Source: an uncultured virus (IMG/VR IMGVR_UViG_3300042356_000546)
Lineage: Duplodnaviria > Heunggongvirae > Uroviricota > Caudoviricetes
Direction: 5' to 3' (one strand)
Length of the DNA stretch: 64,000 nucleotides
Virus record (IMG/VR): IMGVR_UViG_3300042356_000546
How positions within the stretch are numbered: the first letter of the stretch is position 1; every line of letters begins with the position of its first letter. Shown here one piece after another: positions 1-64,000 of the stretch. Below the pieces are notes generated by a model. That model was not told the origin of the DNA, did not search any database, and saw nothing but the letters and a program-made list of their open reading frames with translations. Both the position numbers and the translations under genes were made by a program.

Positions 1-2903
1 ATGATAAATGCATCTGTTCCGTCAGCGGTGGCAATTGTGGTGCCTTGTGGGAATGTTAATGCACCACTGTTGTTAAATGTCCAAGTATGAGCATCTGTAC
101 TGTATTTTGTGGCAATAGTAGCGCCATTGTTGTCAACCCACATCCATGAATCTTCATCAGCACCTTGCGGGCCTGCTGTGATACCAGCATAGTTGCCTGC
201 TACGGTTTTTAGTGTAGCACCGTTGATAATGCTTTGATCTGGCAATACCACAACACCGCCATTGGTGACTTCTAGTACATACTGGTTGTTGAGTCCCTGG
301 TTAGGATTTTCATTGTACAGTTTGCTGGTGGTGATTTTTCCAGAATCTAATGAGTCAGTAAAGCCTTCACCAAAGTCTGTAATAGATAATCCGCCACCAC
401 CTAGTACACTAGCACCACTGCTGTCTACAATATCGCCGCCTGGGGGTAGTCGTAGTCTTGTGGTGTCATCAACGAATTCAAATTTAAAATCGCCACCGCC
501 ACTAATTTCAATATGAGCACCAGCGTTGTCAACCCATACATAGTTGTTGTTGCTTTCTATCTGTGCGAACTCACTGCCAACGACATTGGCCTCAGAAGAT
601 TCTAATCTAATGTTTTCCGTTGAAGTAATGTTGACATCGAGCCCATCACCGTAGATAGTGAGTTCGTCATCGTCAGTGTCAATTTCGATGCGAGATTCTC
701 TATAATATCTAAACTCGATACTAGTTACCGTAGTAGGATTTTCGGGAGGTGCCGCATTGATATACAATGTAACATTGCCGGGGCTTCCTGTGCTACCGTC
801 GAATGCAATAAATTCTCCACCGTTGACGGAAATTGTAATATTGACAGCACCAGCCAAACCATCGTCGGCAAAGGTTGCGAGATCACTAGCACTAGTAAAT
901 GCTATTTCTCCTGTGCCGCCTGTGCCAGTCCACACCGCTGAGGCCCAGCCGCCCGCAAATGTTTCGGACTGTTGATCGCCTCGTGCTCGCATTGTTGCTA
1001 GGCCATTGTTTGGATCTAGTCTAAAGTAGGCTCGAAGGGCATCGTCGTCGTCTTTGGATTCGAGTTGGAAGACTGCTCCTGGGTCCGCAATAATCTTGTT
1101 ATTTTCAAATGTAATATCACCAGTGTTGGCATTGCCGCCTGGTTCACCACGTTCGCCAGTTTCACCTTTTTCACCTTGAAGTCCAGGTGCTCCATCATTG
1201 CCTGCTGGTCCTTGTGGTCCTTCTGCTCCATCAGCGCCTGCATTGCCTTGTGGTCCCTGTGGCCCAGTTGGACCTGCAGGTCCTTGTGGTCCAGTTGCCC
1301 CTGTGGGTCCAGTTGCCCCTGTAGGTCCTGCTGGTCCCGTAGCGCCTTGTGCGCCAGTAGCGCCAGTAGCGCCAGTTGGTCCAGCAACCCCTTGTGGTCC
1401 TGTATTGCCAGTATCGCCTTTTTCCCCTTGTGCGCCTGTAGCGCCAGTAGCGCCTTGTGCGCCTGTGGGTCCCGTAGGTCCTGCTGGGCCAGTATCGCCA
1501 GTATCGCCTTTTGCACCAGCTGCTCCAGTGGCTCCCGTAGCACCCTGTGGTCCTGTAGCCCCCGTAGGTCCCTGTGGTCCTGTATCTCCTTGATCGCCTT
1601 GTGGACCCACAATAGGTCCTACATTATTCCATTCAGCATCTATCAAGTTCCAAAACCACAGACTACCGTCTGCATTAGTTTGTCGAGTTTGTTCTAAAAT
1701 AAATGTTCTATTATAATGACTGACTTGTCCAGGGTTGTTGAAATCTCTTAGTTTTAAAACTCCGTCAGTTGGAACAGATATTGTGATTGATTCGCCTTGA
1801 TACGGAACATATAGTTGTTGACTTGTTGCAATGTCTGGAGTTGTCCCATCTAATGTATAAAGTAAATATTGTCCTAGTGGATCAGTATCGCCTTGTCCGA
1901 CATTTATTAATTTAAATGCGATTACATTTGCATCTAAAGTCGGAGTCCATACAGGTGTATCCGCGTATCCAATCCAATCAAATAAATGTGGGGCTGATTG
2001 GATTACTGGAGTAAGACCATCACCTGTGGTAACAATCCAACCGTGTCCGGCAAAGTCTGCTGGGTTTACTGGTGCCGCAGGTAAATCTGCTATTGTTGCC
2101 TTGGTACCTTGTAGTGTTACTGAAACACCTTGTGCGCCAGTATCGCCTTTTGCTCCCGCAACTCCTTGTGCGCCAGCAGGCCCTGTAGAGCCTTGTGGTC
2201 CGGTATCGCCTTGTGGTCCGGTCGACCCGGCAGCTCCAGCAGCACCACTTGGTCCCGTAGGTCCCGTAGGTCCTTCTGGTCCTGTAAGTCCGGTATCGCC
2301 TTTTGCGCCTGTGGTGCCTTGACTTCCCGTAGCACCTGTAGGTCCCGCTGGTCCCGTGGTTCCCTGTGCGCCAGTAGCACCTGTGGCGCCTGTAGGCCCT
2401 GCAACTCCTTGTGGTCCTGTGGGTCCTGCTGGTCCAGTAGCACCTTGAATACCCTGCGGTCCTTGTGGCCCTGCTTCGCCACCGCCTGAAAACAACTGCC
2501 CGTCAACATATAAATCGCCGTCATCGGTGACTGTTAAGGCAGCGTTAATTCTTAATGGAACATTGTTGATGTATATGGTGTTGTTGCTGACATACAGACT
2601 CTTCCACATTTGAGTAGGACTACCAATGTTTCCACCTAAGTTTGTGCTGGGTAATATGTCCCCACCCACAGTCAAGTTGCTGGTTATGGTAGTTGCTTGA
2701 TCGATAGTGATTGCTGAACTATCAGTAGTGCTCATCACACTGCCCGTAAACTCAAATGCTCCCAGGTTTAAAGCACCAACGTCTAGCCCTAGTGCAGTGT
2801 ATAATTCTGTGAAGTTAGCATTGATCTTTTGAAAGGCGGCCCGTAAACTGTCTCCGCGATTGTCGTTAGGTGATGTTCCTACATTGATTGGTTGTTTAGC
2901 CAT
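1..2903 (-). CDS. Collagen-like tail fibre / baseplate-attached fibre protein (runs off the left edge, >=967 aa)
   Basis: ATG at 2903 gives [35 protein letters not shown], resembling T4 gp9/gp10-type N-terminal motifs. Two in-frame Gly-X-Y tracts (~1135-1610, ~2040-2490). Frame spot-checked open to base 1; absent from the ORF track because no stop lies in the window. Confidence 0.85.
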
Positions 2904-3038
2904 TGTTGTTCATTCCACTAAGTTTGCGTATGCGTTCTAATTCGGAGTCATCGCCCTGCTTGCTCATAAAGCTCACGATTCGCGAGCCAGCTCTAGCAGG
3001 CGAATAAAGAGGGGTACGTCCAGTTTGATTATATCCAT
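2896..3038 (-). pseudogene. Small virion-type gene apparently split by an internal deletion/frameshift
   Basis: MDIIKLDVPLFIRLLELARES* in one frame and [27 protein letters not shown] in a shifted frame. Preceded by a TAAATA late-type motif. Confidence 0.5.
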
Positions 3039-3070
3039 AGTTGTATATTTATCGGTTAAATAACATTACT

Positions 3071-4273
3071 ATGATTAACAAAGCGCCCTTTAACACCCTA
3101 CTTAAAGACATGAAAGACACGGGCAGATACCGTGTGTTCAACGATATTATACGTGAAGCAGGCAAGTTTCCCAACGCCATGTGGTACGGTCCTTACAATA
3201 TCAAGAACATTGTGAACTGGTGTTCAAACGATTATCTAGGCATGGGTCAGCATAAAGTGGTTCTAGATGCCATGCATACTGCGCTAGACCACACAGGAAG
3301 TGGTAGCGGAGGCACTCGCAACATAGGCGGTACCAGCCACTATCACGTGGCGCTAGAACACGAGCTGGCCCTGCTACACAACAAGGCCAAGGCCCTGTTA
3401 TTTTCATCAGCCTATGTGGCCAACGAATGGACCTTGATTGCTCTGGCCAAGATCATTCCCAACATACATTTTGTTTCAGACAGCGAGAATCACAACAGCC
3501 TAGTGATAGGCATGCGTCATAGTCGAGCAGCAAAAAGCATTTTCGAACACAACAATCTAGCTGATCTAGAAGACAAGTTAACCAGTATACAACTCACAGG
3601 CAATGTGCCCTGTATTGTGTTTGAGTCAGTCTACTCAATGGATGGCGATGTAGGGCATATCAAAGAGATCTGTGACCTAGCTGATAAGTACGGTGCCATT
3701 ACATATATCGACGAAGTACATGCGGTAGGACTCTATGGTCCCCACGGTGGTGGGAAAGTTGAAGAGCTTGGGCTACAATCCCGTATTGACATAGTCAATG
3801 GTACATTAGGGAAAGCCTATGGAGTCCAAGGTGGCTATATAGCTGCCGATGCTGAGATCGTCGATGCCATCCGTTCAGTAGCTGCTGGCTTTATCTTTAC
3901 CACATCAATGAGTCCTGTGAGTTGTGCAGGTGCATTGGCTGCTGTAAAGTATCTCAAAGACCATAATGAACTACGCGAGCAACATCAAGAACGTGCCCGT
4001 AAACTAAAGTATAGATTGATCAAAGCAGGTATACCTGTCATGGAATGCTCAACCACGCACATCGTACCTGTGTTAGTGGGAGAAGCCAAAAAGTGCAAGG
4101 CCATGAGTGATGCGCTGTTAAATGATCACAACATCTATGTGCAGCCAATTAATCATCCTACGGTTGCAGTAGGAACAGAACGATTACGTTTTGCTCCAAC
4201 GCCATTCCACGATGACGGCATGATTGAAGATCTAGTTATGTCTCTCAAAGACGTTTTTAATAGAACCTACTAG
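3071..4273 (+). CDS. hemA: 5-aminolevulinate synthase (PLP-dependent, Shemin/C4 pathway)
   Basis: [47 protein letters not shown] (PLP lysine), ERLRFAP. Start taken at ATG 3071. Confidence 0.93.
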
Positions 4274-5132
4274 TCTTTAGATACTGGCAGTATTCTTTAA
4301 TGCCCTGCCAGGGTTCGTAGAATAAATCAACATCGACTCCCGCAAGCGCCAGCTTGCTAGTATCAGCTTTGGTATCCAGTTGATACTGTGCTTTGAGATC
4401 ATCGGGCATGGGGATAGAGCATTTGACACCTGTACCACATTCATTGATCACAATGTTGGCAATACTGTCAAAGTCCACACTGGCTCCTGTGCCTAGATCA
4501 TAGATGCCGGGTGTGTAGTTTTTCACAAAGTGATAGATGGTACTGGCCACATCCTCTACCCATATGAAGTCTCTACGATAGTTCATGCTGTTTTCAAATA
4601 TGTTGATCTTGCCGTCTGTTTGTATTTGATTGTACCAATGCATTATGGTACTGGCCATACGACCCTTGTGATACTCGTTGGGTCCGTAGACGTTGAACAA
4701 TCTCAATACCACTCCTGTAATCTCTTGTTCACTGACCTGTTTGCTGAAAGCATATTGATTGAGTGGTCCTGTACCATTGCCATAGACTGCGGCTGAACTG
4801 GTAAAGATAAAAGGGATGGCATGTTCCAAACAAAAGGCATTCCACATACGAGTTGACAGCACATTACTTTTATAGATAGATGGCCAGTTGCGTTCCAGTG
4901 TGCTAGAGTTGGCGCCAATGTGAATCACTGCGTCAATGTCTTTGGGATTGAATGTGGTCTTTTCAAATGTAGAGTGCGGATGTATGCTTTTGAACCGCTT
5001 GCCCACAAGATTGCGATACTGCGTTTCATTTAGCAGATCATCAAACAAGACAACATCAGAGATACCCTGCTTGTTAAGATAGCCCAACATCACGCTGCCA
5101 ATAAAGCCGCCGGCACCTGTTAATACAATCAT
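4257..5132 (-). CDS. hldD: ADP-L-glycero-D-manno-heptose 6-epimerase
   Basis: [50 protein letters not shown]. Confidence 0.88.
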
Positions 5133-5890
5133 AGTATTTCTTCCATCGTAGGAGCATAACATCCAACATGCTGAACTGTGATAGCGGCAGCTTGGTTGGC
5201 AAAGTCCATGGCTCTTTTTATATCTTTGGTATGTAGGTAGTTGTAGACAAGTGCGGCAAGAAAGGTATCTCCTGCGCCTGTAACATCTACAACTTCTACT
5301 CTTGGTGCTTTAGAACTATACTTGTGATGAACAGCATCCGCACCTTTGGCACCACGTGTAACAATTAACCCACTGCACTCGCTTTTGATTTTACTGTATT
5401 CCAATTCATTGATCTTTACCCATGCACCTTGCATACGTTCTAGATCTATTTTCTTAGTATCGATAAAGATAGGAATACTCAGTGCGATCAGTTCTTCTAT
5501 AAGTTCGTAGCTAACTGTTCCTTTATTGTAATCACTGACTACAACAGCATCATAAACATTGGGAATATCTGTTTCGAATGTCAACGGATCAGATACAATG
5601 TCATTGTCAATACGCACAATCTGTTGTTGACTACGTTGATCGATTAATCTAGTCTTTGTACTTGTTTCGCCGAAAAGATAGTTTACTTCACAGCCCAATG
5701 CCTCTAGATTGTTAAACACATTACCTGCCATACCATCACTTTCTTCTGCATATGTAGGCACAAATACAGGCACAGGTGCTTCTGGGCTTAGCCTATCAAT
5801 AGTCCCGTACTGGTAAATGTCTTTACAGTTATCGCCTATGAGCAATATCTTGAATTTTGTTTGTGGTTGAGTAGTTGCCAAGTCTGTCAT
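5129..5890 (-). CDS. Heptose-7-phosphate kinase (HldE/RfaE domain I, PfkB family)
   Basis: RLSPEAPVPV, SDYNKG, VDVTGAGDTFLA. Confidence 0.88.
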   Translation of the reverse strand: MTDLATTQPQTKFKILLIGDNCKDIYQYGTIDRLSPEAPVPVFVPTYAEESDGMAGNVFNNLEALGCEVNYLFGETSTKTRLIDQRSQQQIVRIDNDIVSDPLTFETDIPNVYDAVVVSDYNKGTVSYELIEELIALSIPIFIDTKKIDLERMQGAWVKINELEYSKIKSECSGLIVTRGAKGADAVHHKYSSKAPRVEVVDVTGAGDTFLAALVYNYLHTKDIKRAMDFANQAAAITVQHVGCYAPTMEEIL

Positions 5891-6233
5891 AAAATTTTAT
5901 CTCTTTGCAGTATTCTGCACCTATAATAGGCTTACCACGATAGTCGCTACCTTTAACCATAACATCGGGTTCGAAGTCTTTGATCAATTTAATTAACTCT
6001 TCATCGGAATCAAATGTTTCTACACGATCTACTGACTTTAGAGCAAACAACAAACTACAACGTTCGTATTCGTTGTTGATCGGTCTATCATTGCCTTTCA
6101 ATTGTTTTATTCTACGATCACTATCTGCTAAAACTAACACGTAGCTATTGGGCAAACTTCTAGCATAATCTAACAGTCTCAAATGCCCTAAATGTATAAT
6201 GTCAAAGGTTCCATTAACTACAACCCGTGTCAT
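5829..6233 (-). CDS. Heptose-1-phosphate adenylyltransferase (HldE/RfaE domain II)
   Basis: NGTFDIIHLGH, LKGNDRPIN, KGSDY, YSTT. Confidence 0.88.
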   Translation of the reverse strand: MTRVVVNGTFDIIHLGHLRLLDYARSLPNSYVLVLADSDRRIKQLKGNDRPINNEYERCSLLFALKSVDRVETFDSDEELIKLIKDFEPDVMVKGSDYRGKPIIGAEYCKEIKFYDRLGNYSTTNKIQDIAHRR

Positions 6234-6850
6234 GCAAGCGACTCCACAAACTGTGCTAGGTTGTCAAATATAATTGTGCGCTGTTTGATCTTTCTATAGG
6301 TAAATTTTTGTAATTCTTTTTCAGTTTCTAAGCCATAGCCAGTCCTTACCAACACTGGTCGAGCACCTATATTCATGGCTGCTTTAAGATCTTTCATCTT
6401 GTCGCCTACATAGTAGCCGCCTTTGAATTTGATATCCTTAACGTCAGCTTCACATTTTTTAAACATGCCCACATTGGGTTTGGCAAACGGATCTTCTCTA
6501 CGACTGCTGGCACTGTAGTAGATGCCGTCAATTGAAAAGCAGCCTGCTTCGCCTAACAGTTTCAGCATGTGCTCATGCACAGTGTCCACATCTTGTTGGG
6601 TGTAAAGACCTTTTTCAATGCCACCTTGATCAGTGATCACTGTGATCTTATAGCCTTTACGCCTGAGTTCAGCTATAGCGTCAATACTGCCTGGAATGGG
6701 GTCAAAGTCCTCAACCTTGAAGCAGTAGGTGCCTAGGTCTCGGTTGATTACTCCATCACGATCAAGCCCTACCACACATTTTGTGCGGAACTCTCCACCT
6801 ACCCAAGATATCTTAGGTTGGTTGTTCTTCGGTTGGTTTAACGGCTGCAA
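6230..6850 (-). CDS. gmhB: D,D-heptose 1,7-bisphosphate phosphatase (HAD family)
   Basis: LDRDGVIN, TDQGGI, KPNVGM, VGDKMKD, LVRTGYG. Confidence 0.88.
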   Translation of the reverse strand: MQPLNQPKNNQPKISWVGGEFRTKCVVGLDRDGVINRDLGTYCFKVEDFDPIPGSIDAIAELRRKGYKITVITDQGGIEKGLYTQQDVDTVHEHMLKLLGEAGCFSIDGIYYSASSRREDPFAKPNVGMFKKCEADVKDIKFKGGYYVGDKMKDLKAAMNIGARPVLVRTGYGLETEKELQKFTYRKIKQRTIIFDNLAQFVESLA

Positions 6851-7211
6851 CTTGACTGTCTCCTGGAATGATTCTGTAATTGTCTTCTACTGAGTCTGCT
6901 GTGCTGACTTCAAATACCATTGAGTTGGGTTTGAGTGCAATCAACTGATGCGGCATCATTGGCGGATTGCGCCACGTGTCACCTTCTTTGAGAATTTGTT
7001 CTTTGTAGGTGGCAGTGGTAGTGTCGCACCAGATTAACTTGAACTCGCCTGCGTTTACAAACCAAGTTTCATCTTTTTCTTTGTGAAAGTGCATACTAAA
7101 CTTGGCACCTACCTTTTCAAATACTAAGATTTTGCCTGCGTACTTGTCATTGGTGGCCCATATAATTTCGTAGCCCCACCCTTTGTCTTGTTTACCTTGT
7201 AGTTGTGTCAT
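6813..7211 (-). CDS. Cupin sugar-isomerase-like protein
   Basis: KGWGYEIIW, SMHFHKEKDETW, PH, EVST cupin motifs. Confidence 0.7.
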   Translation of the reverse strand: MTQLQGKQDKGWGYEIIWATNDKYAGKILVFEKVGAKFSMHFHKEKDETWFVNAGEFKLIWCDTTTATYKEQILKEGDTWRNPPMMPHQLIALKPNSMVFEVSTADSVEDNYRIIPGDSQVAAVKPTEEQPT

Positions 7212-7798
7212 TATCTTTTCTCAATGATTTTGTCAATGAGTCCATATTCTAGTGCTTCTTCTGCTGACATAAACGTATCACGATCCATGTCACGTTCAAA
7301 CTCAGCATAGGTCTTACCTTTGGTATTGTGCTTGACGTACAGTTTGGTCAAGATGTCTTTCATCTTGGTGATTTCTTTGTATTGAATTTCAATGTCGCTC
7401 TGCATGCCACGAGCACCGCCGCTGGGCTGATGAATCATGTGGCGGGCATAGGGCAACATATAACGCTTGCCTGCCGTACCTGCTTGTGCTAGGAATGAAC
7501 CCATTGAACAGGCCTGTCCCATAACATAGGTAGCCACATCACATTTGATAAACTGCATGGTATCGTAGATGCTCATACCGCTTGTGATAACACCACCGGG
7601 ACTGTTAATGAACAGTGAAATCTCTTTGTCTGGATTTTCTGATTCCAAAAATAACAATTGTGCCACAATAGTATTTGCCATCATATCTTCTACAGGGCCG
7701 TTCAACATAATAATACGTTCTTTGAGCAAGCGGCTGTAGATGTCATAGGCCCGTTCCCCTTTGGAAGTTGACTCAATGACCATTGGTACTAAATTCAT
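7211..7798 (-). CDS. clpP: ATP-dependent Clp protease proteolytic subunit
   Basis: [27 protein letters not shown] (catalytic Ser), [22 protein letters not shown]. Confidence 0.95.
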
Positions 7799-7941
7799 CG
7801 TAAATCCTTTTAATTAATAAGAAATCTAAGTATAGCAGCTAACCCTGTCTAGGTCAACTTCAATCTTAGTTATCTAAAAAAACATTGACTAATTATAGTT
7901 TTGATTGTACACTAGTTGTTCTTTGATTAAATACACGTATT

Positions 7942-8454
7942 ATGACCACCTTAGTACTTAACGCAGACATGCAGCCATTAAGCCTATTACCCCTCAGCAC
8001 CATAGACTGGCAGGAAGCCATTCGTTACATTGTGTTGGACAAGGTTAAGGTTTTGGAATGGCACGAAGATTGGATCGTGCGATCTGCACGTTGGGAAACT
8101 CGCGTGCCTGCTGTGATCATGTTGAATTCTTATCAAAAACCCAAACACACTATGAGGCTGAGCAAACGCAATATATTTCTGCGTGACGCCTATGCCTGTC
8201 AATACTGTGGAATAGAAGTGGCGGAATCTTTGGCCACTTTGGATCATGTGCTGCCTGTGAGCAAGGGCGGCAAGACCACTTGGGAAAACTCAACCACTGC
8301 CTGCAAGAGCTGCAACTACAAGAAGGCGGCACATGTGGGCAAGATGAAACCAAAAGTCACACCCTACAAGCCTACATTTTGGGACCTTGTGGCCAAACGT
8401 AGGGTCCGAGGGTATCATCTACAGCATCCTAGCTGGGCAGATTATTTAGGTTGA
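7942..8454 (+). CDS. HNH endonuclease (McrA-like)
   Basis: RDAYACQYCG, TLDHVLPVSKGG, WEN..ACKSCN. Confidence 0.9.
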   Translation: MTTLVLNADMQPLSLLPLSTIDWQEAIRYIVLDKVKVLEWHEDWIVRSARWETRVPAVIMLNSYQKPKHTMRLSKRNIFLRDAYACQYCGIEVAESLATLDHVLPVSKGGKTTWENSTTACKSCNYKKAAHVGKMKPKVTPYKPTFWDLVAKRRVRGYHLQHPSWADYLG

Positions 8455-8559
8455 TTTATTTTTCCTAGTGTAGTACACTAGGTAAATACTCTTGCGAACA
8501 TTACAATACAGTACGGTATTGTTGACGCATTGCGAAAATTGATATAAAGGAGAAATATT

Positions 8560-9624
8560 ATGCCGCAACTTATTACAGCAACCATCACCCCCCAAGAGTT
8601 TCAAACTCTATTCGGATTTCCAGAACCCAGCGGACTTTTTAACGATGCCCAATTTCGTTTAGTGATAAACAAGTTTGGACGTTGCTACTGGCTATTGGCC
8701 TGGGATAATCTGCAAGGTCCTAGATTTAGTGGAGTCAATGTTTACTATCAGGGCAACAATTCTAGACTAATAAGATCCATCTATCCAACAGCACGTCGCA
8801 TCATTGACGTGGGTGCTAACATTGGTAATAACACCATTGCCTACGCAGAATGGGCCGATGATGTGGAATCATTTGAGCCCACTCCTACCACATTGACCAT
8901 GCTCAAAGCAAATATTGCCATTGCTCAGCAGAGCAATCTGCATGGTATCTATTGGCAAGGTAATGTATGGAATGGTGCAATCCATCGAGATCCTAACCAA
9001 GCTGTAGGTTGGTTTGTCTGGAAGGGGATTCCTCAGAGTATGAACATAGCTGGTAACATCACGGTTCACGAAGTGGCACTTACTAATAGAAATATTGGTA
9101 CTATTGGCATTCAGGATCATCCAGAACACGGGGGTCACAACTTTGCTGTCTACAACGACAAACAGATTAAAAAGTCTCAACACGTGGTCAATGTTCCTGC
9201 AAGAACCATAGACAGCTACAAATTTGATGACGTTGATGTTATCAAGATTGATGTGGAAGGCAGCGAGCTATTTGTGATAGAAGGCGCTGACGAAACTATC
9301 AAGAGATGCAGGCCTAGTGTGCAGGTTGAGATTGTTCCAAAGCAATGTGCTCAATACGGATATCAACCTCAGGATCTATATGACTATTTTGCCAAATTGG
9401 ATTATGTCTGTGTCTGCGCTGTGAGAAGACCAGCTAATGCGGAGCAGAAGGCTCTAGGTTTACATTTTGGTAAGGACATTGGTATGACACATCAACAGAT
9501 TCCAAAGTACATGGATAGACTGTTTGTGCCACGTGAGGTGCATGATGCCACAGTTGCACTAGGTAACTATGGTGCAATAAAGCAGGCAGATAATCAATTT
9601 GAATCTCTGTTTGATTTTGGTTAA
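8560..9624 (+). CDS. FkbM-family SAM methyltransferase
   Basis: IDVGANIG, FEP, IKIDVEGSE. Confidence 0.85.
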   Translation: MPQLITATITPQEFQTLFGFPEPSGLFNDAQFRLVINKFGRCYWLLAWDNLQGPRFSGVNVYYQGNNSRLIRSIYPTARRIIDVGANIGNNTIAYAEWADDVESFEPTPTTLTMLKANIAIAQQSNLHGIYWQGNVWNGAIHRDPNQAVGWFVWKGIPQSMNIAGNITVHEVALTNRNIGTIGIQDHPEHGGHNFAVYNDKQIKKSQHVVNVPARTIDSYKFDDVDVIKIDVEGSELFVIEGADETIKRCRPSVQVEIVPKQCAQYGYQPQDLYDYFAKLDYVCVCAVRRPANAEQKALGLHFGKDIGMTHQQIPKYMDRLFVPREVHDATVALGNYGAIKQADNQFESLFDFG

Positions 9625-9701
9625 TTGATTGGTTGACAAATAACCCTAGCTGTATTATACTATAGCTAGGGTTTAATTTTTACACACAGAAAGGCAATCA
9701 A

Positions 9702-11078
9702 ATGGCGACAGCAAACACATTCAATCCTGTAGAGAAAGAACATCACTTCCGTAGTTTCGGTACTTGGCTAAGTGACGTAACCAAAGTTATTCCTACAGAC
9801 AAATCAACTATCAAACGTCGACTACAAGATTTCAGTGAGGCAGAACTTGATGCACATATGGATAAGCACAAGGTTTTAGCTGAGTTACCGATCAATAAAG
9901 AAAACGAAAATCTTCAACGAGTTGTTGAAGAAGTCCTTACACACTATAAATCAACAGGAGTCCTTGACGGAATACTGTTACCGTTCGAGGAACGTAAGAG
10001 TCGATTAAAGGGCGTAGAAAAACTTCCTATTCGAGACATTTGGTTGAACTACGGTGAAGACGGACAAGGGGGACAACGTAATCCTAAACCCCGTCACATT
10101 CTACAAATGTTGCGTCGATGGGACGTAGATGGTCTTACCTGCGGCAATGCTCGAATCGATCCTACAGATAATCGAGTGTTTGTTAACGAAGGACAACAAC
10201 GTAGCATTGCAGGTTGTATTGTAAGTCGAACAGAATTCGCATACGAAGTATTACCTAGCTCAGACGATATCGACGATCTTCGTCAGTTCAAACGTGAGAA
10301 TCAAGGCAAGCTTCGTGCTACTGAAGTAGAACTTGCACTTAGCGATGCATTGGTTGTTAAGAAAAGTCTTGAAGATTATTGTATTAAAAAGAAAATCGAC
10401 ATCACTGAAATCAGTTATGCAGAAGTTTGTAAACAGATGCAACTCAGCAAAAGTGATGACGAGTTTGTTAACTTTAAAATTTTCAATGAGCTCAGTCTAA
10501 AGAGAAACTTCCGTATGGTCAATGACGAGAACAAGGAAGAAAAGAATCTCAAAGGAGCTTGTTCTAATATCAGTCAGCTCAAAGCAATCTTTGAAACCAC
10601 AGCATACAGCGACGATGTTCTGACTCTTGCTCTTGATTGGTATGAATACATTTGGCCGTTGAAGAGATTAGAAACTGCTGATCTAATTGGGTTAGTTGAA
10701 ACAATTTATTTTAATAAGGATTGGATCTTTGAAAAGGATTTTGACAAAGACCTGTTCCAGGTTAAATTAATGAATGCTTTGCGTGAACAATGGCCTAACA
10801 AGACCAGTGGCAAGGGTTCTACTCCTGCTTGGCGCCAGATTCAAGATGAGATGAGTGAACAGTTTCCGTATAAGACCAAGGAGGATAAAGAAAAGAATGT
10901 TAAGTTCTATTCTGTAGACTCTACACGTATCGCAAAACATATGTGGATCGCTCAAGGGTTTTATTCTGTTCTTAGCCAGCGTCTGCCAAAGGAATATGCG
11001 ATGCAATTAATACAACCTCATTCCGTTGAAACTAAATTGTTATTTCCGTTAACAATGCCTGTGATTAAAAATGCTTAA
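9702..11078 (+). CDS. ParB/Srx-like (DUF262/DndB-related) domain protein
   Basis: GQR...VNEGQQR matches the xQR...DGQQR signature. Own promoter near 9633 (TTGACA-17-TATACT). Confidence 0.55.
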   Translation: MATANTFNPVEKEHHFRSFGTWLSDVTKVIPTDKSTIKRRLQDFSEAELDAHMDKHKVLAELPINKENENLQRVVEEVLTHYKSTGVLDGILLPFEERKSRLKGVEKLPIRDIWLNYGEDGQGGQRNPKPRHILQMLRRWDVDGLTCGNARIDPTDNRVFVNEGQQRSIAGCIVSRTEFAYEVLPSSDDIDDLRQFKRENQGKLRATEVELALSDALVVKKSLEDYCIKKKIDITEISYAEVCKQMQLSKSDDEFVNFKIFNELSLKRNFRMVNDENKEEKNLKGACSNISQLKAIFETTAYSDDVLTLALDWYEYIWPLKRLETADLIGLVETIYFNKDWIFEKDFDKDLFQVKLMNALREQWPNKTSGKGSTPAWRQIQDEMSEQFPYKTKEDKEKNVKFYSVDSTRIAKHMWIAQGFYSVLSQRLPKEYAMQLIQPHSVETKLLFPLTMPVIKNA

Positions 11079-11565
11079 ACACACAGAGCTAATCAATCAA
11101 CTGATTCGACAGCGTCAGCTTCAAACTGGCGCTGTGTTTGATCGAAAGACCTATTGGTGTGCAGCTAGTTACAGAAAGGTTGCAGAAACCAGCGACCTAC
11201 GTTACGACTATGCCTATTCTATTATGAAGAAGTGGTCAGGCGGCACTTCTGAGCAATGGGTCGAAAAGATGCCTGTCAGCTTTAGAGGTTATTTGTTAGA
11301 TTACGGTCGAGGTGCAAACAAAATGATTAATCAATATAGAGATCTTGATCCAGAGATCATCTACGAATATGATTACTTTCATACTGTTAATGCAGATCAT
11401 ATACTGCCAAAAAGTTACGGCGGACAATGGACGTTTGAAAATTGTATTATTCGTCCGAAAGTAGCAAACATCATACGTCAAAACTTCAACGACGAAACCC
11501 TTAAAGAAGCCCTACTAATTACTGCAGATAGTTACAATATTTCTCTTGACATGTCAACCACTTGA
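11071..11565 (+). CDS. HNH-domain protein overlapping the ParB-like gene
   Basis: ADHILPKSYGG.WTFENC...AN; 8-nt overlap with the upstream gene. Confidence 0.7.
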   Translation: MLKHTELINQLIRQRQLQTGAVFDRKTYWCAASYRKVAETSDLRYDYAYSIMKKWSGGTSEQWVEKMPVSFRGYLLDYGRGANKMINQYRDLDPEIIYEYDYFHTVNADHILPKSYGGQWTFENCIIRPKVANIIRQNFNDETLKEALLITADSYNISLDMSTT

Positions 11566-11605
11566 TGTTACAATATTAGCATTGTAACAGATTAGAAACA
11601 GACTT

Positions 11606-12124
11606 ATGATTGATCTCTCAAACCTACCATCAGTAACCTTTGACCTAGGTAAGTGTCTGCATGCCAGTGAAATCAAGGGCATGATGAAAAAACTTGGCGT
11701 CAAGTACTATTGCTATGCTTTTATCTATAACAGCACCGTGATGAAATATGGACAAAGTGCCGACAATGATTGGATTCGTGGCAGTTTTGGTGAAAGAATA
11801 TACAGGCAAGCGTTTCAAATTCCAGGATGGCCTACCAGGCCCAGTGTGAAGAGTGCTGGCTGCGATATGCTTGATGTGATAAAGAACTTTCCAGGTATCA
11901 ATAAAAATAATGTGTGTATCAAGATTTGGGACATGACCAATTATCCACTCGCGGTACAAGATGATCCTAGACACGAAGTCACACAACTTGAAGACCAATT
12001 TTTGGATGCACACATCAAACAATATGGATCGTTGCCCTTGGGCAACCTGCGAGATGAAAGCCACATTAGACGTAAATCAAGAGTCACCGATCAGCATTTC
12101 AATTCAATTTTCGACAGCGAATAA
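11606..12124 (+). CDS. Hypothetical protein, possible GIY-YIG-like nuclease
   Basis: YCYAF...MKYGQS, downstream Arg and Glu, C-terminal LPLGN. Confidence 0.4.
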   Translation: MIDLSNLPSVTFDLGKCLHASEIKGMMKKLGVKYYCYAFIYNSTVMKYGQSADNDWIRGSFGERIYRQAFQIPGWPTRPSVKSAGCDMLDVIKNFPGINKNNVCIKIWDMTNYPLAVQDDPRHEVTQLEDQFLDAHIKQYGSLPLGNLRDESHIRRKSRVTDQHFNSIFDSE

Positions 12125-12186
12125 CAAATGACTTGACAAAGTCGAGAAATCACTGTATAATATATATTTACACACAGGAGCCGACC

Positions 12187-13506
12187 GTGAGAACACAGCC
12201 CGAAACAGTGATTCAACAACTTGAAGCTGACAACAGCCGTTTAAGCAAAGAACAGATTCTAGATATGGCAGCTAAAGAAGGACTCACAGAGTTCTTTGAA
12301 GGCTTGCGTATGGCACTAGATGGCTTATATACGTTTGGCGTCAAGCAAGTACCTATCAAAGAACAAGACGAAGGACAGGGTCTCAGTTGGGACAACTTCC
12401 TTGAACTAGCAGACAGTCTTTACCGTAGACGTCTTACAGGCCATGCAGCCAAAGATGCCATTGAGTTGGCAATGAATGTTGCCACCAAAGCACAATGGAA
12501 CGATTGGTACCGTCGCATTCTTATTAAGGACATGCGAGCAGGCTTTAGCGAAAAGACTGTGAACAAGGTACTAAAGATACATGAAGGCATTGCTCCTGTT
12601 CCTGTATTCGAAGTTATGTTGGCGCACGATGGTGCCAATCACGATAAGAAAATTACAGGCAAGAAACTACTCGAACCCAAATTAGACGGAGTTCGTGCTA
12701 TCACTGTAGTTGACTTTGAAAGTCGTACTGCCACAATGTACACACGCAATGGCAAAGTTCTAGATAACTTTGGACACATAACAGCCTATCTAGAAAAACA
12801 CATGGATGAGATTGGTCGTTCATATGTGTTAGACGGCGAAGTTGTCAGCAATTCATTCCAGGATCTCATGAAACAGGTCCATCGTAAATCAGATGTGCAG
12901 GCACAAGATGCACGTCTATGTTTGTTCGATGTTGTTCCACTTGTGGAGTTCAAAGCTGGCAAGAGTGTGATGGGACAGCGTCGACGTTCTAAGTTCCTCA
13001 AAGAGAATTTTAACAATCTGTTTGGTGATAGTGGGTGTATTGAAATCATTCCGCAGATTGAAGTTAACCTAGATGAGTTTCTGGGTGAGATCGAATACAA
13101 GGACTACAACAAGAAAATGGTTGCCGAAGGCTTCGAAGGCATTATGATCAAAGACCCAGAGGCAAAATATGAATGTAAGAGATCTGTTTCGTGGCTCAAA
13201 CAAAAGCCTTTCATTGAAGTTTCACTCACGGTCCGAGAAGTGGAAGAAGGTACTGGACGAAATGTTGGGCGTCTTGGTGCATTTGTCTGCGAGGGTGTGG
13301 ACGACGGTAAGTCGATTGCTGTCAATGTTGGCAGTGGTTTTAGTGATAGTGATCGTGGTTCTTATTGGGCGGAACGTGATACAGTGGTGGGGCAGGTAGT
13401 TGAAGTACGTGCCGATGCTGTCACACAGAATCAGGACGGTACATATAGTCTGCGCTTTCCTCGCTTCCTACGATTCCGTGGATTTATTGCAGGGGAGAAG
13501 ATCTAA
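12187..13506 (+). CDS. ATP-dependent DNA ligase
   Basis: EPKLDGVR (adenylated Lys), LDGEV, EGIMIK, WLKQK, SLRFPRF; GTG start after CAGGAG. Confidence 0.95.
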   Translation: MRTQPETVIQQLEADNSRLSKEQILDMAAKEGLTEFFEGLRMALDGLYTFGVKQVPIKEQDEGQGLSWDNFLELADSLYRRRLTGHAAKDAIELAMNVATKAQWNDWYRRILIKDMRAGFSEKTVNKVLKIHEGIAPVPVFEVMLAHDGANHDKKITGKKLLEPKLDGVRAITVVDFESRTATMYTRNGKVLDNFGHITAYLEKHMDEIGRSYVLDGEVVSNSFQDLMKQVHRKSDVQAQDARLCLFDVVPLVEFKAGKSVMGQRRRSKFLKENFNNLFGDSGCIEIIPQIEVNLDEFLGEIEYKDYNKKMVAEGFEGIMIKDPEAKYECKRSVSWLKQKPFIEVSLTVREVEEGTGRNVGRLGAFVCEGVDDGKSIAVNVGSGFSDSDRGSYWAERDTVVGQVVEVRADAVTQNQDGTYSLRFPRFLRFRGFIAGEKI

Positions 13507-13769
13507 TGAAAGAGATTCTAGAATTTATTAGTTGGCAATGGCGCAAATGGGAAATCTGGCAAAAAGGCTACATTATTGGTGCTTTCTTTCTAGGTGCTGG
13601 TGTTGTTGCACCTAGGCCCTATGACATCTATCTATTTGCTATTCCTATGATTATACTGTTCCTTTGGTGCAGTAAATGGATGGTATGGGATCAGCTCAAA
13701 GACAGTTGGACCAAATACAAAACAGAAAAACAAGAACTCTTTACCACAATCAAGGACAGCCACAAATGA
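13506..13769 (+). CDS. Small membrane protein
   Basis: Two hydrophobic segments; abuts the ligase stop. Confidence 0.6.
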   Translation: MKEILEFISWQWRKWEIWQKGYIIGAFFLGAGVVAPRPYDIYLFAIPMIILFLWCSKWMVWDQLKDSWTKYKTEKQELFTTIKDSHK

Positions 13770-14434
13770 ATATCAAATTTTACTCAGATGATCCTGCGGT
13801 TGTAGAGTTTTTTCCTGTACAGCCGGCCAACAAGGTAGTACCAGAATGGTACAGAGATCTAGATCTCTGGAAGAAGAATCAGTTTCCCGGTAAAGGGATG
13901 CCTACCATAAAACACTGCATGCCTGTGCAAGACATGATTATGTCTGGATATATTATTTTCAACACCTATGAACTAATTTTACATCCAGAGAAAAAAGGCA
14001 GGCATGAAGATTTCAAAGTCAGTGTGCCACATGTACCTTATATAGGCGGACATAATCATGAGCAGTGTCCTGTAGCTTTAGAAGGCACCTCCAAACAGTA
14101 TTTCAAAATTGCTCAACCGTGGCTGATTCGAACTCCACCTGGATACAGTTGTTTGATTGTACAACCGTTTTATCAGTTTGAAGAACGCTTTCAATTGTTC
14201 CCGGCCATTGTTGATACAGACACACATGACTTGTCTACCGAGCTTCCCGGATATCTTACCAGCGACAAAGAAGTTAAAATCAACCCCGGCGATCCGCTGG
14301 TACAGGTGATTCCTTTCAAACGAGATTCATGGGAAATGAGCTGTGAATTCCAAGCAAAAAAACGCAGTAAGCTAGAATTTTTCTTGGGTGGTGCGTACCG
14401 TAAGATATTTCACAACAAGAAAGAGTTTAAATAA
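13766..14434 (+). CDS. Conserved phage protein (beta-rich, CMP...TPPGYS...IVDTD family)
   Basis: TIKHCMPVQD, PWLIRTPPGYS, GDPLVQVIPFKR. Confidence 0.6.
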   Translation: MNIKFYSDDPAVVEFFPVQPANKVVPEWYRDLDLWKKNQFPGKGMPTIKHCMPVQDMIMSGYIIFNTYELILHPEKKGRHEDFKVSVPHVPYIGGHNHEQCPVALEGTSKQYFKIAQPWLIRTPPGYSCLIVQPFYQFEERFQLFPAIVDTDTHDLSTELPGYLTSDKEVKINPGDPLVQVIPFKRDSWEMSCEFQAKKRSKLEFFLGGAYRKIFHNKKEFK

Positions 14435-14688
14435 TGAGCTATGATTTCACAGAGTTAAACAAGATAGTGTCTACCTGGGTTCAAGATGATGCCATAACAA
14501 GATACAACTTTCACGAACCCAAGTCCAACAACATTGTGTGTAATGTAGGCGCAACAGAAATGTTGAGAGTGGCTGAAGATGGATTTTATGTTCGCGGTGT
14601 TCGAGTAGAAGCCGACGATCGAGAAGCGGCCACAGTTTATGAAGCCTTCAAAGAGTTCCTAGTGTGGGGCAGATTGAGCAGAGAATGA
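14434..14688 (+). CDS. Hypothetical protein
   Basis: Tightly packed in the operon. Confidence 0.55.
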   Translation: MSYDFTELNKIVSTWVQDDAITRYNFHEPKSNNIVCNVGATEMLRVAEDGFYVRGVRVEADDREAATVYEAFKEFLVWGRLSRE

Positions 14689-15002
14689 AAACCGATCCCA
14701 ACAAATTTTGGACAGTGCTCAAAGGTGCAGAACACTACTGCCATAAACTAGCCGAAGAGATGCAGGCCGTGCATGGTAGACAGCAGAAGTTTCATCGTAA
14801 GGTAGATCAATCAATTTATTTTATTATGGAGAATTTTGCAGATCAAGAAGTAGTCAACTGCATGCATACTTGGTTAAAGATATATGGCCTGCCTATAGAT
14901 CCAAATCGATTGGCATCATATGATGACTTTCATGCCAAATACGGTGTAGGACTAATACTTGGCGACAATGATAGTTTGTTAAAAAATATAAAACCCTATT
15001 GA
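14685..15002 (+). CDS. Hypothetical protein
   Basis: ATGA overlap with the previous gene. Confidence 0.55.
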   Translation: MKTDPNKFWTVLKGAEHYCHKLAEEMQAVHGRQQKFHRKVDQSIYFIMENFADQEVVNCMHTWLKIYGLPIDPNRLASYDDFHAKYGVGLILGDNDSLLKNIKPY

Positions 15003-15055
15003 CTTTTTTCTAATAAGACTGTATAATATACATATAGCAACAAAGAAAGGCTGAT

Positions 15056-15391
15056 ATGAGTGGTTGGAATACAATTCAAAGAATCAAACGCATTGAAGAA
15101 GCTATAGACAAACTTGGCTTCAAGTTCAGCAAGAGCAAACACAGCGATTGGACAGAGGATCACGGTGCTCTCAGTCTTGTACCAAAGGATCACGATGCAT
15201 TACCAATTTATAATCGTGATGCTGAACTGTTCGTGGGCAGTCTTGAACGACTAGAAGATTGGTTGGCAGGAGTACGCTGGGCACGTGATTACGATGCAAT
15301 GTTGCGTGTCAGCGATGATGTTAAACGTGCTCGTAAAGAGCAAGACGTGCGTAATAGAAGTCTATTAACAAAAATTAAGGAATCAAAATGA
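15056..15391 (+). CDS. Hypothetical protein
   Basis: Promoter TTGACT-17-TATAAT at 14999 and AAGG RBS. Confidence 0.65.
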   Translation: MSGWNTIQRIKRIEEAIDKLGFKFSKSKHSDWTEDHGALSLVPKDHDALPIYNRDAELFVGSLERLEDWLAGVRWARDYDAMLRVSDDVKRARKEQDVRNRSLLTKIKESK

Positions 15392-15948
15392 TCACAATGA
15401 AAGAATGGATGGAACTGGTCGACTACAAGATTACTGAAGGTAGTGATTACACGTGGTCCTGTTATGGCCCTAATGCCTATACATTAGACTCATGGAACGG
15501 TGTTCACGGCGCAGGTGGATACAGTTTTAGCATTGTGTTTAGTACCAAAAGCCAAAAGGTCTATGAAGTCAGCATGTGCGATTACACCAATGACCGTGCT
15601 TATCGCATGATCAATCCTAAAAATGTTGAAAAACATCACAAGGAAGCCCAGCATAGAAGTGTGCTTGAAAATCAAGCATGGGATGATGTCGACTATGTAG
15701 ATCTTGATGTTGTTGATGACTTCATTCAAAAGGCTCTGGCTATCAAGGCCGGTGAACCCTATGATACTCGAGTGTTGGTACCTATAGACTTCACAGAAGA
15801 AGAACTCCTAACCTATATGAAGATAGCACATGAACGTGACATCACATTCAATCAATTGATTGAAGACGCTCTTCGAGAAGCTATTGCCAAGCATACACCA
15901 GAGCTCAATGCTTGGCCCTTTGATAACGAGGAAGAGTCGATTAAATAA
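15388..15948 (+). CDS. Hypothetical protein, C-terminus resembling a ribbon-helix-helix domain
   Basis: ATGA overlap; ...AHERDITFNQLIEDAL. Confidence 0.6.
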   Translation: MITMKEWMELVDYKITEGSDYTWSCYGPNAYTLDSWNGVHGAGGYSFSIVFSTKSQKVYEVSMCDYTNDRAYRMINPKNVEKHHKEAQHRSVLENQAWDDVDYVDLDVVDDFIQKALAIKAGEPYDTRVLVPIDFTEEELLTYMKIAHERDITFNQLIEDALREAIAKHTPELNAWPFDNEEESIK

Positions 15949-15951
15949 TCG

Positions 15952-16722
15952 ATGAAACTGTTAGTTGTCTTGTTATTGCTGATCAACACAGCCTGGGCTC
16001 GTAATGAGCCCAGTGTGCTTTTGTATGATAACACCACAAACACAGTTTTGCTTGCAGAGCATACACAACAGGTAAGGCCTATGGCCAGTATTACCAAGGT
16101 AATGACGGCCATGACCTATCTAGACCTAGGACAGGATCTAGAAGCCAAGATAGAAATATATCGAGGTGTTAGTGGTGTACTGTTAAAGAAACAGCATTAT
16201 ACCCGTAGAGAGCTATTGATCGCCATGTTGGTTCGCTCAGACAACTCTGCTGCCGAAACACTGGCCCGTGATCATCCCAATGGTAGACATGCCTTTATGA
16301 CTGCCATGAATGCCAAGGCACAACAGTTGGGCATGGCCTACAGCCATTTCGATGATCCCAGTGGCCTTAGCCAAAAGAATGTGGGCACAGTCTTGGACAT
16401 CATGCACATGCTCAAGGCTGCAACTACTATAGACTTTATTCGTCAGACTAGTATTATTCAAAAGACTGAAATTGCTGTCAAGGATCGCAAGAAGCCTGTT
16501 AAGATTATCATTCAGAATACCAATATAGGCCTGCTGGAAGAGTTTAATACCATTGTACTCAGCAAGACAGGGCTAACTAACCCTGCAGGATGGTGTGTGA
16601 GTCTAGTGTTGGAAGAACGTCATAGGCAGTTCATATTGGTTGTGCTGGGTGCTCCCAGCAAGGATGCTAGAAAGAAAATAGTGGAACGTGTGGTGTTTTC
16701 AAATCTTCGTGAGTTGAATTGA
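15952..16722 (+). CDS. D-Ala-D-Ala carboxy/endopeptidase (peptidase S11, PBP7-like), secreted
   Basis: Signal peptide; SxxK (ASITK), SxN (SDN) and KTG motifs. Confidence 0.88.
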   Translation: MKLLVVLLLLINTAWARNEPSVLLYDNTTNTVLLAEHTQQVRPMASITKVMTAMTYLDLGQDLEAKIEIYRGVSGVLLKKQHYTRRELLIAMLVRSDNSAAETLARDHPNGRHAFMTAMNAKAQQLGMAYSHFDDPSGLSQKNVGTVLDIMHMLKAATTIDFIRQTSIIQKTEIAVKDRKKPVKIIIQNTNIGLLEEFNTIVLSKTGLTNPAGWCVSLVLEERHRQFILVVLGAPSKDARKKIVERVVFSNLRELN

Positions 16723-17616
16723 TTTAGTGGCCAGTATGTCAAAGCTGTTTCTGCATATGTCTAACTTGCAAGTTCTAGGGTGGGTGGGCCAAACTATGTT
16801 ATGCTCTTTGATATTGCCCATGAATCCGCCTTGTCTACAGTGCCCTCTATAGACTCTGCCCCAAGCATCTACCACTATCTGTTCCATGCCAGCCCAGCAG
16901 TCATAGTCTTTGAACACATTACTGCCCTCTAACACCATGGTCTGATAGTCAGTGTATTCAATCTTGTTACCTTGTGTGATCTTGATGTCACCGTGCTGTC
17001 TTTTCAATTCCATGGTCTGGTTGGTGGTATAGCGTTGTGGGGTGGTATTGAACACAGGGTCTTCAAACAACATGCGTTTGTTCATGCGTATCTGTGGCCA
17101 TTTGGTGTATATGCGATCATACAACTGCTGGCTGCTGGCCCACGTGTCTTTGAGCATGTTTAGGTTCACAGTCACAGCCACCCCTGCGTCCACTGCCGCA
17201 GCCACAGCCAATAAAAAGTGCGCACTGGTAGTATGCTCAGGGTGATGCTCAATCAACACACTGTGGGTCACAGCCATGTATTCATGCCAAAGATCAATGC
17301 TCACATTGGCATTGGTTCTAAACTGTGTTTCGCATCCTTGACCATGAGCGTGGGCCAACAGCTCTAGAAAGTCAGTCCATTCTGTTACTTCACCCCCTGT
17401 AAACTCTATGCTGGCAGTTTTGCCTTGATTGGTAGCATAGGCCACTGTGCTGTCTATGAACTGTTTGCAGTCGTTGAGATAGGGTAGATCAATGTTGCCC
17501 TTGCGTATAATTTCATTGCAATAGCTGCAGGCCCATGTGCAGTGATTCATCAACCACCAATTTACATAAAATTTACTCCCAGCCCTCGTGCTTTGAACCA
17601 GCCTTACACCATCCAT
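16699..17616 (-). CDS. Radical SAM protein with C-terminal SPASM/twitch-like cysteines
   Basis: CTWACSYC, FTGGE, CWAG...GHC...C. Confidence 0.85.
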   Translation of the reverse strand: MDGVRLVQSTRAGSKFYVNWWLMNHCTWACSYCNEIIRKGNIDLPYLNDCKQFIDSTVAYATNQGKTASIEFTGGEVTEWTDFLELLAHAHGQGCETQFRTNANVSIDLWHEYMAVTHSVLIEHHPEHTTSAHFLLAVAAAVDAGVAVTVNLNMLKDTWASSQQLYDRIYTKWPQIRMNKRMLFEDPVFNTTPQRYTTNQTMELKRQHGDIKITQGNKIEYTDYQTMVLEGSNVFKDYDCWAGMEQIVVDAWGRVYRGHCRQGGFMGNIKEHNIVWPTHPRTCKLDICRNSFDILATKSIQLTKI

Positions 17617-18161
17617 GAATCCACAGCCTGTTGCCCGCATAGACTGCAACTGCTGCTCCATAGCTGTTCTGCATCTAGATCAAACAGCCAATTGGGATCG
17701 GGCCGCTTCACACACAGCCAACTGCTGCGGTGGCTCCAGGGTTCTTGACCCTCTATCTCAGCATCTAGTTGTCCTGCATCCCAACTGGCATGGCCTATCA
17801 TGATACGGAATCTATTGGGCCATACCCCCTTGCTGAGATGATGGAACATTTCTTCATGGCTGGTAATGCTCCATTGATCATTGATACGCATGGTGTTGTT
17901 CACTGACCAATCACTGTCATGCAACATCCACACAGTGCTGAGGCTCACTGGGCCACCCCAATACAGAGGGTGATCTATTTTAAACTTCAGCCCCAGGGGC
18001 TCCACTATGGTGTTGAGGGTGTGTTCTGTGGGCCTGTTCATGCACAGGGCATAGGCCCCACGTGAGTTGTAATGTGTGAGAAACATCACAGATTGGTTAA
18101 ATCTTGGATCTGGCATGCTCGGGGGTGCAATCAATAGATCCCCGGTCTTGACTTCGACCAT
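17604..18161 (-). CDS. YqgE/AlgH (DUF179) family protein
   Basis: LLIAPPSMPDPRF, MNRP, YWGGPV, GHASWDAGQLDAEI. Confidence 0.88.
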   Translation of the reverse strand: MVEVKTGDLLIAPPSMPDPRFNQSVMFLTHYNSRGAYALCMNRPTEHTLNTIVEPLGLKFKIDHPLYWGGPVSLSTVWMLHDSDWSVNNTMRINDQWSITSHEEMFHHLSKGVWPNRFRIMIGHASWDAGQLDAEIEGQEPWSHRSSWLCVKRPDPNWLFDLDAEQLWSSSCSLCGQQAVDSWMV

Positions 18162-18164
18162 GTG

Positions 18165-18695
18165 TTAACTCCAGTCTGGTAAGGGGCCGCCGTACTTCTT
18201 GCCCTTGATCTTTTTGCCTTTTACAGTGGTGCGCTCGTTGCCAATCTTGTGGCTTTTATCACCGTGTCGACCACGATAGCCCTGGCTCTTGCATGATGCC
18301 AATTGACTGGCACCCAAAGCGTTGTTGGGTTTGCCGCTGGTACATAATGCTCTCGATGCAGGCTCCTCATCTAGGTCTGAGTCTAGGGCTTCATCTAGGT
18401 CACCCTCGATGACATCATCTGTTGATGCCCCTGAACCGTTGAACATGAGATCGTCATTGATGGGAAAGTCTAGATCCATAAAGCGTTCTGGCAGTTGACT
18501 ACTTGAAATGATGTAGTCCAGTTCCTCTTGAGTGGGGTGTACCTTGAGTAGTACCTTGGCAGCTTCGTCGTGTGCTTCGGCATTTTCCCACACATTGATG
18601 TCATAGTGGTTCTTGTACAATTCAGCTACCGCTTGCATGACCTTGTGATAGTCTGTGGTGAATATGTTTTCAGTGAGGATTTCGTTGATACGCAT
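18165..18695 (-). CDS. Probable virion (head-internal) protein
   Basis: MRINEILTE N-terminus, acidic middle, basic C-terminus. Confidence 0.55.
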   Translation of the reverse strand: MRINEILTENIFTTDYHKVMQAVAELYKNHYDINVWENAEAHDEAAKVLLKVHPTQEELDYIISSSQLPERFMDLDFPINDDLMFNGSGASTDDVIEGDLDEALDSDLDEEPASRALCTSGKPNNALGASQLASCKSQGYRGRHGDKSHKIGNERTTVKGKKIKGKKYGGPLPDWS

Positions 18696-18699
18696 ATGA

Positions 18700-18936
18700 T
18701 TATCTCAGTTGGGCCACAGCATACACAGCCATGACCAGTGCGGTTTTTAGTTCTAGGTCTTGACATTCTCTATCCAGGGTGTCCATACGGGCCACATCTC
18801 TGCAGAGTTCTTGATATTCCTCGGCTGTGATCTGATTGGTGTTTACTGCCTGGGTGAGCTCAAGCACATAACGAGCCCTAGCTGAAATGGCTAGGTCTTG
18901 ATGTTCTGTTAGCGTTCTTAGCGTTTCAATTGACAT
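18700..18936 (-). CDS. Hypothetical protein
   Basis: Coupled to the lipoprotein gene. Confidence 0.55.
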   Translation of the reverse strand: MSIETLRTLTEHQDLAISARARYVLELTQAVNTNQITAEEYQELCRDVARMDTLDRECQDLELKTALVMAVYAVAQLR

Positions 18937-19325
18937 TAGAATCTTCCTAGAATTACACCAGCAGCCCTAGCTGCCTGTTCTTGCATGGCTCGTTTCTTTA
19001 GATCACAATAGACCCTGCTGGCATCCTGTTTCTCTGTACGAGTCACAAACTCACCCACTGTGGCCTGCATGGGCTTGATCACACGTATAACATCTTGATT
19101 GCGTATGCCCGCTGATTCTGAATAGAGTTCAAACCAACGTAGTTCACGCTGTATGGTTAGAGCCTGGGGGTGTTGTGCTCGCGCACAATCAAGTGAGTCC
19201 ACTGCCATGCGTACATCCACAATCTTGGCTGACTGATTGACGTCGTTAAAACTGGGTATCCAGCTGATAACGGAAGCACAACCCGATAGCATGACTAGAG
19301 ATAAAATTGCAAAGAGTTTGTTCAT
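18936..19325 (-). CDS. Lipoprotein
   Basis: MNKLFAILSLVMLSGC lipobox. Confidence 0.7.
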   Translation of the reverse strand: MNKLFAILSLVMLSGCASVISWIPSFNDVNQSAKIVDVRMAVDSLDCARAQHPQALTIQRELRWFELYSESAGIRNQDVIRVIKPMQATVGEFVTRTEKQDASRVYCDLKKRAMQEQAARAAGVILGRF

Positions 19326-19392
19326 GTTAATATTTACCAATCACTGTTCAAAGTACTGTTTGTGTAGATATTCAGCAAAATTTGCAGTTGAG

Positions 19393-20007
19393 TCATAGAT
19401 AGTGTAGATAAGTTGACAGTATGTATTTGGTGGTATCACCTTTGGGTTCCAGGCCTGCGTGTGGGTGTGTCCATAAAGGTGGAAATAAGACCACACGACC
19501 CTCTTGAGCTTGAACAGTGTATGAGTCCCGTGCAAAATGAGTGCCTGCATCTGAGTCATTGAGATAGAGCAAAAAGCTGAGAAAACGGCTGCTGCTGGCA
19601 CGATTGGCCACATCCACGTGTGTGCGAAATTGATCACCTGAGTGGGGTCTATAGCATTTGATTCGCATGCCTTCCATGCTGTAATCTTGGGGCAAAAATG
19701 ATATGCCCTGCCAAGTACCCCATGTTTGACCATACTGTTCTGCCAAGACCCGCAGACGCAGAGCCAGAGGTTCCAAGACTTCGGGCCATACAGTATCCTG
19801 TTCTGCTCGAAGCCTGTGCAAGGGATTACGACTGGTCATGTTATCGGGTGCTGTCAAAGCCAATTCTGTCAGTGAGACCCACTCACTGTCTCGACGTGTG
19901 TGCTGAGCATAACATGCTTCAAACAAGGTGCATAAACGAGCACAGTGATCAGCGGATAACACATGATCAATGACTCTGACGTAGTTGTGATCGTGAACAA
20001 TTTGCAT
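19393..20007 (-). CDS. 2OG-Fe(II) oxygenase (prolyl-4-hydroxylase-like)
   Basis: HVD, LLYLND, FPPLWTHPHAG, KYILSTY. Confidence 0.85.
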   Translation of the reverse strand: MQIVHDHNYVRVIDHVLSADHCARLCTLFEACYAQHTRRDSEWVSLTELALTAPDNMTSRNPLHRLRAEQDTVWPEVLEPLALRLRVLAEQYGQTWGTWQGISFLPQDYSMEGMRIKCYRPHSGDQFRTHVDVANRASSSRFLSFLLYLNDSDAGTHFARDSYTVQAQEGRVVLFPPLWTHPHAGLEPKGDTTKYILSTYLHYL

Positions 20008-20112
20008 GAGATATTTATAGTGCTATTTGGACACAGTGATAATTCATGGCAGCTCGAAGAGCTGCGGAGCAGCGCAAAATTTGCAAGGTTATCTAGAACC
20101 ATAAATACTCAC

Positions 20113-20313
20113 ATGCAGATCGAACCCATAACAACCACAGCCATAGCCACCACCCAAAGTGTGCAGAACAATCGCATTGAAACTGTGCGTAGACAGTATG
20201 TGGATAATGGTGGCCGTGTGGAAGTTAGAGAAACTTACTATTACTACATGATATACGATTCCAAGGCCAAGATTCAAGAACCTGCAGCCAACACCGTAGA
20301 TCTACGTGTATAG
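20113..20313 (+). CDS. Small hypothetical protein
   Basis: ATAAATA motif just upstream of ATG 20113. Confidence 0.5.
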   Translation: MQIEPITTTAIATTQSVQNNRIETVRRQYVDNGGRVEVRETYYYYMIYDSKAKIQEPAANTVDLRV

Positions 20314-20532
20314 ATCCTTTTGATACTGGCGCCGTAATTGGGGGAACGCTAGTACCAGAATGGAAGCATACTCGCGATCAATGTAGTAGTCATATTGCCC
20401 TCCATTCAGATAGCTCACTGAACCACCATGTCGTTGTACTAGTTCCCAAATGGCCTCGGGATCGTAATCAATAAAATAGGGCAACTGATAACAGAATATG
20501 TCGGGTTCTGAAATGGCATCTGTATACTGCAT
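20302..20532 (-). CDS. Hypothetical protein
   Basis: ORF track; plausible composition. Confidence 0.5.
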   Translation of the reverse strand: MQYTDAISEPDIFCYQLPYFIDYDPEAIWELVQRHGGSVSYLNGGQYDYYIDREYASILVLAFPQLRRQYQKDLYT

Positions 20533-20533
20533 G

Positions 20534-20707
20534 TTACAGTAGACTCAATAGGCAAGCAGTCTTTTCATCGCAGTCAACTATGACTATATAATGATCCAGT
20601 AGATCGTCATAGAGTAGATGTATAATACGTGCTATGTTGTATCTGGCTAATACATAGTCATGACACTGCTCCAATTGAGTTAGAGAGTAATCAAAGGTGT
20701 ATAACAT
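20534..20707 (-). CDS. Small hypothetical protein (57 aa)
   Basis: Hand-translated MLYTFDYSLTQLEQCHDYVLARYNIARIIHLLYDDLLDHYIVIVDCDEKTACLLSLL*. Confidence 0.4.
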   Translation of the reverse strand: MLYTFDYSLTQLEQCHDYVLARYNIARIIHLLYDDLLDHYIVIVDCDEKTACLLSLL

Positions 20708-20764
20708 ACCAAATGGTTACCAGTGTAATAGCTGCTATGAGTGAGTATAGTTTATGATCCATAG

Positions 20765-21460
20765 AGTATTTAACTGTGTGTAACAGATTGGGTAAAGGCC
20801 CCGCTGCTGGATATCAAGTCGTGTATACGTATATGCGTATGTATAAGTGTGTAGAGTGGCTAGGGTCAAGAAGCCTGCGGCAGCTCTAGAGAATTATAGA
20901 ATGAACAGTAAATGCAAAAAAGTGTGATTTACTGATCGGTTGGTGGGGGTGATCATGCATATAGGCCCCGCTGTGTGGGGTATGGTTATCTAATGTGTGT
21001 GATAAAGTGCAATAAAGTGTTGAATTGTGTGAATTTTTTGCATGCCTCATAAGCCATAGACCTGGCCGTGCTCAAACTCTTGTAAATTGCAGCCAAACCC
21101 TACTCAAACGACTCATCTACAGTAGTTTTCACTGTCTAGAATAGGTGCTGCCAGTATTTATCCACTCTAGAATCACGGTGATCTGCTGCAACCAATCCCT
21201 GTACAGTGCCAACCGTAGACCCACAATAGGCCCCGCTGCTGGATTGTGCGTATACAGTGTATATGTATACGTATATGCCTACACTTAAATATAGTATGCA
21301 TGAAGTCCCAGAAGGCGTACTACTGTTATATACAGCTAACTCTAGACCCTACACTATTAGACTATACTCGACTACGGTACGGGAGTTCCAACCTGATCCC
21401 CTATTGCATCCAAAACCTCGGGCTTTTCAGCCATTGGCCCCGCTGCTCAATGAGCCATTT
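20765..21460. repeat. Repeat-rich non-coding region, candidate origin or terminus
   Basis: GGCCCCGCTG at 20797, 20964, 21229, 21436; AGGCCCCGCTGCTGGAT and TGTATACGTATATGC each duplicated; lies at the switch in gene orientation. Confidence 0.6.
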
Positions 21461-21562
21461 CAGGTTGACAAGAACGTGTAACGATCATATAATATATACA
21501 TGCTGAAGAAAAGACTGCTATCTAGAAGCAGAGATCCTGTGCAACTATCAAACGCAACTATT

Positions 21563-21847
21563 ATGACACTACCAGATGAAAGATACCGTGCTGTAGTACA
21601 GACCCGAAGGTTCCTATTGGATCTTTGCAATAGAGAACATACACCTAGAGTACCTAAACTGGTCCGAGACACGGCCCGAAGCATGCTGCGTCACTATCCA
21701 TCAGACTGGGACATGCAGCGAGCAGCAGCATCATGCCCTGAGGTATTCGCAGAAAAAATGGAAGATCTGCACCGTTTCGTAGCAGCAGGCGCACTGGCTG
21801 CGGATCCAGAAGATTCAGAACTCCTAAGGGGCTATAAAGAATCATAA
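21563..21847 (+). CDS. Conserved small phage protein (MTLPDER...LRHYP)
   Basis: Recognisable motif; downstream of promoter 21465. Confidence 0.7.
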   Translation: MTLPDERYRAVVQTRRFLLDLCNREHTPRVPKLVRDTARSMLRHYPSDWDMQRAAASCPEVFAEKMEDLHRFVAAGALAADPEDSELLRGYKES

Positions 21848-21854
21848 GATTATC

Positions 21855-21932
<78 letters not shown>

Positions 21933-21951
21933 AACATTAATAGTACAGCAG

Positions 21952-22028
21952 CAGTCCTTAGCTCAGTTGGATAGAGCAACAGCCTTCTAAGCTGTAGGCC
22001 ACTGGTTCGAATCCAGTAGGACTGGCCA
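21952..22028 (+). tRNA. tRNA-Arg (TCT)
   Basis: CAGTCCT/AGGACTG acceptor stem, ACAGC-CTTCTAA-GCTGT, TTCGAAT, CCA. Confidence 0.95.
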
Positions 22029-22054
22029 ACAACGTTGCAGCAGCATCGAGACTG

Positions 22055-22139
22055 AGGACCGTGGTGAAATAGGTAGACACAAGAGACTTAAAATCTCTCG
22101 CAGCAATGCATACCGGTTCGATTCCGGTCGGTCCTACCA
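22055..22139 (+). tRNA. tRNA-Leu (TAA)
   Basis: AGGACCG/CGGTCCT acceptor stem, AGAGA-CTTAAAA-TCTCT, long variable arm, CCA. Confidence 0.95.
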
Positions 22140-22386
22140 TCTACAGCAGCAGAATCCTGAATGCTGCGCAGCGTACACCAGCCCTACAGCAGCAGCCAGC
22201 AGCTAATGAGAGTGCCGCGACACAGCCCAAAGTGTGGCATTTTGGCTACAGTTTGGATATCCACATCACACTGTGAATATCCTGTGGGTAACCTTAAAGG
22301 AGATCATCTAGAACGAGAAACCCTACGCAGTCTAGTGTCTTTTTATTTTGGTTGACGAAACAGCCAAAATGCAGTATAATAGACAC

Positions 22387-22725
22387 ATGACACAGACAAA
22401 CACCATTCGTAAAAAGCGCACCGACCGCAATCATATCATATATGAGTTGCGTGTTGCTGGGGGCAACTACATAGGAGTCACAGCCAAGACTGAGACCACT
22501 ATTAATAAGTCAGTTTTGGCACGTGCCGCTAAACACTTCTATCGTGCTAAGAAAGAAGCTAAGGATTGGGCCTTGTGTCATGCCCTGCGCACTCTCAGCG
22601 ACAAGAGCGAGATAGAAGTATACGTACACGAAGTGGTTCGTGGCAAGGCTCAGGCCCACAAGCGCGAAGTTGAACTACGCCGTGCTATTAACCCTACACT
22701 GAATACGGATGTTCGTGGGGACTAG
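22387..22725 (+). CDS. GIY-YIG-like protein
   Basis: IIYEL...YIGVT, HKREVEL, PTLN. Confidence 0.6.
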   Translation: MTQTNTIRKKRTDRNHIIYELRVAGGNYIGVTAKTETTINKSVLARAAKHFYRAKKEAKDWALCHALRTLSDKSEIEVYVHEVVRGKAQAHKREVELRRAINPTLNTDVRGD

Positions 22726-22783
22726 TTGACTGATTGGGCTAATGGCGCTATAATAGACACATACACACACAAAGGAGCGAAAG

Positions 22784-22957
22784 ATGACATTCACACAAGC
22801 TATGGTATACATTAGCCAACGCAAAGAAGCTGATGGCTCAGGACTGTTAGAGACTCTGCAGTACATGCAGGACAACCTGGATGAATTTGAGCCTGTTGAA
22901 CAGCAGGCCTTCCGAGTTGTAATGAACGACTTCCGTAAACTGTTAACACCCGCTTAA
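22784..22957 (+). CDS. Small early protein (57 aa)
   Basis: Promoter 22726 and GGAGCGAA RBS; MTFTQAMVYISQRKEADGSGLLETLQYMQ... Confidence 0.7.
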   Translation: MTFTQAMVYISQRKEADGSGLLETLQYMQDNLDEFEPVEQQAFRVVMNDFRKLLTPA

Positions 22958-22967
22958 GGAGCACAAG

Positions 22968-23234
22968 ATGAAAGCATTAGAGAAATTTTTGAAAGACAAG
23001 AACCACTGGAACTCATTCTTCAAGGGTCCCCAGTACAGTCTTAACAGTGCCGCAGACCGTCAGGCTGTAGCAGACATGATTGATGCGGCCTTAAGCCCAG
23101 AGAACTTGACATGCGATGGTGAACTGCCTAGAGCAGAGGTCAACCGTCGCTACAAAGAGTTGATGACAGCGGCTCGTCAGCTGAAAAAGTACGACCCTAC
23201 AGTTACATTCTACGAATACGAAACGGAGATCTAA
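22968..23234 (+). CDS. Early hypothetical protein
   Basis: GGAG RBS; LSPENLTCDGE. Confidence 0.75.
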   Translation: MKALEKFLKDKNHWNSFFKGPQYSLNSAADRQAVADMIDAALSPENLTCDGELPRAEVNRRYKELMTAARQLKKYDPTVTFYEYETEI

Positions 23235-23612
23235 ATGAGACACTACGACGAATTGGCTGTATACGAGCGCAACGGCTTTGATATTATTGTGGATAAATCA
23301 TATGAAGACCTGGACCCCAAAGACTGTTTTGATGACACCCAGTTTGATATCGCAGAGATCAACCACAACATCGAACACGGGAATCTTGACTGGTTCATGC
23401 TGCGTGTCCGAGTTATGGTTGAGAACATCGAACTCAGTTCACAGTTCTTGGGCGGATGCTTATACGAAGACGCCCGCGAAGTCCTTACTGACGGGACTGC
23501 CGAAGACCTCATTGCTGAAGCGTTGGTAGAAGCCAAACGGGATGTCTACCGCTTATACAAGAAGTTCCAGGACATCAGCTGGGAACTTGATGCAGAAGGA
23601 GTTGCAGCATGA
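23235..23612 (+). CDS. Early hypothetical protein
   Basis: Contiguous with neighbours, RBS present. Confidence 0.7.
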   Translation: MRHYDELAVYERNGFDIIVDKSYEDLDPKDCFDDTQFDIAEINHNIEHGNLDWFMLRVRVMVENIELSSQFLGGCLYEDAREVLTDGTAEDLIAEALVEAKRDVYRLYKKFQDISWELDAEGVAA

Positions 23613-23839
23613 TCACAGCTGAACAACTGACTACGCTGACAACGTTTACAGCGGCAGCATTGACCAAGGCCCTAGACAATGAGGACTACCAATTCACGGG
23701 CCGCAAGTTCCTAGGGATCACAAATGGGGGCGAGTTCTGTTACATGTGTACCTTTCCTGTAAAGGGCGGCACGGACAGCACCAAGGTGTTCTTGAAGTTT
23801 GACCCTACAGTGGGTAGGGTTATTGCCACACTAGGTTGA
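23609..23839 (+). CDS. Early hypothetical protein
   Basis: ATGA overlap; stop codon lies in the next -35 box. Confidence 0.65.
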   Translation: MITAEQLTTLTTFTAAALTKALDNEDYQFTGRKFLGITNGGEFCYMCTFPVKGGTDSTKVFLKFDPTVGRVIATLG

Positions 23840-23897
23840 CGGGTTGAGCGAAAGCTGCTATAATAGACACTTAACTTAACAATATTGGAGCGATACA

Positions 23898-24365
23898 ATG
23901 GCAACACGAAGCACAATTGCATTAGAATATGCAGACGGTACAGTTGAGCAGGTATACTGCCACTGGGACGGCTATTTGGCACACAACGGTCAGATGCTGC
24001 AAGAGCACTATTCAAACCCTTTCATCTTGCGTGACTTGATTGACTTGGGTGACATCAGCTCACTTAGGCCCACAGTAGGTACCAAGCATGCCTTTAGCCG
24101 ACTTGAAGTTCCAATGGACGGCGAGGCCTACGACAAACTCTACGGCGACATGACTACGTTCTACGGACGTGATCGTGGCGAGACAGGTACGAGTGCCAAG
24201 AAGTTCGCTAGCTATGAGGACTATCTGTTGAACCACCAGTATGAGGAATACGAGTACATCCTGCGCTCAGTACACGGTCAAGCTGTTTGGTTTGTAGCAG
24301 ATCACAGCGAAGACTTCAAGCCCTTGATGCAGGCATTGGTTGAAGAAGCAGCATGTGTGGCTTAA
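23898..24365 (+). CDS. Conserved early phage protein (MATRS...YCHWDGY)
   Basis: Promoter 23836 and GGAGCG RBS. Confidence 0.75.
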   Translation: MATRSTIALEYADGTVEQVYCHWDGYLAHNGQMLQEHYSNPFILRDLIDLGDISSLRPTVGTKHAFSRLEVPMDGEAYDKLYGDMTTFYGRDRGETGTSAKKFASYEDYLLNHQYEEYEYILRSVHGQAVWFVADHSEDFKPLMQALVEEAACVA

Positions 24366-24446
24366 ATGCCACAGCACAACTAGGGGTTGACGAAACCCCT
24401 AGAGTGCGCTATAATAGACACATACACTAACACACAGGAGCGAAAA

Positions 24447-25502
24447 ATGGCTACACTAGTTGAGATTACAGAAGGTGCTTACGGTGCCCGTAAGAATTTG
24501 ATCACCCCAGGCATCCGCTTGCAAATGGTCAAGGACTTTGACGGCGAGGCAATTACTTGCCTTGCAGGCGATGAGATTGAAGGTGGTCGCAACCCCTACA
24601 AGAAGATCCGCGTCAAGGTCTCTGGCATTAATGCATACCGCGTGGTCGCGCACATTGACGAGGCTCCTGTAGGAGAGAACAGTTTGGTACAGCTCAAGGT
24701 GGCTGACTCGGCTGTAGCACATATCACAGATGACGAGCTGATCGAAAAGACTCGTGCTCGCTTCCAAGTACTTACAGACATGACTAAGGCTGTGAAAGCA
24801 GGCGATGTACGTGCTATGATTGTGACAGGTCCCCCAGGTGTAGGCAAATCGTTTGGTGTTGAAGAAGTGTTGACTAAGGACGACTTGTTCAATACCTTAG
24901 GCGAGCGCAAGCCACGCTACGAGATTGTCAAAGGTGCTATGAGTGCCATTGGCTTGTATTCTAAGCTCTACGAGTTCTCAAGTGAGAAGAATGTTATTGT
25001 GTTTGATGACTGCGACTCAGTGTTGCTGGACGACTTGAGCCTGAACATTCTTAAGGCGGCTTTGGACAGTTCTAAGAAGCGTACTATCAGCTGGAACACT
25101 GACAGCCGTATCCTGCGAAGCGAAGGCATCCCAGATCGCTTCGAGTTCAAGGCTGGTGCGATCTTTATCACCAACATCAAGTTTGAGAATGTACGCTCTA
25201 AGAAGCTACAGGATCACCTTGCCGCTCTTGAGAGCCGTTGCCACTACATTGATCTGCAGATGGATACAGATCGTGAGAAGGTCCTGCGTATCAAGCAGAT
25301 CGTTGCAGACGGCATGCTGGACGAATACGAGCTGAGCGATGTGGCCAAGATTGATGTTGTGGACTTTGTGTCTAACAACCGTGCTAAACTACGCGAGCTG
25401 AGCCTGCGTACGGTGTTGAAGGTTGCACAATTGCGCAAGGCGTTTGCTGACAACTGGGAAGCAATGGCAGAGGTCACTGTTATGAAGCGAGGTGTTGCGT
25501 GA
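24447..25502 (+). CDS. AAA-type P-loop ATPase
   Basis: Walker A GPPGVGKS, Walker B VIVFDDCD; start follows GGAGCGAA. Confidence 0.85.
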   Translation: MATLVEITEGAYGARKNLITPGIRLQMVKDFDGEAITCLAGDEIEGGRNPYKKIRVKVSGINAYRVVAHIDEAPVGENSLVQLKVADSAVAHITDDELIEKTRARFQVLTDMTKAVKAGDVRAMIVTGPPGVGKSFGVEEVLTKDDLFNTLGERKPRYEIVKGAMSAIGLYSKLYEFSSEKNVIVFDDCDSVLLDDLSLNILKAALDSSKKRTISWNTDSRILRSEGIPDRFEFKAGAIFITNIKFENVRSKKLQDHLAALESRCHYIDLQMDTDREKVLRIKQIVADGMLDEYELSDVAKIDVVDFVSNNRAKLRELSLRTVLKVAQLRKAFADNWEAMAEVTVMKRGVA

Positions 25503-25729
25503 GCGATATTGCAGGGTGCCAGTACATAGGTCCGGAGCAGAAGGAGTCTCCGTTCACTATGTGCGGATGCAAGAGCTTGTGGCCTGGCAAGGTCTATTGC
25601 GAAGATCATGTATGGCTAGTCTACAATCGTGGGTCTAGCGTAGGAAACAAACGCAAGAACAAAGAGATTGAGAAAGAGCTGGCCGAAGTTAAACGTCTAC
25701 AAGAGATAGCGGAGTATGAAAATGAATAA
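25499..25729 (+). CDS. Small Cys/His-rich protein
   Basis: CQYIG...CGC...YCEDH. Confidence 0.55.
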   Translation: MSDIAGCQYIGPEQKESPFTMCGCKSLWPGKVYCEDHVWLVYNRGSSVGNKRKNKEIEKELAEVKRLQEIAEYENE

Positions 25730-25913
25730 AATCATGTTGGTGGTAGGATTTGCTGTGTTGATTGTAGCATTGGTTCTGTTGGGCCCTTGGCTGGTAATTT
25801 GGGCAATGAACATCCTGTTCCCTGTATTAGCTATTCCTTACACTTGGCAGACTTGGCTAGCTGTTCTGATAATGAGTGCTTTCTTCCAAACCAAAGTGTC
25901 TGTGAAGAAGTGA
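25722..25913 (+). CDS. Small membrane protein
   Basis: Hydrophobic throughout. Confidence 0.6.
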   Translation: MNKIMLVVGFAVLIVALVLLGPWLVIWAMNILFPVLAIPYTWQTWLAVLIMSAFFQTKVSVKK

Positions 25914-26003
25914 TTTGGCGAAATTGACCATTGCTCTTGATCATGGATGTCTGTATACTTGTATGACGCTGTTAGGAAACAGCCACAACAAAGGAAACTT
26001 AAA

Positions 26004-26276
26004 ATGAAGAGATTCAATCCAAAAACCAAGACTTTCAAAGTCTTCACAGCACTTTACAATGGTAAAGCACTTACTCCAGCACAGGCCAAGCATGACCTAG
26101 GTGTTGGCAACCTGGCAGCAGAAGCCAGCCGCATTCGTCAAGCAGGCTACGCTGTTTATACCAACAGCCGTACAGCAGGCAACGGTGTTCAGGTAACTGA
26201 ATATGTGATGGGCAAGCCATCACGTGAGATCGTTGCTCTAGGCTACAAAGCTCAAGCAATGGGCATCACTCTTTAA
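26004..26276 (+). CDS. Winged helix-turn-helix DNA-binding protein (putative)
   Basis: LTPAQAKHDLGVGNLAAEASRIRQAGYAVY; AAGGAA RBS. Confidence 0.6.
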   Translation: MKRFNPKTKTFKVFTALYNGKALTPAQAKHDLGVGNLAAEASRIRQAGYAVYTNSRTAGNGVQVTEYVMGKPSREIVALGYKAQAMGITL

Positions 26277-26290
26277 TTAGGGTTTCAAAT

Positions 26291-26353
26291 AGACAAGCCG
26301 ATTCGCTCCCGGGGCGTCTTTTGAGGGTGTTGTAGAAATACAACACCTTTTTT
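26291..26353 (+). terminator. 3'-UTR hairpin (loop ATTCGCTCC) followed by an intrinsic terminator
   Basis: CCG-ATTCGCTCC-CGG, then GGTGTTGTA-GAAA-TACAACACC and a T-run. Confidence 0.75.
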
Positions 26354-26433
26354 CTTTGACCGGCACTCCAGTTGGTTGACACTTTGGGCGACTGATGCTA
26401 TAATAGATATATACTGAAACAACGGAGCGAACA

Positions 26434-27069
26434 ATGTTTACAGCAGATCAAGTTTGGGGATTGGCGGTAGCAGCAGATCGTATCAACGGAGGCTACTTCA
26501 AAGAAGATGTCTACGTGCTGGAGAACGACTGCCAGAAGCGAGTCACCCAGGCCAACAAGCTAATGGTCAAGCAATGGCTCCGCGAGGGTGCATTCACCGA
26601 AGCCACAGCAGAGGACGTTGAGAAGGGTCGTGCGGTTCGCAACTACTTCAATGGCTTCTTGCTGAAACAGATCTCGGGCAAGATCAACGACTTCGAACAG
26701 CAGGCACTCCGCATTGCACAGATGGATGAGTTCACTGGCCGTAACATGTTGGAGTTTGCCATCGTAAGCTGCTTGCCTGGTGTGATGCTGCGCGATCAAA
26801 TCCGTAACGAGTTGGCTCGCGAAGTCCGTGCTTCTACTCAATTGCAGGGCGCTGTGGGTGACAAGATCCAGGGCGAGATCGAGGTGGTCAAGTGCTACTA
26901 CAGCAAAGACTATGACAAGTTCAGGGTTACTGCTAAACTGGTTGACAGTTTCGTGGATTTCTGGTATAATAGTAACTTAGAAGCAGGGCAGAAGTTAACT
27001 ATCAAAGCAAAGATTAAAAGTGTTCGTAGCGATAATACAACACAATTAAACTTCGTAAAAAGAGCTTGA
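26434..27069 (+). CDS. Early protein, C-terminus resembling an OB fold
   Basis: Promoter 26376, GGAGCGAA RBS; ends TTQLNFVK. Confidence 0.7.
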   Translation: MFTADQVWGLAVAADRINGGYFKEDVYVLENDCQKRVTQANKLMVKQWLREGAFTEATAEDVEKGRAVRNYFNGFLLKQISGKINDFEQQALRIAQMDEFTGRNMLEFAIVSCLPGVMLRDQIRNELAREVRASTQLQGAVGDKIQGEIEVVKCYYSKDYDKFRVTAKLVDSFVDFWYNSNLEAGQKLTIKAKIKSVRSDNTTQLNFVKRA

Positions 27070-27142
27070 CAACTGAGCTGTTCGGTGTTATACTATTAAC
27101 ACTGAGAAAGCAACTTTAACTGAGAAAGAAAGAGGTCTTATT

Positions 27143-28228
27143 ATGGCAAAGTCAACAGACATTAGCGTTCGACAAGTTGGTCCCAAGAACGCAAAGAAAT
27201 CAATTCGTTTTGCAATCAAGAAACGCCGCCCTGTGTTCCTTTGGGGCCCTCCAGGTATTGGTAAGAGTGACATCGTTAAGCAGATCGGCGAAGACGCTGG
27301 TCGCGAAGTTATCGACGTTCGCCTGGCCCTGTGGGAGCCTACAGACATTAAGGGTATCCCCTATTACAATGCAGACAAGGGCACAATGGTTTGGGCTCCC
27401 CCTGCAGAGCTTCCTACCAACCCAGAGTCAACTGCGATCATCTTCTTAGATGAATTGAACAGTGCTCCTCCAGCGGTACAGGCCGCGGCCTATCAGTTGA
27501 TCCTTAACCGTCGTGTTGGTACTTACGAATTGCCTAAGGGTGTTGACGTGGTTGCCGCTGGTAACAGAGAAGGCGATCGTGGCGTGACATATCGTATGCC
27601 TGCTCCGCTGGCTAACCGTTTCATTCACTTGGAAGCAAAGGTAGATTTTGATGACTTCCAAGAGTGGGCTGTTATGAATGACGTTCACCCTGAGGTGTTG
27701 GGTTATGTGGGTTTCGCCAAGCAGGACTTATACGACTTCGATCCTAAGTCGCCCAGCAAGGCCTTTGCAACTCCACGCTCGTGGGTGTTTGTGAGCGACT
27801 TGCTCAAGGACGAGGACTGCGACGTTGACACCATGCACAATTTGGTTGCGGGTGCCGTAGGTGATGGCCTGGCTATTAAGTTTATGGCTCACCGTAAGAT
27901 TGCAGGTCGCTTGCCTAAGGCGTTGGACATCTTGGAAGGCAAGGTCAAGGACCTGCAGATTAAGGAAGTGTCAGCCATGTACTCTTTGACTGTGAGCCTG
28001 TGCTATGAACTTAAGGATCAAGCAGAGAAGAAGTCTAAAGGTTGGGATGCTATGGCAGACTGCTTCTTCCGCTACATGATGGATAACTTCCCAACAGAGT
28101 TGGTGGTGATGGGTGCTAAGACGGGCTTGACAAATTACAACTTGCCCTTTGACGCTACAAAGATGAAGAGCTTTGACGAGTTCCACAAGCGTTTTGGCAA
28201 GTATGTTTTGAGTGCAATGGAGAATTAA
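27143..28228 (+). CDS. MoxR/dynein-related AAA+ ATPase
   Basis: GPPGIGKS, IFLDELN, AAGNR, PLANRF, TPRSW. Confidence 0.9.
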   Translation: MAKSTDISVRQVGPKNAKKSIRFAIKKRRPVFLWGPPGIGKSDIVKQIGEDAGREVIDVRLALWEPTDIKGIPYYNADKGTMVWAPPAELPTNPESTAIIFLDELNSAPPAVQAAAYQLILNRRVGTYELPKGVDVVAAGNREGDRGVTYRMPAPLANRFIHLEAKVDFDDFQEWAVMNDVHPEVLGYVGFAKQDLYDFDPKSPSKAFATPRSWVFVSDLLKDEDCDVDTMHNLVAGAVGDGLAIKFMAHRKIAGRLPKALDILEGKVKDLQIKEVSAMYSLTVSLCYELKDQAEKKSKGWDAMADCFFRYMMDNFPTELVVMGAKTGLTNYNLPFDATKMKSFDEFHKRFGKYVLSAMEN

Positions 28229-28245
28229 GACCTCGCCCATTGCAA

Positions 28246-28284
28246 GGGCGGGAGGCTTCTCAGGGCTTGCCCGCCCACTTTTTT
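28246..28284 (+). terminator. Intrinsic terminator
   Basis: GGGCGGG...CCCGCCC stem followed by a T-run. Confidence 0.6.
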
Positions 28285-28340
28285 GGTTGACAGGTGTGTA
28301 AATAGATGCTATAATATACACATACTAAGGAGAGCGACTA

Positions 28341-29555
28341 ATGGCATTTGATCCGATTATCGATAAACTAACCACAGCCCGTGTGGGACTGTTGCTTAAG
28401 GCACCATTCTTTGGCAACATGGCAACTCGTATGCAACTGATTCAAGCAGACGAATGGTGCCCTACTGCGGCAACTAATGGCCGTAATTTCTATTACAATA
28501 CTAAGTTCGTTGAGAAGCTCTCAGTCAAGAAACTAGAGTTCCTATTCGGACACGAGATTTGCCATTGTGTGTTTGACCACTTTGGTCGTGTAGGTTCACG
28601 CGATCGCCAGCTGTCTAACATTGCACAAGACTACGCTGTCAATCAGATCCTTGTAGACGAACGCATTGGTGAGAAGATCACTGAAGTCAAGATCTGCTAC
28701 GATGCCAAGTATCGCGGCAAAGCCTGGGAAGAGATCTACGACGAGCTATACGAGAAGGCAGAGAAGATCTCTATGCCACAACTGCTTCAGCAACTTGGTG
28801 ACCTGTTGGACGAGCACATTAACGAAGACGGCAATGCACCGGGCAAAGAGGGTGATGGAGACAAGCAGGGCAAGGGTATGCCTGGCATGACTAAAGAAGA
28901 AGCACAGAAGATCCGCGATGAGATCAAAGAAGCCATGGTGCAGAGTGCCGCGGCAGCAGGTGCAGGCAAAGTGCCCGCAGGCATCCAGCGTTTGATCAAG
29001 GACATGACTGAGCCTAAGATTAGCTGGCGTGATCTTGTGCGTCAAGAGATACAGAGCATTATCCGCAACGACTATTCCTTTACTCGTCCTAACCGTAAGA
29101 GTATGCACTCAGGTGCCATACTGCCGGGCATGAAAGAAGCAACTACAATTGACATTGGTATTTCAATTGATATGTCAGGTAGCATTGGACAAGAGGATGC
29201 AACTGTATTCCTGTCAGAGGTCAAGGGCATTGTTGATCAGTATGAGGACTTTAAGATTAACCTGTGGTGCTTTGACACAGAGATCTATAACCACAAAGAG
29301 TTCTCGCAGGACAATAGTGAAGAGCTATTTGAGTATGAGCCACAGGGCGGTGGCGGTACTGACTTTGCTGTGAACTGGGAGTTTATGGAAGAGAATGGTA
29401 TTCGTCCTAAGAAGTTCATTATGTTCACAGACGGCTACCCCTGCGGTAGTTGGGGTGACGAGGACTACTGCGACACAATCTTTATTGTCAAAGGCAATAC
29501 AGAAGCAGAAGCACCCTTTGGTCAGACTGTTATCTACGAGAAAGAGACTGCCTAA
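28341..29555 (+). CDS. DUF2201-type metallopeptidase plus VWA domain protein
   Basis: HEICH (HExxH), DMSGS (MIDAS), GGGGTDF, FTDGY; adjacent to the AAA+ gene. Confidence 0.88.
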   Translation: MAFDPIIDKLTTARVGLLLKAPFFGNMATRMQLIQADEWCPTAATNGRNFYYNTKFVEKLSVKKLEFLFGHEICHCVFDHFGRVGSRDRQLSNIAQDYAVNQILVDERIGEKITEVKICYDAKYRGKAWEEIYDELYEKAEKISMPQLLQQLGDLLDEHINEDGNAPGKEGDGDKQGKGMPGMTKEEAQKIRDEIKEAMVQSAAAAGAGKVPAGIQRLIKDMTEPKISWRDLVRQEIQSIIRNDYSFTRPNRKSMHSGAILPGMKEATTIDIGISIDMSGSIGQEDATVFLSEVKGIVDQYEDFKINLWCFDTEIYNHKEFSQDNSEELFEYEPQGGGGTDFAVNWEFMEENGIRPKKFIMFTDGYPCGSWGDEDYCDTIFIVKGNTEAEAPFGQTVIYEKETA

Positions 29556-29693
29556 TTGGAGTGCCGGCAGTGTGGCAAAAAAGCCACACTGCTAGTAGGC
29601 CCCGCTGCTTACGTGTGCATGTAATCTAGGGGTTGACGGTTTGGTAGATTGATTGTATAATATAGACTTACACACACAGAAAGGTTGATAGAT

Positions 29694-29819
29694 ATGATGA
29701 GTCACTTAGCAGCATTTATCGCTGGTATTATTGTTGCCACTGTTGGCTTCACAGGCATTGCACAGATCGCCGACAAGGGCGTGAACAAGGTGCAAGAAGT
29801 TGTGAGGGATGTCAAATGA
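29694..29819 (+). CDS. Small membrane peptide (41 aa)
   Basis: Promoter 29633; MMSHLAAFIAGIIVATVGFTGIAQIADKG... Confidence 0.6.
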   Translation: MMSHLAAFIAGIIVATVGFTGIAQIADKGVNKVQEVVRDVK

Positions 29820-29995
29820 GCAAGATGGCAGACCTAGCATATGATGTTGAGCAACTGTATATCGAAGGCCACAGTGCCAAGATGATTGCAGACCTGTTGG
29901 ATTGCCCTGTCGAGCAGGTGCTTGGCTACATACAAGACATGGGCGTACAAGACGCTCCTGAAGACTACAGTCCCTTCGTATCCATGAACAGTTGA
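29816..29995 (+). CDS. Small early protein (59 aa), HTH-like
   Basis: MSKMADLAYDVEQLYIEGHSAKMIADLLDCPVEQV... Confidence 0.6.
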   Translation: MSKMADLAYDVEQLYIEGHSAKMIADLLDCPVEQVLGYIQDMGVQDAPEDYSPFVSMNS

Positions 29996-29996
29996 C

Positions 29997-30263
29997 ATGT
30001 ACCTACACATCCTGCCAGAAGACGAACAGAAACAGTTGATCCGTGCTCTGCGTGGACCCCAATTTGTTCGTGAGCGCCACGGTAGTCTCTATGATCGTGG
30101 GTCATCAGATTCATACTACGGTCGACAGATAGACCCTCACCACGGTGGAGTTGGTGGCGACTCGGGGCCACGGGTTGAGGTCACAGATGCAGACAGCATT
30201 GCGGAGTACCTCGCAGGCTACGATTGGAATGAAACTCACGGCGGCAAAAAGGACTACGGTTAA
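29997..30263 (+). CDS. Early hypothetical protein
   Basis: HGSLYDRGSSDSYYGR. Confidence 0.7.
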   Translation: MYLHILPEDEQKQLIRALRGPQFVRERHGSLYDRGSSDSYYGRQIDPHHGGVGGDSGPRVEVTDADSIAEYLAGYDWNETHGGKKDYG

Positions 30264-30499
30264 TGGGTTGGATAGTATACGAAGAGAAGTCGGGTCATAT
30301 GCAGAAGTATTACAAATTGGCTTCGACAGCCAAACGGATCTGCACTCAGCACAACACTGAGCGGGACTATGATTTCTATGTGTATCGCCCAGACCGAAAG
30401 TGGGCCTTCTGTTCATACAGGGACTACGAAGGCGTCCTAATGGGCCTGCGTGGAGAGCAATTAAAGATGTGGCAATTCTGCAACACTGAAATTGGTTGA
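30263..30499 (+). CDS. Early hypothetical protein
   Basis: TAATG overlap; stop codon lies in the next -35 box. Confidence 0.6.
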   Translation: MGWIVYEEKSGHMQKYYKLASTAKRICTQHNTERDYDFYVYRPDRKWAFCSYRDYEGVLMGLRGEQLKMWQFCNTEIG

Positions 30500-30556
30500 C
30501 ACTTTGAGCAATCCCTGCTATAATATACACATACACTAGCAAACAAGGAGCGAAAC

Positions 30557-30865
30557 TTGAAACTTTTAATCACTACACAGGTCTACGAGAACTACGGTGC
30601 CCACGATTGGGACGGAGTTGGTGAGTGCCCACAGTACTGGAAAGCCAAGGGCGGTTCAGACTACGTGGTCAAGAACATCAACATCAACAAGGTCACGGAG
30701 ACTGTGATGGGTGTGCGTGGTCAGATTGAGCAGGACAATGATGCCTTCCGCGAGACCATTATTGATTGGTCTATCGTGGCTGATGATGCTCTCACAGAGT
30801 TCGAGCAGAGCCAGTTGAACTACGAAGGTCACATCCGTTACGCTTCTAAAGAGATTGCCTGGTAA
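30557..30865 (+). CDS. Conserved early protein (ENYGAHDWDG..CPQYWK)
   Basis: Promoter 30496, GGAGCGAA RBS, TTG start. Confidence 0.75.
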   Translation: MKLLITTQVYENYGAHDWDGVGECPQYWKAKGGSDYVVKNININKVTETVMGVRGQIEQDNDAFRETIIDWSIVADDALTEFEQSQLNYEGHIRYASKEIAW

Positions 30866-30929
30866 TTGGTTGACAGTTTGGGCTTTTGATCGTATAATAT
30901 ACATATACTGAAACACAAAGGAGCGCGAA

Positions 30930-31136
30930 ATGGCATTCATCACCCTGGGCAAGAGAGACGAAAAGTGGCAACCACGCAAGGGGCTGGAAGGACCGTTTTG
31001 GTTCGTTGATCGGGTCTTGTATTACGATCCAAAGGCAGGCCAGTACTGGGATCCAACCACCGACTTCTATGTAGAGAACGCAGAAGTGGATCGCTTGCAG
31101 AACCGCTTGATGGAAGTTATGAGGGCTGGGGTATGA
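30930..31136 (+). CDS. Early hypothetical protein (GLEGPF...YYDPK)
   Basis: Promoter 30870 and RBS. Confidence 0.7.
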   Translation: MAFITLGKRDEKWQPRKGLEGPFWFVDRVLYYDPKAGQYWDPTTDFYVENAEVDRLQNRLMEVMRAGV

Positions 31137-31486
31137 GATACATTTTGGCAGCGTGGGACTCCACCGGCTTTGAAACCCTGCAGGACATCACCCACTTTCA
31201 TCCTGAGAACTTTGAAAAGGGTCAGTTGATTGAGATCCTCAGTGGCCGTAGAAAGACTGAGAATCCGTTGGGTCGACAGATTTCAATGATGAAGTTGAGG
31301 GCACAGGCCAATAGTCAACGAACCTATGAAATCTACATGTTCACCACCCTGGACGACATTGAGTTTAAGGATGTAGAAGATTGGATGATCGGCGATCCGC
31401 AGAGTTTGGTAGACTGGGTTAGAAAGAATCATGCTGTAAAGATCTACAGTGATTATGTCCCTAATCACCGTAGGGCTATTGTTTAA
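31133..31486 (+). CDS. Early hypothetical protein
   Basis: ATGA overlap. Confidence 0.65.
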   Translation: MRYILAAWDSTGFETLQDITHFHPENFEKGQLIEILSGRRKTENPLGRQISMMKLRAQANSQRTYEIYMFTTLDDIEFKDVEDWMIGDPQSLVDWVRKNHAVKIYSDYVPNHRRAIV

Positions 31487-31546
31487 ATTGGTTGACAGTT
31501 TGGCAGTTTGGCGCTATAATAAACACATACACACAAAGGAGCGAAG

Positions 31547-31840
31547 ATGAAGTTTACACAAACAGATTGGACAGAGGCAAACGGCACTAGCCTGCAGGGA
31601 TATGTAACCGCTTACTACCATGAACTGGTAGAAGTGTTTGGCCAGCCCGAAGGCGGCGGCGACAAGACCACAGTGGAGTGGTGTTTGGAATTTGAAGATG
31701 GCACAGTGGCCACAATATACGATTGGAAAGAATACGAAACCCCAATGGGCCAGTATCGTTGGCACATCGGTGGCAAGAGCAAGCAAGCAGTTCATGCAGT
31801 AACTTCAACTTTCAAGGATCATCAATATGACACACATTGA
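31547..31840 (+). CDS. Early hypothetical protein (GTSLQGY...ATIYDWK)
   Basis: Promoter 31492 and GGAGCGAA RBS. Confidence 0.75.
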   Translation: MKFTQTDWTEANGTSLQGYVTAYYHELVEVFGQPEGGGDKTTVEWCLEFEDGTVATIYDWKEYETPMGQYRWHIGGKSKQAVHAVTSTFKDHQYDTH

Positions 31841-32009
31841 ACGATTGGCTAACGAGATTGCAGTGCTGAGTAATGACAGCCTCTCTAAGTTGGCTGCTGA
31901 GTTGGTTAAAGAGTATCCTACTCGTGCAACTACATTTGAGTTCAGTCTTAGCGTTGAGATCCAGGACGCTACGATTACGCAAGACCCCTGGAAATTTGTT
32001 AATCTTTAA
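31827..32009 (+). CDS. Early hypothetical protein
   Basis: Overlaps the previous gene. Confidence 0.5.
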   Translation: MTHIERLANEIAVLSNDSLSKLAAELVKEYPTRATTFEFSLSVEIQDATITQDPWKFVNL

Positions 32010-32018
32010 GGAGCCGAC

Positions 32019-32633
32019 ATGCCAAATTGGTGCAACAACACACTGACACTCACCCACGAAGACCCAGCAATGATCCTTCGTGCTAAAGAAGCACTTGATC
32101 GTGGAGAGTTCCTCAATGAGTTCATTCCGGTGCCAACGGATCTGCAGATCGTTGCAGGATCGTTAGGTGACGGTGACGAGCAGAAAGAATTGGAACGCAA
32201 GACTGCTGAGAATCGCGAGAAGTATGGTTACGGCAACTGGTATGACTTCTGCGTAGGTGAATGGGGCACCAAGTGGGATGTAGGTGGCGATGGTCAGAGT
32301 GATATCCACCCTGATGGTAAGATGCTACACACATCGTTCGACTCAGCGTGGAGCCCTCCAGTCGCTGCCTATGACAAGTTGGTGGAGTTGGGCTTTGGTG
32401 TCAACGCCATGTATTACGAAGGTGGTATGGCCTATGCTGGCGCCTATGATGAGCATGGTGATCAAGAGATCAATCTCGAAGGCATGAGTGCCGACGACAT
32501 TGAGCGTGATCATCCTGAACTGGACGAAGCATTTGCTATCTCAGAAAGCATTCGTGAATACGAAGCAGAGCAAGAGGAAGAGCTTACTGAGTGGATTAAG
32601 GATGGCGTTGCAGCCAATGAGGGAACAAAATGA
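32019..32633 (+). CDS. DUF1281/YubB ferredoxin-like domain protein
   Basis: MPNWCNN, WYDFC..WGTKWD, FDSAWSPP. Confidence 0.75.
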   Translation: MPNWCNNTLTLTHEDPAMILRAKEALDRGEFLNEFIPVPTDLQIVAGSLGDGDEQKELERKTAENREKYGYGNWYDFCVGEWGTKWDVGGDGQSDIHPDGKMLHTSFDSAWSPPVAAYDKLVELGFGVNAMYYEGGMAYAGAYDEHGDQEINLEGMSADDIERDHPELDEAFAISESIREYEAEQEEELTEWIKDGVAANEGTK

Positions 32634-32824
32634 CAAGGAAATATGAATTTAAATTCACAATCGAGTGTGCCAGCGATGGCAGACCCGATATGGATCGAGT
32701 CGAACACATGATCGACTTGAACATGCAGGATCTGGTCTTTGACGATGAGTTCATCGCCGCCTTAGACGAGAAGGAAAGCGTCAGTATTCAAGTTGTTCCG
32801 CAATTTGGTAAACCAAACAGTTGA
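32630..32824 (+). CDS. Early hypothetical protein
   Basis: ATGA overlap. Confidence 0.55.
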   Translation: MTRKYEFKFTIECASDGRPDMDRVEHMIDLNMQDLVFDDEFIAALDEKESVSIQVVPQFGKPNS

Positions 32825-32904
32825 CCAATTCGAATATTGATGCTATACTAATAACATGCTGAATTGGTTGGCATGATTTTTACACACACAGAAGGAAGTT
32901 AAAA

Positions 32905-33210
32905 ATGAGTACCGATAAGAAATTTGCAGTAGCAGGTGTTTCAACCCTCGAAGGCAAGACCAAATTGCGCTTCGCTAACGATACCATGCGTATCAAGATC
33001 CTGGCAAAGAACGGCCACACTGACGTTGAGTTGGTTGAGCTGCCAGTAGAGATGACTAAGGCAGAAGCTGTACAGCACCTTAAGTCTATCCAGTTCGGCA
33101 TAGGCAATGCTGCTATCCAAGCTGCTGTTGCCTATGCAGAGAAGAAAAACCCAGCCCCCCGGGCTGCGGTCAAAGCCCCTGTCGCGAAGACAGCGGCTGT
33201 TGTTGCCTAA
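32905..33210 (+). CDS. Conserved small basic protein with Ala/Lys-rich tail
   Basis: FAVAGVS...RFAND...KILAKNGHTD; AAGGAA RBS. Confidence 0.75.
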   Translation: MSTDKKFAVAGVSTLEGKTKLRFANDTMRIKILAKNGHTDVELVELPVEMTKAEAVQHLKSIQFGIGNAAIQAAVAYAEKKNPAPRAAVKAPVAKTAAVVA

Positions 33211-33280
33211 TACCGATTCGCTCCCGGTATAGAGGCAACTTTGGCATAACCCTGCTAGGTGTAGGGTTATGCTTTTTTTT
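33210..33280 (+). terminator. 3'-UTR hairpin (loop ATTCGCTCC) followed by an intrinsic terminator
   Basis: ATACCG-ATTCGCTCC-CGGTAT, then GCATAACCCT...AGGGTTATGC and T8. Confidence 0.8.
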
Positions 33281-33340
33281 GGTTGACAATTTGGACGTTG
33301 TGCGTTATAATTACAGCTTACACACACAAAAGGACACACA

Positions 33341-33592
33341 ATGTTTACAAATTGCATAGCCTACGCAAAGCTAGTTTACAACAAAAAATTAAAAGCATAT
33401 AAAGTACAGTTTGCATTTAATGTACACAAAAAAATGGTGGGGGACGAGATTAAGTATATATTCCCTACACAAGCAAAATGCAACTATGTTAGTGGGGACT
33501 TACTTGCAGACAACTTGCAAAACGAGGTGCAACGCACTGTGGCTTCTGCGCAACAAAGTTTGCGTACTACAAACATTGTATTTGTTGACTAA
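33341..33592 (+). CDS. Early protein 1 of the TC/CC-depleted island
   Basis: Promoter 33283, AAGGA RBS. Confidence 0.7.
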   Translation: MFTNCIAYAKLVYNKKLKAYKVQFAFNVHKKMVGDEIKYIFPTQAKCNYVSGDLLADNLQNEVQRTVASAQQSLRTTNIVFVD

Positions 33593-33671
33593 ACTGTAGG
33601 GTTATACATAGCGCACTTGACATTTTGGACAAAGTGCGCTATAATAACAACATAGCAACAAAGGAAACACA

Positions 33672-33815
33672 ATGCAAAATACAAAAAGCAAATTAGACAG
33701 TTTAATGTTACAGTTACAAACAGTGCTAGAAGAAGCAGAACTAGACGAACATGTTGCAATACAAAACGCATTTAATGCGTTAGCTTGTGCGCTAGACGAC
33801 ACAATTATACAATAA
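33672..33815 (+). CDS. Early protein 2 of the TC/CC-depleted island (47 aa)
   Basis: Promoter 33617, AAGGA RBS; MQNTKSKLDSLMLQLQTVLEEAELDEHVAIQNAFNALACALDDTIIQ*. Confidence 0.7.
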   Translation: MQNTKSKLDSLMLQLQTVLEEAELDEHVAIQNAFNALACALDDTIIQ

Positions 33816-33907
33816 CACTACAGCGCATAGGGTTATTGCGCACACACTTGACATTTTGGACAAGGTGTGCTATAATACATTTTTAAACAGCATTAGGAGC
33901 GAATACT

Positions 33908-34285
33908 ATGCAAGCAACACAATTTGAAGTTAGCGACAAGCTGACACTGGCAACTACAGACACTAGCGAAGACAGCATTAGCACAACATACGACTGCAAC
34001 ATAGAAGTGCAACTAGCAGGCGACAGCATATGGGACTGCGAGATTGAGGCAGTTACAGTTACAAGCGTACACATACACGAGCAATGGTGGGACGAATTGG
34101 ACGGCGACAGTAGCATACACATTACAGTGTGCTATAACGTAGACGGCGATGCAGAGTACGAGGGCAGCTGGAGACTGTATACAGACAGCGGCTTTGTAGA
34201 TGCGATTAGCACACTGCTAGGTACAGACGTTATGTTTACAGAGCAGGGTATGCAAGACGACGGCTATGCGAGCATGGAGCTGTAA
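33908..34285 (+). CDS. Early protein 3 of the TC/CC-depleted island (acidic, no proline)
   Basis: Promoter 33848, GGAGCGAAT RBS; YTDSGF...FTEQGMQ. Confidence 0.75.
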   Translation: MQATQFEVSDKLTLATTDTSEDSISTTYDCNIEVQLAGDSIWDCEIEAVTVTSVHIHEQWWDELDGDSSIHITVCYNVDGDAEYEGSWRLYTDSGFVDAISTLLGTDVMFTEQGMQDDGYASMEL

Positions 34286-34356
34286 TACTACAGCACACAC
34301 TTGACATTTTGGACAGTGTGTGCTATAATTAACACTTAACAACAAAGGAGCAGTAA

Positions 34357-34512
34357 ATGAAAGAAGCAATACTTGCAAAGCTAGCGGAAGTAGAAGCTAT
34401 GCTGTTAGAGGCAAGCTGTGACGGGGAGCAACTAGCAGAGCTAGAATGCTTTGGGGATATGGAAAGTCCGCTTAACATGCTAGTGCAAGCGGTTGACTAC
34501 TACGTAGACTAA
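34357..34512 (+). CDS. Early protein 4 of the TC/CC-depleted island (51 aa, acidic)
   Basis: Promoter 34301, AAGGAG RBS; MKEAILAKLAEVEAMLLEASCDGEQLAELECFGDMESPLNMLVQAVDYYVD*. Confidence 0.7.
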   Translation: MKEAILAKLAEVEAMLLEASCDGEQLAELECFGDMESPLNMLVQAVDYYVD

Positions 34513-34606
34513 CCTGTAGGGGCGTAGGCCCCGCTGCCCAACGGCGGTTGACACCTAGCCAAAAGCATGTTATAATACATTTACACTAACACATTAGGAG
34601 CAGACA

Positions 34607-34897
34607 ATGGATATCAAACAGATCAATCAAGCGATCATGTTCAGTGACTTGACCAACGACGAGTTGATGTCAGTGATCGATGCAGTTAAGTGGAAGCGGG
34701 CAACTATCGCCAAACTGACCAAAGCCAGCTTGCGAGTAGGCGATAACGTCAACTTCACATCTAGCAAGTTAGGTCGGAACGTGACAGGTGTTGTCACTAA
34801 GATCGCTATCAAGTTCGTTACCGTCAAGACTGCGCAGGGTGCATGGCGAGTACCTGCGAACATGTTAACCAAAATCGAAGACCGAGAATTTGCGTAA
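34607..34897 (+). CDS. Early protein, SH3/KOW-like C-terminus
   Basis: LRVGDNVNF...GVVTKI...WRVPANML. Confidence 0.7.
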   Translation: MDIKQINQAIMFSDLTNDELMSVIDAVKWKRATIAKLTKASLRVGDNVNFTSSKLGRNVTGVVTKIAIKFVTVKTAQGAWRVPANMLTKIEDREFA

Positions 34898-34905
34898 ATA
34901 AACAC

Positions 34906-35232
34906 ATGAGCAAATTAGAATACTATTGCAGGCCCTTGGTGGCCTTTGATGCACATAACAAAGATCATCGTCGCTATTACGCAGAGTTCGTGGAACACAG
35001 CAGTTGGGGCCGTTGCCCAGTCCGCTTCATCTGTCCAGAAGACAATGGCGGTGACTTGATCTCCATGATCAAGAACAATCTCATCCAATACTATATCGAC
35101 CGTGAGTTTGGTGGCGGAAAGTTGGCCACTGAGCGATCAAAGAGTCTTGACGAACAGGCCGGCGTTCTCTACAAGAAAGCCGGTGCTCTGCGCAAAGAAG
35201 CAGCCGCATTGACCAAACCCAGGAGAAAATGA
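34906..35232 (+). CDS. Hypothetical protein
   Basis: TAAATA upstream; RPLVAFD...WGRCPVRF. Confidence 0.65.
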   Translation: MSKLEYYCRPLVAFDAHNKDHRRYYAEFVEHSSWGRCPVRFICPEDNGGDLISMIKNNLIQYYIDREFGGGKLATERSKSLDEQAGVLYKKAGALRKEAAALTKPRRK

Positions 35233-35615
35233 TGGAATGGCTAGACTTCGTGTTGGGCGCGGCCTTGGGAGGCTTTTTGGGCTTCAAGGTAGCCGAACAC
35301 ATCCATGTCACTATGTTCAAAGACATCCTGATCAAACTCAAGGTCAAAGACTCAGACATGCGCAACATGATGCAGGATCTGCAGAAGGATCTGCCTGAAG
35401 ACCACGAGGATGCAATGCCCCGTATAGAAGTCCGGGTTGAGAAGGTGAATGATCAACTGTATGTGTACCGTTTGGATACCATGGAGTTCCTATGTCAAGG
35501 AGCAAACCGTGAAGCCGTTCTAGCCTGCTTGAGTGATCGCTTCCACAAGGACTTTACCATTGTACTATCAGAAGAGCATGGTGCGCAATTCCTAAAGGAA
35601 AGCCCTAGAACCTAA
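35229..35615 (+). CDS. Membrane-anchored hypothetical protein
   Basis: N-terminal hydrophobic helix. Confidence 0.6.
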   Translation: MMEWLDFVLGAALGGFLGFKVAEHIHVTMFKDILIKLKVKDSDMRNMMQDLQKDLPEDHEDAMPRIEVRVEKVNDQLYVYRLDTMEFLCQGANREAVLACLSDRFHKDFTIVLSEEHGAQFLKESPRT

Positions 35616-35661
35616 AGGGCATTTGGTTGACAGATTGGCAGTTCAGTGTTATAATACACAC

Positions 35662-35892
35662 ATGAACAAAACAAATGACATTCTACAATGGACGGGTGCT
35701 GTAGCCATAGTGCTAGGGCACATTCTCAATGCTGTGGGTCCTGCGGCATATCCCTACAATATTATTGTGTTCGCTGTGGGAACAGTACTGTTCCTAACCT
35801 GGGCCTTCCGTGTCAAGAACCGCCCACAACTGATGGTTAATGTGATTTCATTAGCCATAGGCATTGTAGGGTTATTGAAAGCTGTTGGTTGA
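35662..35892 (+). CDS. Small multi-pass membrane protein
   Basis: Three hydrophobic segments; promoter 35627. Confidence 0.65.
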   Translation: MNKTNDILQWTGAVAIVLGHILNAVGPAAYPYNIIVFAVGTVLFLTWAFRVKNRPQLMVNVISLAIGIVGLLKAVG

Positions 35893-35949
35893 CAGATTGG
35901 ACGAATGGCGCTATAATTAATGCTTACACACACTAAACAGGAGCTGAAT

Positions 35950-36303
35950 ATGAATGCAATCGCAACAGTGATCACAGAGCAGGCAGTACAGGACGCAACC
36001 AACGAAGCTGGTATGCAGGCTCGTACAGCCGCTAAGGCATTCCTGCAGAAGCATGGCGATCGTGATGCTTGTGGCTTTGCTTGGGTGGATGTCTACGGTG
36101 TCCGTTCTAACTCCAAGCTGGGCAAGTGGTTGCAGGCCGCTGGCTTCCGCAAATCCTACACAGGCAGTCTCCAACTTTGGAATCCAAGCCAAGCAGGTGT
36201 GCAGAGCATCAGCGTTCTGGAAGCAGGTGCTGAGGCCTACGCAGAGGTGCTGAAGACCAAGTTGGGCTTGGACAAGGTCTACGCTGGAAGCAGGTTGGAT
36301 TGA
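35950..36303 (+). CDS. Early hypothetical protein (CGFAWV motif)
   Basis: Promoter 35889 and GGAG RBS. Confidence 0.75.
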   Translation: MNAIATVITEQAVQDATNEAGMQARTAAKAFLQKHGDRDACGFAWVDVYGVRSNSKLGKWLQAAGFRKSYTGSLQLWNPSQAGVQSISVLEAGAEAYAEVLKTKLGLDKVYAGSRLD

Positions 36304-36623
36304 TGGAAGCCCTCCGAGAAACAACCGGGGGGCAGTTCCCCCCGCACATATACCTACTAGATGGAAACAAACTGGTAGCATACATAAAGACCGGAACATC
36401 GGAGCCTTACTATTTCAAGAATGGTATCAAGGGTTTCGACAAGCGAGGCAGGAAGTTTGAGAGTATAACTCCTAACCCGTTTAAGGTCAAGACACCAAGT
36501 AATCTAATCACTATCAAAGGCTCCAATGGCAAAGAATACACCGTCGATCCAGAAGCAAAAACCTGTACCTGTCCAGGGTTCCAATTTCGAGGTGCCTGCA
36601 AACACCTGGCAAGCCATAGTTGA
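36300..36623 (+). CDS. SWIM zinc-finger protein
   Basis: CTCPGFQFRGACKH. Confidence 0.75.
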   Translation: MMEALRETTGGQFPPHIYLLDGNKLVAYIKTGTSEPYYFKNGIKGFDKRGRKFESITPNPFKVKTPSNLITIKGSNGKEYTVDPEAKTCTCPGFQFRGACKHLASHS

Positions 36624-36641
36624 CAGAATGCTGTCAGGCAA

Positions 36642-36872
36642 ATGAAGCGGTTTACCTTTTGGCGTAATGCCATCGTATCGGAACTCTACGTGGTTGAATG
36701 TGAAACAGAAGCACAGGCCCGCGAGATGTTAAACGACGGCCTAGTGGAAGTCCACTCCGAAGAGTGGGTGGATTGGGCAACTAGGGACTACGAGCTAGAG
36801 CACGAAGAGATCATAGACCCTTTGTACCGTATGGTTAAAGACTATGAATCGGTTGACAGTTTGGGTGAATGA
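36642..36872 (+). CDS. Early hypothetical protein
   Basis: ORF track. Confidence 0.55.
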   Translation: MKRFTFWRNAIVSELYVVECETEAQAREMLNDGLVEVHSEEWVDWATRDYELEHEEIIDPLYRMVKDYESVDSLGE

Positions 36873-36908
36873 GACTATAATTAACACATAGCAACAAAGG
36901 AGCTGGCA

Positions 36909-37019
36909 ATGGTTAAACTCGTAGGTTGGATCGCTGTTACATGGTTCTTGTTCCACTTTGGCATTGCACAGGCTCTGCTGTTATGGACCGCAGGTGTAGG
37001 CACTGTGCTTTTTGGATAA
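36909..37019 (+). CDS. Hydrophobic micropeptide (36 aa)
   Basis: Promoter 36853 and AAGGAG; MVKLVGWIAVTWFLFHFGIAQALLLWTAGVGTVLFG*. Confidence 0.6.
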   Translation: MVKLVGWIAVTWFLFHFGIAQALLLWTAGVGTVLFG

Positions 37020-37020
37020 C

Positions 37021-37425
37021 ATGATGGAATATCACATTGAAGCTGGCGCCAAGACCCGCCGTTATATTGAATCGGTCATGCCCTCCATGCTGACACAATT
37101 GGGCTTGAATCGTAGCCGCAAACTGTTGGTGATCAAGGTGGATCCAGAACTAGAAGAGATGGGCACAACCATTCCTCTAACAGGTATAGACACATTCCTT
37201 GTGGTGCTCAAGCCCAATCGCAACTGGGTCACATTGGGCGTCACACTGGCACACGAGTTGACCCACGTGGCGCAGTTTGCCAAGGGTCATTTGAAGCCTA
37301 CGGCCAAGGGCACCATGTGGAAGGGCCGGCTGTACAAGAGGAATCATCCTTACCTTGATCAACCCTGGGAAATCCAGGCCTTTGCCAAGCAGGAGATTGT
37401 GTTCCGTAGGGCAATAGAGTTGTAA
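37021..37425 (+). CDS. Zinc metallopeptidase-like protein
   Basis: LAHELTHVAQ (HExxH), YLDQPWEIQA. Confidence 0.75.
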   Translation: MMEYHIEAGAKTRRYIESVMPSMLTQLGLNRSRKLLVIKVDPELEEMGTTIPLTGIDTFLVVLKPNRNWVTLGVTLAHELTHVAQFAKGHLKPTAKGTMWKGRLYKRNHPYLDQPWEIQAFAKQEIVFRRAIEL

Positions 37426-37479
37426 AAATACAACGGCATTTTGGTTGACAGATTGGTGGAAGTTCGTTATAATAGAAAC

Positions 37480-37805
37480 AAGAAGAAAGAAAAAGCAAGG
37501 CGATCCTCAAATGTAAGAACCCAGCAGAAATGCAAAAAGGGTTGTAACTAAAGGATACGAAGCGAGTTTAGAGACTCGGCCTAAGCAGAACAGTTAGAAA
37601 AGAGTTAGAGGTTACCTACACCGTTAGGTACTTAAGGCGAGGACAGTGAGGCCGCTCACGCTCAATCTAAGTATATGAAGGCAAAGCGAAAGCTGAAGCT
37701 GGCGGGCACTGTAGGAAGTAATGACCGTCACGGCCCTAGCTAGACGTTGGTTAGGGTAGAGACAGAGAGTTGACAATGGTTCCTTTAATTCTTTTCTAAC
37801 TGTTC
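37480..37805 (+). ncRNA. Structured non-coding RNA of unknown class
   Basis: Own promoter (37445), no RBS-led ORF; 24-bp stem 37588-37611/37782-37805 with two G-U pairs; GAAA tetraloop hairpins. Confidence 0.75.
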
Positions 37806-37877
37806 ATAACTAGGTTGACAACTAGCCAAATTAGTTGTATAATAGACACATACAAACAAACATTAGGAGCGAACCCA

Positions 37878-38261
37878 ATGACTAAAGTAAATTATGACGC
37901 ATTTGCCTCGTTTGACCTCAACGAAGCCTGTGACCACTTTGACTGTACCGATCAACGGGCCTGGAAGAAGATCCGCCCTTTCATCGTAGCAGACGGTGAA
38001 GAGTACGCAGAGGTCATGCTTAAAGAGTTTGACTACGATGAAGTCCATGACGGCGAATACCAGACATTTGAAGCAGGCGTTAAGTATGCCCTGACCAAGA
38101 TGAACATTGCATTTGAGAAGGCAGGTGTGGACCTCCAGATCTGCGAGGTAGACCTGGTAGAGAGCATGGGCTTTATGTTAGTACGTGCTGACGACGAGCC
38201 CGAGGACTTTGTTAAACGGGTCTTGAAGAAGCCCGTTATGATGGTAGACAGCTGGATCTAA
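37878..38261 (+). CDS. Early acidic hypothetical protein
   Basis: Promoter 37815 and GGAGCGAA RBS. Confidence 0.7.
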   Translation: MTKVNYDAFASFDLNEACDHFDCTDQRAWKKIRPFIVADGEEYAEVMLKEFDYDEVHDGEYQTFEAGVKYALTKMNIAFEKAGVDLQICEVDLVESMGFMLVRADDEPEDFVKRVLKKPVMMVDSWI

Positions 38262-38327
38262 TTTGGTTGACAGGGTGCCAAAACCCTGTTATAATTAACA
38301 CATACACAAACACACAGAAAGAGCAAG

Positions 38328-38876
38328 ATGAAAACACATCCTATTATGACATTGGCCAAAGCTAAAGAACTGTTTCGCGATGCCCGTCCATATAAGACCT
38401 TTGTGGCTGAATGGTTAATTGATGGCAAGACCTATAATGTCAACGGCGCAGGTGGCAAAGTCAAAGCCAAACGATTCCTCAACTACATCAAGATGCTAGA
38501 AGACAAGGCTGCGATGGTTGAAGCTGGCATTCCAGATCACGATGCGTTTAATCGTTTGGTACTTGAACAGAATGATGGCGCAAAAGATCCAGTGCGTAGA
38601 CGTGCTCGTGGCCCTGGATTTGCCAGTGCCTTTCCTAACGGACAAGAGCGCAAGGTCAAACTGCGTGTGTATGAATATTTGCCACGTGAGAAAGAGATGG
38701 CCGCTGAAGACTATCGCGAGACCAAAAAACTGTATCCTTTCACCTGCCGTGTAACAGAGATTCATCTTACAGAGAATTCAGGTACACTGATTGCTTCTAA
38801 GACTCAGCCCTGCGTTGTAAATACCGCATACATGGGCCGCGTTGAAATGATCCATATGGCTAGACAAGCGGCTTAA
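38328..38876 (+). CDS. Early hypothetical protein
   Basis: Promoter 38267. Confidence 0.7.
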   Translation: MKTHPIMTLAKAKELFRDARPYKTFVAEWLIDGKTYNVNGAGGKVKAKRFLNYIKMLEDKAAMVEAGIPDHDAFNRLVLEQNDGAKDPVRRRARGPGFASAFPNGQERKVKLRVYEYLPREKEMAAEDYRETKKLYPFTCRVTEIHLTENSGTLIASKTQPCVVNTAYMGRVEMIHMARQAA

Positions 38877-38996
38877 TAGGGGTTGCCAAAGTGTCAGCCT
38901 ACCACTAGACCCTGCAACACGCCTGGGCACTTCGTAGGTTGACACCGAGGCTTTTTGGCAGTATAATTGACACATACACACAAACAGGAGCGAGTA

Positions 38997-39314
38997 ATGA
39001 AAGAACTAGATACTAAAGACGCAGGCGGGTTTGCATTTGCAGCCGCAATGGATGCACAGCGTCAAAACTCAAACAACAAGAGCACCTATTCACAAGATCA
39101 GATCCGCAAGGCTCTCTCAGTAAGAGACCTACTTGATTCAGCGTTCAGCTACAAAAGTCTCTACATCAACTATCGCAAGAAGTTCATAGCAGTCAAAGCA
39201 GAAGGTGCTAGAGCTAGAGATCGTATGGCTAAAGAGGTCGTTGAGTTATTCGAAAGCAATGGCTACAATGTGGCAGCTACGCCACAGGGCTTGATCGTGC
39301 GTATTGCCAAATAA
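38997..39314 (+). CDS. Early hypothetical protein
   Basis: Promoter 38939 and GGAGCGA RBS. Confidence 0.7.
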   Translation: MKELDTKDAGGFAFAAAMDAQRQNSNNKSTYSQDQIRKALSVRDLLDSAFSYKSLYINYRKKFIAVKAEGARARDRMAKEVVELFESNGYNVAATPQGLIVRIAK

Positions 39315-39372
39315 TGGTTGACACATTAGCCAAACTGCCGTATAATTACTACATACACACAAAGGACACTAA

Positions 39373-39564
39373 ATGACTACTAGACAAAAGGCTTTATCTT
39401 TCCTGTACGCAGGTATTGTGCTACTGTTAGGAGTTGTGGGCGGCATTGAAACCAGCCCAGATCTACTGTCAGGCGATGGCGCATACCTAGGCCTGTTTGC
39501 ACTGGTAGGCATAGGCTTTATGGCCCTGGGTGCATCATATGCCAACGAGGCAGCATCAGAATGA
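39373..39564 (+). CDS. Small membrane protein
   Basis: Two hydrophobic segments; promoter 39318. Confidence 0.65.
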   Translation: MTTRQKALSFLYAGIVLLLGVVGGIETSPDLLSGDGAYLGLFALVGIGFMALGASYANEAASE

Positions 39565-39794
39565 TTACTATACAAGGACTTACTCACAAGCAGAAGGTGC
39601 TTATGGATGTGATGTGGGCTATGGATTCAATGCCCGCAGTTGAAGCATTCATCAAGAGCCTGCCCAAACGTGATGGCCAGGACTGTGCTAGCCTAGTCAC
39701 TATCGCTGTGCAGGAAAGCCTAGAACAAGATAACAGACTGGATCTCTATGAGCAGGATACTCTTGACCTTATTGCTCGTGTTAGCAGCCGCTAG
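39561..39794 (+). CDS. Early hypothetical protein
   Basis: ATGA overlap. Confidence 0.6.
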   Translation: MITIQGLTHKQKVLMDVMWAMDSMPAVEAFIKSLPKRDGQDCASLVTIAVQESLEQDNRLDLYEQDTLDLIARVSSR

Positions 39795-39981
39795 TACTGC
39801 GGGCTGTGCTGTGCAGGACAGGGCAAAGCTGTTGCGCCCTGCGGGCACAGCGCCACATGACCCGCCACAGGGCCGCATGTTGTTCGAACAGATACCCAAT
39901 TGGGATGACGCTGCCATCAGACGGTGCGGCAGTCACCTGAGACCCGATGAGATGAAGCCAGGCATGACCAGGCGGTGCTGA
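39748..39981 (+). CDS. Possible small lipoprotein
   Basis: Hydrophobic leader ending TAGC. Confidence 0.45.
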   Translation: MSRILLTLLLVLAAASTAGCAVQDRAKLLRPAGTAPHDPPQGRMLFEQIPNWDDAAIRRCGSHLRPDEMKPGMTRRC

Positions 39982-40153
39982 GGTGGAGGGGTCATGGTGG
40001 GGGGTCGGGGTATACATGCACAGTGTTGCGTATATACAACACTAGGGGTAGCAAATCACCACCATGAAACGATAAGTACTCCACCCTAATTTTTTACGCG
40101 ACCAATTTTTTCCCATCTTGTAACCTTTTTCTACACTAACCACAATACCTACT

Positions 40154-40423
40154 ATGAACTATACCTTACAACACAGAGACATTGCGGGCCACACTCTCGC
40201 ACCCGGAGATCACTGTCTAGTCACTGAACACAATAGACTCATTCTGGCCCGAGTCATTAAACTCTATCCCAACAGTAATTTTCTACAGCTACAGCCACTT
40301 AATAGCTCTGCGGGTGGTCGTAGAAGCAAGCCCAGTCAAAAGCAGATCCGGCGGGAGTGCTACAATGTCCTTCGTATAGCGGATCAAGAAATAACCATGA
40401 GCATATTGCGTGGCGCTATATAA
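40154..40423 (+). CDS. Hypothetical protein
   Basis: ORF track. Confidence 0.5.
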   Translation: MNYTLQHRDIAGHTLAPGDHCLVTEHNRLILARVIKLYPNSNFLQLQPLNSSAGGRRSKPSQKQIRRECYNVLRIADQEITMSILRGAI

Positions 40424-40427
40424 TCAC

Positions 40428-40637
40428 ATGCAGCAATACTATGTTCTAAACTCCAGTCCCATTCTAAAGACTGTTTTTGAATTTATTCAGTGTCATGCGC
40501 TTGATCATGAAGTACACCTCAATCGCACTCGCTTTTGGCTAGACACTCACACGCCTGCATACACAGAGTTTGTGCTACGTTTCAGTGATCACTGTCCTCT
40601 AGTAGATCCCACTCTAGATCCAGTCACCGGGCTTTAA
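40428..40637 (+). CDS. Hypothetical protein
   Basis: EVHLNRTRFW. Confidence 0.55.
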   Translation: MQQYYVLNSSPILKTVFEFIQCHALDHEVHLNRTRFWLDTHTPAYTEFVLRFSDHCPLVDPTLDPVTGL

Positions 40638-40709
40638 AAAACTGCGCACGTATTTTTTCGTGGTGTCTAGCCTTTTTTCAGCTATATACATGATCACAGG
40701 GAGATTATC

Positions 40710-40844
40710 ATGAGCACAGTTCCACACTTCTATGACGATGATGAGGATGATGATTATGACGACTACGATGAGGATGATGATTATGACGACTACGATGAGG
40801 ATGATGAAGAAGATGATGAGGACTACGATGATGAGGATGACTAG
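40710..40844 (+). CDS. Hyper-acidic microprotein (44 aa) with an internal 27-bp tandem repeat
   Basis: AGGGAG RBS; MSTVPHFYDDDEDDDYDDYDEDDDYDDYDEDDEEDDEDYDDEDD*. Confidence 0.6.
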   Translation: MSTVPHFYDDDEDDDYDDYDEDDDYDDYDEDDEEDDEDYDDEDD

Positions 40845-40965
40845 ACACTCTTGATCGCAAAAAATCTGCGCTACTGCTTCGCAGCAAAAAATTTTGCGCT
40901 AGGCTGCGCCATCAACAACTGAAATCTCACAGCTAAATACATCATTAACCAATTTGGAGAACTTC

Positions 40966-41139
40966 ATGGCAAGACCAATGACACCCGAAGCAATCGCAGC
41001 CACAGAAACTGCTAAAAAATTAGCCGAAACTACTGAACGTAAAGCACACATGGCCTATTGGGATCTACAGAGTCCCAAAGATGTGCCACCCGTTGAGCCC
41101 CCACTGCCTTCACTAGATCCCACTGCAGGACAGGCCTAA
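40966..41139 (+). CDS. Small hypothetical protein
   Basis: TAAATA and GGAG upstream. Confidence 0.5.
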   Translation: MARPMTPEAIAATETAKKLAETTERKAHMAYWDLQSPKDVPPVEPPLPSLDPTAGQA

Positions 41140-41188
41140 TCGCTGCCACTCTGTGAGTGGTGATCATTGACATGTGATATATACTCAC

Positions 41189-41764
41189 ATGTCTATCACA
41201 CTCATACAAGATCTACTCAAACCCAACCAATTCAGCTATGTCTGCCAACGCCTCACTGATCCTGCTATAGATTGGTTCTATCTGCCCTTTACTGCTAACC
41301 CTGATGATATCAGTGGGGCGGATCCCCAGTATCAGGGATCGTTTAGTCATTTGATCTACAAGGACAGTCAAAATATCAGTCCATTATGGGATCCCAGTCT
41401 GCTCATACTATTGGCTGCTCTGGATCATCAAGATCAACAATTGGATTCAGTACTAAGAGTGCGCCTGGGACTATGCACACGCACACCCTGGAGTGTGGAA
41501 CACACACCGCATATAGATCATCCTGTACTGAATCATCGCACAGGCATATTCTATCCTGCGACCAGTGATGGTGACACTGTCATATTTGATCAGCGCAAGG
41601 AACAGCCTAAAAGGGAAATGTACACAGAATGGCACAGACAAAAACCCACGGCCAATCTATGGATGGACTTTCCCGGCAGGCATTTTCACTCATCAACCAC
41701 ACCCGTTGCACACGAAAGCAGATATGTGTTAACCATTAACTACACAGTTAAAGAATCCAAATAG
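41189..41764 (+). CDS. 2OG-Fe(II) oxygenase-like protein
   Basis: HTPHID, DGDTVIF, HFHSS, RYVLTINY. Confidence 0.7.
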   Translation: MSITLIQDLLKPNQFSYVCQRLTDPAIDWFYLPFTANPDDISGADPQYQGSFSHLIYKDSQNISPLWDPSLLILLAALDHQDQQLDSVLRVRLGLCTRTPWSVEHTPHIDHPVLNHRTGIFYPATSDGDTVIFDQRKEQPKREMYTEWHRQKPTANLWMDFPGRHFHSSTTPVAHESRYVLTINYTVKESK

Positions 41765-41809
41765 GTAATGATGTGTCTAGGTTGATAAATACTCGACCAG
41801 GAGCACACA

Positions 41810-42016
41810 ATGCAAGCATACAAGATCATGGCCCGAAACAGCCGCACAGGTATTAGACTACAGCGTCAATTTCTCGCTGGTGAACACATCACCGATCTCA
41901 GCAGAGCCAATCTTGTGGCACAGCAGTTTGCTGAAAGCCAAACGGCCAAGGATCGTGAAAATTGGGAACCTGTGGTTGCTGTCTACACAGTGGGCTTTAA
42001 ACCCGGTAGTCAGTGA
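41810..42016 (+). CDS. Hypothetical protein
   Basis: ATAAATA and AGGAG upstream. Confidence 0.6.
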   Translation: MQAYKIMARNSRTGIRLQRQFLAGEHITDLSRANLVAQQFAESQTAKDRENWEPVVAVYTVGFKPGSQ

Positions 42017-42071
42017 TAATGTTCTAATCACGTTTGCTGCTATTGATCAAAATGAAAAAATAAATAGCAGC

Positions 42072-42704
42072 ATGAATGAGTGTTTCACAAAATTATCACT
42101 AGGGCTTTCGCCGTCTAATCCTTTATTTGAAGACTGTAAAACTTTTGATTACGGGCATGTTGATGTTACTAAAAATCAAGGCAAAGAAGGCAGGGTCACC
42201 CACGATGTTGCGATATCAGCCACGTTCAAACAGCATAAAGTTCCGCAGAATTATTTCGAGAACGAACCAATTCTAGAACTAATACAAGAGTTTAATTTAT
42301 ACCCAAGAATACTGTTAATAGAACCCGGATACATCTATAATTGGCATAGAGATGTTTACCGTGCTACTGCATTTAATTTAATGTTGACACAAGATGATCA
42401 GTATTTGGTTATGTTTGCACATGAGCACAAGAAGGATTCGCTTATGCCTCGAGACTACGTCTATTTCCCCTATACTAGACTCACCTACGAACCCAATCAA
42501 TTTTATCTGTTAAACACACAAATACCACATAACAGTATTAATTACGGAACTGAATCTAGATATGTTTTGTCAATGGGCTATTATGAACTGAATCCCTTGA
42601 TAACCAAAGGGCCAATTACATCCGACCACTATTATTCAACTGTTGATAAACTAAAAGAAAAACACCTAGTTGATACATTGTGTGGTAATTTTAACGATCA
42701 GTGA
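42072..42704 (+). CDS. Double-stranded beta-helix oxygenase-like protein
   Basis: YNWHRD, NTQIPHNSIN, RYVLS. Confidence 0.6.
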   Translation: MNECFTKLSLGLSPSNPLFEDCKTFDYGHVDVTKNQGKEGRVTHDVAISATFKQHKVPQNYFENEPILELIQEFNLYPRILLIEPGYIYNWHRDVYRATAFNLMLTQDDQYLVMFAHEHKKDSLMPRDYVYFPYTRLTYEPNQFYLLNTQIPHNSINYGTESRYVLSMGYYELNPLITKGPITSDHYYSTVDKLKEKHLVDTLCGNFNDQ

Positions 42705-43132
42705 TACTGATAGTTAATTGAGTCTTGATTTTCTCTATAGGTAGTGGCCCCGTTTTTGTGATGAAACTTGCGAGCCATTTCTGTTTTTGGGCTCAGTGTT
42801 ACAAAGGTTTTAACTTGGGGTTCGTGAGTCTTGATATCCTCTTGAGCCGCTTCTATAAGACTGCGACCCGCACCGGCTGCATAACTCCAAATGGTATAGA
42901 AGACCGCAGTAGAAGTATTCACAGCCACATTGGCAAGATCGTCTACACTTTGTGGAATTTCTGCTAGAAACTTCACACAGGTCACAGCCATGGGCTCACC
43001 TGTTTCACTCTTCAACACATAAACTCTGGAGTTCTTGTCCACTCTAAAGTCTGCAGGGATCTCAGGTCGAACAGGATCGTCCTTGAGCAGTCGTATCAAT
43101 TCGTCTGTGAGTGTGGTGATTCTTTCTAGCAT
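42698..43132 (-). CDS. GNAT-like conserved phage protein
   Basis: DDPVRP, FYTIWSYAAGAG, TLSPKTEMARKFH. Confidence 0.6.
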   Translation of the reverse strand: MLERITTLTDELIRLLKDDPVRPEIPADFRVDKNSRVYVLKSETGEPMAVTCVKFLAEIPQSVDDLANVAVNTSTAVFYTIWSYAAGAGRSLIEAAQEDIKTHEPQVKTFVTLSPKTEMARKFHHKNGATTYRENQDSINYQYH

Positions 43133-43224
43133 GATGGTCCACTAAGTTATGTTTAATTATATACTGCTATTTAACCTTTGTCAAGAAAATTCAGTGAATA
43201 TTATCAAGAAGATAATTATAACAA

Positions 43225-44055
43225 ATGACCACAACTCCGAGACTAATCATGATAGGCGACAGCTTCTCTGTTGAACCCATGGAATCAACAGACGCCACCA
43301 TCACATGGCCGCGACAGGTGGCTGCTGACCTAGGACTCAAATTAATGCCCCTGAGTCAGCATGGAGTCAGTCAAGATTGGTGCTTTCAACAGTTGAGAGC
43401 AGGATTTCATTCTGTGAATCAAATCACAGCTGAAGATCGAATCGTCATATGTCTAACACATCCCAACAGATATTGGTTTGTGCAAGATGAACCCAATCTC
43501 AGTAACATGCACATCATAGGTATGGATCAGTATGTTTCCAAGGAAAAAAACAAGGCCATAGAAGGATTCATGCAGCACATTCAACGACCACAATTGGATA
43601 CTCTGCACATGATGATGAGATTGGGTTGGCTCACCAGTTACATCACTAGACTGGGCTTGCCCAAGCCTTTGATATTGCGCTGCTTTGACATAGACGTCAG
43701 TGAAGCTCAACACCACCAAGAAATAGCCTGGGCCACGGGCACCTTGTTTGATATCCAAACGCAAGAGTTTGCGGAACCAGGCACTCAAAGTGATCAATAT
43801 TTTAGAGGCGTGGACTGTAGATACAATCACATCACCTTGAGCAATCATGGCATACTGGCCAAAAAAATTGTGGATTTTTTCCAACAAGGTCTAACAGTGG
43901 ATCTTGCTGACGGATTCGTTCAAGGACTTATTCTCAAAGACAGTTGGCGAGATACAGATTTTTGTGCGAGAGAATTCAATCAATATCGCATCACGGACAT
44001 GCATGCTAGGCCTGCGTGGACTATGTCAAAAATAATGAAACGACCCAGTTGGTGA
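43225..44055 (+). CDS. SGNH/GDSL-like hydrolase or acyltransferase, paralog 1
   Basis: IGDSFS, LTHPNR, DCRYNH. Confidence 0.65.
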   Translation: MTTTPRLIMIGDSFSVEPMESTDATITWPRQVAADLGLKLMPLSQHGVSQDWCFQQLRAGFHSVNQITAEDRIVICLTHPNRYWFVQDEPNLSNMHIIGMDQYVSKEKNKAIEGFMQHIQRPQLDTLHMMMRLGWLTSYITRLGLPKPLILRCFDIDVSEAQHHQEIAWATGTLFDIQTQEFAEPGTQSDQYFRGVDCRYNHITLSNHGILAKKIVDFFQQGLTVDLADGFVQGLILKDSWRDTDFCAREFNQYRITDMHARPAWTMSKIMKRPSW

Positions 44056-44102
44056 AGTTTCAAGTTTTTTGTCACTGACCATGCCCTGCAGCTAACTACT
44101 GT

Positions 44103-44978
44103 ATGACCAACAAATACTCTACACTATATGTGATCGGTGACAGTTTTTCTGTACCGCCCAAACCCGAAGACACCACAGTGACTTGGCCACAACAGGTGGC
44201 TCGTGGACTTAAACAACAATTGGGGCATGATGTTGTTTTAGAAAATCTCAGCATCATGGGCTGTGCTCAAGACTACTGTTGGGACGTTCTGCAGCATTTG
44301 TTAGAACATAGAATTACAGAAAATGACTACATTGTCATAGCTCTAACGCATCCCAGTAGATTTTGGTTCCTAGATAGACTACCCGAAATGACCAACAGCA
44401 ACATCATTGATTTGGACAGTTTTGTCACCAAGGATGAAGCCAAAGCCATTGAGTATTACATACGTTATATTCAACGAGTTAGATTAGATCTCATACACAT
44501 CAACAATCGCATGGGCTATCTTGCCTATCAGACTCTAAAGAAAAAACTCAACAGACCTATAATAATGAAATGCTTTGGGCAGGATGTGGATCAAGCTGAA
44601 ACCTGGCAGGAAATCAATTGGGCCAAGGGCGTACTGATGGATGATGTGCAACAATGGGAATTTGAAGATATCACGGCAGATCTTGATGCTAAATTTTGGT
44701 ACGGACTCGATGGCAGATACAATCACATGTGCCTAAGCAATCACAAAATTCTAGCGGATAAATTGGTTCACAGTCTTCTCACAGACACTCAGCTAGACCT
44801 TACAGAAGGATTTGTCAAAGGCTTGATCAAAAACAATGCGCTTAAAGACGATGACTTTATTTTCAAAGAATTAGACGTGGCCACTGTACGATCAAATCTA
44901 GAACATCGTGACAGATACAGGCCCGTATTACCTTGGGCAAAACGTCGCAAGATATACACAGGACAGGTTGACAAATAA
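44103..44978 (+). CDS. SGNH/GDSL-like hydrolase or acyltransferase, paralog 2
   Basis: IGDSFS, LTHPSR, DGRYNH. Confidence 0.65.
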   Translation: MTNKYSTLYVIGDSFSVPPKPEDTTVTWPQQVARGLKQQLGHDVVLENLSIMGCAQDYCWDVLQHLLEHRITENDYIVIALTHPSRFWFLDRLPEMTNSNIIDLDSFVTKDEAKAIEYYIRYIQRVRLDLIHINNRMGYLAYQTLKKKLNRPIIMKCFGQDVDQAETWQEINWAKGVLMDDVQQWEFEDITADLDAKFWYGLDGRYNHMCLSNHKILADKLVHSLLTDTQLDLTEGFVKGLIKNNALKDDDFIFKELDVATVRSNLEHRDRYRPVLPWAKRRKIYTGQVDK

Positions 44979-45019
44979 ATAATAATAGTGTATACTGTAC
45001 TATACCTAGGAGGATTTTT

Positions 45020-45715
45020 ATGTTTGGAACAAATTATACAGGTGGTATCACAGACTACCGCTCAGCAGAAGAAGTAAACTCAGCAATGGGCCGTGTCTAC
45101 GGACATATGAGTCTTGCTGTTATTGTAAGCATGATTGTGAGTTACTTTGTGGGCTCTAGCCCAGAATTGTTGCAGTTCTTTTTTACGGGTGCAATGAAAT
45201 GGATTGTGATTTTTTCACCCTTGGTAGTCATCCTGGCATTTGCTTTTGCTGCCCAGCATTTTAATAAAGGGCAACTACAACTATTTTTATATGCGTTTGC
45301 GGCTCTAATGGGTTTGAGCTTTGCCACAATCTTTGCGGTGTTCACCATGGGATCAATTGTATCGGCATTTATGTCAGCAGGTATACTGTTTGCTGTAATG
45401 AGTGGTTATGGCTACTTTACCAAACAGAGTCTTGACAGCATGGGCAAGTTCATGTTTGTGGGATTGATTGCTATCATCATTGCAAGTATAATCAATATCT
45501 TTATTGGTTCAACAGTGATGCAGATGGTGATCTCAGCTATTGCTATCATTGTGTTTCTGGGTCTAACTGCCTACGACACACAGAAGATTCGTGAAATGGT
45601 TTCAGTAGATGGCGATACAGGTCGTGAAGAAGTTATGGGCGCATTAACTCTCTACATGGACTTTATCAATCTGTTTATCAACCTACTACAGTTGTTTGGC
45701 ATTAAGAAAGATTAA
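45020..45715 (+). CDS. Bax inhibitor-1/YccA family membrane protein
   Basis: About seven transmembrane segments; GLTAYDTQKI, ALTLYMDFINLF. Confidence 0.9.
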   Translation: MFGTNYTGGITDYRSAEEVNSAMGRVYGHMSLAVIVSMIVSYFVGSSPELLQFFFTGAMKWIVIFSPLVVILAFAFAAQHFNKGQLQLFLYAFAALMGLSFATIFAVFTMGSIVSAFMSAGILFAVMSGYGYFTKQSLDSMGKFMFVGLIAIIIASIINIFIGSTVMQMVISAIAIIVFLGLTAYDTQKIREMVSVDGDTGREEVMGALTLYMDFINLFINLLQLFGIKKD

Positions 45716-45845
45716 TGTGGCGACTCAAATACTATTTGGCCACAGGGCAGTTGAGATCTAAAACATTCTCAACACTAGAGCAAGCTGTGAGATTTTCAGT
45801 TTACTCTATATACGCTTGGGATGTCTACGACTGTTATAAGATCGA

Positions 45846-46556
45846 TTAATCTAAAGACTGGGCCTGTTCTAGACTCAGCTCTTGATCTTCTAGTTCGCGA
45901 ATTTTATCTGTAATTTCATCAATAAGACCTAGGTTTCGAAGTATTTTGAAAACTAGGTTTTCTACTGACCACTCGCCCGCACGTTCCAGTCCTGCCTGAC
46001 GCATTTTAGTGATCTTTTCTTTTACTAGTCTCAAGCGGTTGAGATCTTTACTTAATAGAGCAGTTTCAATGTCGTGGATGACTGAATCTTTTTTAGCTTC
46101 CACAGCACTGTCATCTACTTCTGGTTTTATTTTCTTTGGTTCGACCAGCCATTGATTGTCAGCTATGCTATACACTCCGGTACTGTGGTGTTCTTCTTCT
46201 TTGCCCTGAACATAACATTCAACAGGAAGACCTTTGATGGTGATATTGTGTTGTTCGCCCCAGAGTGCCTTTTTGGCATTGAATAGTTCTCTAGCAGCAT
46301 CATCTACTTCACCTTGAACAATAAGATGCAGATCTAGGTCTGAATGCTCGGTCCAGGTATAGTTGGCATTTGATCCTGTAATTGTATAATCTACTACATC
46401 AAGATCAATGCCGATAAACTCTTGAAATGCATCGGCAATTTCTTTGAGTTTTTGTGCCACCGCTGGGTCGAGTGCATCACCGTTCCATATCTTGGGATTG
46501 AGACGGCGATTAACTGTGATTATATCTGATCGTTCGTGTAATTCTCTTAGACGCAT
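45846..46556 (-). CDS. Pol-beta superfamily nucleotidyltransferase
   Basis: TGSNANY...SDLDLH...VECY; MRLRELHE N-terminus. Confidence 0.75.
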   Translation of the reverse strand: MRLRELHERSDIITVNRRLNPKIWNGDALDPAVAQKLKEIADAFQEFIGIDLDVVDYTITGSNANYTWTEHSDLDLHLIVQGEVDDAARELFNAKKALWGEQHNITIKGLPVECYVQGKEEEHHSTGVYSIADNQWLVEPKKIKPEVDDSAVEAKKDSVIHDIETALLSKDLNRLRLVKEKITKMRQAGLERAGEWSVENLVFKILRNLGLIDEITDKIRELEDQELSLEQAQSLD

Positions 46557-46559
46557 CTA

Positions 46560-46802
46560 CTATTTAGCCCACATTAAATGATAATGTGTTAGTACATGAT
46601 CGTTGTAGAATTCTGCTACTAAACGACAATACATGTCGTTTTTTTCTAATACTATTTGACATTGATCTTCAGGTTGCGTTAACAACCAATTGGTATGATC
46701 TAATCCTAGCGTTTTATGCACTTTGGGCCAATCAATTTCAATGTTTTCGCCCTCGCTATCTAACCATTTATACAACTCTACTTTTTTAGTCTTCATCGCC
46801 AA
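46560..46802 (-). CDS. Hypothetical protein
   Basis: Overlaps the helicase stop. Confidence 0.55.
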   Translation of the reverse strand: MAMKTKKVELYKWLDSEGENIEIDWPKVHKTLGLDHTNWLLTQPEDQCQIVLEKNDMYCRLVAEFYNDHVLTHYHLMWAK

Positions 46803-48222
46803 ACTGCTTGTTTAAAATCTCACGCATCTTACTTGATTCAACATTGGCACGAACCTTGCCTAGACCAACACCTTGAGTTGGATCTTGTATAACACCATCT
46901 TCATCGATGCGTCCTTGAATAGTACTACGAGCCTTGATTGACTCAATTATACTAGAACTACCTCTGCTTGTTGCACCGTTATTTTCTTGTTCGTCCTCGG
47001 GTAGGTCACTGATTCTTAAACTTTCTAGATTGAACTCTAGATCAATCTTCATGCCTACCCCACTACTTGACCGTGTCTTCATCAACTGCAATTGATAGCG
47101 ACCACGTTCACGCATAGCTCGACTGGTAAAGATACCAAACACATTATCTGCCGTTTGAATCTTGCTCAAACCACCCGAGATGTGACTGTGATCAAATTCA
47201 ACTTCTTCTACAGCACCACGATTTAACTGTGCCGCAGTAACGAACACACAGTTCTTCTCCACTGCTAGATTACGAAGTTCTTCTGACACATACTTGTCTT
47301 TGATGAATAAGTCAGCCGGGCTGATCTTTTTACTTACAGGCATTAACAAGTCTAAGTAGTCAACTAACAGTACGTCTACTTTTTTGCCTACTTTAATTTC
47401 ATATTCTTTCAGGTATGCACGAATGTCGTTGGCAGTCTTGCCTGAGGGCATGTATTTTATCTGTAGCATGCCCGACTTCTTGCCGATCATTTTAACTTTC
47501 ATTTCAACATCATCTAGATCTTTAAAAATGTCTTTAGTTGATGTTCCTGTTATCATTGCATCAATACGCATACTGACCAGTGCTTCTGAAAGTTCAAGAG
47601 TTAGATAGACCACATTAAGACCCATCAATGCCCAGTTCACACCCAAGTTAGCCAAGAACAAACTTTTACCTGCGCCGGATCCACCGGCAAAGATGTTTAG
47701 TTCACCACGATTAAATCCACCAAATAACTTACGATCCATACAGGGCCAACCTGTGCTCACCTGTCCATTCTTGTCTTTGATGCCCATCAATCGGCCACGA
47801 GGATCAGCAAAGTAGTCTGTGCCCATATCTCGGGCAAGTCCAATCTGTACAGCTTCTTTAATTAATACTTCCACTGCACCATAGTCATGTTTTTCTAATA
47901 GATCAGCTGATTGTATAATTGCACGTTCAAGAGCCTTGTGTTGAGTAAACTTCTCAAACTCATCCATGAACCAGTCCATGTGACCTTCTTTAAGATCTTC
48001 TGGACGTTTCATATCAGTGCGGCACGATGCATTGACCATTTCATAGTCTGGCAGTACATTATAGCCCTTGGCATATTCATGAATAAATTCTGCTGCATCC
48101 TGTAGTTTTCGGTCAAACAATGAATGATCAAATATACCTTGGCAGCGCACAAATACTTCGGCATCTGCCAGCATGAGTTCAAGATATAATTTTTGTACTT
48201 CGTAGTCGTAGGTCTTTATCAT
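46786..48222 (-). CDS. Replicative DnaB-like helicase (T4 gp41-like)
   Basis: GGSGAGKS, TLELSE, VDYLDL, TAAQLNR, KTR. Confidence 0.92.
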   Translation of the reverse strand: MIKTYDYEVQKLYLELMLADAEVFVRCQGIFDHSLFDRKLQDAAEFIHEYAKGYNVLPDYEMVNASCRTDMKRPEDLKEGHMDWFMDEFEKFTQHKALERAIIQSADLLEKHDYGAVEVLIKEAVQIGLARDMGTDYFADPRGRLMGIKDKNGQVSTGWPCMDRKLFGGFNRGELNIFAGGSGAGKSLFLANLGVNWALMGLNVVYLTLELSEALVSMRIDAMITGTSTKDIFKDLDDVEMKVKMIGKKSGMLQIKYMPSGKTANDIRAYLKEYEIKVGKKVDVLLVDYLDLLMPVSKKISPADLFIKDKYVSEELRNLAVEKNCVFVTAAQLNRGAVEEVEFDHSHISGGLSKIQTADNVFGIFTSRAMRERGRYQLQLMKTRSSSGVGMKIDLEFNLESLRISDLPEDEQENNGATSRGSSSIIESIKARSTIQGRIDEDGVIQDPTQGVGLGKVRANVESSKMREILNKQFGDED

Positions 48223-48836
48223 CGTATCACTTTATAATCCATAATAATTGTTCTGCGTGGCAATGTTTTTATAGGATAAACACCGTGGAAAATATCGCCA
48301 CGAAGTATTATGCAACGGCCTGCCCAACTGCTAAATGATTTGTATAATGGTTTATCGCCTTTAGTTAAAAAAGCATACATAGACCCCCATGCATTTTCTT
48401 TTGCACTAACATTTGGGTCTTGGTTTATTTCTCCATCTAAATAGAATATCTGTGTAACACAATCGTTGTCGTGTGTATGCATGCTTTGCCAGCCGCCTGC
48501 GGCATATTCCATGCTCCATGAAATAGTTGGCACAAAATTTAGGTCAATTTTATTTCTTTTTAATCGTCGCTTGGTCCATTCGAATATACCATGTGTTGCT
48601 TCTTCCCAAGCGGGGTGTTGAACATAGTTATCAAGAAATTGTTTGTGTCTCACTGTCTGTGCAACCACAGGATCACTCCACAATGGGTACTGTCTAGCAT
48701 TAAACGCCACAGTTTCGTTGCTGTATTCAGTATTGGGATTTGATTCAACCAGTGGCAATAGGTCTTGATACTTGGTATATTCTGTATCAATTAGCCATTG
48801 ATCACCTGTTTGATATTTCTTATTATAATAAAACAT
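48219..48836 (-). CDS. 2OG-Fe(II) oxygenase-like protein
   Basis: WQSMHTHD, FYLD, IFHGVYP, RRTI. Confidence 0.6.
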   Translation of the reverse strand: MFYYNKKYQTGDQWLIDTEYTKYQDLLPLVESNPNTEYSNETVAFNARQYPLWSDPVVAQTVRHKQFLDNYVQHPAWEEATHGIFEWTKRRLKRNKIDLNFVPTISWSMEYAAGGWQSMHTHDNDCVTQIFYLDGEINQDPNVSAKENAWGSMYAFLTKGDKPLYKSFSSWAGRCIILRGDIFHGVYPIKTLPRRTIIMDYKVIR

Positions 48837-48844
48837 ATATTTTA

Positions 48845-49786
48845 TTATACACTAATTGCTAGGTGCTTTGCAACACCAAAGTTGTATTTCCACTCTCGTT
48901 GTTTAGTGTGATACAAGACTGCTCCGATAGAACTAGATGGATCTCCTGGATTAGGTAAACTCCACCTGTACTTAAATGCAGGTTCCACAAATCGTTTATT
49001 AGCATCTGAATTCATAGCACAACCGCCCATATAAACTAGACAGTCAGTGTTGACTAATTTCTTAGCTTCTAGCATAACCATACGGATTTGATCTTCAAAC
49101 ACTCGTTGAACTGCGGCAGCAATATCGTAACGGTCTTGTTCATTTCCAATGTCATGCGGCCAATCGAGGATGCCCTTGTGCATGTTCTTACCAGAGATTA
49201 ATAGTCCGCTCATGTATTTGTGAACATCATGTTTATAACGATGTGGGTCGCCCTTCTTAGCCATTTGTTGCAATAGATATTCGTCTTGTATTGGAGTCAT
49301 TCCTAACAAGTTAGTAAATGCGCTATAGAATAGCCCTAGACTATTAGGATAACTTCTGCTCCACACTTTGCGCATTTCTCCGTGTAGGCCTTCCCATATG
49401 GTAGCACATTCAAATTCACCTATGGCGTCGAGTACCACAATAGCACAATGATTAAAAGGACTGGTATAGTAGCCTGCGGCTGCATGACTACCATGATGCG
49501 GTGTATAAGTGATCGGAGCATAATGTTGCGCTTTCATATATCTACGTGGAAGTACCTTCATATCTAAGGCACGATGCCACTGTCCTGCGTATGCCTGTCT
49601 TGCTTTCTTTATCCAGGGTCGTTCGTACCAAAAGATACGATCTGGTGCTCCAAGATGCAGGGCATCGGTAATTATTTTGCTGTCTAATTCATCCGAAGAA
49701 CCCACTTGATTGGACCACAGACTGCCGTCCTTGAATACAGCAAGACTACTTCCATGATTAAGGGCATTTACCCCCCACATGATCAT
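48845..49786 (-). CDS. Carbamoyltransferase (NodU/CmcH) N-terminal Kae1-like domain, stand-alone
   Basis: HHGSHAAAGYYTSPF, VLDAIGE, SLGLFYS, GGCAMN, PGD; C-terminal domain absent. Confidence 0.85.
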   Translation of the reverse strand: MIMWGVNALNHGSSLAVFKDGSLWSNQVGSSDELDSKIITDALHLGAPDRIFWYERPWIKKARQAYAGQWHRALDMKVLPRRYMKAQHYAPITYTPHHGSHAAAGYYTSPFNHCAIVVLDAIGEFECATIWEGLHGEMRKVWSRSYPNSLGLFYSAFTNLLGMTPIQDEYLLQQMAKKGDPHRYKHDVHKYMSGLLISGKNMHKGILDWPHDIGNEQDRYDIAAAVQRVFEDQIRMVMLEAKKLVNTDCLVYMGGCAMNSDANKRFVEPAFKYRWSLPNPGDPSSSIGAVLYHTKQREWKYNFGVAKHLAISV

Positions 49787-49899
49787 TTGTAGATAAATGG
49801 ATCACGTTTACGCAATTCTTCTAAACGTTTTTTCCATGCCTTGCGTTCTTGATACTTGTGCCACGGATATAAAATAAAATCTAATATTTTTTTAATCAT
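49783..49899 (-). CDS. Small conserved peptide (38 aa)
   Basis: MIKKILDFILYPWHKYQERKAWKKRLEELRKRDPFIYK*; overlaps both neighbours. Confidence 0.6.
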   Translation of the reverse strand: MIKKILDFILYPWHKYQERKAWKKRLEELRKRDPFIYK

Positions 49900-50914
49900 T
49901 TTGATTCTCCAATACTGCTATCTTGTTTAGCATCTTTCTTTTTTCAATTTCAATCTTTGCAGGATTTGCCGTTGCTGTTTTTATAGCATCAACAACAACA
50001 AATAGTTTGCCATATTTTTTCACAGCGTCTGCACAATCTTTCACAGAGTCATCCCAAGTTGGAAATGCAATTGACCAACCTAGTTCTTTAGCTTGATCTA
50101 TTAGAAACGTGCCTGCTTTATCTTGATCTGGGATCACAATCACTTCTTTGCCTATACTGTTAATTATCCGAGCCTGTTGGTCGGAGATTTCATTAGTGAG
50201 CAAGGCCACCCCGCCGACGCTGATAGCGTCAAATGGGCCTTCTACCACAAACAGATATCTATGTGCCTCACATTGTTCGTCAACGTTGAACACAAAGAAT
50301 GGATGTTGATCGGACAAATACTTGGGCTTTCCGTCTGTGACTTTACGTGCTGTGTTGCCTACAATTTTTCCAAGATATTTGAAAGCAATGATGACACGAT
50401 CTGCATAGCCTGCTTCTGGACTCCAGAAGAAGTGATCGCTCAACGGATCGTAGCCTCTACCTACCACATATTCTACCGCCTTGATCAACTGTTGTTCTTG
50501 AACATCAGTCAATTGAGAATCCAACCATTCAATTAAAGGTAATGCACCTTCGGGCAAGGGCTTTTCTGTGAATGTGGGTTTTTCTACAAATGCTTCTGGT
50601 TGATATTCTGTAGATTCGGTTTTCATCGCTTCAAATATCAACTGCTTGATATCGTCGTCATTGGCGCCTAACCATTGACAAAGACTTTTAAATTTAGCAG
50701 TGATTGGGGAGCCGGGTTTCCAACCTGTAGAATATTTGCAATTGAAACAATTATAGACAACACTGTCTGTAATAATAATACCGCCACGCTTTCTAGTGTC
50801 GTGTGCATGACCTCTATGCTGACAGCAAGGAGCATTGAAACTAATCCAGCCGCTGGGACTGGTCTTTAATTTTGAAGGAAGGAGAGTTCTAAACTTATCA
50901 AGAACAAGAGTCAT
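49892..50914 (-). CDS. DNA primase (T4 gp61-like)
   Basis: Zinc-binding cysteines (PCC...CFNC); TOPRIM VVEGPFD and PDQD; KD. Confidence 0.88.
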   Translation of the reverse strand: MTLVLDKFRTLLPSKLKTSPSGWISFNAPCCQHRGHAHDTRKRGGIIITDSVVYNCFNCKYSTGWKPGSPITAKFKSLCQWLGANDDDIKQLIFEAMKTESTEYQPEAFVEKPTFTEKPLPEGALPLIEWLDSQLTDVQEQQLIKAVEYVVGRGYDPLSDHFFWSPEAGYADRVIIAFKYLGKIVGNTARKVTDGKPKYLSDQHPFFVFNVDEQCEAHRYLFVVEGPFDAISVGGVALLTNEISDQQARIINSIGKEVIVIPDQDKAGTFLIDQAKELGWSIAFPTWDDSVKDCADAVKKYGKLFVVVDAIKTATANPAKIEIEKRKMLNKIAVLENQND

Positions 50915-50926
50915 ACATACAGTATA

Positions 50927-51739
50927 CTATCTATATAGTACGCTGTCAACTTTTCCTGTGTTTGATAAATCCGGAATATATTTGATTCTAAACCAATTGA
51001 ATTTGCCAGTGATGTTTTGATAAAGAACAGGATCCTGCATGGCACTTATAGTTTCTAGATCAACCCAGCGTTCAGGATTTCCGCCTGCACTTTGACTGCC
51101 CTGAATGATGATATCGCCAATGTAATTGGACATGTTGATTTGGAATGTATGCAGACTCTGCGGAGTACCGTACTGGGGTTGTGCATCAATAATACCACTG
51201 ATATAGTATAATGATGTGCCGGGGTCGTAAGGTTGATAATTTTTAAATTCTTTTATTACTAGACTATCAACTGGTTCTCCGAATACATCCCCAGTGATTT
51301 CTATGGGGCTAAATGCGCCATACTGACTATCTATATACAAGGAGTTTTTAGCCGTGGTCACATGTGCATCACCATCAAGCGTTCGTGTCTCGGTGTTTAC
51401 AGAGTATTGATAAAAGCCAGGTTCGATGTCTCTCAATTCCGAATTGTATAAAATAACATATGCCTTGCCGCTCGACGCACTCTGAATTACACAATCCTTT
51501 TGCAGTATGAGTTCTTTAGATTCTCTATTCACTAGATTGAAAACTAGATATGATCCTGTTATGTCTTGGGCCTTCTGGTCAGAATTACGCACCTGCAGGT
51601 CTATTCTGTTATCGACACCTCGATGGATTTTTAAGTTGCGATTATACACTCTACGATACCTCTCTGTTTGCCAGGCGGCTAACGTATTTGTAAATACGTC
51701 TATCTTGTTTGGATATAAATAAACTGAAATAAGTTGCAT
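50927..51739 (-). CDS. Conserved hypothetical, probably structural protein
   Basis: Beta-rich; TAAATA motif upstream. Confidence 0.6.
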   Translation of the reverse strand: MQLISVYLYPNKIDVFTNTLAAWQTERYRRVYNRNLKIHRGVDNRIDLQVRNSDQKAQDITGSYLVFNLVNRESKELILQKDCVIQSASSGKAYVILYNSELRDIEPGFYQYSVNTETRTLDGDAHVTTAKNSLYIDSQYGAFSPIEITGDVFGEPVDSLVIKEFKNYQPYDPGTSLYYISGIIDAQPQYGTPQSLHTFQINMSNYIGDIIIQGSQSAGGNPERWVDLETISAMQDPVLYQNITGKFNWFRIKYIPDLSNTGKVDSVLYR

Positions 51740-51768
51740 ACACTAGCGGACCTTTACACTATTTATCT

Positions 51769-52140
51769 ATGAGAATCACACATAACTTACAAGAAAACTT
51801 TCCTTTTATCAGTGTTGTAACCCACGTTGATCAGGAATATGTGGGTATCATAATCAACCAAGATTCTGCTATCACCAGCATGTATGACTATGCACACATC
51901 AAAACTGAAGAAGAAAAAGCAAAATTCTTAGAACTAGGAGAAGTTTGGTGGTGGGAATCAAATAGACAGATTCCTATTAATATATTTTTACTTAAAGAAA
52001 TTTATGCTTTCCGATACACCATCAAAAACTTTTCAACCAAAGATGTCAAGGTGTTATTTGGTCCCTGTACCAGCCTTAATAATATCATTGTAAAACGTAT
52101 CAAGCGCAAATCAATCACATTGGTTAGACGGGCTACTTGA
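51769..52140 (+). CDS. Conserved hypothetical protein
   Basis: WWWESNRQIPINIFL. Confidence 0.65.
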   Translation: MRITHNLQENFPFISVVTHVDQEYVGIIINQDSAITSMYDYAHIKTEEEKAKFLELGEVWWWESNRQIPINIFLLKEIYAFRYTIKNFSTKDVKVLFGPCTSLNNIIVKRIKRKSITLVRRAT

Positions 52141-52693
52141 TGCCAATAATCATTACTCGATTAAAGGCCTTGTCTTCAAATTCAAATCTTTTAATGCCAT
52201 CGTAGAGCTGTTCGCTCATGGGGTACTTTAGCATTAGGTCCTTGATACTGGACATAGAATTAACATGATCCTCATCTAGCATATCGCTGGCCTGTAGACA
52301 TACCACTGTGCCCGCTGGGATATTTGCGTACCATTGACTCGAAGTCATGTGCTCAACACTGGAATTTATAATCACATCTGGTCTTGGTTTATATTCCAAC
52401 AGATTGATGTCAACGGTATGTGCCTTGAATTCCCAAGCTCGATAGACCCATAGATTGTTGATGGCCTCTGCTATAGGTTCACATGCGGGATCTTGGTCAA
52501 AGCTACGGACCTCCAGCACAGGTATTTTATTTCTAGTACGGATTAAAAAATTAGCCAAGGCATACCATCCCGCTAAAATCCATATACGATAACCGTCCTC
52601 AATAGGTCTATGTTCTTCAAGTGTACGCTCTAATCGATCCACGAGCCAAATCTTGCTCTGTATCTGAGCACTGCTAAAGGCATCAAAGTTCAT
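52133..52693 (-). CDS. SAM-dependent methyltransferase-like protein
   Basis: SKIWL, ILAGWY, SFDQD, INSSVEHM. Confidence 0.6.
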   Translation of the reverse strand: MNFDAFSSAQIQSKIWLVDRLERTLEEHRPIEDGYRIWILAGWYALANFLIRTRNKIPVLEVRSFDQDPACEPIAEAINNLWVYRAWEFKAHTVDINLLEYKPRPDVIINSSVEHMTSSQWYANIPAGTVVCLQASDMLDEDHVNSMSSIKDLMLKYPMSEQLYDGIKRFEFEDKAFNRVMIIGIK

Positions 52694-53268
52694 TGGAATC
52701 CATAACTAATCTGTTCACAGATTAAATTCATCTGTACAACGATAGCAACAGCATAGGCAGTGGCATGACTCTTCTTAAAGTAGTAATCACCAGTCTCTGG
52801 CTTGGTCCATACTTCCGTCATGATCGTCGTCCAAGGCTTCCCAATCAGATAACGTTTGGCTGGGCGGATCATAGCTAGGACGGCAGATAATTGTTCCACG
52901 GAAGTCGGTAGGGTCTTCCGGATTATATCTCCATGCCCGTTCAAATGAAATAACAGATTTACAAATTCGTCTTGTTGAAGTAAGTCCCATAGTGGCTCCT
53001 GATTCATTAGATAAACTAGATGTTCTTCATCACGAACACCTTTATAAATTCCAACATTGAGAAAATCTATTTTAAAATACTTTTCTTCTTCTGCCTGTTC
53101 ATAGGGAAGTTGACATAGACCACTAACTGCATCTACAGGAACAGCGTGTAGATATACACCTGTGTTATGCTTGACCAATCGTTGATTGTCTAGTCTACTG
53201 GCAGGGATGTGTTCAAACAATTTTAATGCTTGATCGCGGTCTACAAAGTCTATGTCAATATCCGGCAT
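52690..53268 (-). CDS. Miniature DnaE (DNA polymerase III alpha) catalytic-core homolog, 192 aa
   Basis: PDIDIDF, HNTGVY, KIDFLN, AMIRP, YYFKKSHATAYA. Confidence 0.8.
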   Translation of the reverse strand: MPDIDIDFVDRDQALKLFEHIPASRLDNQRLVKHNTGVYLHAVPVDAVSGLCQLPYEQAEEEKYFKIDFLNVGIYKGVRDEEHLVYLMNQEPLWDLLQQDEFVNLLFHLNGHGDIIRKTLPTSVEQLSAVLAMIRPAKRYLIGKPWTTIMTEVWTKPETGDYYFKKSHATAYAVAIVVQMNLICEQISYGFQ

Positions 53269-53516
53269 TAGTTCAATCTCGTGGTTTCAAACAATAGCAA
53301 AGGCAATGTATCTGCTAGAAACTGTGCATACTCTTCAGAATCTTCGCGATCATTGAACCCCGTAAATTTTACAAATACATCGTCGGAATCTTCCGCAATC
53401 ACTATCTCAATGTCTATATCGTCTCTAGATATATGTTCTTCGTTGTGTGCTAACTCTACTTCTTCGTCTTCTACAGGTGGTGCGCTTGCTTCTTCTTTTC
53501 TTTTCTTATAAATCAT
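53268..53516 (-). CDS. Acidic hypothetical protein
   Basis: Coupled within the operon. Confidence 0.6.
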   Translation of the reverse strand: MIYKKRKEEASAPPVEDEEVELAHNEEHISRDDIDIEIVIAEDSDDVFVKFTGFNDREDSEEYAQFLADTLPLLLFETTRLN

Positions 53517-54232
53517 AATATTTTCGCCTCCTTGATGACGTCTTTAACTAACTCTACATCTGCGGGTAAAGATTTAAAACGTCTGGACCAATAGTTAGGA
53601 TCAATAATTGGACCAACTATATCTAGTTGCTCATCATTCATACGCTTTAACATTTCCTTCCCCGACTTGCTATTTAACACCATCCACGGACTAATCAATC
53701 CTTCCTTGATATCGTGCGTAGCGCGGTTGAGATTAACGTATTGAAAGTAGTGTTCCCAGGGGGCTGAGTTAGCATCACTCCATTCCATCATGGTTTTGAT
53801 GGTTCTCTGTATTGCACCGTCTGCTGGTTCTATTTTTATCAGCTCACTGATATAGGTATCATAAAGTTCATCTCTGCACCAATGATCTAGTTTTACTCCA
53901 CTCTTGACCACAAAGTCAATAAATCTCTCTGGATAGATAGGAGCAGTGTTTACAAGAAAACTACCAAACTTTACCATGGCATTGTAGAATGAACTACCTG
54001 CAAAATCATCAAAGGTCTTGGGACTAGAACCTCGCTGTGCCAGTTCATAAAATCGTTGGAATGTTAACAGGCCTGCCTGAACATGTCTTTCATTCTTGCT
54101 CATGTGTCTACGTTTCTGTTCACAGACATGCACAGCCAAAGTTTTTTCTTTGACAAATTCTTTGCCGCAGTATTCGCACTTATAATTTAATGTCTGCAAT
54201 TTGCTTCTTATCCCAACCAAGGTCCTTAGCAT
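53513..54232 (-). CDS. Zinc-finger-containing conserved protein (start uncertain)
   Basis: YKCEYCGKEF...LAVHVC. Confidence 0.7.
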   Translation of the reverse strand: MLRTLVGIRSKLQTLNYKCEYCGKEFVKEKTLAVHVCEQKRRHMSKNERHVQAGLLTFQRFYELAQRGSSPKTFDDFAGSSFYNAMVKFGSFLVNTAPIYPERFIDFVVKSGVKLDHWCRDELYDTYISELIKIEPADGAIQRTIKTMMEWSDANSAPWEHYFQYVNLNRATHDIKEGLISPWMVLNSKSGKEMLKRMNDEQLDIVGPIIDPNYWSRRFKSLPADVELVKDVIKEAKIL

Positions 54233-54656
54233 ATTCTTTTATTTCTTTGTCTGTAGTTATTGCTGCTAGAGTTTCAACATCTGTCATTTTCATGTTCGGA
54301 AACAGCTCTGCTAGAAAATCTACTTTTTTATTTTTTTGTTTTTTAAGAGGAATCCATTCATGAAAATAGGTTTGACCTGTGCCTCTACTACAGGCACACA
54401 ACGACTGCCAAACCAGTTTGGGATGTTTTTGAATATTATTCCAATTTTTATTGTAGTATTCATTTACGGTCAAAACAAAATGCTCTTGAAGCGACCGATC
54501 ACTGCTTTTAACACTGCTGATATATCTATTAAGATTCCAGAAATCTCCTTTGATCTCTTTCCTTCCATCATCAGTGGCGGCATCCCATAAGTCTTTCATT
54601 CCAAGATCAACTGCTGGAATTATTTCTTTAAAGAGGTCTATGTGTTTATTTGCCAT
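54180..54656 (-). CDS. Possible clamp-loader small subunit (gp62-like)
   Basis: Size, replication-gene context, NRYISS...KHPKL. Confidence 0.45.
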   Translation of the reverse strand: MANKHIDLFKEIIPAVDLGMKDLWDAATDDGRKEIKGDFWNLNRYISSVKSSDRSLQEHFVLTVNEYYNKNWNNIQKHPKLVWQSLCACSRGTGQTYFHEWIPLKKQKNKKVDFLAELFPNMKMTDVETLAAITTDKEIKEYAKDLGWDKKQIADIKL

Positions 54657-54933
54657 TGTCTTTGCTTAGGTGATATATTATTATAACACGTTCTATTGCT
54701 TCTTGTAAAGTGGGATTTGTCCGGGCAGCCCGCCGAATTTTACCCCAAAGTTGATCTTCCATCATGTGATCGTGCAACGGTCTTCCATCACTCGTGCGCG
54801 GATCAAAGTTTGGATTATCTTTATTATACATCCACCCTTGTACTTGTTTATTCGAGTCGCCTGCTTCTGAGGCATATACAACGCTATCTTTGTGTTCGTA
54901 TGTATAGGTAGCACCTGGTTTAAGATTTCCCAT
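54646..54933 (-). CDS. Hypothetical protein
   Basis: Coupled within the operon. Confidence 0.6.
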   Translation of the reverse strand: MGNLKPGATYTYEHKDSVVYASEAGDSNKQVQGWMYNKDNPNFDPRTSDGRPLHDHMMEDQLWGKIRRAARTNPTLQEAIERVIIIYHLSKDNGK

Positions 54934-55276
54934 TTTTTGCGTACCCTACAGTTTCACGCTCTATATCATCGTGATCAAACTCTGCCCAATATAATTCAAA
55001 AGCAACACAATCAGCTACTGCTTCAAATTGATGATATTCTCCGGGTGCTACCTTTGTATACTCTCCGGCTCGTAAAAGTGTTTCATCAACTAGATCATAG
55101 TTGTTTTTCCAAACACGAATGATCATTTCACCTTTTTCTACAAAGAAGCCATTCCATTTGTATTGATGTTTATGCTTGGAACATGTGCCGCCTTTTTTGG
55201 CTTCAATGCGGTGAAATTCCAATACACCATTGGCTTCTAATAATTCTGTCTGTCCCCAAACTTTTCCTGCTTTCAT
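54920..55276 (-). CDS. Cupin-domain protein
   Basis: GKVWG, CSKHKH, PGEYHQF. Confidence 0.75.
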   Translation of the reverse strand: MKAGKVWGQTELLEANGVLEFHRIEAKKGGTCSKHKHQYKWNGFFVEKGEMIIRVWKNNYDLVDETLLRAGEYTKVAPGEYHQFEAVADCVAFELYWAEFDHDDIERETVGYAKNGKS

Positions 55277-55277
55277 T

Positions 55278-55784
55278 TTAAATAACCTTATCTAATTGTA
55301 AAATTTCGCTCTGTCTACTGATTTCTTTAACAAAATATGCACATGGCGGACTAGGACCATCATGCAATGGCACAGTGAGTAATTGTCCGTTTTTCATTTT
55401 AGGAAAGTACCATCTCACGTCTTGATAGATATTTACTATTTCAATGGGCATATACTCACATTTAAATCCATTTATGGGATTAAAAATAAATGCATCAAAT
55501 CCACGTTCATTTAGGCTGGTCAGGGGCAAAACTTCAGGGTCTAGTCCACAATCTCGATCTCCAACGATCATGCACCAGTCTAGTGGCATTTGTACTTCAT
55601 AACCTCCCACACTTAATAATATAGCAGGCGAGTTAAATGATTCCAAAAATATCAACGGCATAAAAAAGAAATCTGGTTCGTTAGGATTGGAATTATCTAA
55701 TACTGAAAATCTAGTGTCTTCGTCTACCTCATCTGGCAATTCGTTTAGATCAAAAGATCTATTGTTTAGGGTTAAAATTTTCAT
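55278..55784 (-). CDS. Conserved hypothetical protein
   Basis: PLIFLESFNSPA, WYFPK. Confidence 0.65.
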   Translation of the reverse strand: MKILTLNNRSFDLNELPDEVDEDTRFSVLDNSNPNEPDFFFMPLIFLESFNSPAILLSVGGYEVQMPLDWCMIVGDRDCGLDPEVLPLTSLNERGFDAFIFNPINGFKCEYMPIEIVNIYQDVRWYFPKMKNGQLLTVPLHDGPSPPCAYFVKEISRQSEILQLDKVI

Positions 55785-57235
55785 ATGGATACCTTGGTAA
55801 TTGTAAAGGGGTACTTGGCCTCTTTGTAAAATTTCTTTCGTTCAGTGAGATGTCGTTTGGAATATTTGCACTGTGAAGTTATGTCCCAGATTTCAACGTG
55901 GTCTTTGTCTTGCGCTTTTCTAATGCCTCGCCCAATACTTTGTATAACTCGGACAAAGCTCTTTCCGGGCTCCACAAGAACCAAATTAAAAATCCTAGGG
56001 ATATTAATACCCACAGCGGCCACACCATAAGTCGCCACAATAATCTTACCATCACTTGTTTTAATCTCGTCATATTCTTCTTTCCTATCGCCTAGCTTCA
56101 TTCCACCACTAACGAATACAGCTTCCGGTATGCGCTCAATCAATTTATTCCCAGTGTCAATTCTGTTGATTAACACTAGAGTATTTCCTGTTAAAGCTAG
56201 TGATTGTATTTTATTTGCCATCCAAGTAATTCTAGAATCGTCGGTGACCAAAAATGCATATTCGTCTGCAAAACTTCTAAATTCCTGTACTTCGTTGGTT
56301 TGCAAAATGTTAATTTGTAATTGTGCTAGAACGCCCTTCTCCTGTAGGTCATGTGCCGATACCTGATTGATAACTGGTCCGATGCTGGCAAGGATGCCTT
56401 GAAATTCCCATGCTTCTTTGGGAATAGTTCCCGTGAGTCCCCATCGTATAGCACAGTTGCTAAAGTTCTGTGTCAACAATTTCGTTAACACTTCTGCCTT
56501 GGCCTGATGAACTTCATCGATAATAATTGCAGATACTCCAGCAGTAAATTCAGCTAACGATAACACTTCGTCATCGTAACTTTTCTTATCGAGTACATTA
56601 AGACTTTGCCAGGTGCAGATAGTGTGCGTCTTACCTAATTCTTTTCTGTCGCCGAAGTATACACCCACATCTAGTCCAAGGTTTTTGTAGTCTTCTTCAG
56701 TTTGTACAACAAGAGATTTGTTCGGAACAATAACCATCGTACGCCCATACGCCTCACAAAGATGCGACAATGTCGCTGTAGTAATTGTTTTGCCTGCACC
56801 TGTAGCTACCTCCTGTAATGATTGTGAGTTTTCTAAAAACTTGTTAACAACGTCGTATTGATAATCACGAAGTACAATAGGAGTTCCTGCTTCAGGATGC
56901 CCCTTGGGCCATGTCTTGCCCTTGTCTGCCCAGTAGTTTTCTGTTATAGGAGCAAATTCTATCTTGGTGTGATGTCGTTGATCTTCAATATCTATTTCAT
57001 ATCCAGCTTCTTCTACGATGGGCAATATAACATCAAGGTGTGCAAGATAACCAGTACCACCGATGCTAAAATAGGTTTTTGTACCATCCCATCGACCCAG
57101 TTTGTATGATGGCATGTGTCGGGCATATGGTAGATCAAATTTCAATTTGTTAACAATTTTACGCCGTGTTTCAACACTGAGTCCTTCCAACTTGATATTA
57201 ACTTCATCTCGAATCACTAGTTTACAAACTGACAA
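55781..57235 (-). CDS. uvsW: Superfamily 2 DNA helicase, UvsW-like
   Basis: LRDYQ, ATGAGKT, IDEVH, GLTGT, QSIGRGIR. Confidence 0.88.
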   Translation of the reverse strand: MSVCKLVIRDEVNIKLEGLSVETRRKIVNKLKFDLPYARHMPSYKLGRWDGTKTYFSIGGTGYLAHLDVILPIVEEAGYEIDIEDQRHHTKIEFAPITENYWADKGKTWPKGHPEAGTPIVLRDYQYDVVNKFLENSQSLQEVATGAGKTITTATLSHLCEAYGRTMVIVPNKSLVVQTEEDYKNLGLDVGVYFGDRKELGKTHTICTWQSLNVLDKKSYDDEVLSLAEFTAGVSAIIIDEVHQAKAEVLTKLLTQNFSNCAIRWGLTGTIPKEAWEFQGILASIGPVINQVSAHDLQEKGVLAQLQINILQTNEVQEFRSFADEYAFLVTDDSRITWMANKIQSLALTGNTLVLINRIDTGNKLIERIPEAVFVSGGMKLGDRKEEYDEIKTSDGKIIVATYGVAAVGINIPRIFNLVLVEPGKSFVRVIQSIGRGIRKAQDKDHVEIWDITSQCKYSKRHLTERKKFYKEAKYPFTITKVSI

Positions 57236-58418
57236 TTTTCTGTTTCCTTGTAGGAGTTGGTTTTATGTCACTCAAATAACACACACAAGGATGAGTATCT
57301 AACCACACAGATGAAGTGGGTTCGTTGATTGGTGTGTAGCTATTTGTTACAACTATTTTAACATCAATGTTGTCTTTAAACAACCACTTAGGGGGTTTAT
57401 GAAAGAATATAAGTATTTTACCTTCTTGAACTTTACCACCAAGATTGTTGTCTTTGATCCATGCATTTAGCTGAGATTTCTTTTCAGTGGGGTCTCGAAA
57501 ACACACCCTGATATCTGATCTTGGTATACCGGCAATATCAGCAGACTCGACAAATTTTTGCAACCAATCAATGCTGTCTTGAGTATTGCGATCAATTAAC
57601 ACACAGACAATCCCATCGACCTGCTTGTAAAGGTCAAAGAAATCTCTATTAGATTTCATCCAAAAAAATCTTGATTTAGATGAACAGATAACCTCAAGTT
57701 TGGTCTCTATTGGTCGATCAAATCGAGTAGGATACCCCATGCTTTTGGCCAAGAATATATTTTGGTCTATATCATCCTGTTTGTGTTTTTGATAAAATAG
57801 TTCTGCATCTTCAGTGGCATTACACAGCACTAATTCACCAGCTGTGATATATGCACAGGGGATAATTTGATCCTGTTGATCCCAAATCTCTGCCACTGTG
57901 TCAACCAACGTGAGAAAAGTGTCATCAAGTTCAAAGTCATGCTTTCTGCAAAATTCTTCAAGCTGTATGATATTATATTTGTAAACATTTAGCACACGCA
58001 GTTTTCTATCACTGTCCCAGGTGTTGGAACTGTATGGTGTATTTTCAGTATGAAATTCTTTTTCGAAGGCTTCTTTCAATGCATATGGAAATTTTAAACA
58101 CACTGTGATCTCACCCTCTTCGGACTGTTCTACAAATATTTTTCTAGTAAGATCTAATTTTCTAAAGGTGGTTTTCCATATAGGTGTGTCTATCAACGTG
58201 CCATAATCTATGCCGAGACTGTTGGCAAACGTTTTGTACTTGGACAGAATTTTCAGTAAAAAACCACCTTGATTAGCAGTTAATTGATTACCGAGATCTA
58301 GTGTATTATAGAATCCATGTATGGCAGCACGATCTTGATCTTGCAAGATTGTTATATCAAACAGTGTCTGATTATAAAATTCAACTAATAGATCTTCTAC
58401 ACAAGAAAATTTTGTCAT
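57222..58418 (-). CDS. Hypothetical protein
   Basis: 398-aa ORF coupled to the helicase. Confidence 0.7.
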   Translation of the reverse strand: MTKFSCVEDLLVEFYNQTLFDITILQDQDRAAIHGFYNTLDLGNQLTANQGGFLLKILSKYKTFANSLGIDYGTLIDTPIWKTTFRKLDLTRKIFVEQSEEGEITVCLKFPYALKEAFEKEFHTENTPYSSNTWDSDRKLRVLNVYKYNIIQLEEFCRKHDFELDDTFLTLVDTVAEIWDQQDQIIPCAYITAGELVLCNATEDAELFYQKHKQDDIDQNIFLAKSMGYPTRFDRPIETKLEVICSSKSRFFWMKSNRDFFDLYKQVDGIVCVLIDRNTQDSIDWLQKFVESADIAGIPRSDIRVCFRDPTEKKSQLNAWIKDNNLGGKVQEGKILIFFHKPPKWLFKDNIDVKIVVTNSYTPINEPTSSVWLDTHPCVCYLSDIKPTPTRKQKIVSL

Positions 58419-58460
58419 ACTAATACTATACTGTATTTCTTAACAAAAGTCAATGATTTT

Positions 58461-59300
58461 TCAATAATTTTTTAATGCGGCAACAAGGCGTTGTATTGGA
58501 ATCCCTGTGGATATTTCTTGCACTGTCCATTCGGTATGACACAGTTTCACAAACCATTGTGTTCTGTCTGGCAAGATTGGCCTATTGATATTTTCAATGA
58601 CATCGCTGACGTCAAATGCCAAACTTGTGTGGTCGCAGATCACAGGAATTCCACTGATCGCCGCTTGCACAGCAGGACCGCTGTTGTGATTTATCACGCA
58701 GTGATATTTGTAATTGATATCAAATGAATCATAGCTATTTGGAATTTTTTTTGGCTGCTCAACTGTGACTCCTTGAATATTCAAACTTACCGGCGATCGC
58801 GGATGCGGTCTCACTACCACAGATTTATCAGTGAATTTTCTAATTTCTGCCACTTTTTGTTTCACCCATTCCGCCATGGATGATTGCCCTTCCCACTGAA
58901 GACTACGCTCATGTTGACAAGCAATTAAAATTTTATTATTTCTATTATCGTCAACGGGTTTCAAATCCACGCCTAGAATTTTTGGTCGTGCTTGATCAAG
59001 ATTTTCACTATTTCCAAAAATTCCCAGGCCATGGATGTGGTCTAAACTGATACGCCAAGTGGTGCCTCGGATGAGATTGCCCACCTCAATGATCATCACT
59101 GGTTTTCTTTTTGCTCGGCATTGATTGTAGATGAGTTGATTGGCCTGCATGCGACCATGCCATAACACTGACCAAATCACATCCACGTCTTGACCCGAAT
59201 CTACCACCGAAAAACCGGTATTTTTGATACCTTGTTCCAAGGCTGCAAATATTGGAGCACTGTTAAGAGCTCCGTGGGTTTTATGAATTTTGAATCTCAT
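58461..59300 (-). CDS. Capsule-biosynthesis-like glycosyltransferase (GT-B-like)
   Basis: VVRPHPR, NHNSGPAVQAAISGIPV. Confidence 0.65.
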   Translation of the reverse strand: MRFKIHKTHGALNSAPIFAALEQGIKNTGFSVVDSGQDVDVIWSVLWHGRMQANQLIYNQCRAKRKPVMIIEVGNLIRGTTWRISLDHIHGLGIFGNSENLDQARPKILGVDLKPVDDNRNNKILIACQHERSLQWEGQSSMAEWVKQKVAEIRKFTDKSVVVRPHPRSPVSLNIQGVTVEQPKKIPNSYDSFDINYKYHCVINHNSGPAVQAAISGIPVICDHTSLAFDVSDVIENINRPILPDRTQWFVKLCHTEWTVQEISTGIPIQRLVAALKNY

Positions 59301-59336
59301 CAGTCAAATAAATATATGTGTATTTAATCAATATCT

Positions 59337-59729
59337 ATGACAAAATTTTCAAAACGAATGAAGAAGGCTCACCGTAAAGCACGAAATGTGCTGGCTGTAG
59401 GCACGGCGTTGGGTAATCTAGAGGATCTGTTAGAAACCTTTGACACGGTATTTGTGGTCAATGGCACACTACCACGTATTCAAAAAAGAAATGTGGTATA
59501 CAGAGAAAATTTCGATAATATCCATTTGGTGTCTGATGTGGATTTAATAATTATTGATTTTGTACATGAAGAATTTATACCTGAACTTCAGCAGATATGG
59601 CGCCGAACACAGCCCACGATCATAATTGAAGGACCTGAACTGATATCTAAAGAATGTCAAAAATTATTGAAATCAGATCACTACGCTATTAGAGAAGTTG
59701 CTAAAAATTACTACGTGTGGAAGAAATAA
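59337..59729 (+). CDS. Hypothetical protein
   Basis: ORF track. Confidence 0.55.
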   Translation: MTKFSKRMKKAHRKARNVLAVGTALGNLEDLLETFDTVFVVNGTLPRIQKRNVVYRENFDNIHLVSDVDLIIIDFVHEEFIPELQQIWRRTQPTIIIEGPELISKECQKLLKSDHYAIREVAKNYYVWKK

Positions 59730-59783
59730 CCTAGCATTGAAAATATCTCATAAATAATTCACCTTATCGAAACTAGGAAAAAT

Positions 59784-60797
59784 ATGAAAAAAATTGCATT
59801 TGTCACAGGCATGACAGGACAAGATGGTCCTTACCTTGCCAAACTACTTTTAGAAAAAGACTACAAGGTCTACGGACTGGTCAAACGATATTCAAATCCA
59901 AATTTGGATAATATCAAATTCTTAGGAATTGAAAACGACATTGAGTTAATTACCGGTGATATTACAGACGACGGTTGTATGAATCATTTGGTAAAGAGTT
60001 TAAGACCAAACGAATTTTATAACCTTGCTGCTCAAAGTTTTGTCGGAGCCAGTTGGGATCTTAATAAAATGACCACTGAGGTCAATGCTGTTGGAGTTTT
60101 AAATATTCTTAACGCTGTCAAACAACATAGTCCAGATACCAAATATTACCAAGCTAGTACTAGTGAAATGTTTGGCAACAGTATTGAAATTTCAGGTGGA
60201 AAACAAGACGAAAAAACTCCGTTTTGGCCACGTAGTCCTTACGGTGTTGCTAAGTTGTATGCATACTGGATGACTGTAAACTTCCGTGAAAGTTATAGCC
60301 TACATGCATCAAACGGTATTTTGTTTAATCATGAAAGTCCTATTAGAGGCAAAGAATTTGTCACACGTAAAATCACAGACGGTGTTGCTCGTATTAAACT
60401 TGGCCTTCAAGATAAAATTGTCTTAGGAAATTTAGATGCCAAACGTGATTGGGGGTTTGCCGGAGATTTTGTGGAAGCCATGTGGTTGATGTTGCAACAG
60501 CCCGAGCCAGGCGACTATGTGATCGCCACAGGTGTGCAATATACCATTGGCGATTTGTTAGAACGTGCATTTAAGTATGCTGGCATTGACAATTGGCAAA
60601 ATTATATTGAAACTAATCCAGCATTTGTACGTCCTGCTGAATTACACAGCCTATGTGGTAATCCTACCAAGGCAGAATCAGTGCTAGGTTGGCAGCGTAA
60701 GACTGATTTTGACGCTCTTGTTAAAATGATGGTCGACGCCGACATTAAACGATATGGTGGCAACCAAGGTGCAGATTGGACATTACAAACAAGATGA
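59784..60797 (+). CDS. gmd: GDP-mannose 4,6-dehydratase
   Basis: TGMTGQDG, YNLAAQSFV, QASTSEMFG, SPYGVAK, NHESP, RDWG. Confidence 0.95.
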   Translation: MKKIAFVTGMTGQDGPYLAKLLLEKDYKVYGLVKRYSNPNLDNIKFLGIENDIELITGDITDDGCMNHLVKSLRPNEFYNLAAQSFVGASWDLNKMTTEVNAVGVLNILNAVKQHSPDTKYYQASTSEMFGNSIEISGGKQDEKTPFWPRSPYGVAKLYAYWMTVNFRESYSLHASNGILFNHESPIRGKEFVTRKITDGVARIKLGLQDKIVLGNLDAKRDWGFAGDFVEAMWLMLQQPEPGDYVIATGVQYTIGDLLERAFKYAGIDNWQNYIETNPAFVRPAELHSLCGNPTKAESVLGWQRKTDFDALVKMMVDADIKRYGGNQGADWTLQTR

Positions 60798-61618
60798 AAA
60801 AAGCAGTAGTCACTACATTTCACAAGGCTGGTTATGAAAAATATGGCCGAAAAATGATTGAAACATTTTTAAAAACATGGCCATCAGATATTACATTGTA
60901 TGTCTACCCAGAAGACTGTGAAATAACCGAGTCTGCCCCTAATCTAGTGGTTAGAGATTTACATGCCACTGTGCCTGCACTAGTAGCATTTAAAGAAAAG
61001 TGGAAAAATGACCCCAGGGCCAATGGTCTTGTAGCCACTGGACCTGTTGATCGAAAAGGCAAAGCACCTGGAGTGGGATTCCGCTGGGACGCTATCCGGT
61101 TTAGCCATAAAATTTATTCAGTGTGCCACGCTGCCGCAAACTGTGATGCCGATGTACTATTTTGGATGGATGCTGATATGGTGTGTCATACACCTGTTCC
61201 CCATCACTTTATAGATAAAATGGCTGCTTCTAACATTGGTCTAGGGTTTTTAGGTAGAGAGAAAAAGTTTACAGAATGCGGCTTGTATTCCATGAACTTG
61301 CAGGACAAAAACACTCAAGAGTTTCTTGTTGAATTTCAAAAAGCCTACGACACTGGCAGACTGTTTACCATGAGTGAGTGGAACGACTGTTGGGTTTTTG
61401 ACATTGTTAGGAAAGAAGTCAAACAACGTCATCCAGAATGGCAATGGTATGACTGGAGTGCAGGTTTATTCAAAGGTGAAGGCCATCCTTTAATCAATAG
61501 TGCATGGGGTGCATACCTTGATCACCTTAAGGGCAAACGCAAAGACTACGGTAAGAGCGCAAAGAGTGATTTAATTGTAAATCGCCACGAAAAATACTGG
61601 ATCAGTTCTCCAGGCTAA
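60794..61618 (+). CDS. GT-A glycosyltransferase-like protein
   Basis: RFSHK, WMDAD (DxD), DHLKG. Confidence 0.7.
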   Translation: MKKAVVTTFHKAGYEKYGRKMIETFLKTWPSDITLYVYPEDCEITESAPNLVVRDLHATVPALVAFKEKWKNDPRANGLVATGPVDRKGKAPGVGFRWDAIRFSHKIYSVCHAAANCDADVLFWMDADMVCHTPVPHHFIDKMAASNIGLGFLGREKKFTECGLYSMNLQDKNTQEFLVEFQKAYDTGRLFTMSEWNDCWVFDIVRKEVKQRHPEWQWYDWSAGLFKGEGHPLINSAWGAYLDHLKGKRKDYGKSAKSDLIVNRHEKYWISSPG

Positions 61619-62315
61619 ATTCGTGTTTAGAATGTTTGGCCTTGTAGTGTTCAATGTAAGGTCCAAGCACAGTATGACGCAACGGTGTCTTATAGCCCTT
61701 GGTGAAATCTTTGCAAAGATCATTTCCCGGGGCTTTTAATTTCTCAAAAACATATCCATAGACATCGTTGTCATAAAATCTTCTCAACATGGTGTTGTCG
61801 CGTTCTACGTAATGTCTTTTGTATTCACTGGCAAATTCTTTAAACTGCGGATGACGAGTATTAACTGCAAAGAATCCAGTCTCTGGAACGAACCACCTAC
61901 CGGGACTTCCATCTTTAGCCGCAAAGTATGTCACTCCCATATGAGTGCTAAGTACCTCATTGGGTAGTACTTCCAATAATAAATCCATTGGCAACTCTTT
62001 CACTGATAACACATCAGCATCTACCCAAACAATTCTATCTGCTGTTGAGTTTTCCATAGCATGGATAAAACTAAATGCTTTTTTTGCAAACTTTTTAACC
62101 TGTTTCTCAGCAGTGGTCTGAAATTCATAATACTCAGATTTAAAATCGTCAAACGATATCTGTTTCAATCTAGGATGTTCCGGCAAATAAAATTCTTCTA
62201 CATAACATGTCAATGTCAATTCTTTTGGCCAGTATTTGAGCCATGTTTCAACACAATCTTTACCTATAAGATCATAATACCTTTGATTAAAACTTGTTAT
62301 AATTTCTATGTTCAT
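61602..62315 (-). CDS. GT-A glycosyltransferase-like protein (paralog)
   Basis: KFAKK, WVDAD, ETGF, EHYK. Confidence 0.7.
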   Translation of the reverse strand: MNIEIITSFNQRYYDLIGKDCVETWLKYWPKELTLTCYVEEFYLPEHPRLKQISFDDFKSEYYEFQTTAEKQVKKFAKKAFSFIHAMENSTADRIVWVDADVLSVKELPMDLLLEVLPNEVLSTHMGVTYFAAKDGSPGRWFVPETGFFAVNTRHPQFKEFASEYKRHYVERDNTMLRRFYDNDVYGYVFEKLKAPGNDLCKDFTKGYKTPLRHTVLGPYIEHYKAKHSKHEFSLEN

Positions 62316-63247
62316 ACGTATTTTCTCATATGTGCCCAACACTCGCCGCTTTCAATTTCGGCAAAGTTCCAATGAAACATGGCCAGTCTTTCTGCCCAAG
62401 TTTGTCTGTCCGGAAGGTTGGGATTTTCGATTTGGGCTAGATCAGTGTTGGCAATTTCTGCGCATTGACTTCTTGTAGGGTCTGTAACAAAAATAGGAAA
62501 CCCTTCAATGGCAGCACCCACAGTAGGACTGGAATTATGATTGACCACTGCCCAACAATTTTTTAAATCATGTTCCAACGAGTGTCCATCTCTGGATAAT
62601 CTCACTCCTTTCAACATGCCTATTTTTTTAATGAGGTTGTTGGGACTTAGATATCCCTTGGCTCCTTTGTCTCCTGGATGCGCACGAATAACGATGTCTC
62701 TCGTAGAATGTTTGCGTAGTTCTTTGATTGTTTTTGCTGTCCAGTCAATAACATCGTAGCCACCCATGCTCCACCCGCCATTTCTTTGAAGGCATAATAG
62801 AATATGATTGCCGTTTGATCTATAATCTCTAAGATTGATACCTAGATCTGTAGATAATTTTTTCCAGCGGGCAGGATCAATTTCTTTGTCACAGTAATTA
62901 CCAGTATTGGGAAATATTCCATCATAGCTGTATCTCAAGTAGTGCAATGGGTTGGCTGTGTTTTTATAAAGAAATAAATTGCTGTCTGCAAGCAACACTC
63001 GTTTGCCTTTGGCTCTTTGATAATCGATAATCTGCTTGCGAAAATCCAAATGAGAACTTTCTTTGGAATTTTCATGTACCCAACCTATCATCATGGCCAC
63101 GTCTGCGTCTACTAATGTTCGTTGAGTATGGGCTATAACTTGATCACCCATGTAGGCTACTCCCATAGCGTATCGATCAAGGATCTCGCCTTTCTCTACA
63201 TTTTTATTGTTAGGCGGTAAACAGGCCAGATAGGAAACAAATTTCAC
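62312..63247 (-). CDS. Capsule-biosynthesis-like glycosyltransferase (paralog of 58461)
   Basis: IRAHPGD, NHNSSPTVGAAIEGFP. Confidence 0.65.
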   Translation of the reverse strand: MKFVSYLACLPPNNKNVEKGEILDRYAMGVAYMGDQVIAHTQRTLVDADVAMMIGWVHENSKESSHLDFRKQIIDYQRAKGKRVLLADSNLFLYKNTANPLHYLRYSYDGIFPNTGNYCDKEIDPARWKKLSTDLGINLRDYRSNGNHILLCLQRNGGWSMGGYDVIDWTAKTIKELRKHSTRDIVIRAHPGDKGAKGYLSPNNLIKKIGMLKGVRLSRDGHSLEHDLKNCWAVVNHNSSPTVGAAIEGFPIFVTDPTRSQCAEIANTDLAQIENPNLPDRQTWAERLAMFHWNFAEIESGECWAHMRKYV

Positions 63248-64000
63248 TTGGTGCCTTTATCTTTCTTTTCTTTCTTGGTACTGTTGTTGTTTAACAGTTC
63301 TTTTCTATCTATACCAAGATAGTGTGTAAAATAATCTTTCAGTCTGCTGTTTTCCATGGCAAATCTACTGATATGGCCTTGAGGAATAGTTAACCAATTG
63401 TTGTAGTGTGGACAATATGTTGACATGGGCCATTTTCGTCTCACATAATTTGCTGCATGATGATCGTATGGCTGCGGCAATTTAAAAATATCGCCGTTGT
63501 ACCAGGTCATAGAATAGTCTCTAATAAAATTATTAAATTCTGGATTCTTTGTATCAAATGCCACTATACCGGTGTCTATGGGGCAATCGTCTTTGTGCGG
63601 CCAATCTGACCCAGTGTCTAGTGTTGCCCAGATATTGTTGCCTGGATGTAAAATTTCCATGGCCTTGGCTCGTGACAACTCTTTTTCTACCATTATATCA
63701 GCATCTATCCACACCACCAGCCCTCGAAATTTTCTAGCAGCCCATACTTGTGTACGACTCTTCTTCCAGAATCTATCAGCTTTGCTACCGCCCATACCTT
63801 CTTTTATCCAGGGGTCTTCTGGACTTGCTACATCTTTCCAAAAATTATAGACTTTGCCAAAACCTAGATCCACCGGCTTGTCATCCCAAACAAAAACTAC
63901 ATCTCCGGGCAATTTATCCCACGACGGTAGTGTTAAATTGGCTGCATAATTATAATACTCTCTAGATAGACTAGTCACCCAGGTAATAGGTGCATATACC
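63244..64000 (-). CDS. GT-A glycosyltransferase-like protein (5' end beyond the window)
   Basis: RFWKK, WIDAD, DTG, THYLG; frame open to the window edge. Confidence 0.65.
   Translation of the reverse strand, partial: VYAPITWVTSLSREYYNYAANLTLPSWDKLPGDVVFVWDDKPVDLGFGKVYNFWKDVASPEDPWIKEGMGGSKADRFWKKSRTQVWAARKFRGLVVWIDADIMVEKELSRAKAMEILHPGNNIWATLDTGSDWPHKDDCPIDTGIVAFDTKNPEFNNFIRDYSMTWYNGDIFKLPQPYDHHAANYVRRKWPMSTYCPHYNNWLTIPQGHISRFAMENSRLKDYFTHYLGIDRKELLNNNSTKKEKKDKGTK

Follow-up and report, generated by a model that had tools for sequence, protein, structure and literature searches.

Two RNA hairpins in the early block of a giant-phage genome display an unpaired loop, AUUCGCUCC, whose Watson-Crick complement, GGAGCGA(AU), is the Shine-Dalgarno (SD) extension of promoter-proximal early genes, of which at least 10 sites were found in the window (the whole 64,000-nucleotide stretch of DNA analysed). 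The hairpins are conserved in related phages, their stems covary, and in a sister lineage the loop and the SD have changed together. Whether terminator-borne anti-SD hairpin RNAs occlude the matching early SDs, mainly in trans, and thereby repress early translation is, in our estimate, an evenly balanced question.

Anti-SD hairpins upstream of two early terminators

The window derives from an uncultured giant lake phage with a 353-kb genome. The sequence CCGATTCGCTCCCGG occurred on the + strand at positions 26298-26312 and 33213-33227, as claimed in an earlier note on this DNA, and nowhere else in the 353,123-bp phage genome. When up to two mismatches were allowed, no third copy was found in the window (0.02 expected from shuffles). 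Folding placed CCGATTCGCTCCCGG at the hairpin tip in both copies, with CCG/CGG closing the same 9-nt loop AUUCGCUCC on unlike outer helices, in agreement with the earlier description. In anti-SD hairpin 1 (26285..26324, + strand), the fold consisted of an outer stem, a 3x3 internal loop (AAG/GGC), the CCG/CGG stem and the loop. Anti-SD hairpin 2 (33210..33230, + strand) had a UACCG/CGGUA stem that begins within the stop codon of gene 32905; the MFE and the centroid fold alike predicted a stem of 6 bp.

Each copy was also verified to lie between a stop codon (26274-26276 and 33208-33210, respectively) and an intrinsic terminator (26323-26350 and 33243-33273) on the + strand. With their T tracts these were annotated as T1 (26323..26356), with a 12-bp stem followed by a T run, and T2 (33243..33281), with a 13-bp stem followed by T8. 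T1 and T2, with the anti-SD hairpins directly upstream, are the only two strong + strand terminators in the 21-40.5 kb region, which contains 26 promoter matches scoring 11-12 of 12. The hairpins in the window lack a U tract of their own and do not themselves constitute intrinsic terminators, the separate terminators lying 11-16 nt downstream; in relatives, the anti-SD loop often caps the terminator hairpin itself.

Matching SD sites in the window and genome

Nine occurrences of GGAGCGAA were found in the window, versus 0.83 expected, and none of 100 shuffles reached nine. Seven of these were located on the + strand, 1-4 nt upstream of a start codon, and the other two were the complements of the hairpin loops. 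Of 15 occurrences across the genome, 12 coincided with an SD or a hairpin loop, and no copy stood at a free intergenic site. All SD sites listed in the earlier note were recovered, each on the + strand. The octamer precedes a 57-aa gene (22774..22781), the AAA+ ATPase gene (24437..24444), a 211-aa gene that is the first after T1 (26424..26431), a 102-aa gene with a TTG start (30547..30554), a 97-aa gene (31538..31545) and, beyond the last hairpin, a 127-aa gene (37866..37873). GGAGCGA serves a 155-aa gene (23887..23893) and a site beyond the last hairpin (38987..38993), and a partial match, GGAGCG, precedes a 68-aa gene (30920..30925). The SD GGAGCGAAU of a 125-aa gene (33896..33904), again beyond the last hairpin, is complementary to the loop at 9 of 9 positions.

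Other genes of the phage genome have AAGGAG-type SDs or no SD, so that the host anti-SD is probably ordinary. Because, in addition, sister lineages carry two different extensions (see below), an odd host 16S tail is argued against, which supports the earlier proposal that pairing to 16S rRNA does not explain the SD extension.

Carrier genes of the two hairpins

Hairpin 1 follows a gene (26004..26276, + strand) for a 90-aa winged-helix (wHTH) protein (Pfam HTH_39, E 5.9e-8) with 141 relatives in viral contigs. Its expression signals (25931..25999, + strand) comprise a TTGCTC-17-TATACT promoter (25931-25959), a 5'UTR stem-loop GCUGUU-AGGA-AACAGC (25968-25983), whose stem covaries among relatives, and the SD AAAGGAAA (25990-25997). 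TTGACC was rejected as the -35 element of this gene; TTGCTC (25931-25936), 7 bases downstream, fits TATACT at 17 nt. The second carrier gene (32905..33210, + strand) encodes a 101-aa protein for which no family match was found; upstream of it (32821..32897, + strand) lie a TTGACC-17-TATACT promoter (32821-32849), a 5'UTR stem-loop (32855-32875) and the SD GAAGGAAG.

Both carriers thus have the TATACT -10 boxes and the different ribosome-binding site previously ascribed to them, and predicted pairing of the loop with AAAGGAAA and GAAGGAAG amounted to -2.6 and -2.7 kcal/mol, respectively. The further claim that carriers escape by means of this other ribosome-binding site held for the wHTH gene, GGAGCGA being the SD in none of 80 homologues, but not for the ATPase gene that carries the hairpins in relatives, which has a matching SD.

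Conservation and covariation in related phages

An exact-match scan located CCGATTCGCTCCCGG in at least 123 viral-contig loci; in most of them it caps a longer hairpin, and the stems of these hairpins differ. Of 80 protein-anchored related loci, 63 had the element downstream of the wHTH gene, and homologous copies of hairpin 2, with other outer stems, followed the gene-32905 homologue in loci L010, L025, L042, L081 and L104. The longest flanking helix was at least 7 bp at 90 of 133 unique sites, versus 26% after re-partnering of left and right flanks. RNAalifold identified compensatory changes at six of nine pairs of the outer helix, one of which was CG in 25, AU in 24 and GC in 5 sequences; the inner stem occurred as CCG/CGG, CG/CG, CUG/CAG, GUG/CAC and GCG/CGC. 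The transcribed strand folded better than its complement at 70 of 89 sites, with 125 versus 45 G-U pairs. Amid these changes, the loop was constant, reading ATTCGCTCC in 60 of 72 scored hairpins, and thus offers a single-stranded seed complementary to several targets, as in 3'UTR-derived sRNAs. The hairpins are genuine RNA structures and are conserved. The region was also found in freshwater metatranscriptome runs, as contigs, which report neither RNA ends nor levels.

The SD side was similarly regular. All 217 gene-strand copies of GGAGCGAA found in 662 kb of related loci stood ahead of a start codon that opens an ORF of 40 aa or more, as did 82 of 89 copies of GGAGCGA[C/G/T]. At SD position 8, G was not favoured over C (31 each), so that selection for pairing beyond 7 nt was not visible. 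SD and hairpin occurred together in 63 of 80 loci, both were missing in 10, and the SD occurred alone in seven, five of which bear a variant loop, UAGUCGCUCC; the hairpin was never found alone. Five large related contigs each contained 8-14 matching SDs and 2-3 hairpins.

Joint change of loop and SD at the ATPase gene

In relatives, hairpins directly follow the early ATPase gene, which has a matching SD. Its counterpart in the window is an AAA+ ATPase similar to T4 NrdC.10 (24447..25502, + strand), with GGAGCGAA at 24437. In relatives, the ATPase gene is the original carrier of these 3' hairpins.

The earlier note had proposed testing whether loop and ribosome-binding site consensus change together in relatives, and they were found to do so. 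In the complete relative G011, the SD is GAGGGCA and four tandem hairpins display (U)GCCCUC. Among 80 ATPase-anchored loci, the sequence after the ATPase gene contained 35 TCGCTCC and no GCCCTC in 19 class-A (GGAGCGA/UCGCUCC) loci, and 18 GCCCTC and no TCGCTCC in all eight class-B (GAGGGCA/UGCCCUC) loci. SD class and loop class therefore agreed in all 27 informative loci. Class-B loci are mutual closest relatives, and the A/B switch is in essence a single evolutionary change confined to one clade, a point against the regulatory reading. Predicted energies of the cognate loop-SD pairs were -13.3 and -14.2 kcal/mol, versus -6.1 and -5.4 kcal/mol for the cross pairs, -7.9 and -6.3 kcal/mol for the SDs with the 16S tail, and -2.3 kcal/mol for the wHTH SD with the loop.

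Comparison with known systems

No published description of an anti-SD hairpin element was found in a full-text literature search. In the c4 antisense RNA of phages P1 and P7, exposed loops pair with the ribosome-binding region of a phage message, and loops and targets differ between the two phages in a matched fashion. A comparable matched complementarity to ribosome-binding sites was found here among related phages, between loop AUUCGCUCC and SD GGAGCGAAU and, in lineage B, between UGCCCUC and GAGGGCA. However, c4 controls a single operon (icd-ant) in a temperate phage. In the present lytic-type giant phage, the address is common to a whole early-gene class, and the element lies at a 3' end. 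The Rfam C4 antisense RNA family (RF01695) had no match at gathering score in the window and none at E ≤10 around either hairpin. No family of Rfam 15 came near its gathering score at the hairpins, the best overlaps being rnk_pseudo (22.6 bits; gathering 55) and HepC_CRE (18.3 bits; gathering 140).

C-rich hairpin loops of RNAIII and the Rsa sRNAs of Staphylococcus aureus pair in trans with the SDs of several mRNAs. Those loops present a generic UCCC to ordinary SDs of host genes, whereas the loop in the phage is matched to a private extension, CGA or GGCA, past the 16S-paired core and is thereby specific to the phage's own early class. In the icaR mRNA of S. aureus (PMC3868564), a C-rich 3'UTR motif pairs with the SD and blocks initiation; RNase III cleavage of the duplex is a further mark of this type of pairing. 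The anti-SD motif there likewise lies within an mRNA 3' end rather than in a separate sRNA gene. However, icaR is a single gene that controls itself by way of a generic UCCCCUG motif; the phage element forms the loop of a dedicated hairpin or of a terminator, in many cases within an array of 2-4 loops, and faces a private 7-9-nt SD common to many early genes, and its nearest carriers in the window have no matching SD. In phage T4, the RegB nuclease cleaves early SDs within GGAG, and its consensus extends further to the 3' side (PMC3014915). The RegB/S1 system resembles the lake phage in that a class-specific SD marks early phage mRNAs for post-transcriptional shut-off; RegB is a protein nuclease, whereas in the lake phage the address appears to be read by an RNA loop.

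Proposed mechanism and alternative explanations

In the proposed mechanism, host RNA polymerase would transcribe the early block from approximately 26 sigma-70-type promoters. RNAs terminated at T1 or T2 would retain hairpin and terminator as a nuclease-protected 3' end, the protected species being either the whole mRNA or a 60-75-nt 3' fragment. The exposed loop would then pair with 7-9 nt of matching SDs (predicted at approximately -13 kcal/mol, versus approximately -8 kcal/mol for the 16S tail), and the resulting duplex would exclude 30S subunits, so that early translation would be throttled or ended. AAGGA-type genes, including the two carriers, and later canonical or leaderless genes would be unaffected. 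In this account, the element arose at the 3' end of the NrdC.10-like ATPase operon and can pair there with the SD of the ATPase gene.

From sequence comparisons we infer that pairing takes place in vivo, that its effect is repressive and that, in the balance between trans and cis, trans action, the mode put forward in the earlier note, is the main one in this phage group. Trans was preferred because many early units share the SD address, three of them (SDs at 33896, 37866 and 38987) without a hairpin downstream. The lack of a matching SD on the wHTH genes also argues for this mode. Against it stands the presence of only two hairpins for at least 10 matching SDs, as a result of which titration in trans would require far more abundant or stable carriers.

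Action in cis, within the same transcript, is a serious rival to trans, because the ATPase carrier has a matching SD and, in divergent loci, the loop fits its initiation region best. In loci L278, L287 and L283, the loop matched the initiation region of the ATPase gene better than those of its neighbours. In L287 it was complementary to approximately 14 nt of that region, neighbouring genes using GGAGCAGAU, and in L278 GGAGCGA occurred on the ATPase gene only. The window, too, lacks a + strand terminator from the ATPase promoter (24387) as far as T1, and the ATPase gene lies in one terminator-free stretch with hairpin 1 and T1 at its end. Both carriers could moreover share a transcript with the GGAGCGAA-led genes upstream of them, and since no terminator separates these from the hairpins, an icaR-type match within one mRNA is possible at the operon level. 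In its strict form, cis action alone would explain the element as an icaR-like 3' hairpin that pairs chiefly with the SD of the ATPase operon, closes the mRNA and limits its own translation, other early SDs being alike through homogenisation of a promoter-leader cassette. Pairing of a 3'UTR with the gene's own SD has been demonstrated experimentally for icaR (PMC3868564). This strict form is nevertheless unlikely: the ATPase gene's own SD ranked poorly as a partner in many loci (e.g., 19 of 23 and 22 of 29), the nearest carriers have their own promoters and no matching SD, three matching SDs lie past the last hairpin, and arrays of 2-4 loops exceed the need of a single cis site. As an alternative to regulation, the common SD could be maintained by concerted evolution of a promoter-leader cassette.

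An improbable explanation is that the hairpins bind a protein, as a boxB-like accessory to termination, antitermination or 3'-end stability, or act as spacers that keep terminating ribosomes off the terminator. Their invariable position beside or within an intrinsic terminator and a constant loop on a variable stem, typical of protein-recognised hairpins, are consistent with such a role, as is the poor performance of terminators too close to a stop codon (described in PMC4824070), but the exact loop-SD complementarity and its joint change in lineage B would be left unexplained. Pairing could also be real and protective or activating, with the hairpin shielding early SDs from a RegB-like nuclease or RNase E, or storing messages. 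The complementarity and covariation data apply here too and class-specific SD extensions are known as nuclease addresses from T4 RegB (PMC3014915), but an SD under 7-9 bp cannot bind 30S subunits and would be silenced while paired. The RegB family (PF10715) had no match in the 98%-complete genome, a weak result as a control search of other genomes was likewise without a match; we regard this reading as quite improbable. A DNA-level site, at which a phage protein such as the wHTH product reads duplex GGAGCGAA either way round at leaders and near terminators, would account for complementarity and joint change, since a duplex is orientation-neutral, and the wHTH gene does adjoin hairpin 1 and the 15-mer is also found in sense orientation as a leader, but it is very improbable given stems that covary and matter only in single strands, the G-U enrichment on the transcribed strand, the invariable SD-like spacing to start codons, the lack of free intergenic copies and an asymmetric 7-8-bp word that is short for an operator.

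Repression by anti-SD hairpins acting mainly in trans leads to a broader, tentative proposal, on which our judgement leans slightly to the negative: a private ribosome-binding code, in which a 7-9-nt SD extension that is not read by the ribosome marks one temporal class of genes in these giant lake phages, stable terminator-borne hairpin RNAs switch that class off in trans, and sister lineages have re-coded both sides. If this is true, GGAGCGA/UCGCUCC and GAGGGCA/UGCCCUC would be natural, mutually orthogonal translation-control pairs.

Results

The Early Block and Its Two Hairpins

The window is taken from one virus record of 353,123 bp, which has 41% G+C, no N and a CheckV completeness of 98%. 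No close cultured relative was detected. Megablast against 50,697 phage records gave no match; the only other matches, short and distant, were to giant phages of the PA5oct-like, CBB and Vibrio kinds, and a tblastn search of 50,697 phage records gave no match for the protein of the winged-helix (wHTH) gene at 26004–26276 (+). Compared with the genome copy, the window has 15 single-position differences, and the first ten on the list fall within 128–343; its remainder, including all features described here, was identical.

The early block occupies 21–40 kb of the window on the + strand and contained 26 promoter matches, which agree with TTGACA-17-TATAAT at 11–12/12 positions (20 perfectly) and have short CA-rich leaders downstream. 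A scan of the whole block detected only two strong + strand terminators, T1 (26323–26350) and T2 (33243–33273), and these were exactly the terminators behind the two hairpins. The presence of the 15-mer CCGATTCGCTCCCGG at 26298–26312 (hairpin 1) and 33213–33227 (hairpin 2), reported in an earlier note, was confirmed; no other copy occurred in the window even with two mismatches (0.02 expected), nor anywhere else in the genome. As described there, both copies form hairpins with different outer stems; CCG/CGG closes an unpaired AUUCGCUCC in each, and a strong terminator lies downstream. The Shine-Dalgarno (SD) word GGAGCGAA was repeated, with 9 copies in the window versus 0.83 expected; seven lay on the + strand, each 1–4 nt 5' of a start codon, and the other two were complements of the hairpin loops.

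Both carrier genes, the wHTH gene and a 101-aa gene at 32905–33210 (+), indeed have the TATACT -10 box and AAGGAA-type SD that had been ascribed to them. They share an unusual build, in which the TATACT -10 is directly followed by a 5'UTR stem-loop (25968–25983 and 32855–32875, both +); the AAGGAA-type SD and a short ORF come next, and the anti-SD hairpin with its terminator closes the unit. The first product is a winged-helix protein (Pfam HTH_39); no family match was found for the second. In relatives, the wHTH 5'UTR stem covaries (GCUGUU/AACAGC, GCUGAU/AUCAGC, GCUGUG/CACAGC), which indicates that this stem-loop is probably a 5'-end stabiliser. At related loci L160, L174, L079, L024, L001 and L117, a second, unstructured (A/G)(C/U)CGCUCC word was observed right after the wHTH stop codon, 15–20 nt upstream of the hairpin, where it is a possible additional anti-SD site.

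Several further features were observed around the early block. Three tRNA genes (21855–22136, +; Rfam tRNA, 55–71 bits) lie just upstream of it, and 27143–29555 (+) encodes a MoxR-like AAA ATPase (AAA_5/AAA_3) and, after it, a DUF2201 metallopeptidase/VWA-like protein, a pair also conserved in PA5oct-like and CBB phages. At the end of the block, a G-rich box, GGTGGGGGGTCGGGGTATACA, occupies 39985–40020; similar boxes (GGTCGGGGTATA...) are located directly 3' of hairpin-terminators in many relatives, and the box may represent a promoter of another class. The 44-aa ORF at 40710–40844 (+) consists nearly entirely of Asp, Glu and Tyr residues (DDDEDDDYDDYDEDDD...) and could encode a protein of the DNA-mimic type. 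Across the whole genome, TAAATA occurs 4–8 nt before ATG in about 45 genes (e.g., at window 20017 (-), 34895 (+) and 42061 (+)) and no other hexamer is as enriched immediately before starts (36 genes); it looks like a late-type promoter box, whose position would make the mRNAs leaderless.

RNA runs with parts of the region were labelled freshwater or lake water; 24 such runs contained parts of it, with a best share of 0.25 of sampled words. These metatranscriptome runs consist of contigs, mostly 90–95% alike, from which no transcript ends, strands or levels can be read. One contig (26281–26571) spans T1 and may reflect read-through or DNA carry-over.

An SD Sequence of the Early Genes

At 80 loci with a wHTH homologue (662 kb of related, not independent contigs), all 217 gene-strand copies of GGAGCGAA preceded a start codon with an ORF of at least 40 aa, and 82 of 89 GGAGCGA words followed by C, G or T also preceded a start codon. 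On the opposite strand, 62 of 69 copies of GGAGCGAA did not stand before a start codon; these were mostly hairpin-loop complements. Five large related contigs each had 8–14 such SDs behind TATAAT or TATACT, together with two to three hairpins in the same orientation. The positions following 417 unique promoter-proximal GGAGC sites were G (84%), A (73%) and A (66%). Among 37 listed + strand gene starts of the window, nine had GGAGCGA, one GGAGCG and three GGAGC, and the GGAGC-type SDs belonged to the first genes behind promoters. Judged from this distribution, the early SD is private to early genes.

In a rough genome-wide ORF set, 155 of 379 ORFs had an AGGA/GGAG/GAGG-type core and 205 had none. 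The top upstream hexamers genome-wide were AGGAGA, AAAGGA and AAGGAG, which suggests that the host anti-SD is probably ordinary and would pair with just the GGAG of the early SD.

Joint Change of SD and Loop

A complete relative of 357,559 bp (G011), with a wHTH protein 80% identical, showed neither a GGAGCGA SD nor an AUUCGCUCC hairpin in the stretches read. Its early cassettes have GAGGGCA(A) at seven promoter-proximal genes and, directly 3' of an early AAA+ ATPase gene, four tandem hairpins (fold z-score -5.7) with (U)GCCCUC loops, the last of which is a terminator. GAGGGCA and UGCCCUC are fully complementary. Four positions separate this SD 7-mer from GGAGCGA, and each of these differences is compensated in the loops.

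The two classes were compared at 80 ATPase-anchored loci, out of at least 583 relatives, by counting motifs within 230 nt downstream of the ATPase stop codon. Class A (SD GGAGCGA) comprised 44 loci, of which 19 contained TCGCTCC (35 copies), none GCCCTC and 25 neither motif; in the latter, other genes lie 3' of the ATPase gene, as in the window. All eight class-B loci (SD (G/A)AGGGCA) contained GCCCTC (18 copies) and none TCGCTCC. Among the 28 loci of neither class, TCGCTCC was found at five, GCCCTC at none and neither at 23. The expectation that the loop tracks the SD consensus in relatives was thus borne out by the GGAGCGA/UCGCUCC and GAGGGCA/UGCCCUC lineages. In the wHTH set, SD and hairpin occurred together at 63 loci, neither at 10, the SD only at seven and the hairpin only at none; five of the SD-only loci had a variant loop, UAGUCGCUCC, one contig ended at the gene and one continued in unrelated sequence. 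Predicted duplex energies were -13.3 and -14.2 kcal/mol for cognate pairs and -6.1 and -5.4 kcal/mol for cross pairs, and those of the SDs with the 16S tail were -7.9 and -6.3 kcal/mol. Since the class-B loci form one clade, the difference would correspond to about one evolutionary switch, which moved dozens of SDs and several loops together. No third SD/loop class was found in 14 further loci searched.

The gene most often 5' of the hairpins is the early AAA+ ATPase gene (290–350 aa; 59–70% identity among lineages), a homologue of T4 NrdC.10. In many relatives, this gene is the last of a run of early cassettes and has a double hairpin behind it, of which the second doubles as terminator. Downstream of the window's ATPase gene (24447–25502, +; SD GGAGCGAA) come two small ORFs, the wHTH gene, hairpin 1 and T1. 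Because the terminator scan detected no terminator between the ATPase gene and T1, the ATPase operon still has hairpin 1 at its 3' end. A second unit, to which the GGAGCGAA-led gene at 31547 belongs, is closed by hairpin 2. The best cultured relatives of the ATPase are in the PA5oct group (46% identity), in which 12.8 kb inspected contained neither early SD nor hairpin.

Structure and Conservation of the Hairpin

An exact scan of IMG/VR for the 15-mer yielded at least 123 loci. By rough estimate, chance matches of a 15-mer are to be expected in so large a collection, so that this count proves nothing alone and the context of the matches counts. In most matches listed, the motif was the apex of a longer hairpin whose stem varied between contigs; among them, the hairpin was often the terminator itself (stem-UAAAU-CCGAUUCGCUCCCGG-stem'-U run). 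About ten matches were sense-orientation leaders, and about a dozen GC-rich matches looked like chance (e.g., L011, L014, L035, L043, L058, L062, L063, L071).

A flanking helix of at least 7 bp was present at 90 of 133 unique sites, versus 26% when left and right flanks were re-partnered. When the 61 copies 3' of the wHTH gene were aligned, six of nine predicted pairs showed compensatory changes, one of which read CG 25, AU 24, GC 5, GU 3 and UG 2. The inner stem also varied (CG/CG, CUG/CAG, GUG/CAC, GCG/CGC) in loci fetched by protein, which are free of sequence-pattern bias, and in the pattern-fetched locus L003 CCUAGG/CCUAGG closes an identical loop. The loop read ATTCGCTCC in 60 of 72 scored hairpins. 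Folding was better on the transcribed strand than on its complement at 70 of 89 sites, and the enclosing helices contained 125 G-U pairs on the transcribed strand versus 45 on the complement, which points to an element that acts as RNA and not as duplex DNA. Two metrics were set aside: a count of enclosing pairs, which could not tell real flanks from shuffled ones, and an overly permissive loop-context counter with stems of at least 3, which registered more "loops" on the opposite strand and gave way to the plain counts after the ATPase stop codon. No family of Rfam 15, C4 included, matched the element. Tandem copies 43–78 nt apart prompted two further readings, a tRNA T-arm and a CRISPR repeat; both were rejected, since the loop is no T-loop and the copies form arrays of hairpins downstream of a single gene.

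The word CCGGGAGCGAAUCGG, which reverse-complements the 15-mer exactly, was observed in sense as a leader 0–3 nt before ATG, behind TAAATAC-type boxes, at L026, L028, L029, L040, L049, L050 and L110 and, in this genome outside the window, at 299795 (+) and 309318 (other strand; window-orientation coordinates). In this orientation the CCG/CGG hairpin displays the SD in its loop and would be a perfect kissing partner of the 3' hairpins. The genes so led in this genome encode a membrane protein of 93 aa and a secreted one of 160 aa, which by eye looks CsgF-like.

Mode of Action

The earlier note proposed that the hairpins act in trans as a switch on early mRNAs. Complementarity and joint change support pairing of loop and SD, and the presence of SDs beyond the hairpins favours trans, but a cis-type fit at three related loci (L278, L283, L287) lends partial support to cis. 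We give about an even chance to the reading that the hairpins would base-pair with SDs and so occlude them, acting here mainly in trans; cis would be an ancestral, still possible mode. Trans is put first because of carriers without a matching SD, SDs beyond the last hairpin and multi-loop arrays. None of 80 wHTH genes had a matching SD, each hairpin's nearest carrier has a promoter of its own, and predicted pairing of the loop with the SDs of these two carrier genes was weak (-2.6 and -2.7 kcal/mol). The matching SDs at 33896, 37866 and 38987 lie beyond the last hairpin, with no further hairpin or terminator downstream of them before the block end near 40 kb, and relatives have arrays of 2–4 loops.

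An icaR-like action solely in cis, in which the hairpin pairs with a matching SD on its own transcript, is unlikely, although L287, where some 14 nt in the ATPase's own initiation region are complementary to the loop and neighbouring genes use GGAGCAGAU, L278, where GGAGCGA occurs only at the ATPase gene, and L283, where the SD of that gene is the best loop match, are consistent with it. At other loci, the own SD ranked anywhere from 1/21 to 22/29, in a duplex-energy ranking that is noisy because of many false starts among the "others" and was used only for L278, L283 and L287, whose sequences are directly readable. A protein-binding or spacer hairpin would account for the terminator-adjacent position but leaves the complementarity unaccounted for, and is improbable. 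Pairing that is protective instead of repressive is less probable again. A duplex-DNA operator, the least probable reading, would also yield complementarity and joint change, but would not explain covarying stems, G-U asymmetry or SD-type spacing, and no free sites were found, 12 of 15 genomic GGAGCGA-A words being at SD/loop positions and three in coding sequence.

Discussion

Early shut-off in phages is known to occur through proteins, such as T4 RegB and RegA, and through single-operon antisense RNAs, such as P1 c4 and P22 sar. In function, the anti-SD hairpin resembles P1/P7 c4 RNA, without a match to the C4 Rfam family, and RNAIII and the Rsa RNAs of S. aureus, whose C-rich loops bind SDs. 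It also resembles the icaR 3'UTR-SD pairing (PMC3868564), and T4 RegB (PMC3014915) is a protein-based counterpart of an early-class SD address. A weak search, in which the control gave no match either, detected no RegB-like nuclease in the genome. A full-text literature search, with most subscription journals outside its reach, found no description of such a phage element, and searches with sequence strings returned primer and siRNA matches only.

The natural A/B pairs are directly testable by swapping and, since predicted cross-pairing is weak, could serve as orthogonal translation switches. If SD occlusion is true, a AAAGGAAA leader would be expected to be immune. The element occurs on many uncultured freshwater phage contigs, and its ATPase carrier gene has at least 583 relatives. 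Loops of terminators, commonly regarded as unconstrained in sequence, may thus hold regulatory information, and in these phages the element appears to be an RNA-only device that would address a whole early-gene class via a private extension of the ribosome-binding site.

Follow-up and report, generated by a model that had tools for sequence, protein, structure and literature searches.

The block described here lies in the hyperplastic early region of a T4-like giant phage found in lake water and is built of four cassettes, each with a promoter and a gene. Its genome (353,123 bp, CheckV completeness 98%) carries T4-like core genes, namely the gp23 capsid, gp20 portal, gp32, UvsX/UvsY, a T4-type terminase and a gp55-like late sigma factor (Pfam, PHROGs), as well as the UV-repair genes UvdE, a DenV-like endonuclease V and an HhH-GPD protein. 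Pfam and PHROGs revealed no RNA polymerase of the phage's own, which, together with the gp55-like late sigma factor, suggests that the phage relies on the host RNA polymerase. Judging from sequence similarity, the hosts are likely Pseudomonadota: the phage ClpP is 59-66% identical to gamma- and beta-proteobacterial ClpP, and the nearest capsid proteins belong to phages of Pseudomonas, Vibrio, Pectobacterium, Xanthomonas and Sinorhizobium. A TctC-like gene was uninformative about the host. Hereafter, the window is the whole 64,000-nt stretch of DNA that was analysed, YC denotes a TC or CC dinucleotide, and a desert is a long + strand stretch with almost no YC.

All features of the block lie on the + strand. 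Upstream stands the intrinsic terminator of the preceding unit (33243..33280), with 10-nt arms (GCATAACCCT / AGGGTTATGC, 100% complementary) and a T run, whose 5' arm carries the last YC (33250-33251) ahead of the depleted zone. Promoter P1 (33283..33311) matches TTGACA-17-TATAAT at 12/12 positions and belongs to the ordinary "ggTTGACA" class, without an inverted repeat. Gene 1 (33341..33592, 83 aa, family A2) is the leakiest of the four (YC observed/expected 0.26), with YC sites at 33360, 33462-33464 (Phe-Pro) and 33545. The strict core (33546..34466), with zero TC or CC starts, begins at the next base. P2 (33617-33645) lies in an 11-nt perfect inverted repeat (ATAGCGCACTT / AAGTGCGCTAT, the whole spanning 33608..33645) that gives it a PeSL-like (promoter-stem-loop) appearance, and gene 2 (33672..33815), which encodes an acidic protein of 47 aa, contains neither proline nor YC. 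A relic hairpin (CAATAACACTA / TAGGGTTATTG, 33810..33838) is 91% complementary, and its one mismatch, a C->A change, deletes both CC steps of the expected AACCCTA arm (CCC->CAC). P3 (33848-33876) sits inside the inverted repeat GCACAC / GTGTGC (33840..33876) and is followed by gene 3 (33908..34285; ribosome-binding site GGAGCGAA at 33896), an acidic 125-aa protein without proline and with 0 YC vs. 30.5 expected, whose family is near-universal in YC-free blocks (alignment A1). Finally, P4 (34301-34329) lies in a 13-nt inverted repeat (TACAGCACACACT / AGTGTGTGCTATA, 34289..34329) ahead of gene 4 (34357..34512, 51 aa, acidic), where the depleted zone ends and whose sole YC is at 34467-34468 (Ser-Pro). 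One base past the stop codon begins a YC-rich spacer with the hairpin GGGGC-GTAG-GCCCC (34513..34547), and the next promoter downstream (34548) has YC in its own spacer. P1 to P4 (at 33283, 33617, 33848 and 34301) are all of sigma70 type and perfect at 12/12. Inside the block, stems use only words in which purine and pyrimidine alternate (GCGCAC, CACACAC), and CCCTAC arms of the terminator type have decayed.

Across 33253-34512, only seven YC starts occur (33360, 33462, 33463, 33464, 33545, 34467 and 34468), and the distance from the one at 33545 to the next at 34467 is 922. The core (920 nt) holds 172 C, each after a purine (A or G), with TC = 0 and CC = 0; GA and GG on the same strand number 63 and 40, C content is 18.7%, and CT and TT stand at 1.07 and 1.33 of expectation. 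Under a mononucleotide model, the chance of such a core is ~2e-39, and elsewhere in the genome the longest YC-free runs are 134 nt on the same strand and 160 nt on the other. A whole-genome scan of 48 degenerate dinucleotide classes gave a runner-up gap, for any class, of 263. By gene, YC observed/expected is 0.00, 0.20 and 0.26 in the desert; over the 463 ORFs of the genome the mode is ~0.9, and the ORF that comes next to the desert genes stands at 0.40. YC density across the window is ~10 per 100 nt, and the early genes on the flanks are normal, with 8.3-9.2 YC per 100 nt and NYC/NYT codons at 231/182. The mononucleotide probability and the genome-wide gap scan thus led us to reject chance or base composition as the source of the desert. 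The sequence-only reading had described a TC/CC-free core with about 172 purine-preceded C, only seven YC steps over 33253-34512 and flanking genes that use TC/CC freely; all of this is borne out. It had also pointed to a GA/GG-free start of the gene at 33341, which is real (a gap of 103 from 33333) but unexceptional, the window maximum being 109.

The coding sequences show how closely this rule is kept. The four genes have 310 codons but only two prolines, one after F in gene 1 and one after S in gene 4, and five of the seven YC steps fall there; serines in genes 2-4 are AGY/TCN = 16/0. The same signs are found in 83 distinct desert ORFs (7397 codons), where NRC/NRT is 1658/790 vs. 47/1112 for NYC/NYT, Ser AGY/TCN is 367/6, and proline makes up 0.24% of residues vs. 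3.45% in flanking genes. Codon junctions follow suit: a C-initial codon comes after a Y-ending codon in 32 of 3607 cases and after an R-ending codon in 906 of 3707. At NRY third positions, C is used in 68% of cases in deserts vs. 53% in flanks. Amino-acid usage has been reshaped while the protein families stay conserved. Codon bias alone was rejected, as codon junctions, spacers and internal promoters also follow the rule.

Polymorphism points the same way. Five orthologs of the 125-aa gene differ pairwise at 25-38 sites, and these changes give rise to 0 YC, against 3.1-6.7 in simulation; exchanges between T and C were counted 90 times behind R and once behind Y. The transcribed sense strand is thus subject to purifying selection against 5'-YC-3' that is strong and ongoing. 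Since C is kept and even enriched after purines, with a C-G skew as in the flanks, the target is the dinucleotide and not C-richness. The earlier claims that most YC steps sit at or near the only two prolines, that the 47-aa and 125-aa proteins lack proline and that core serines are exclusively AGY agree with the translations, and the codon, promoter and polymorphism data uphold its view of a strand-specific, strongly selected rule that extends to intergenic DNA and goes beyond codon bias.

These data also weigh on a purely mutational footprint, in which transcription-associated C->T decay at dipyrimidines (through UV photoproducts or an ssDNA deaminase) would have emptied the block of YC without selection. 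A lake-water phage with UV-repair genes and a somewhat enriched TT (1.33) would suit such a process. However, C still makes up 18.7% of the core and is the favoured base at NRY third positions (68% vs. 53% in flanks), the hairpin relic records C->A rather than C->T, CT is undepleted (1.07), amino-acid usage is reshaped in conserved families, neighbours with identical consensus promoters are normal, and orthologs that differ at 25-38 sites never make YC. The codon and polymorphism data come close to having refuted this footprint already, and we consider it the least probable of the explanations weighed here. Two further candidates were rejected by reasoning: UV lesions blocking transcription, as the template keeps its dipyrimidines (GA 63, GG 40) and TT is not avoided, and CRISPR PAM or restriction-type avoidance, as the depletion affects one strand only.

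The desert is not private to this genome. With a tally threshold of YC-free runs of at least 400 nt, + strand runs of 400-1341 nt were found in 37 of 94 related IMG/VR loci, and - strand runs of at least 400 nt in none of the 94, so that the bias is kept in homologs, a check that had been set in advance. The runs span a shuffled set of small acidic protein genes (85 desert ORFs in 23 families, with order and content differing between loci), and the residue amounts to 89 YC in 30,306 nt. Depletion is graded among lineages, from 0 to 0.7 in YC observed/expected of the hallmark 125-aa gene. Within 69 partly depleted homologs, the residual YC are spaced randomly (spacings of <=15 nt: 0.311 observed, 0.319 random) and spread evenly along the genes. 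The hallmark family counts 6317 protein clusters in metagenomes. Four cultured jumbo relatives have no YC desert, no DNA-level relatives were found in the phage collection, and the 125-aa protein had no tblastn match in that collection and no match in five cultured jumbo phages.

Two gene families that are YC-normal elsewhere turn YC-free inside a block, and the rule therefore belongs to the transcription block and not to particular proteins. The boundaries show likewise that selection acts on the transcription unit. The depleted zone starts near the -10/TSS of the first promoter and takes in the internal promoters; outside deserts, 887 of 1301 promoters contain YC, vs. 0 of 30 inside. In six of 21 deserts examined, YC persists in the -35 or the spacer of the start-side promoter, with the desert beginning before the -10/TSS. 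At the other end, the purge extends to the last codons of the last gene, and deserts stop 18-61 nt past the last stop codon. Two loci depart from this picture in detail: in L065, a YC-rich ORF (5051-5275) overlaps the stop of the YC-free ORF with no promoter found between, and looks co-transcribed with it, and in L049 a YC stands in the 5'UTR, 3 nt ahead of the ATG. RNA-library contigs connect promoter to promoter (e.g., 33833->36876), and parts of the block occur in three of four RNA libraries (X19, X20, X22), as contigs that carry no levels, ends or strand and in which DNA carry-over is possible, so that we do not count them as a sign of expression.

What, then, is selected in the transcript? 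Selection for unstructured mRNA or for an ever-exposed ribosome-binding site would be one answer, as RNA without YC cannot pair perfectly with GGAG-type sequences. YC-free RNA indeed cannot hold the complement of the early ribosome-binding site GGAGCGAA, and this complement (TTCGCTCC) is found in the loops of hairpins (33217 and 26302) that lie just beyond the block. Yet dodging anti-RBS words needs no total removal of YC, and the block includes conserved hairpins. The desert is no less structured than GC-matched flanks (observed-minus-predicted MFE 0.003 kcal per 120-nt window) and more structured than mononucleotide shuffles (-25.1 vs. -21.9 +/- 1.5). Low RNA structure was rejected on these MFE comparisons with flanks and shuffles, and the wider idea, exposure of the ribosome-binding site included, strikes us as hardly credible.

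One 5'-YC reader is known, the termination factor Rho, which was absent from the candidates of the sequence-only reading. Its primary site has one 5'-YC pocket per monomer, Rut sites are arrangements of single-stranded YC (PMC9499579, PMC12360218), and YC-dimer counts serve as standard rut descriptors (PMC9160355). On transcripts without 5'-YC-3', Rho could not load and the block would be transcribed to its end, even as naked RNA, as might be the case right after infection begins or in lake hosts with few ribosomes. The specificity is exact (U or C, then C, with CT at 1.07 and TT at 1.33 undepleted), and pairs of the form (YC)N9-13(YC) number 0 per kb in the core vs. 41-47 per kb in the flanks. 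A rule at the level of the operon or region, with YC-rich sequence tolerated past the last gene, is as expected for a factor that loads upstream and acts downstream. The phage depends on host RNA polymerase, and its hosts are likely Pseudomonadota, a group in which Rho_RNA_bind was present in the E. coli and Caulobacter controls. There is also a precedent in T4, where Rho added in vitro limits transcription to immediate-early RNA (PMC2988021).

The depth and reach of the purge, however, count against Rho. Rho needs several YC per ~80 nt, yet the purge lies ~30-fold under background; it reaches the final codons of the last gene, where loading no longer matters; and a YC that would be paired in a hairpin has been removed all the same. 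Residual YC in the partly depleted homologs show neither cluster avoidance nor a 5'-3' gradient. A rut-free transcript is expected to be C-poor and G-rich relative to its neighbours, which is not what we found: C is enriched after purines, and the C-G skew is that of the flanking genes, already G>C (mean %C-%G is -4.6 in the core vs. -5.5 and -4.5 in the early genes that flank it, and C exceeds G in a share of 0.26 vs. 0.21-0.25 of the 78-nt windows). Short genes with their own promoters and strong ribosome-binding sites would be expected to be shielded by ribosomes. Moreover, the four cultured jumbo relatives and the phages CAjan and Iggy infect Rho-bearing hosts, and none has a desert. We therefore hold evasion of Rho to be possible but rather unlikely, and place it second among the readings.

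A cause at the DNA level, acting on one strand during transcription, could take two forms. In the first, a lesion or modification of G in template 5'-GR-3', produced by the phage's own hypermodification or by a host G-modifying enzyme, would slow or block host RNA polymerase; in the second, a nuclease, a deaminase or a DarT-type ADP-ribosyltransferase would hit YC on the displaced coding strand. Either would account for a purge that extends as far as the last codon and into a hairpin arm. GR, the exact complement of YC, is moreover the known target context of phage DpdA: CAjan carries dPreQ0 at GA and GGC (MEME motif GRH; PMC7544227), and Iggy has a strict GA motif (PMC10484667). The phage encodes FolE (137.6 bits), a QueD-type PTPS (52.2 bits), a weak QueC-like match (only 25.3 bits over 66 residues) and several radical-SAM proteins, none assigned to QueE. 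The TGT/DpdA family PF01702, which was recovered in 14 of 14 control genomes, had 0 matches in the phage, although a divergent DpdA could escape such a search, and DpdA has previously been overlooked in modified phages (PMC10516641). CAjan DpdA as query likewise gave 0 matches in the phage at E<=1, none of the 304 ORFs scanned with PHROGs was annotated as DpdA-type, and no match to the C5-methyltransferase or the ThyA/dCMP-hydroxymethylase family was seen in this 98% complete genome.

The lack of any such match counts against the first form, and so do the modified phages themselves: CAjan (scanned in full) and Iggy (scanned over the first 50 kb of its 60.6 kb) are GR-modified and have no YC or TC desert, with longest YC-free runs of 65-112 nt (YC only: CAjan 112, Iggy 77) and minimum per-ORF YC observed/expected of 0.59 and 0.64, respectively. 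The phage's own context-specific hypermodification, which the sequence-only reading had proposed, thus receives little support; the sugar, carbamoyl and oxygenase genes it had listed are present, but nothing ties them to DNA. As to the second form, DddA is 5'-TC specific (PMC13346905) and DarT2 targets TNTC in ssDNA, but DarT1 is described as lacking a consensus motif (PMC11543638), and damage to the coding strand leaves the template-copied RNA unchanged. A deaminase would give YC->YT and loss of C; seen instead are enriched NRC and CCC->CAC. Against a DNA-level cause of either form, neighbours with the same promoters are unprotected. We regard such a cause as improbable and rank it third.

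Evasion of a YC-specific endoribonuclease for which a single hit suffices comes first in our ranking, as a tentative choice. The mRNAs of the block would be "YC-less" and so escape an endoribonuclease that is specific for single strands and needs a pyrimidine followed by C in order to cut, whether a host enzyme of abortive-infection or CRISPR-ancillary HEPN type or the phage's own shut-off RNase. As one cut would kill a message, each YC would matter on its own, and the small acidic proteins would be products still needed while the RNase is active. Single-hit cutting would explain the near-absolute purge, its reach to the last codon and into spacers, and the retention of C after purines. The per-site character of the residue fits this (89 YC in 30,306 nt of deserts, and YC that are randomly spaced and without gradient in the partly depleted homologs), as does a purge that hits even a hairpin arm at the price of a mismatch, and graded depletion with none in the four cultured relatives is expected if the factor is found only in some hosts or phages. 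Defence RNases that prefer cytosine or a dinucleotide provide a precedent: SisCsx1 prefers 5'-C-C-3' and SyCsx1 is C-specific (PMC9676260).

An RNase leaves several observations to be accommodated. A single-strand-specific enzyme would not demand the loss of stem-paired YC, a cut in the YC-rich ORF of L065 could open the upstream message to 3' exonucleases, and the 5'UTR of L049 holds a YC only 3 nt from the ATG. It would also be a coincidence that the dinucleotide fits the binding pocket of Rho exactly, and neighbouring early genes with equally perfect promoters are unprotected, which leaves the need of this block alone unexplained. We know of no RNase with YC specificity, and no HEPN, RegB-like or similar RNase was matched among the phage ORFs (Pfam 315, PHROGs 304). 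The sequence-only reading had also suggested a host enzyme that attacks YC or GR in mRNA or ssDNA, with the four small proteins as candidate anti-defence factors. Such an enzyme remains viable, and its mRNA form is the leading reading here, but a deaminase would be a poor fit, since C persists after purines and even gains in frequency there.

The proteins themselves say little about function. The AlphaFold2 model of the 125-aa protein is well determined (pLDDT 86.5, pTM 0.82), with a best Foldseek E-value of 0.15 and a best Z of 5.4 in a wide VIA-align search; the family found nothing in a PDB profile search, Pfam, PHROGs or the ESM Atlas, and the 83-aa family A2 had no PDB sequence match. A predicted complex of E. 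coli Rho with the 125-aa family scored 0.00, which speaks neither for nor against binding. RegB-, DenB-, Alc- and Psu-like genes were not seen in the PHROGs/Pfam annotation, libraries that annotate few early genes.

Taken together, giant lake phages probably write mobile early genes in which no C follows a pyrimidine, and thereby hide the transcripts, through sequence alone, from a host 5'-YC-3' reader, which would be an undescribed but widespread YC-specific defence RNase, or Rho. If true, this would be a protein-independent, cis-encoded immunity of messages, existing in thousands of variants and kept by selection strong enough to strip proline from the encoded proteins. Avoidance of target words is known for restriction sites and a few RNase words; in the literature searched, we found no case in which a transcription unit had been cleared of a dinucleotide class from end to end and on one strand only. 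Were the reader an RNase, deserts would be a signature for finding a new and apparently common defence or shut-off nuclease, and would also point to counter-measures encoded on the protected messages. Were it Rho, they would represent a new viral way past termination without an antiterminator and a natural test of the in vivo YC requirement of Rho. Whichever the reader, metagenomes can easily be scanned for the signature, which marks abundant small acidic proteins of unknown fold as functionally special.

Among known systems, messages that resist an RNase by lacking its cleavage word offer one parallel, as ACA-less mRNAs survive MazF while others are cut. As with such messages and with the GGAG word of T4 RegB (PMC2988021), the word is missing from the protected messages and has normal frequency elsewhere; here, however, it is a degenerate dinucleotide (2 of 16), is gone from ~1 kb including spacers and promoters, and has been removed naturally and in many lineages. 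The nearest RNase precedents for the desert are the CRISPR-ancillary HEPN enzymes SisCsx1 (C-C) and SyCsx1 (C) (PMC9676260). The desert resembles Rho/rut systems in that the depleted unit is the dinucleotide bound by each Rho monomer (PMC9499579, PMC12360218), that it is specific to strand and transcript, and that T4-type early transcription is Rho-gated in vitro (PMC2988021). It is unlike them in that the escapes described use proteins or RNA elements (lambda N/Q, P4 Psu) and not a YC-free message (PMC12360218), and in that the purge is far deeper than rut avoidance demands, with a C-G skew as in the flanks. DpdA systems (CAjan GA/GGC, Iggy GA) share with this phage the GR complement of YC and a partial preQ0-type gene set (FolE, PTPS), but no DpdA was detected here and those modified phages lack a strand-specific desert.

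In architecture, the block is closest to the PeSL cassettes of T4-type phages, small early ORFs between sigma70-type promoters and stem-loops whose content and order are shuffled between related phages (PMC2839356, PMC4122927), and it has their traits: P2-P4 are each enclosed by an inverted repeat (6-13 nt), and P1 is preceded by a hairpin with a T run. The accounts of those cassettes cited here give shuffling and no dinucleotide rule. Restriction sites, which are words of 4-8 bp, are also known to be avoided in phage genomes and in first-entering DNA, on both strands. In the desert, too, a target word is depleted locally in phage DNA that is expressed early, but the word is a dinucleotide class, and its depletion affects one strand and is bounded by the transcription unit.

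Between YC steps (TC or CC) starting at 33545 and 34467, the + strand of the window runs for 922 nt with no other such step, and all 172 cytosines in the 920-nt core of this gap follow A or G, in line with the approximate count of the sequence-only reading. Its other claims on composition were borne out as well: 33253-34512 (+) holds only seven YC steps, the four desert genes (gene 1, 33341..33592, 83 aa; gene 2, 33672..33815, 47 aa; gene 3, 33908..34285, 125 aa; gene 4, 34357..34512, 51 aa) have only two proline codons, with none for the 47-aa and 125-aa proteins, and serines in the core use AGY. GA and GG are common in the core (63 and 40, respectively), so only one strand is affected, as had been proposed. 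The desert has a probability of ~2e-39 under a mononucleotide model, and runs of similar length, named beforehand as evidence against it, are absent from the rest of the 353,123-bp genome, where the next-longest YC-free runs are 134 nt (same strand) and 160 nt (opposite strand); across 48 degenerate dinucleotide classes, the longest other gap is 263 nt. Among 463 ORFs, a set with a spurious antisense ORF in place of the 47-aa gene, YC observed/expected centers on 0.9, and the other three desert genes stand at 0.00, 0.20 and 0.26 (next-lowest ORF 0.40). A lack of GA and GG at the start of gene 1, also claimed earlier, is real over 33333-33436 (5'UTR included), where nearly all YC is missing too; this 103-nt gap is second in the window to one of 109 nt and statistically unexceptional, and the sequence there is CA- and A-rich.

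Small + strand ORFs follow one another in a long series that includes the desert, and each has a near-consensus TTGACA-17-TATAAT promoter in front of it (the window has 31 such promoters, and 11 perfect ones occur within 7 kb); the desert's own four promoters (P1-P4, at 33283, 33617, 33848 and 34301) were confirmed as perfect matches. Upstream, the desert is bounded by an intrinsic terminator's loop (33243-33273), and downstream by a CC-rich hairpin starting 1 base past the stop codon of gene 4.

The data point to selection, and not mutation, as the source of the depletion. Across 7397 codons from 83 distinct desert ORFs, C is favored in third position after a purine (NRC/NRT 1658/790) and nearly missing there after a pyrimidine (NYC/NYT 47/1112), serine is encoded by 367 AGY and 6 TCN codons, proline amounts to 0.24% vs. 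3.45% in flanking early genes, and the next codon begins with C after 32 of 3607 Y-ending codons vs. 906 of 3707 R-ending ones. Five orthologs of the 125-aa gene show 25-38 pairwise differences that create no YC, where random placement predicts 3.1-6.7, and T<->C differences between orthologs number 90 after a purine and one after a pyrimidine. Likewise, an inter-cassette hairpin (CCCTAC...GTAGGG) is intact outside the block at 33244-33272, and the same type inside the block (CAATAACACTA/TAGGGTTATTG) has one mismatch, a C->A change deleting both CC steps. This pattern, with C retained and its 5' neighbor altered, is the reverse of what C->T deamination or UV damage would leave, and together with the C->A change in the hairpin relic it makes a mutational footprint hardly credible as the cause.

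The bias is kept among homologs, for which normal TC/CC usage would have argued against the idea. Fourteen IMG/VR loci with relatives of the 125-aa protein and 80 with relatives of the upstream 204-aa neighbor were fetched; of these 94, among which the same or nearly identical phages recur, a + strand YC-free run reaches 400 nt or more in 37 and 900 nt or more in 23 (maximum 1341 nt), and no - strand run reaches 400 nt (maximum 133 nt). With duplicates removed, 37 distinct depleted islands total 30,306 nt and hold 89 internal YC, as compared to a window average of ~10 YC per 100 nt. These islands contain 85 ORFs in 23 families, with the 125-aa family in 26 islands and the others variably present and in varying order. 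Public metagenome proteins include 6317 clusters (90% identity) of the 125-aa family, all unnamed. No desert was found in whole-genome scans of four cultured jumbo relatives, whose longest YC-free runs (149-311 nt) are no longer than those of other dinucleotide classes in these AT-rich genomes, nor was the 125-aa family found in them. A search of the open-access full-text literature found no published description of strand-specific dinucleotide deserts of this kind.

Several lines of evidence tie the rule to the transcript. Of the near-consensus promoters in the fetched loci, 887 of the 1301 lying outside deserts have at least one YC in their 29 nt, as against 0 of the 30 lying inside. Six of the 21 distinct deserts examined open with a promoter that still has YC in its -35 element or spacer, and the YC-free run there begins before the -10/TSS. 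Deserts end 18-61 nt past the last stop codon, with YC back in the next promoter or 5'UTR; at one relative's locus (L065), a YC-rich ORF overlaps the stop of the last YC-free ORF, and no promoter was found between the two. Two families that are YC-normal elsewhere, one of them at window 35623-35892 (observed/expected 0.95), are YC-free inside a block (0.0 at 7752-7964 of relative L049, 0.21 at 10895-11128 of relative L068), homologs of the core desert families vary continuously from 0 to ~0.7 across phages, and homologs inverted within a locus show the depletion on the strand that encodes them. From the promoter, boundary, family and inversion data, the constraint belongs to the transcription block, with a strength that differs by lineage, and YC could be sensed only by something directional (i.e., the RNA itself or, during transcription, a single DNA strand). 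The block is very probably under transcript-directed selection against YC.

A single-hit, YC-specific endoribonuclease is tentatively ranked first among the candidates that would recognize YC, although we know of no RNase with this specificity and found none among the annotated phage ORFs (Pfam, PHROGs). One cut per message would give every YC its own cost, which would explain the depth and reach of the purge as well as the graded intermediates, and lineage differences would arise if the RNase were present in only some hosts or phages. The YC-rich gene of L065, apparently co-transcribed with a YC-free ORF, is awkward for such an enzyme. Cytosine- or dinucleotide-preferring defense RNases do exist, as excerpts of one study describe a C-C preference for SisCsx1 and C specificity for SyCsx1 (PMC9676260). 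Rho would match YC exactly, its monomer having a 5'-YC pocket as primary site and rut sites being arrangements of single-stranded YC (excerpts of PMC9499579, PMC12360218, PMC9160355), and the operon-level logic fits, with Rho limiting T4 transcription in vitro to immediate-early RNA (excerpt of PMC2988021). Rho is placed second, not far behind the RNase, because several results suit it poorly: the purge goes well beyond what rut avoidance would require, extends to the last codons and has taken out a YC expected to be base-paired in a stem (the hairpin relic), the YC left in 69 partly depleted homologs show random spacing and an even distribution along genes, C is enriched after purines, the C-G skew of the desert (-4.6) equals that of its flanks (-5.5, -4.5), and phages of Rho-bearing hosts lack deserts. 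RBS or structure effects are a very improbable cause.

None of the four window desert proteins matched Pfam or PHROGs. The 125-aa family has a confident AlphaFold2 model (pLDDT 86.5) with a predicted four-stranded sheet and helix, and Foldseek, VIA-align and a PDB profile search gave no convincing structural or sequence relative. All four proteins are nearly Pro-free, and three (47, 51 and 125 aa) are acidic; this composition is partly forced by the nucleotide rule and hence no evidence for a DNA-mimic or anti-defense role.

The phage, present in lake-water metagenomes, is a T4-like giant myovirus (gp23 capsid, gp20 portal, gp32, UvsX/UvsY, T4-type terminase, gp55-like late sigma; 98% complete by CheckV). 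Its capsid protein is nearest to jumbo phages of Pseudomonas, Vibrio, Pectobacterium, Xanthomonas and Sinorhizobium (65-70% identity), and its ClpP is 59-66% identical to gamma- and beta-proteobacterial ClpP. No phage RNA polymerase was found among its ORFs (Pfam, PHROGs; all but five very long ORFs and those <60 aa, two desert proteins of that size being included). UV/oxidative repair, a heavy investment for a lake phage, comprises a DenV-like endonuclease V, a UvdE UV-damage endonuclease and an HhH-GPD glycosylase (window 41174-41764 (+), genome loci L100:10313-11338 and L103:5748-6167), plus SOD and peroxiredoxin. Unusual auxiliary genes encode heme oxygenase, ferredoxin-dependent bilin reductase, curli secretion CsgF/CsgG, DnaK, DnaJ, a ClpB-type Clp ATPase, a cold-shock protein, ribosomal protein S21, a second ClpP and a CHASE2-adenylate/guanylate cyclase (genome loci L097:1575-2799, L097:4305-6026, L096:16556-18457, L102:2500-6184, L096:6704-6904, L096:15322-15555). 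A tRNA cluster lies at window ~21849-22129, and genes for tRNA-Met, tRNA-Arg and tRNA-Leu are the sole DNA-level similarity to known phages (megablast). The phage also encodes two proteins of the carbamoyltransferase family (window 48845-49786 (-) and genome locus L108:14140-15969), one of which has just the N-terminal domain, together with seven or more 2OG-Fe(II) oxygenase-type and six or more radical-SAM ORFs; no link of these genes to DNA modification could be established.

A DNA-level cause (e.g., at 5'-GR-3' on the template strand) would be consistent with the FolE and QueD-type PTPS of this phage, but is improbable, as DpdA/TGT, a C5-methyltransferase and a ThyA-type enzyme were not found in its genome. 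Excerpts of published work place DpdA-dependent 7-deazaguanines at GA and GGC in phage CAjan (PMC7544227) and at GA in Iggy (PMC10484667), i.e., in a GR context that is the complement of YC, but these phages have no strand-specific desert. The remaining probability goes to a cause not yet conceived.

The promoters of the block have features of their own. P2-P4 are each enclosed by an inverted repeat of 6-13 nt, perfect or nearly so (33608-33645, 33840-33876, 34289-34329), and these repeats covary in sequence (GCGCAC/GTGCGC vs. CACACAC/GTGTGTG), and none of the other 28 near-consensus window promoters has a repeat >7 nt. Such repeats covary between cassettes and phages (relatives L007, L010, L018, L050, L062, L087; in L018, GCACACTTGCAT/ATGCAAGTGTGC), and their stems use only alternating purine-pyrimidine words, the sole kind YC-free on both arms; ordinary early promoters start with 'ggTTGACA' and lack the repeat. 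An extended RBS word, GGAGCGAA, precedes seven + strand early genes (22774, 24437, 26424, 30547, 31538, 33896, 37866), and its exact complement, TTCGCTCC, sits at 33217-33224 and 26302-26309 (+) in the loops of two small hairpins (CCG-ATTCGCTC-CGG), one directly upstream of the desert. In RNA-library contigs of two runs, 33833 is followed by 36876, the 3042 nt in between being missing and both ends lying at promoter modules, and other contigs (window 31000-37000) join 31542 to 35948, which suggests natural variants with the cassettes between two promoter-stem-loops deleted or swapped. Small ORFs behind near-consensus promoters are also the architecture of the promoter-early stem-loop (PeSL) cassettes of T4-type phages, as described in excerpts of PMC2839356 and PMC4122927.
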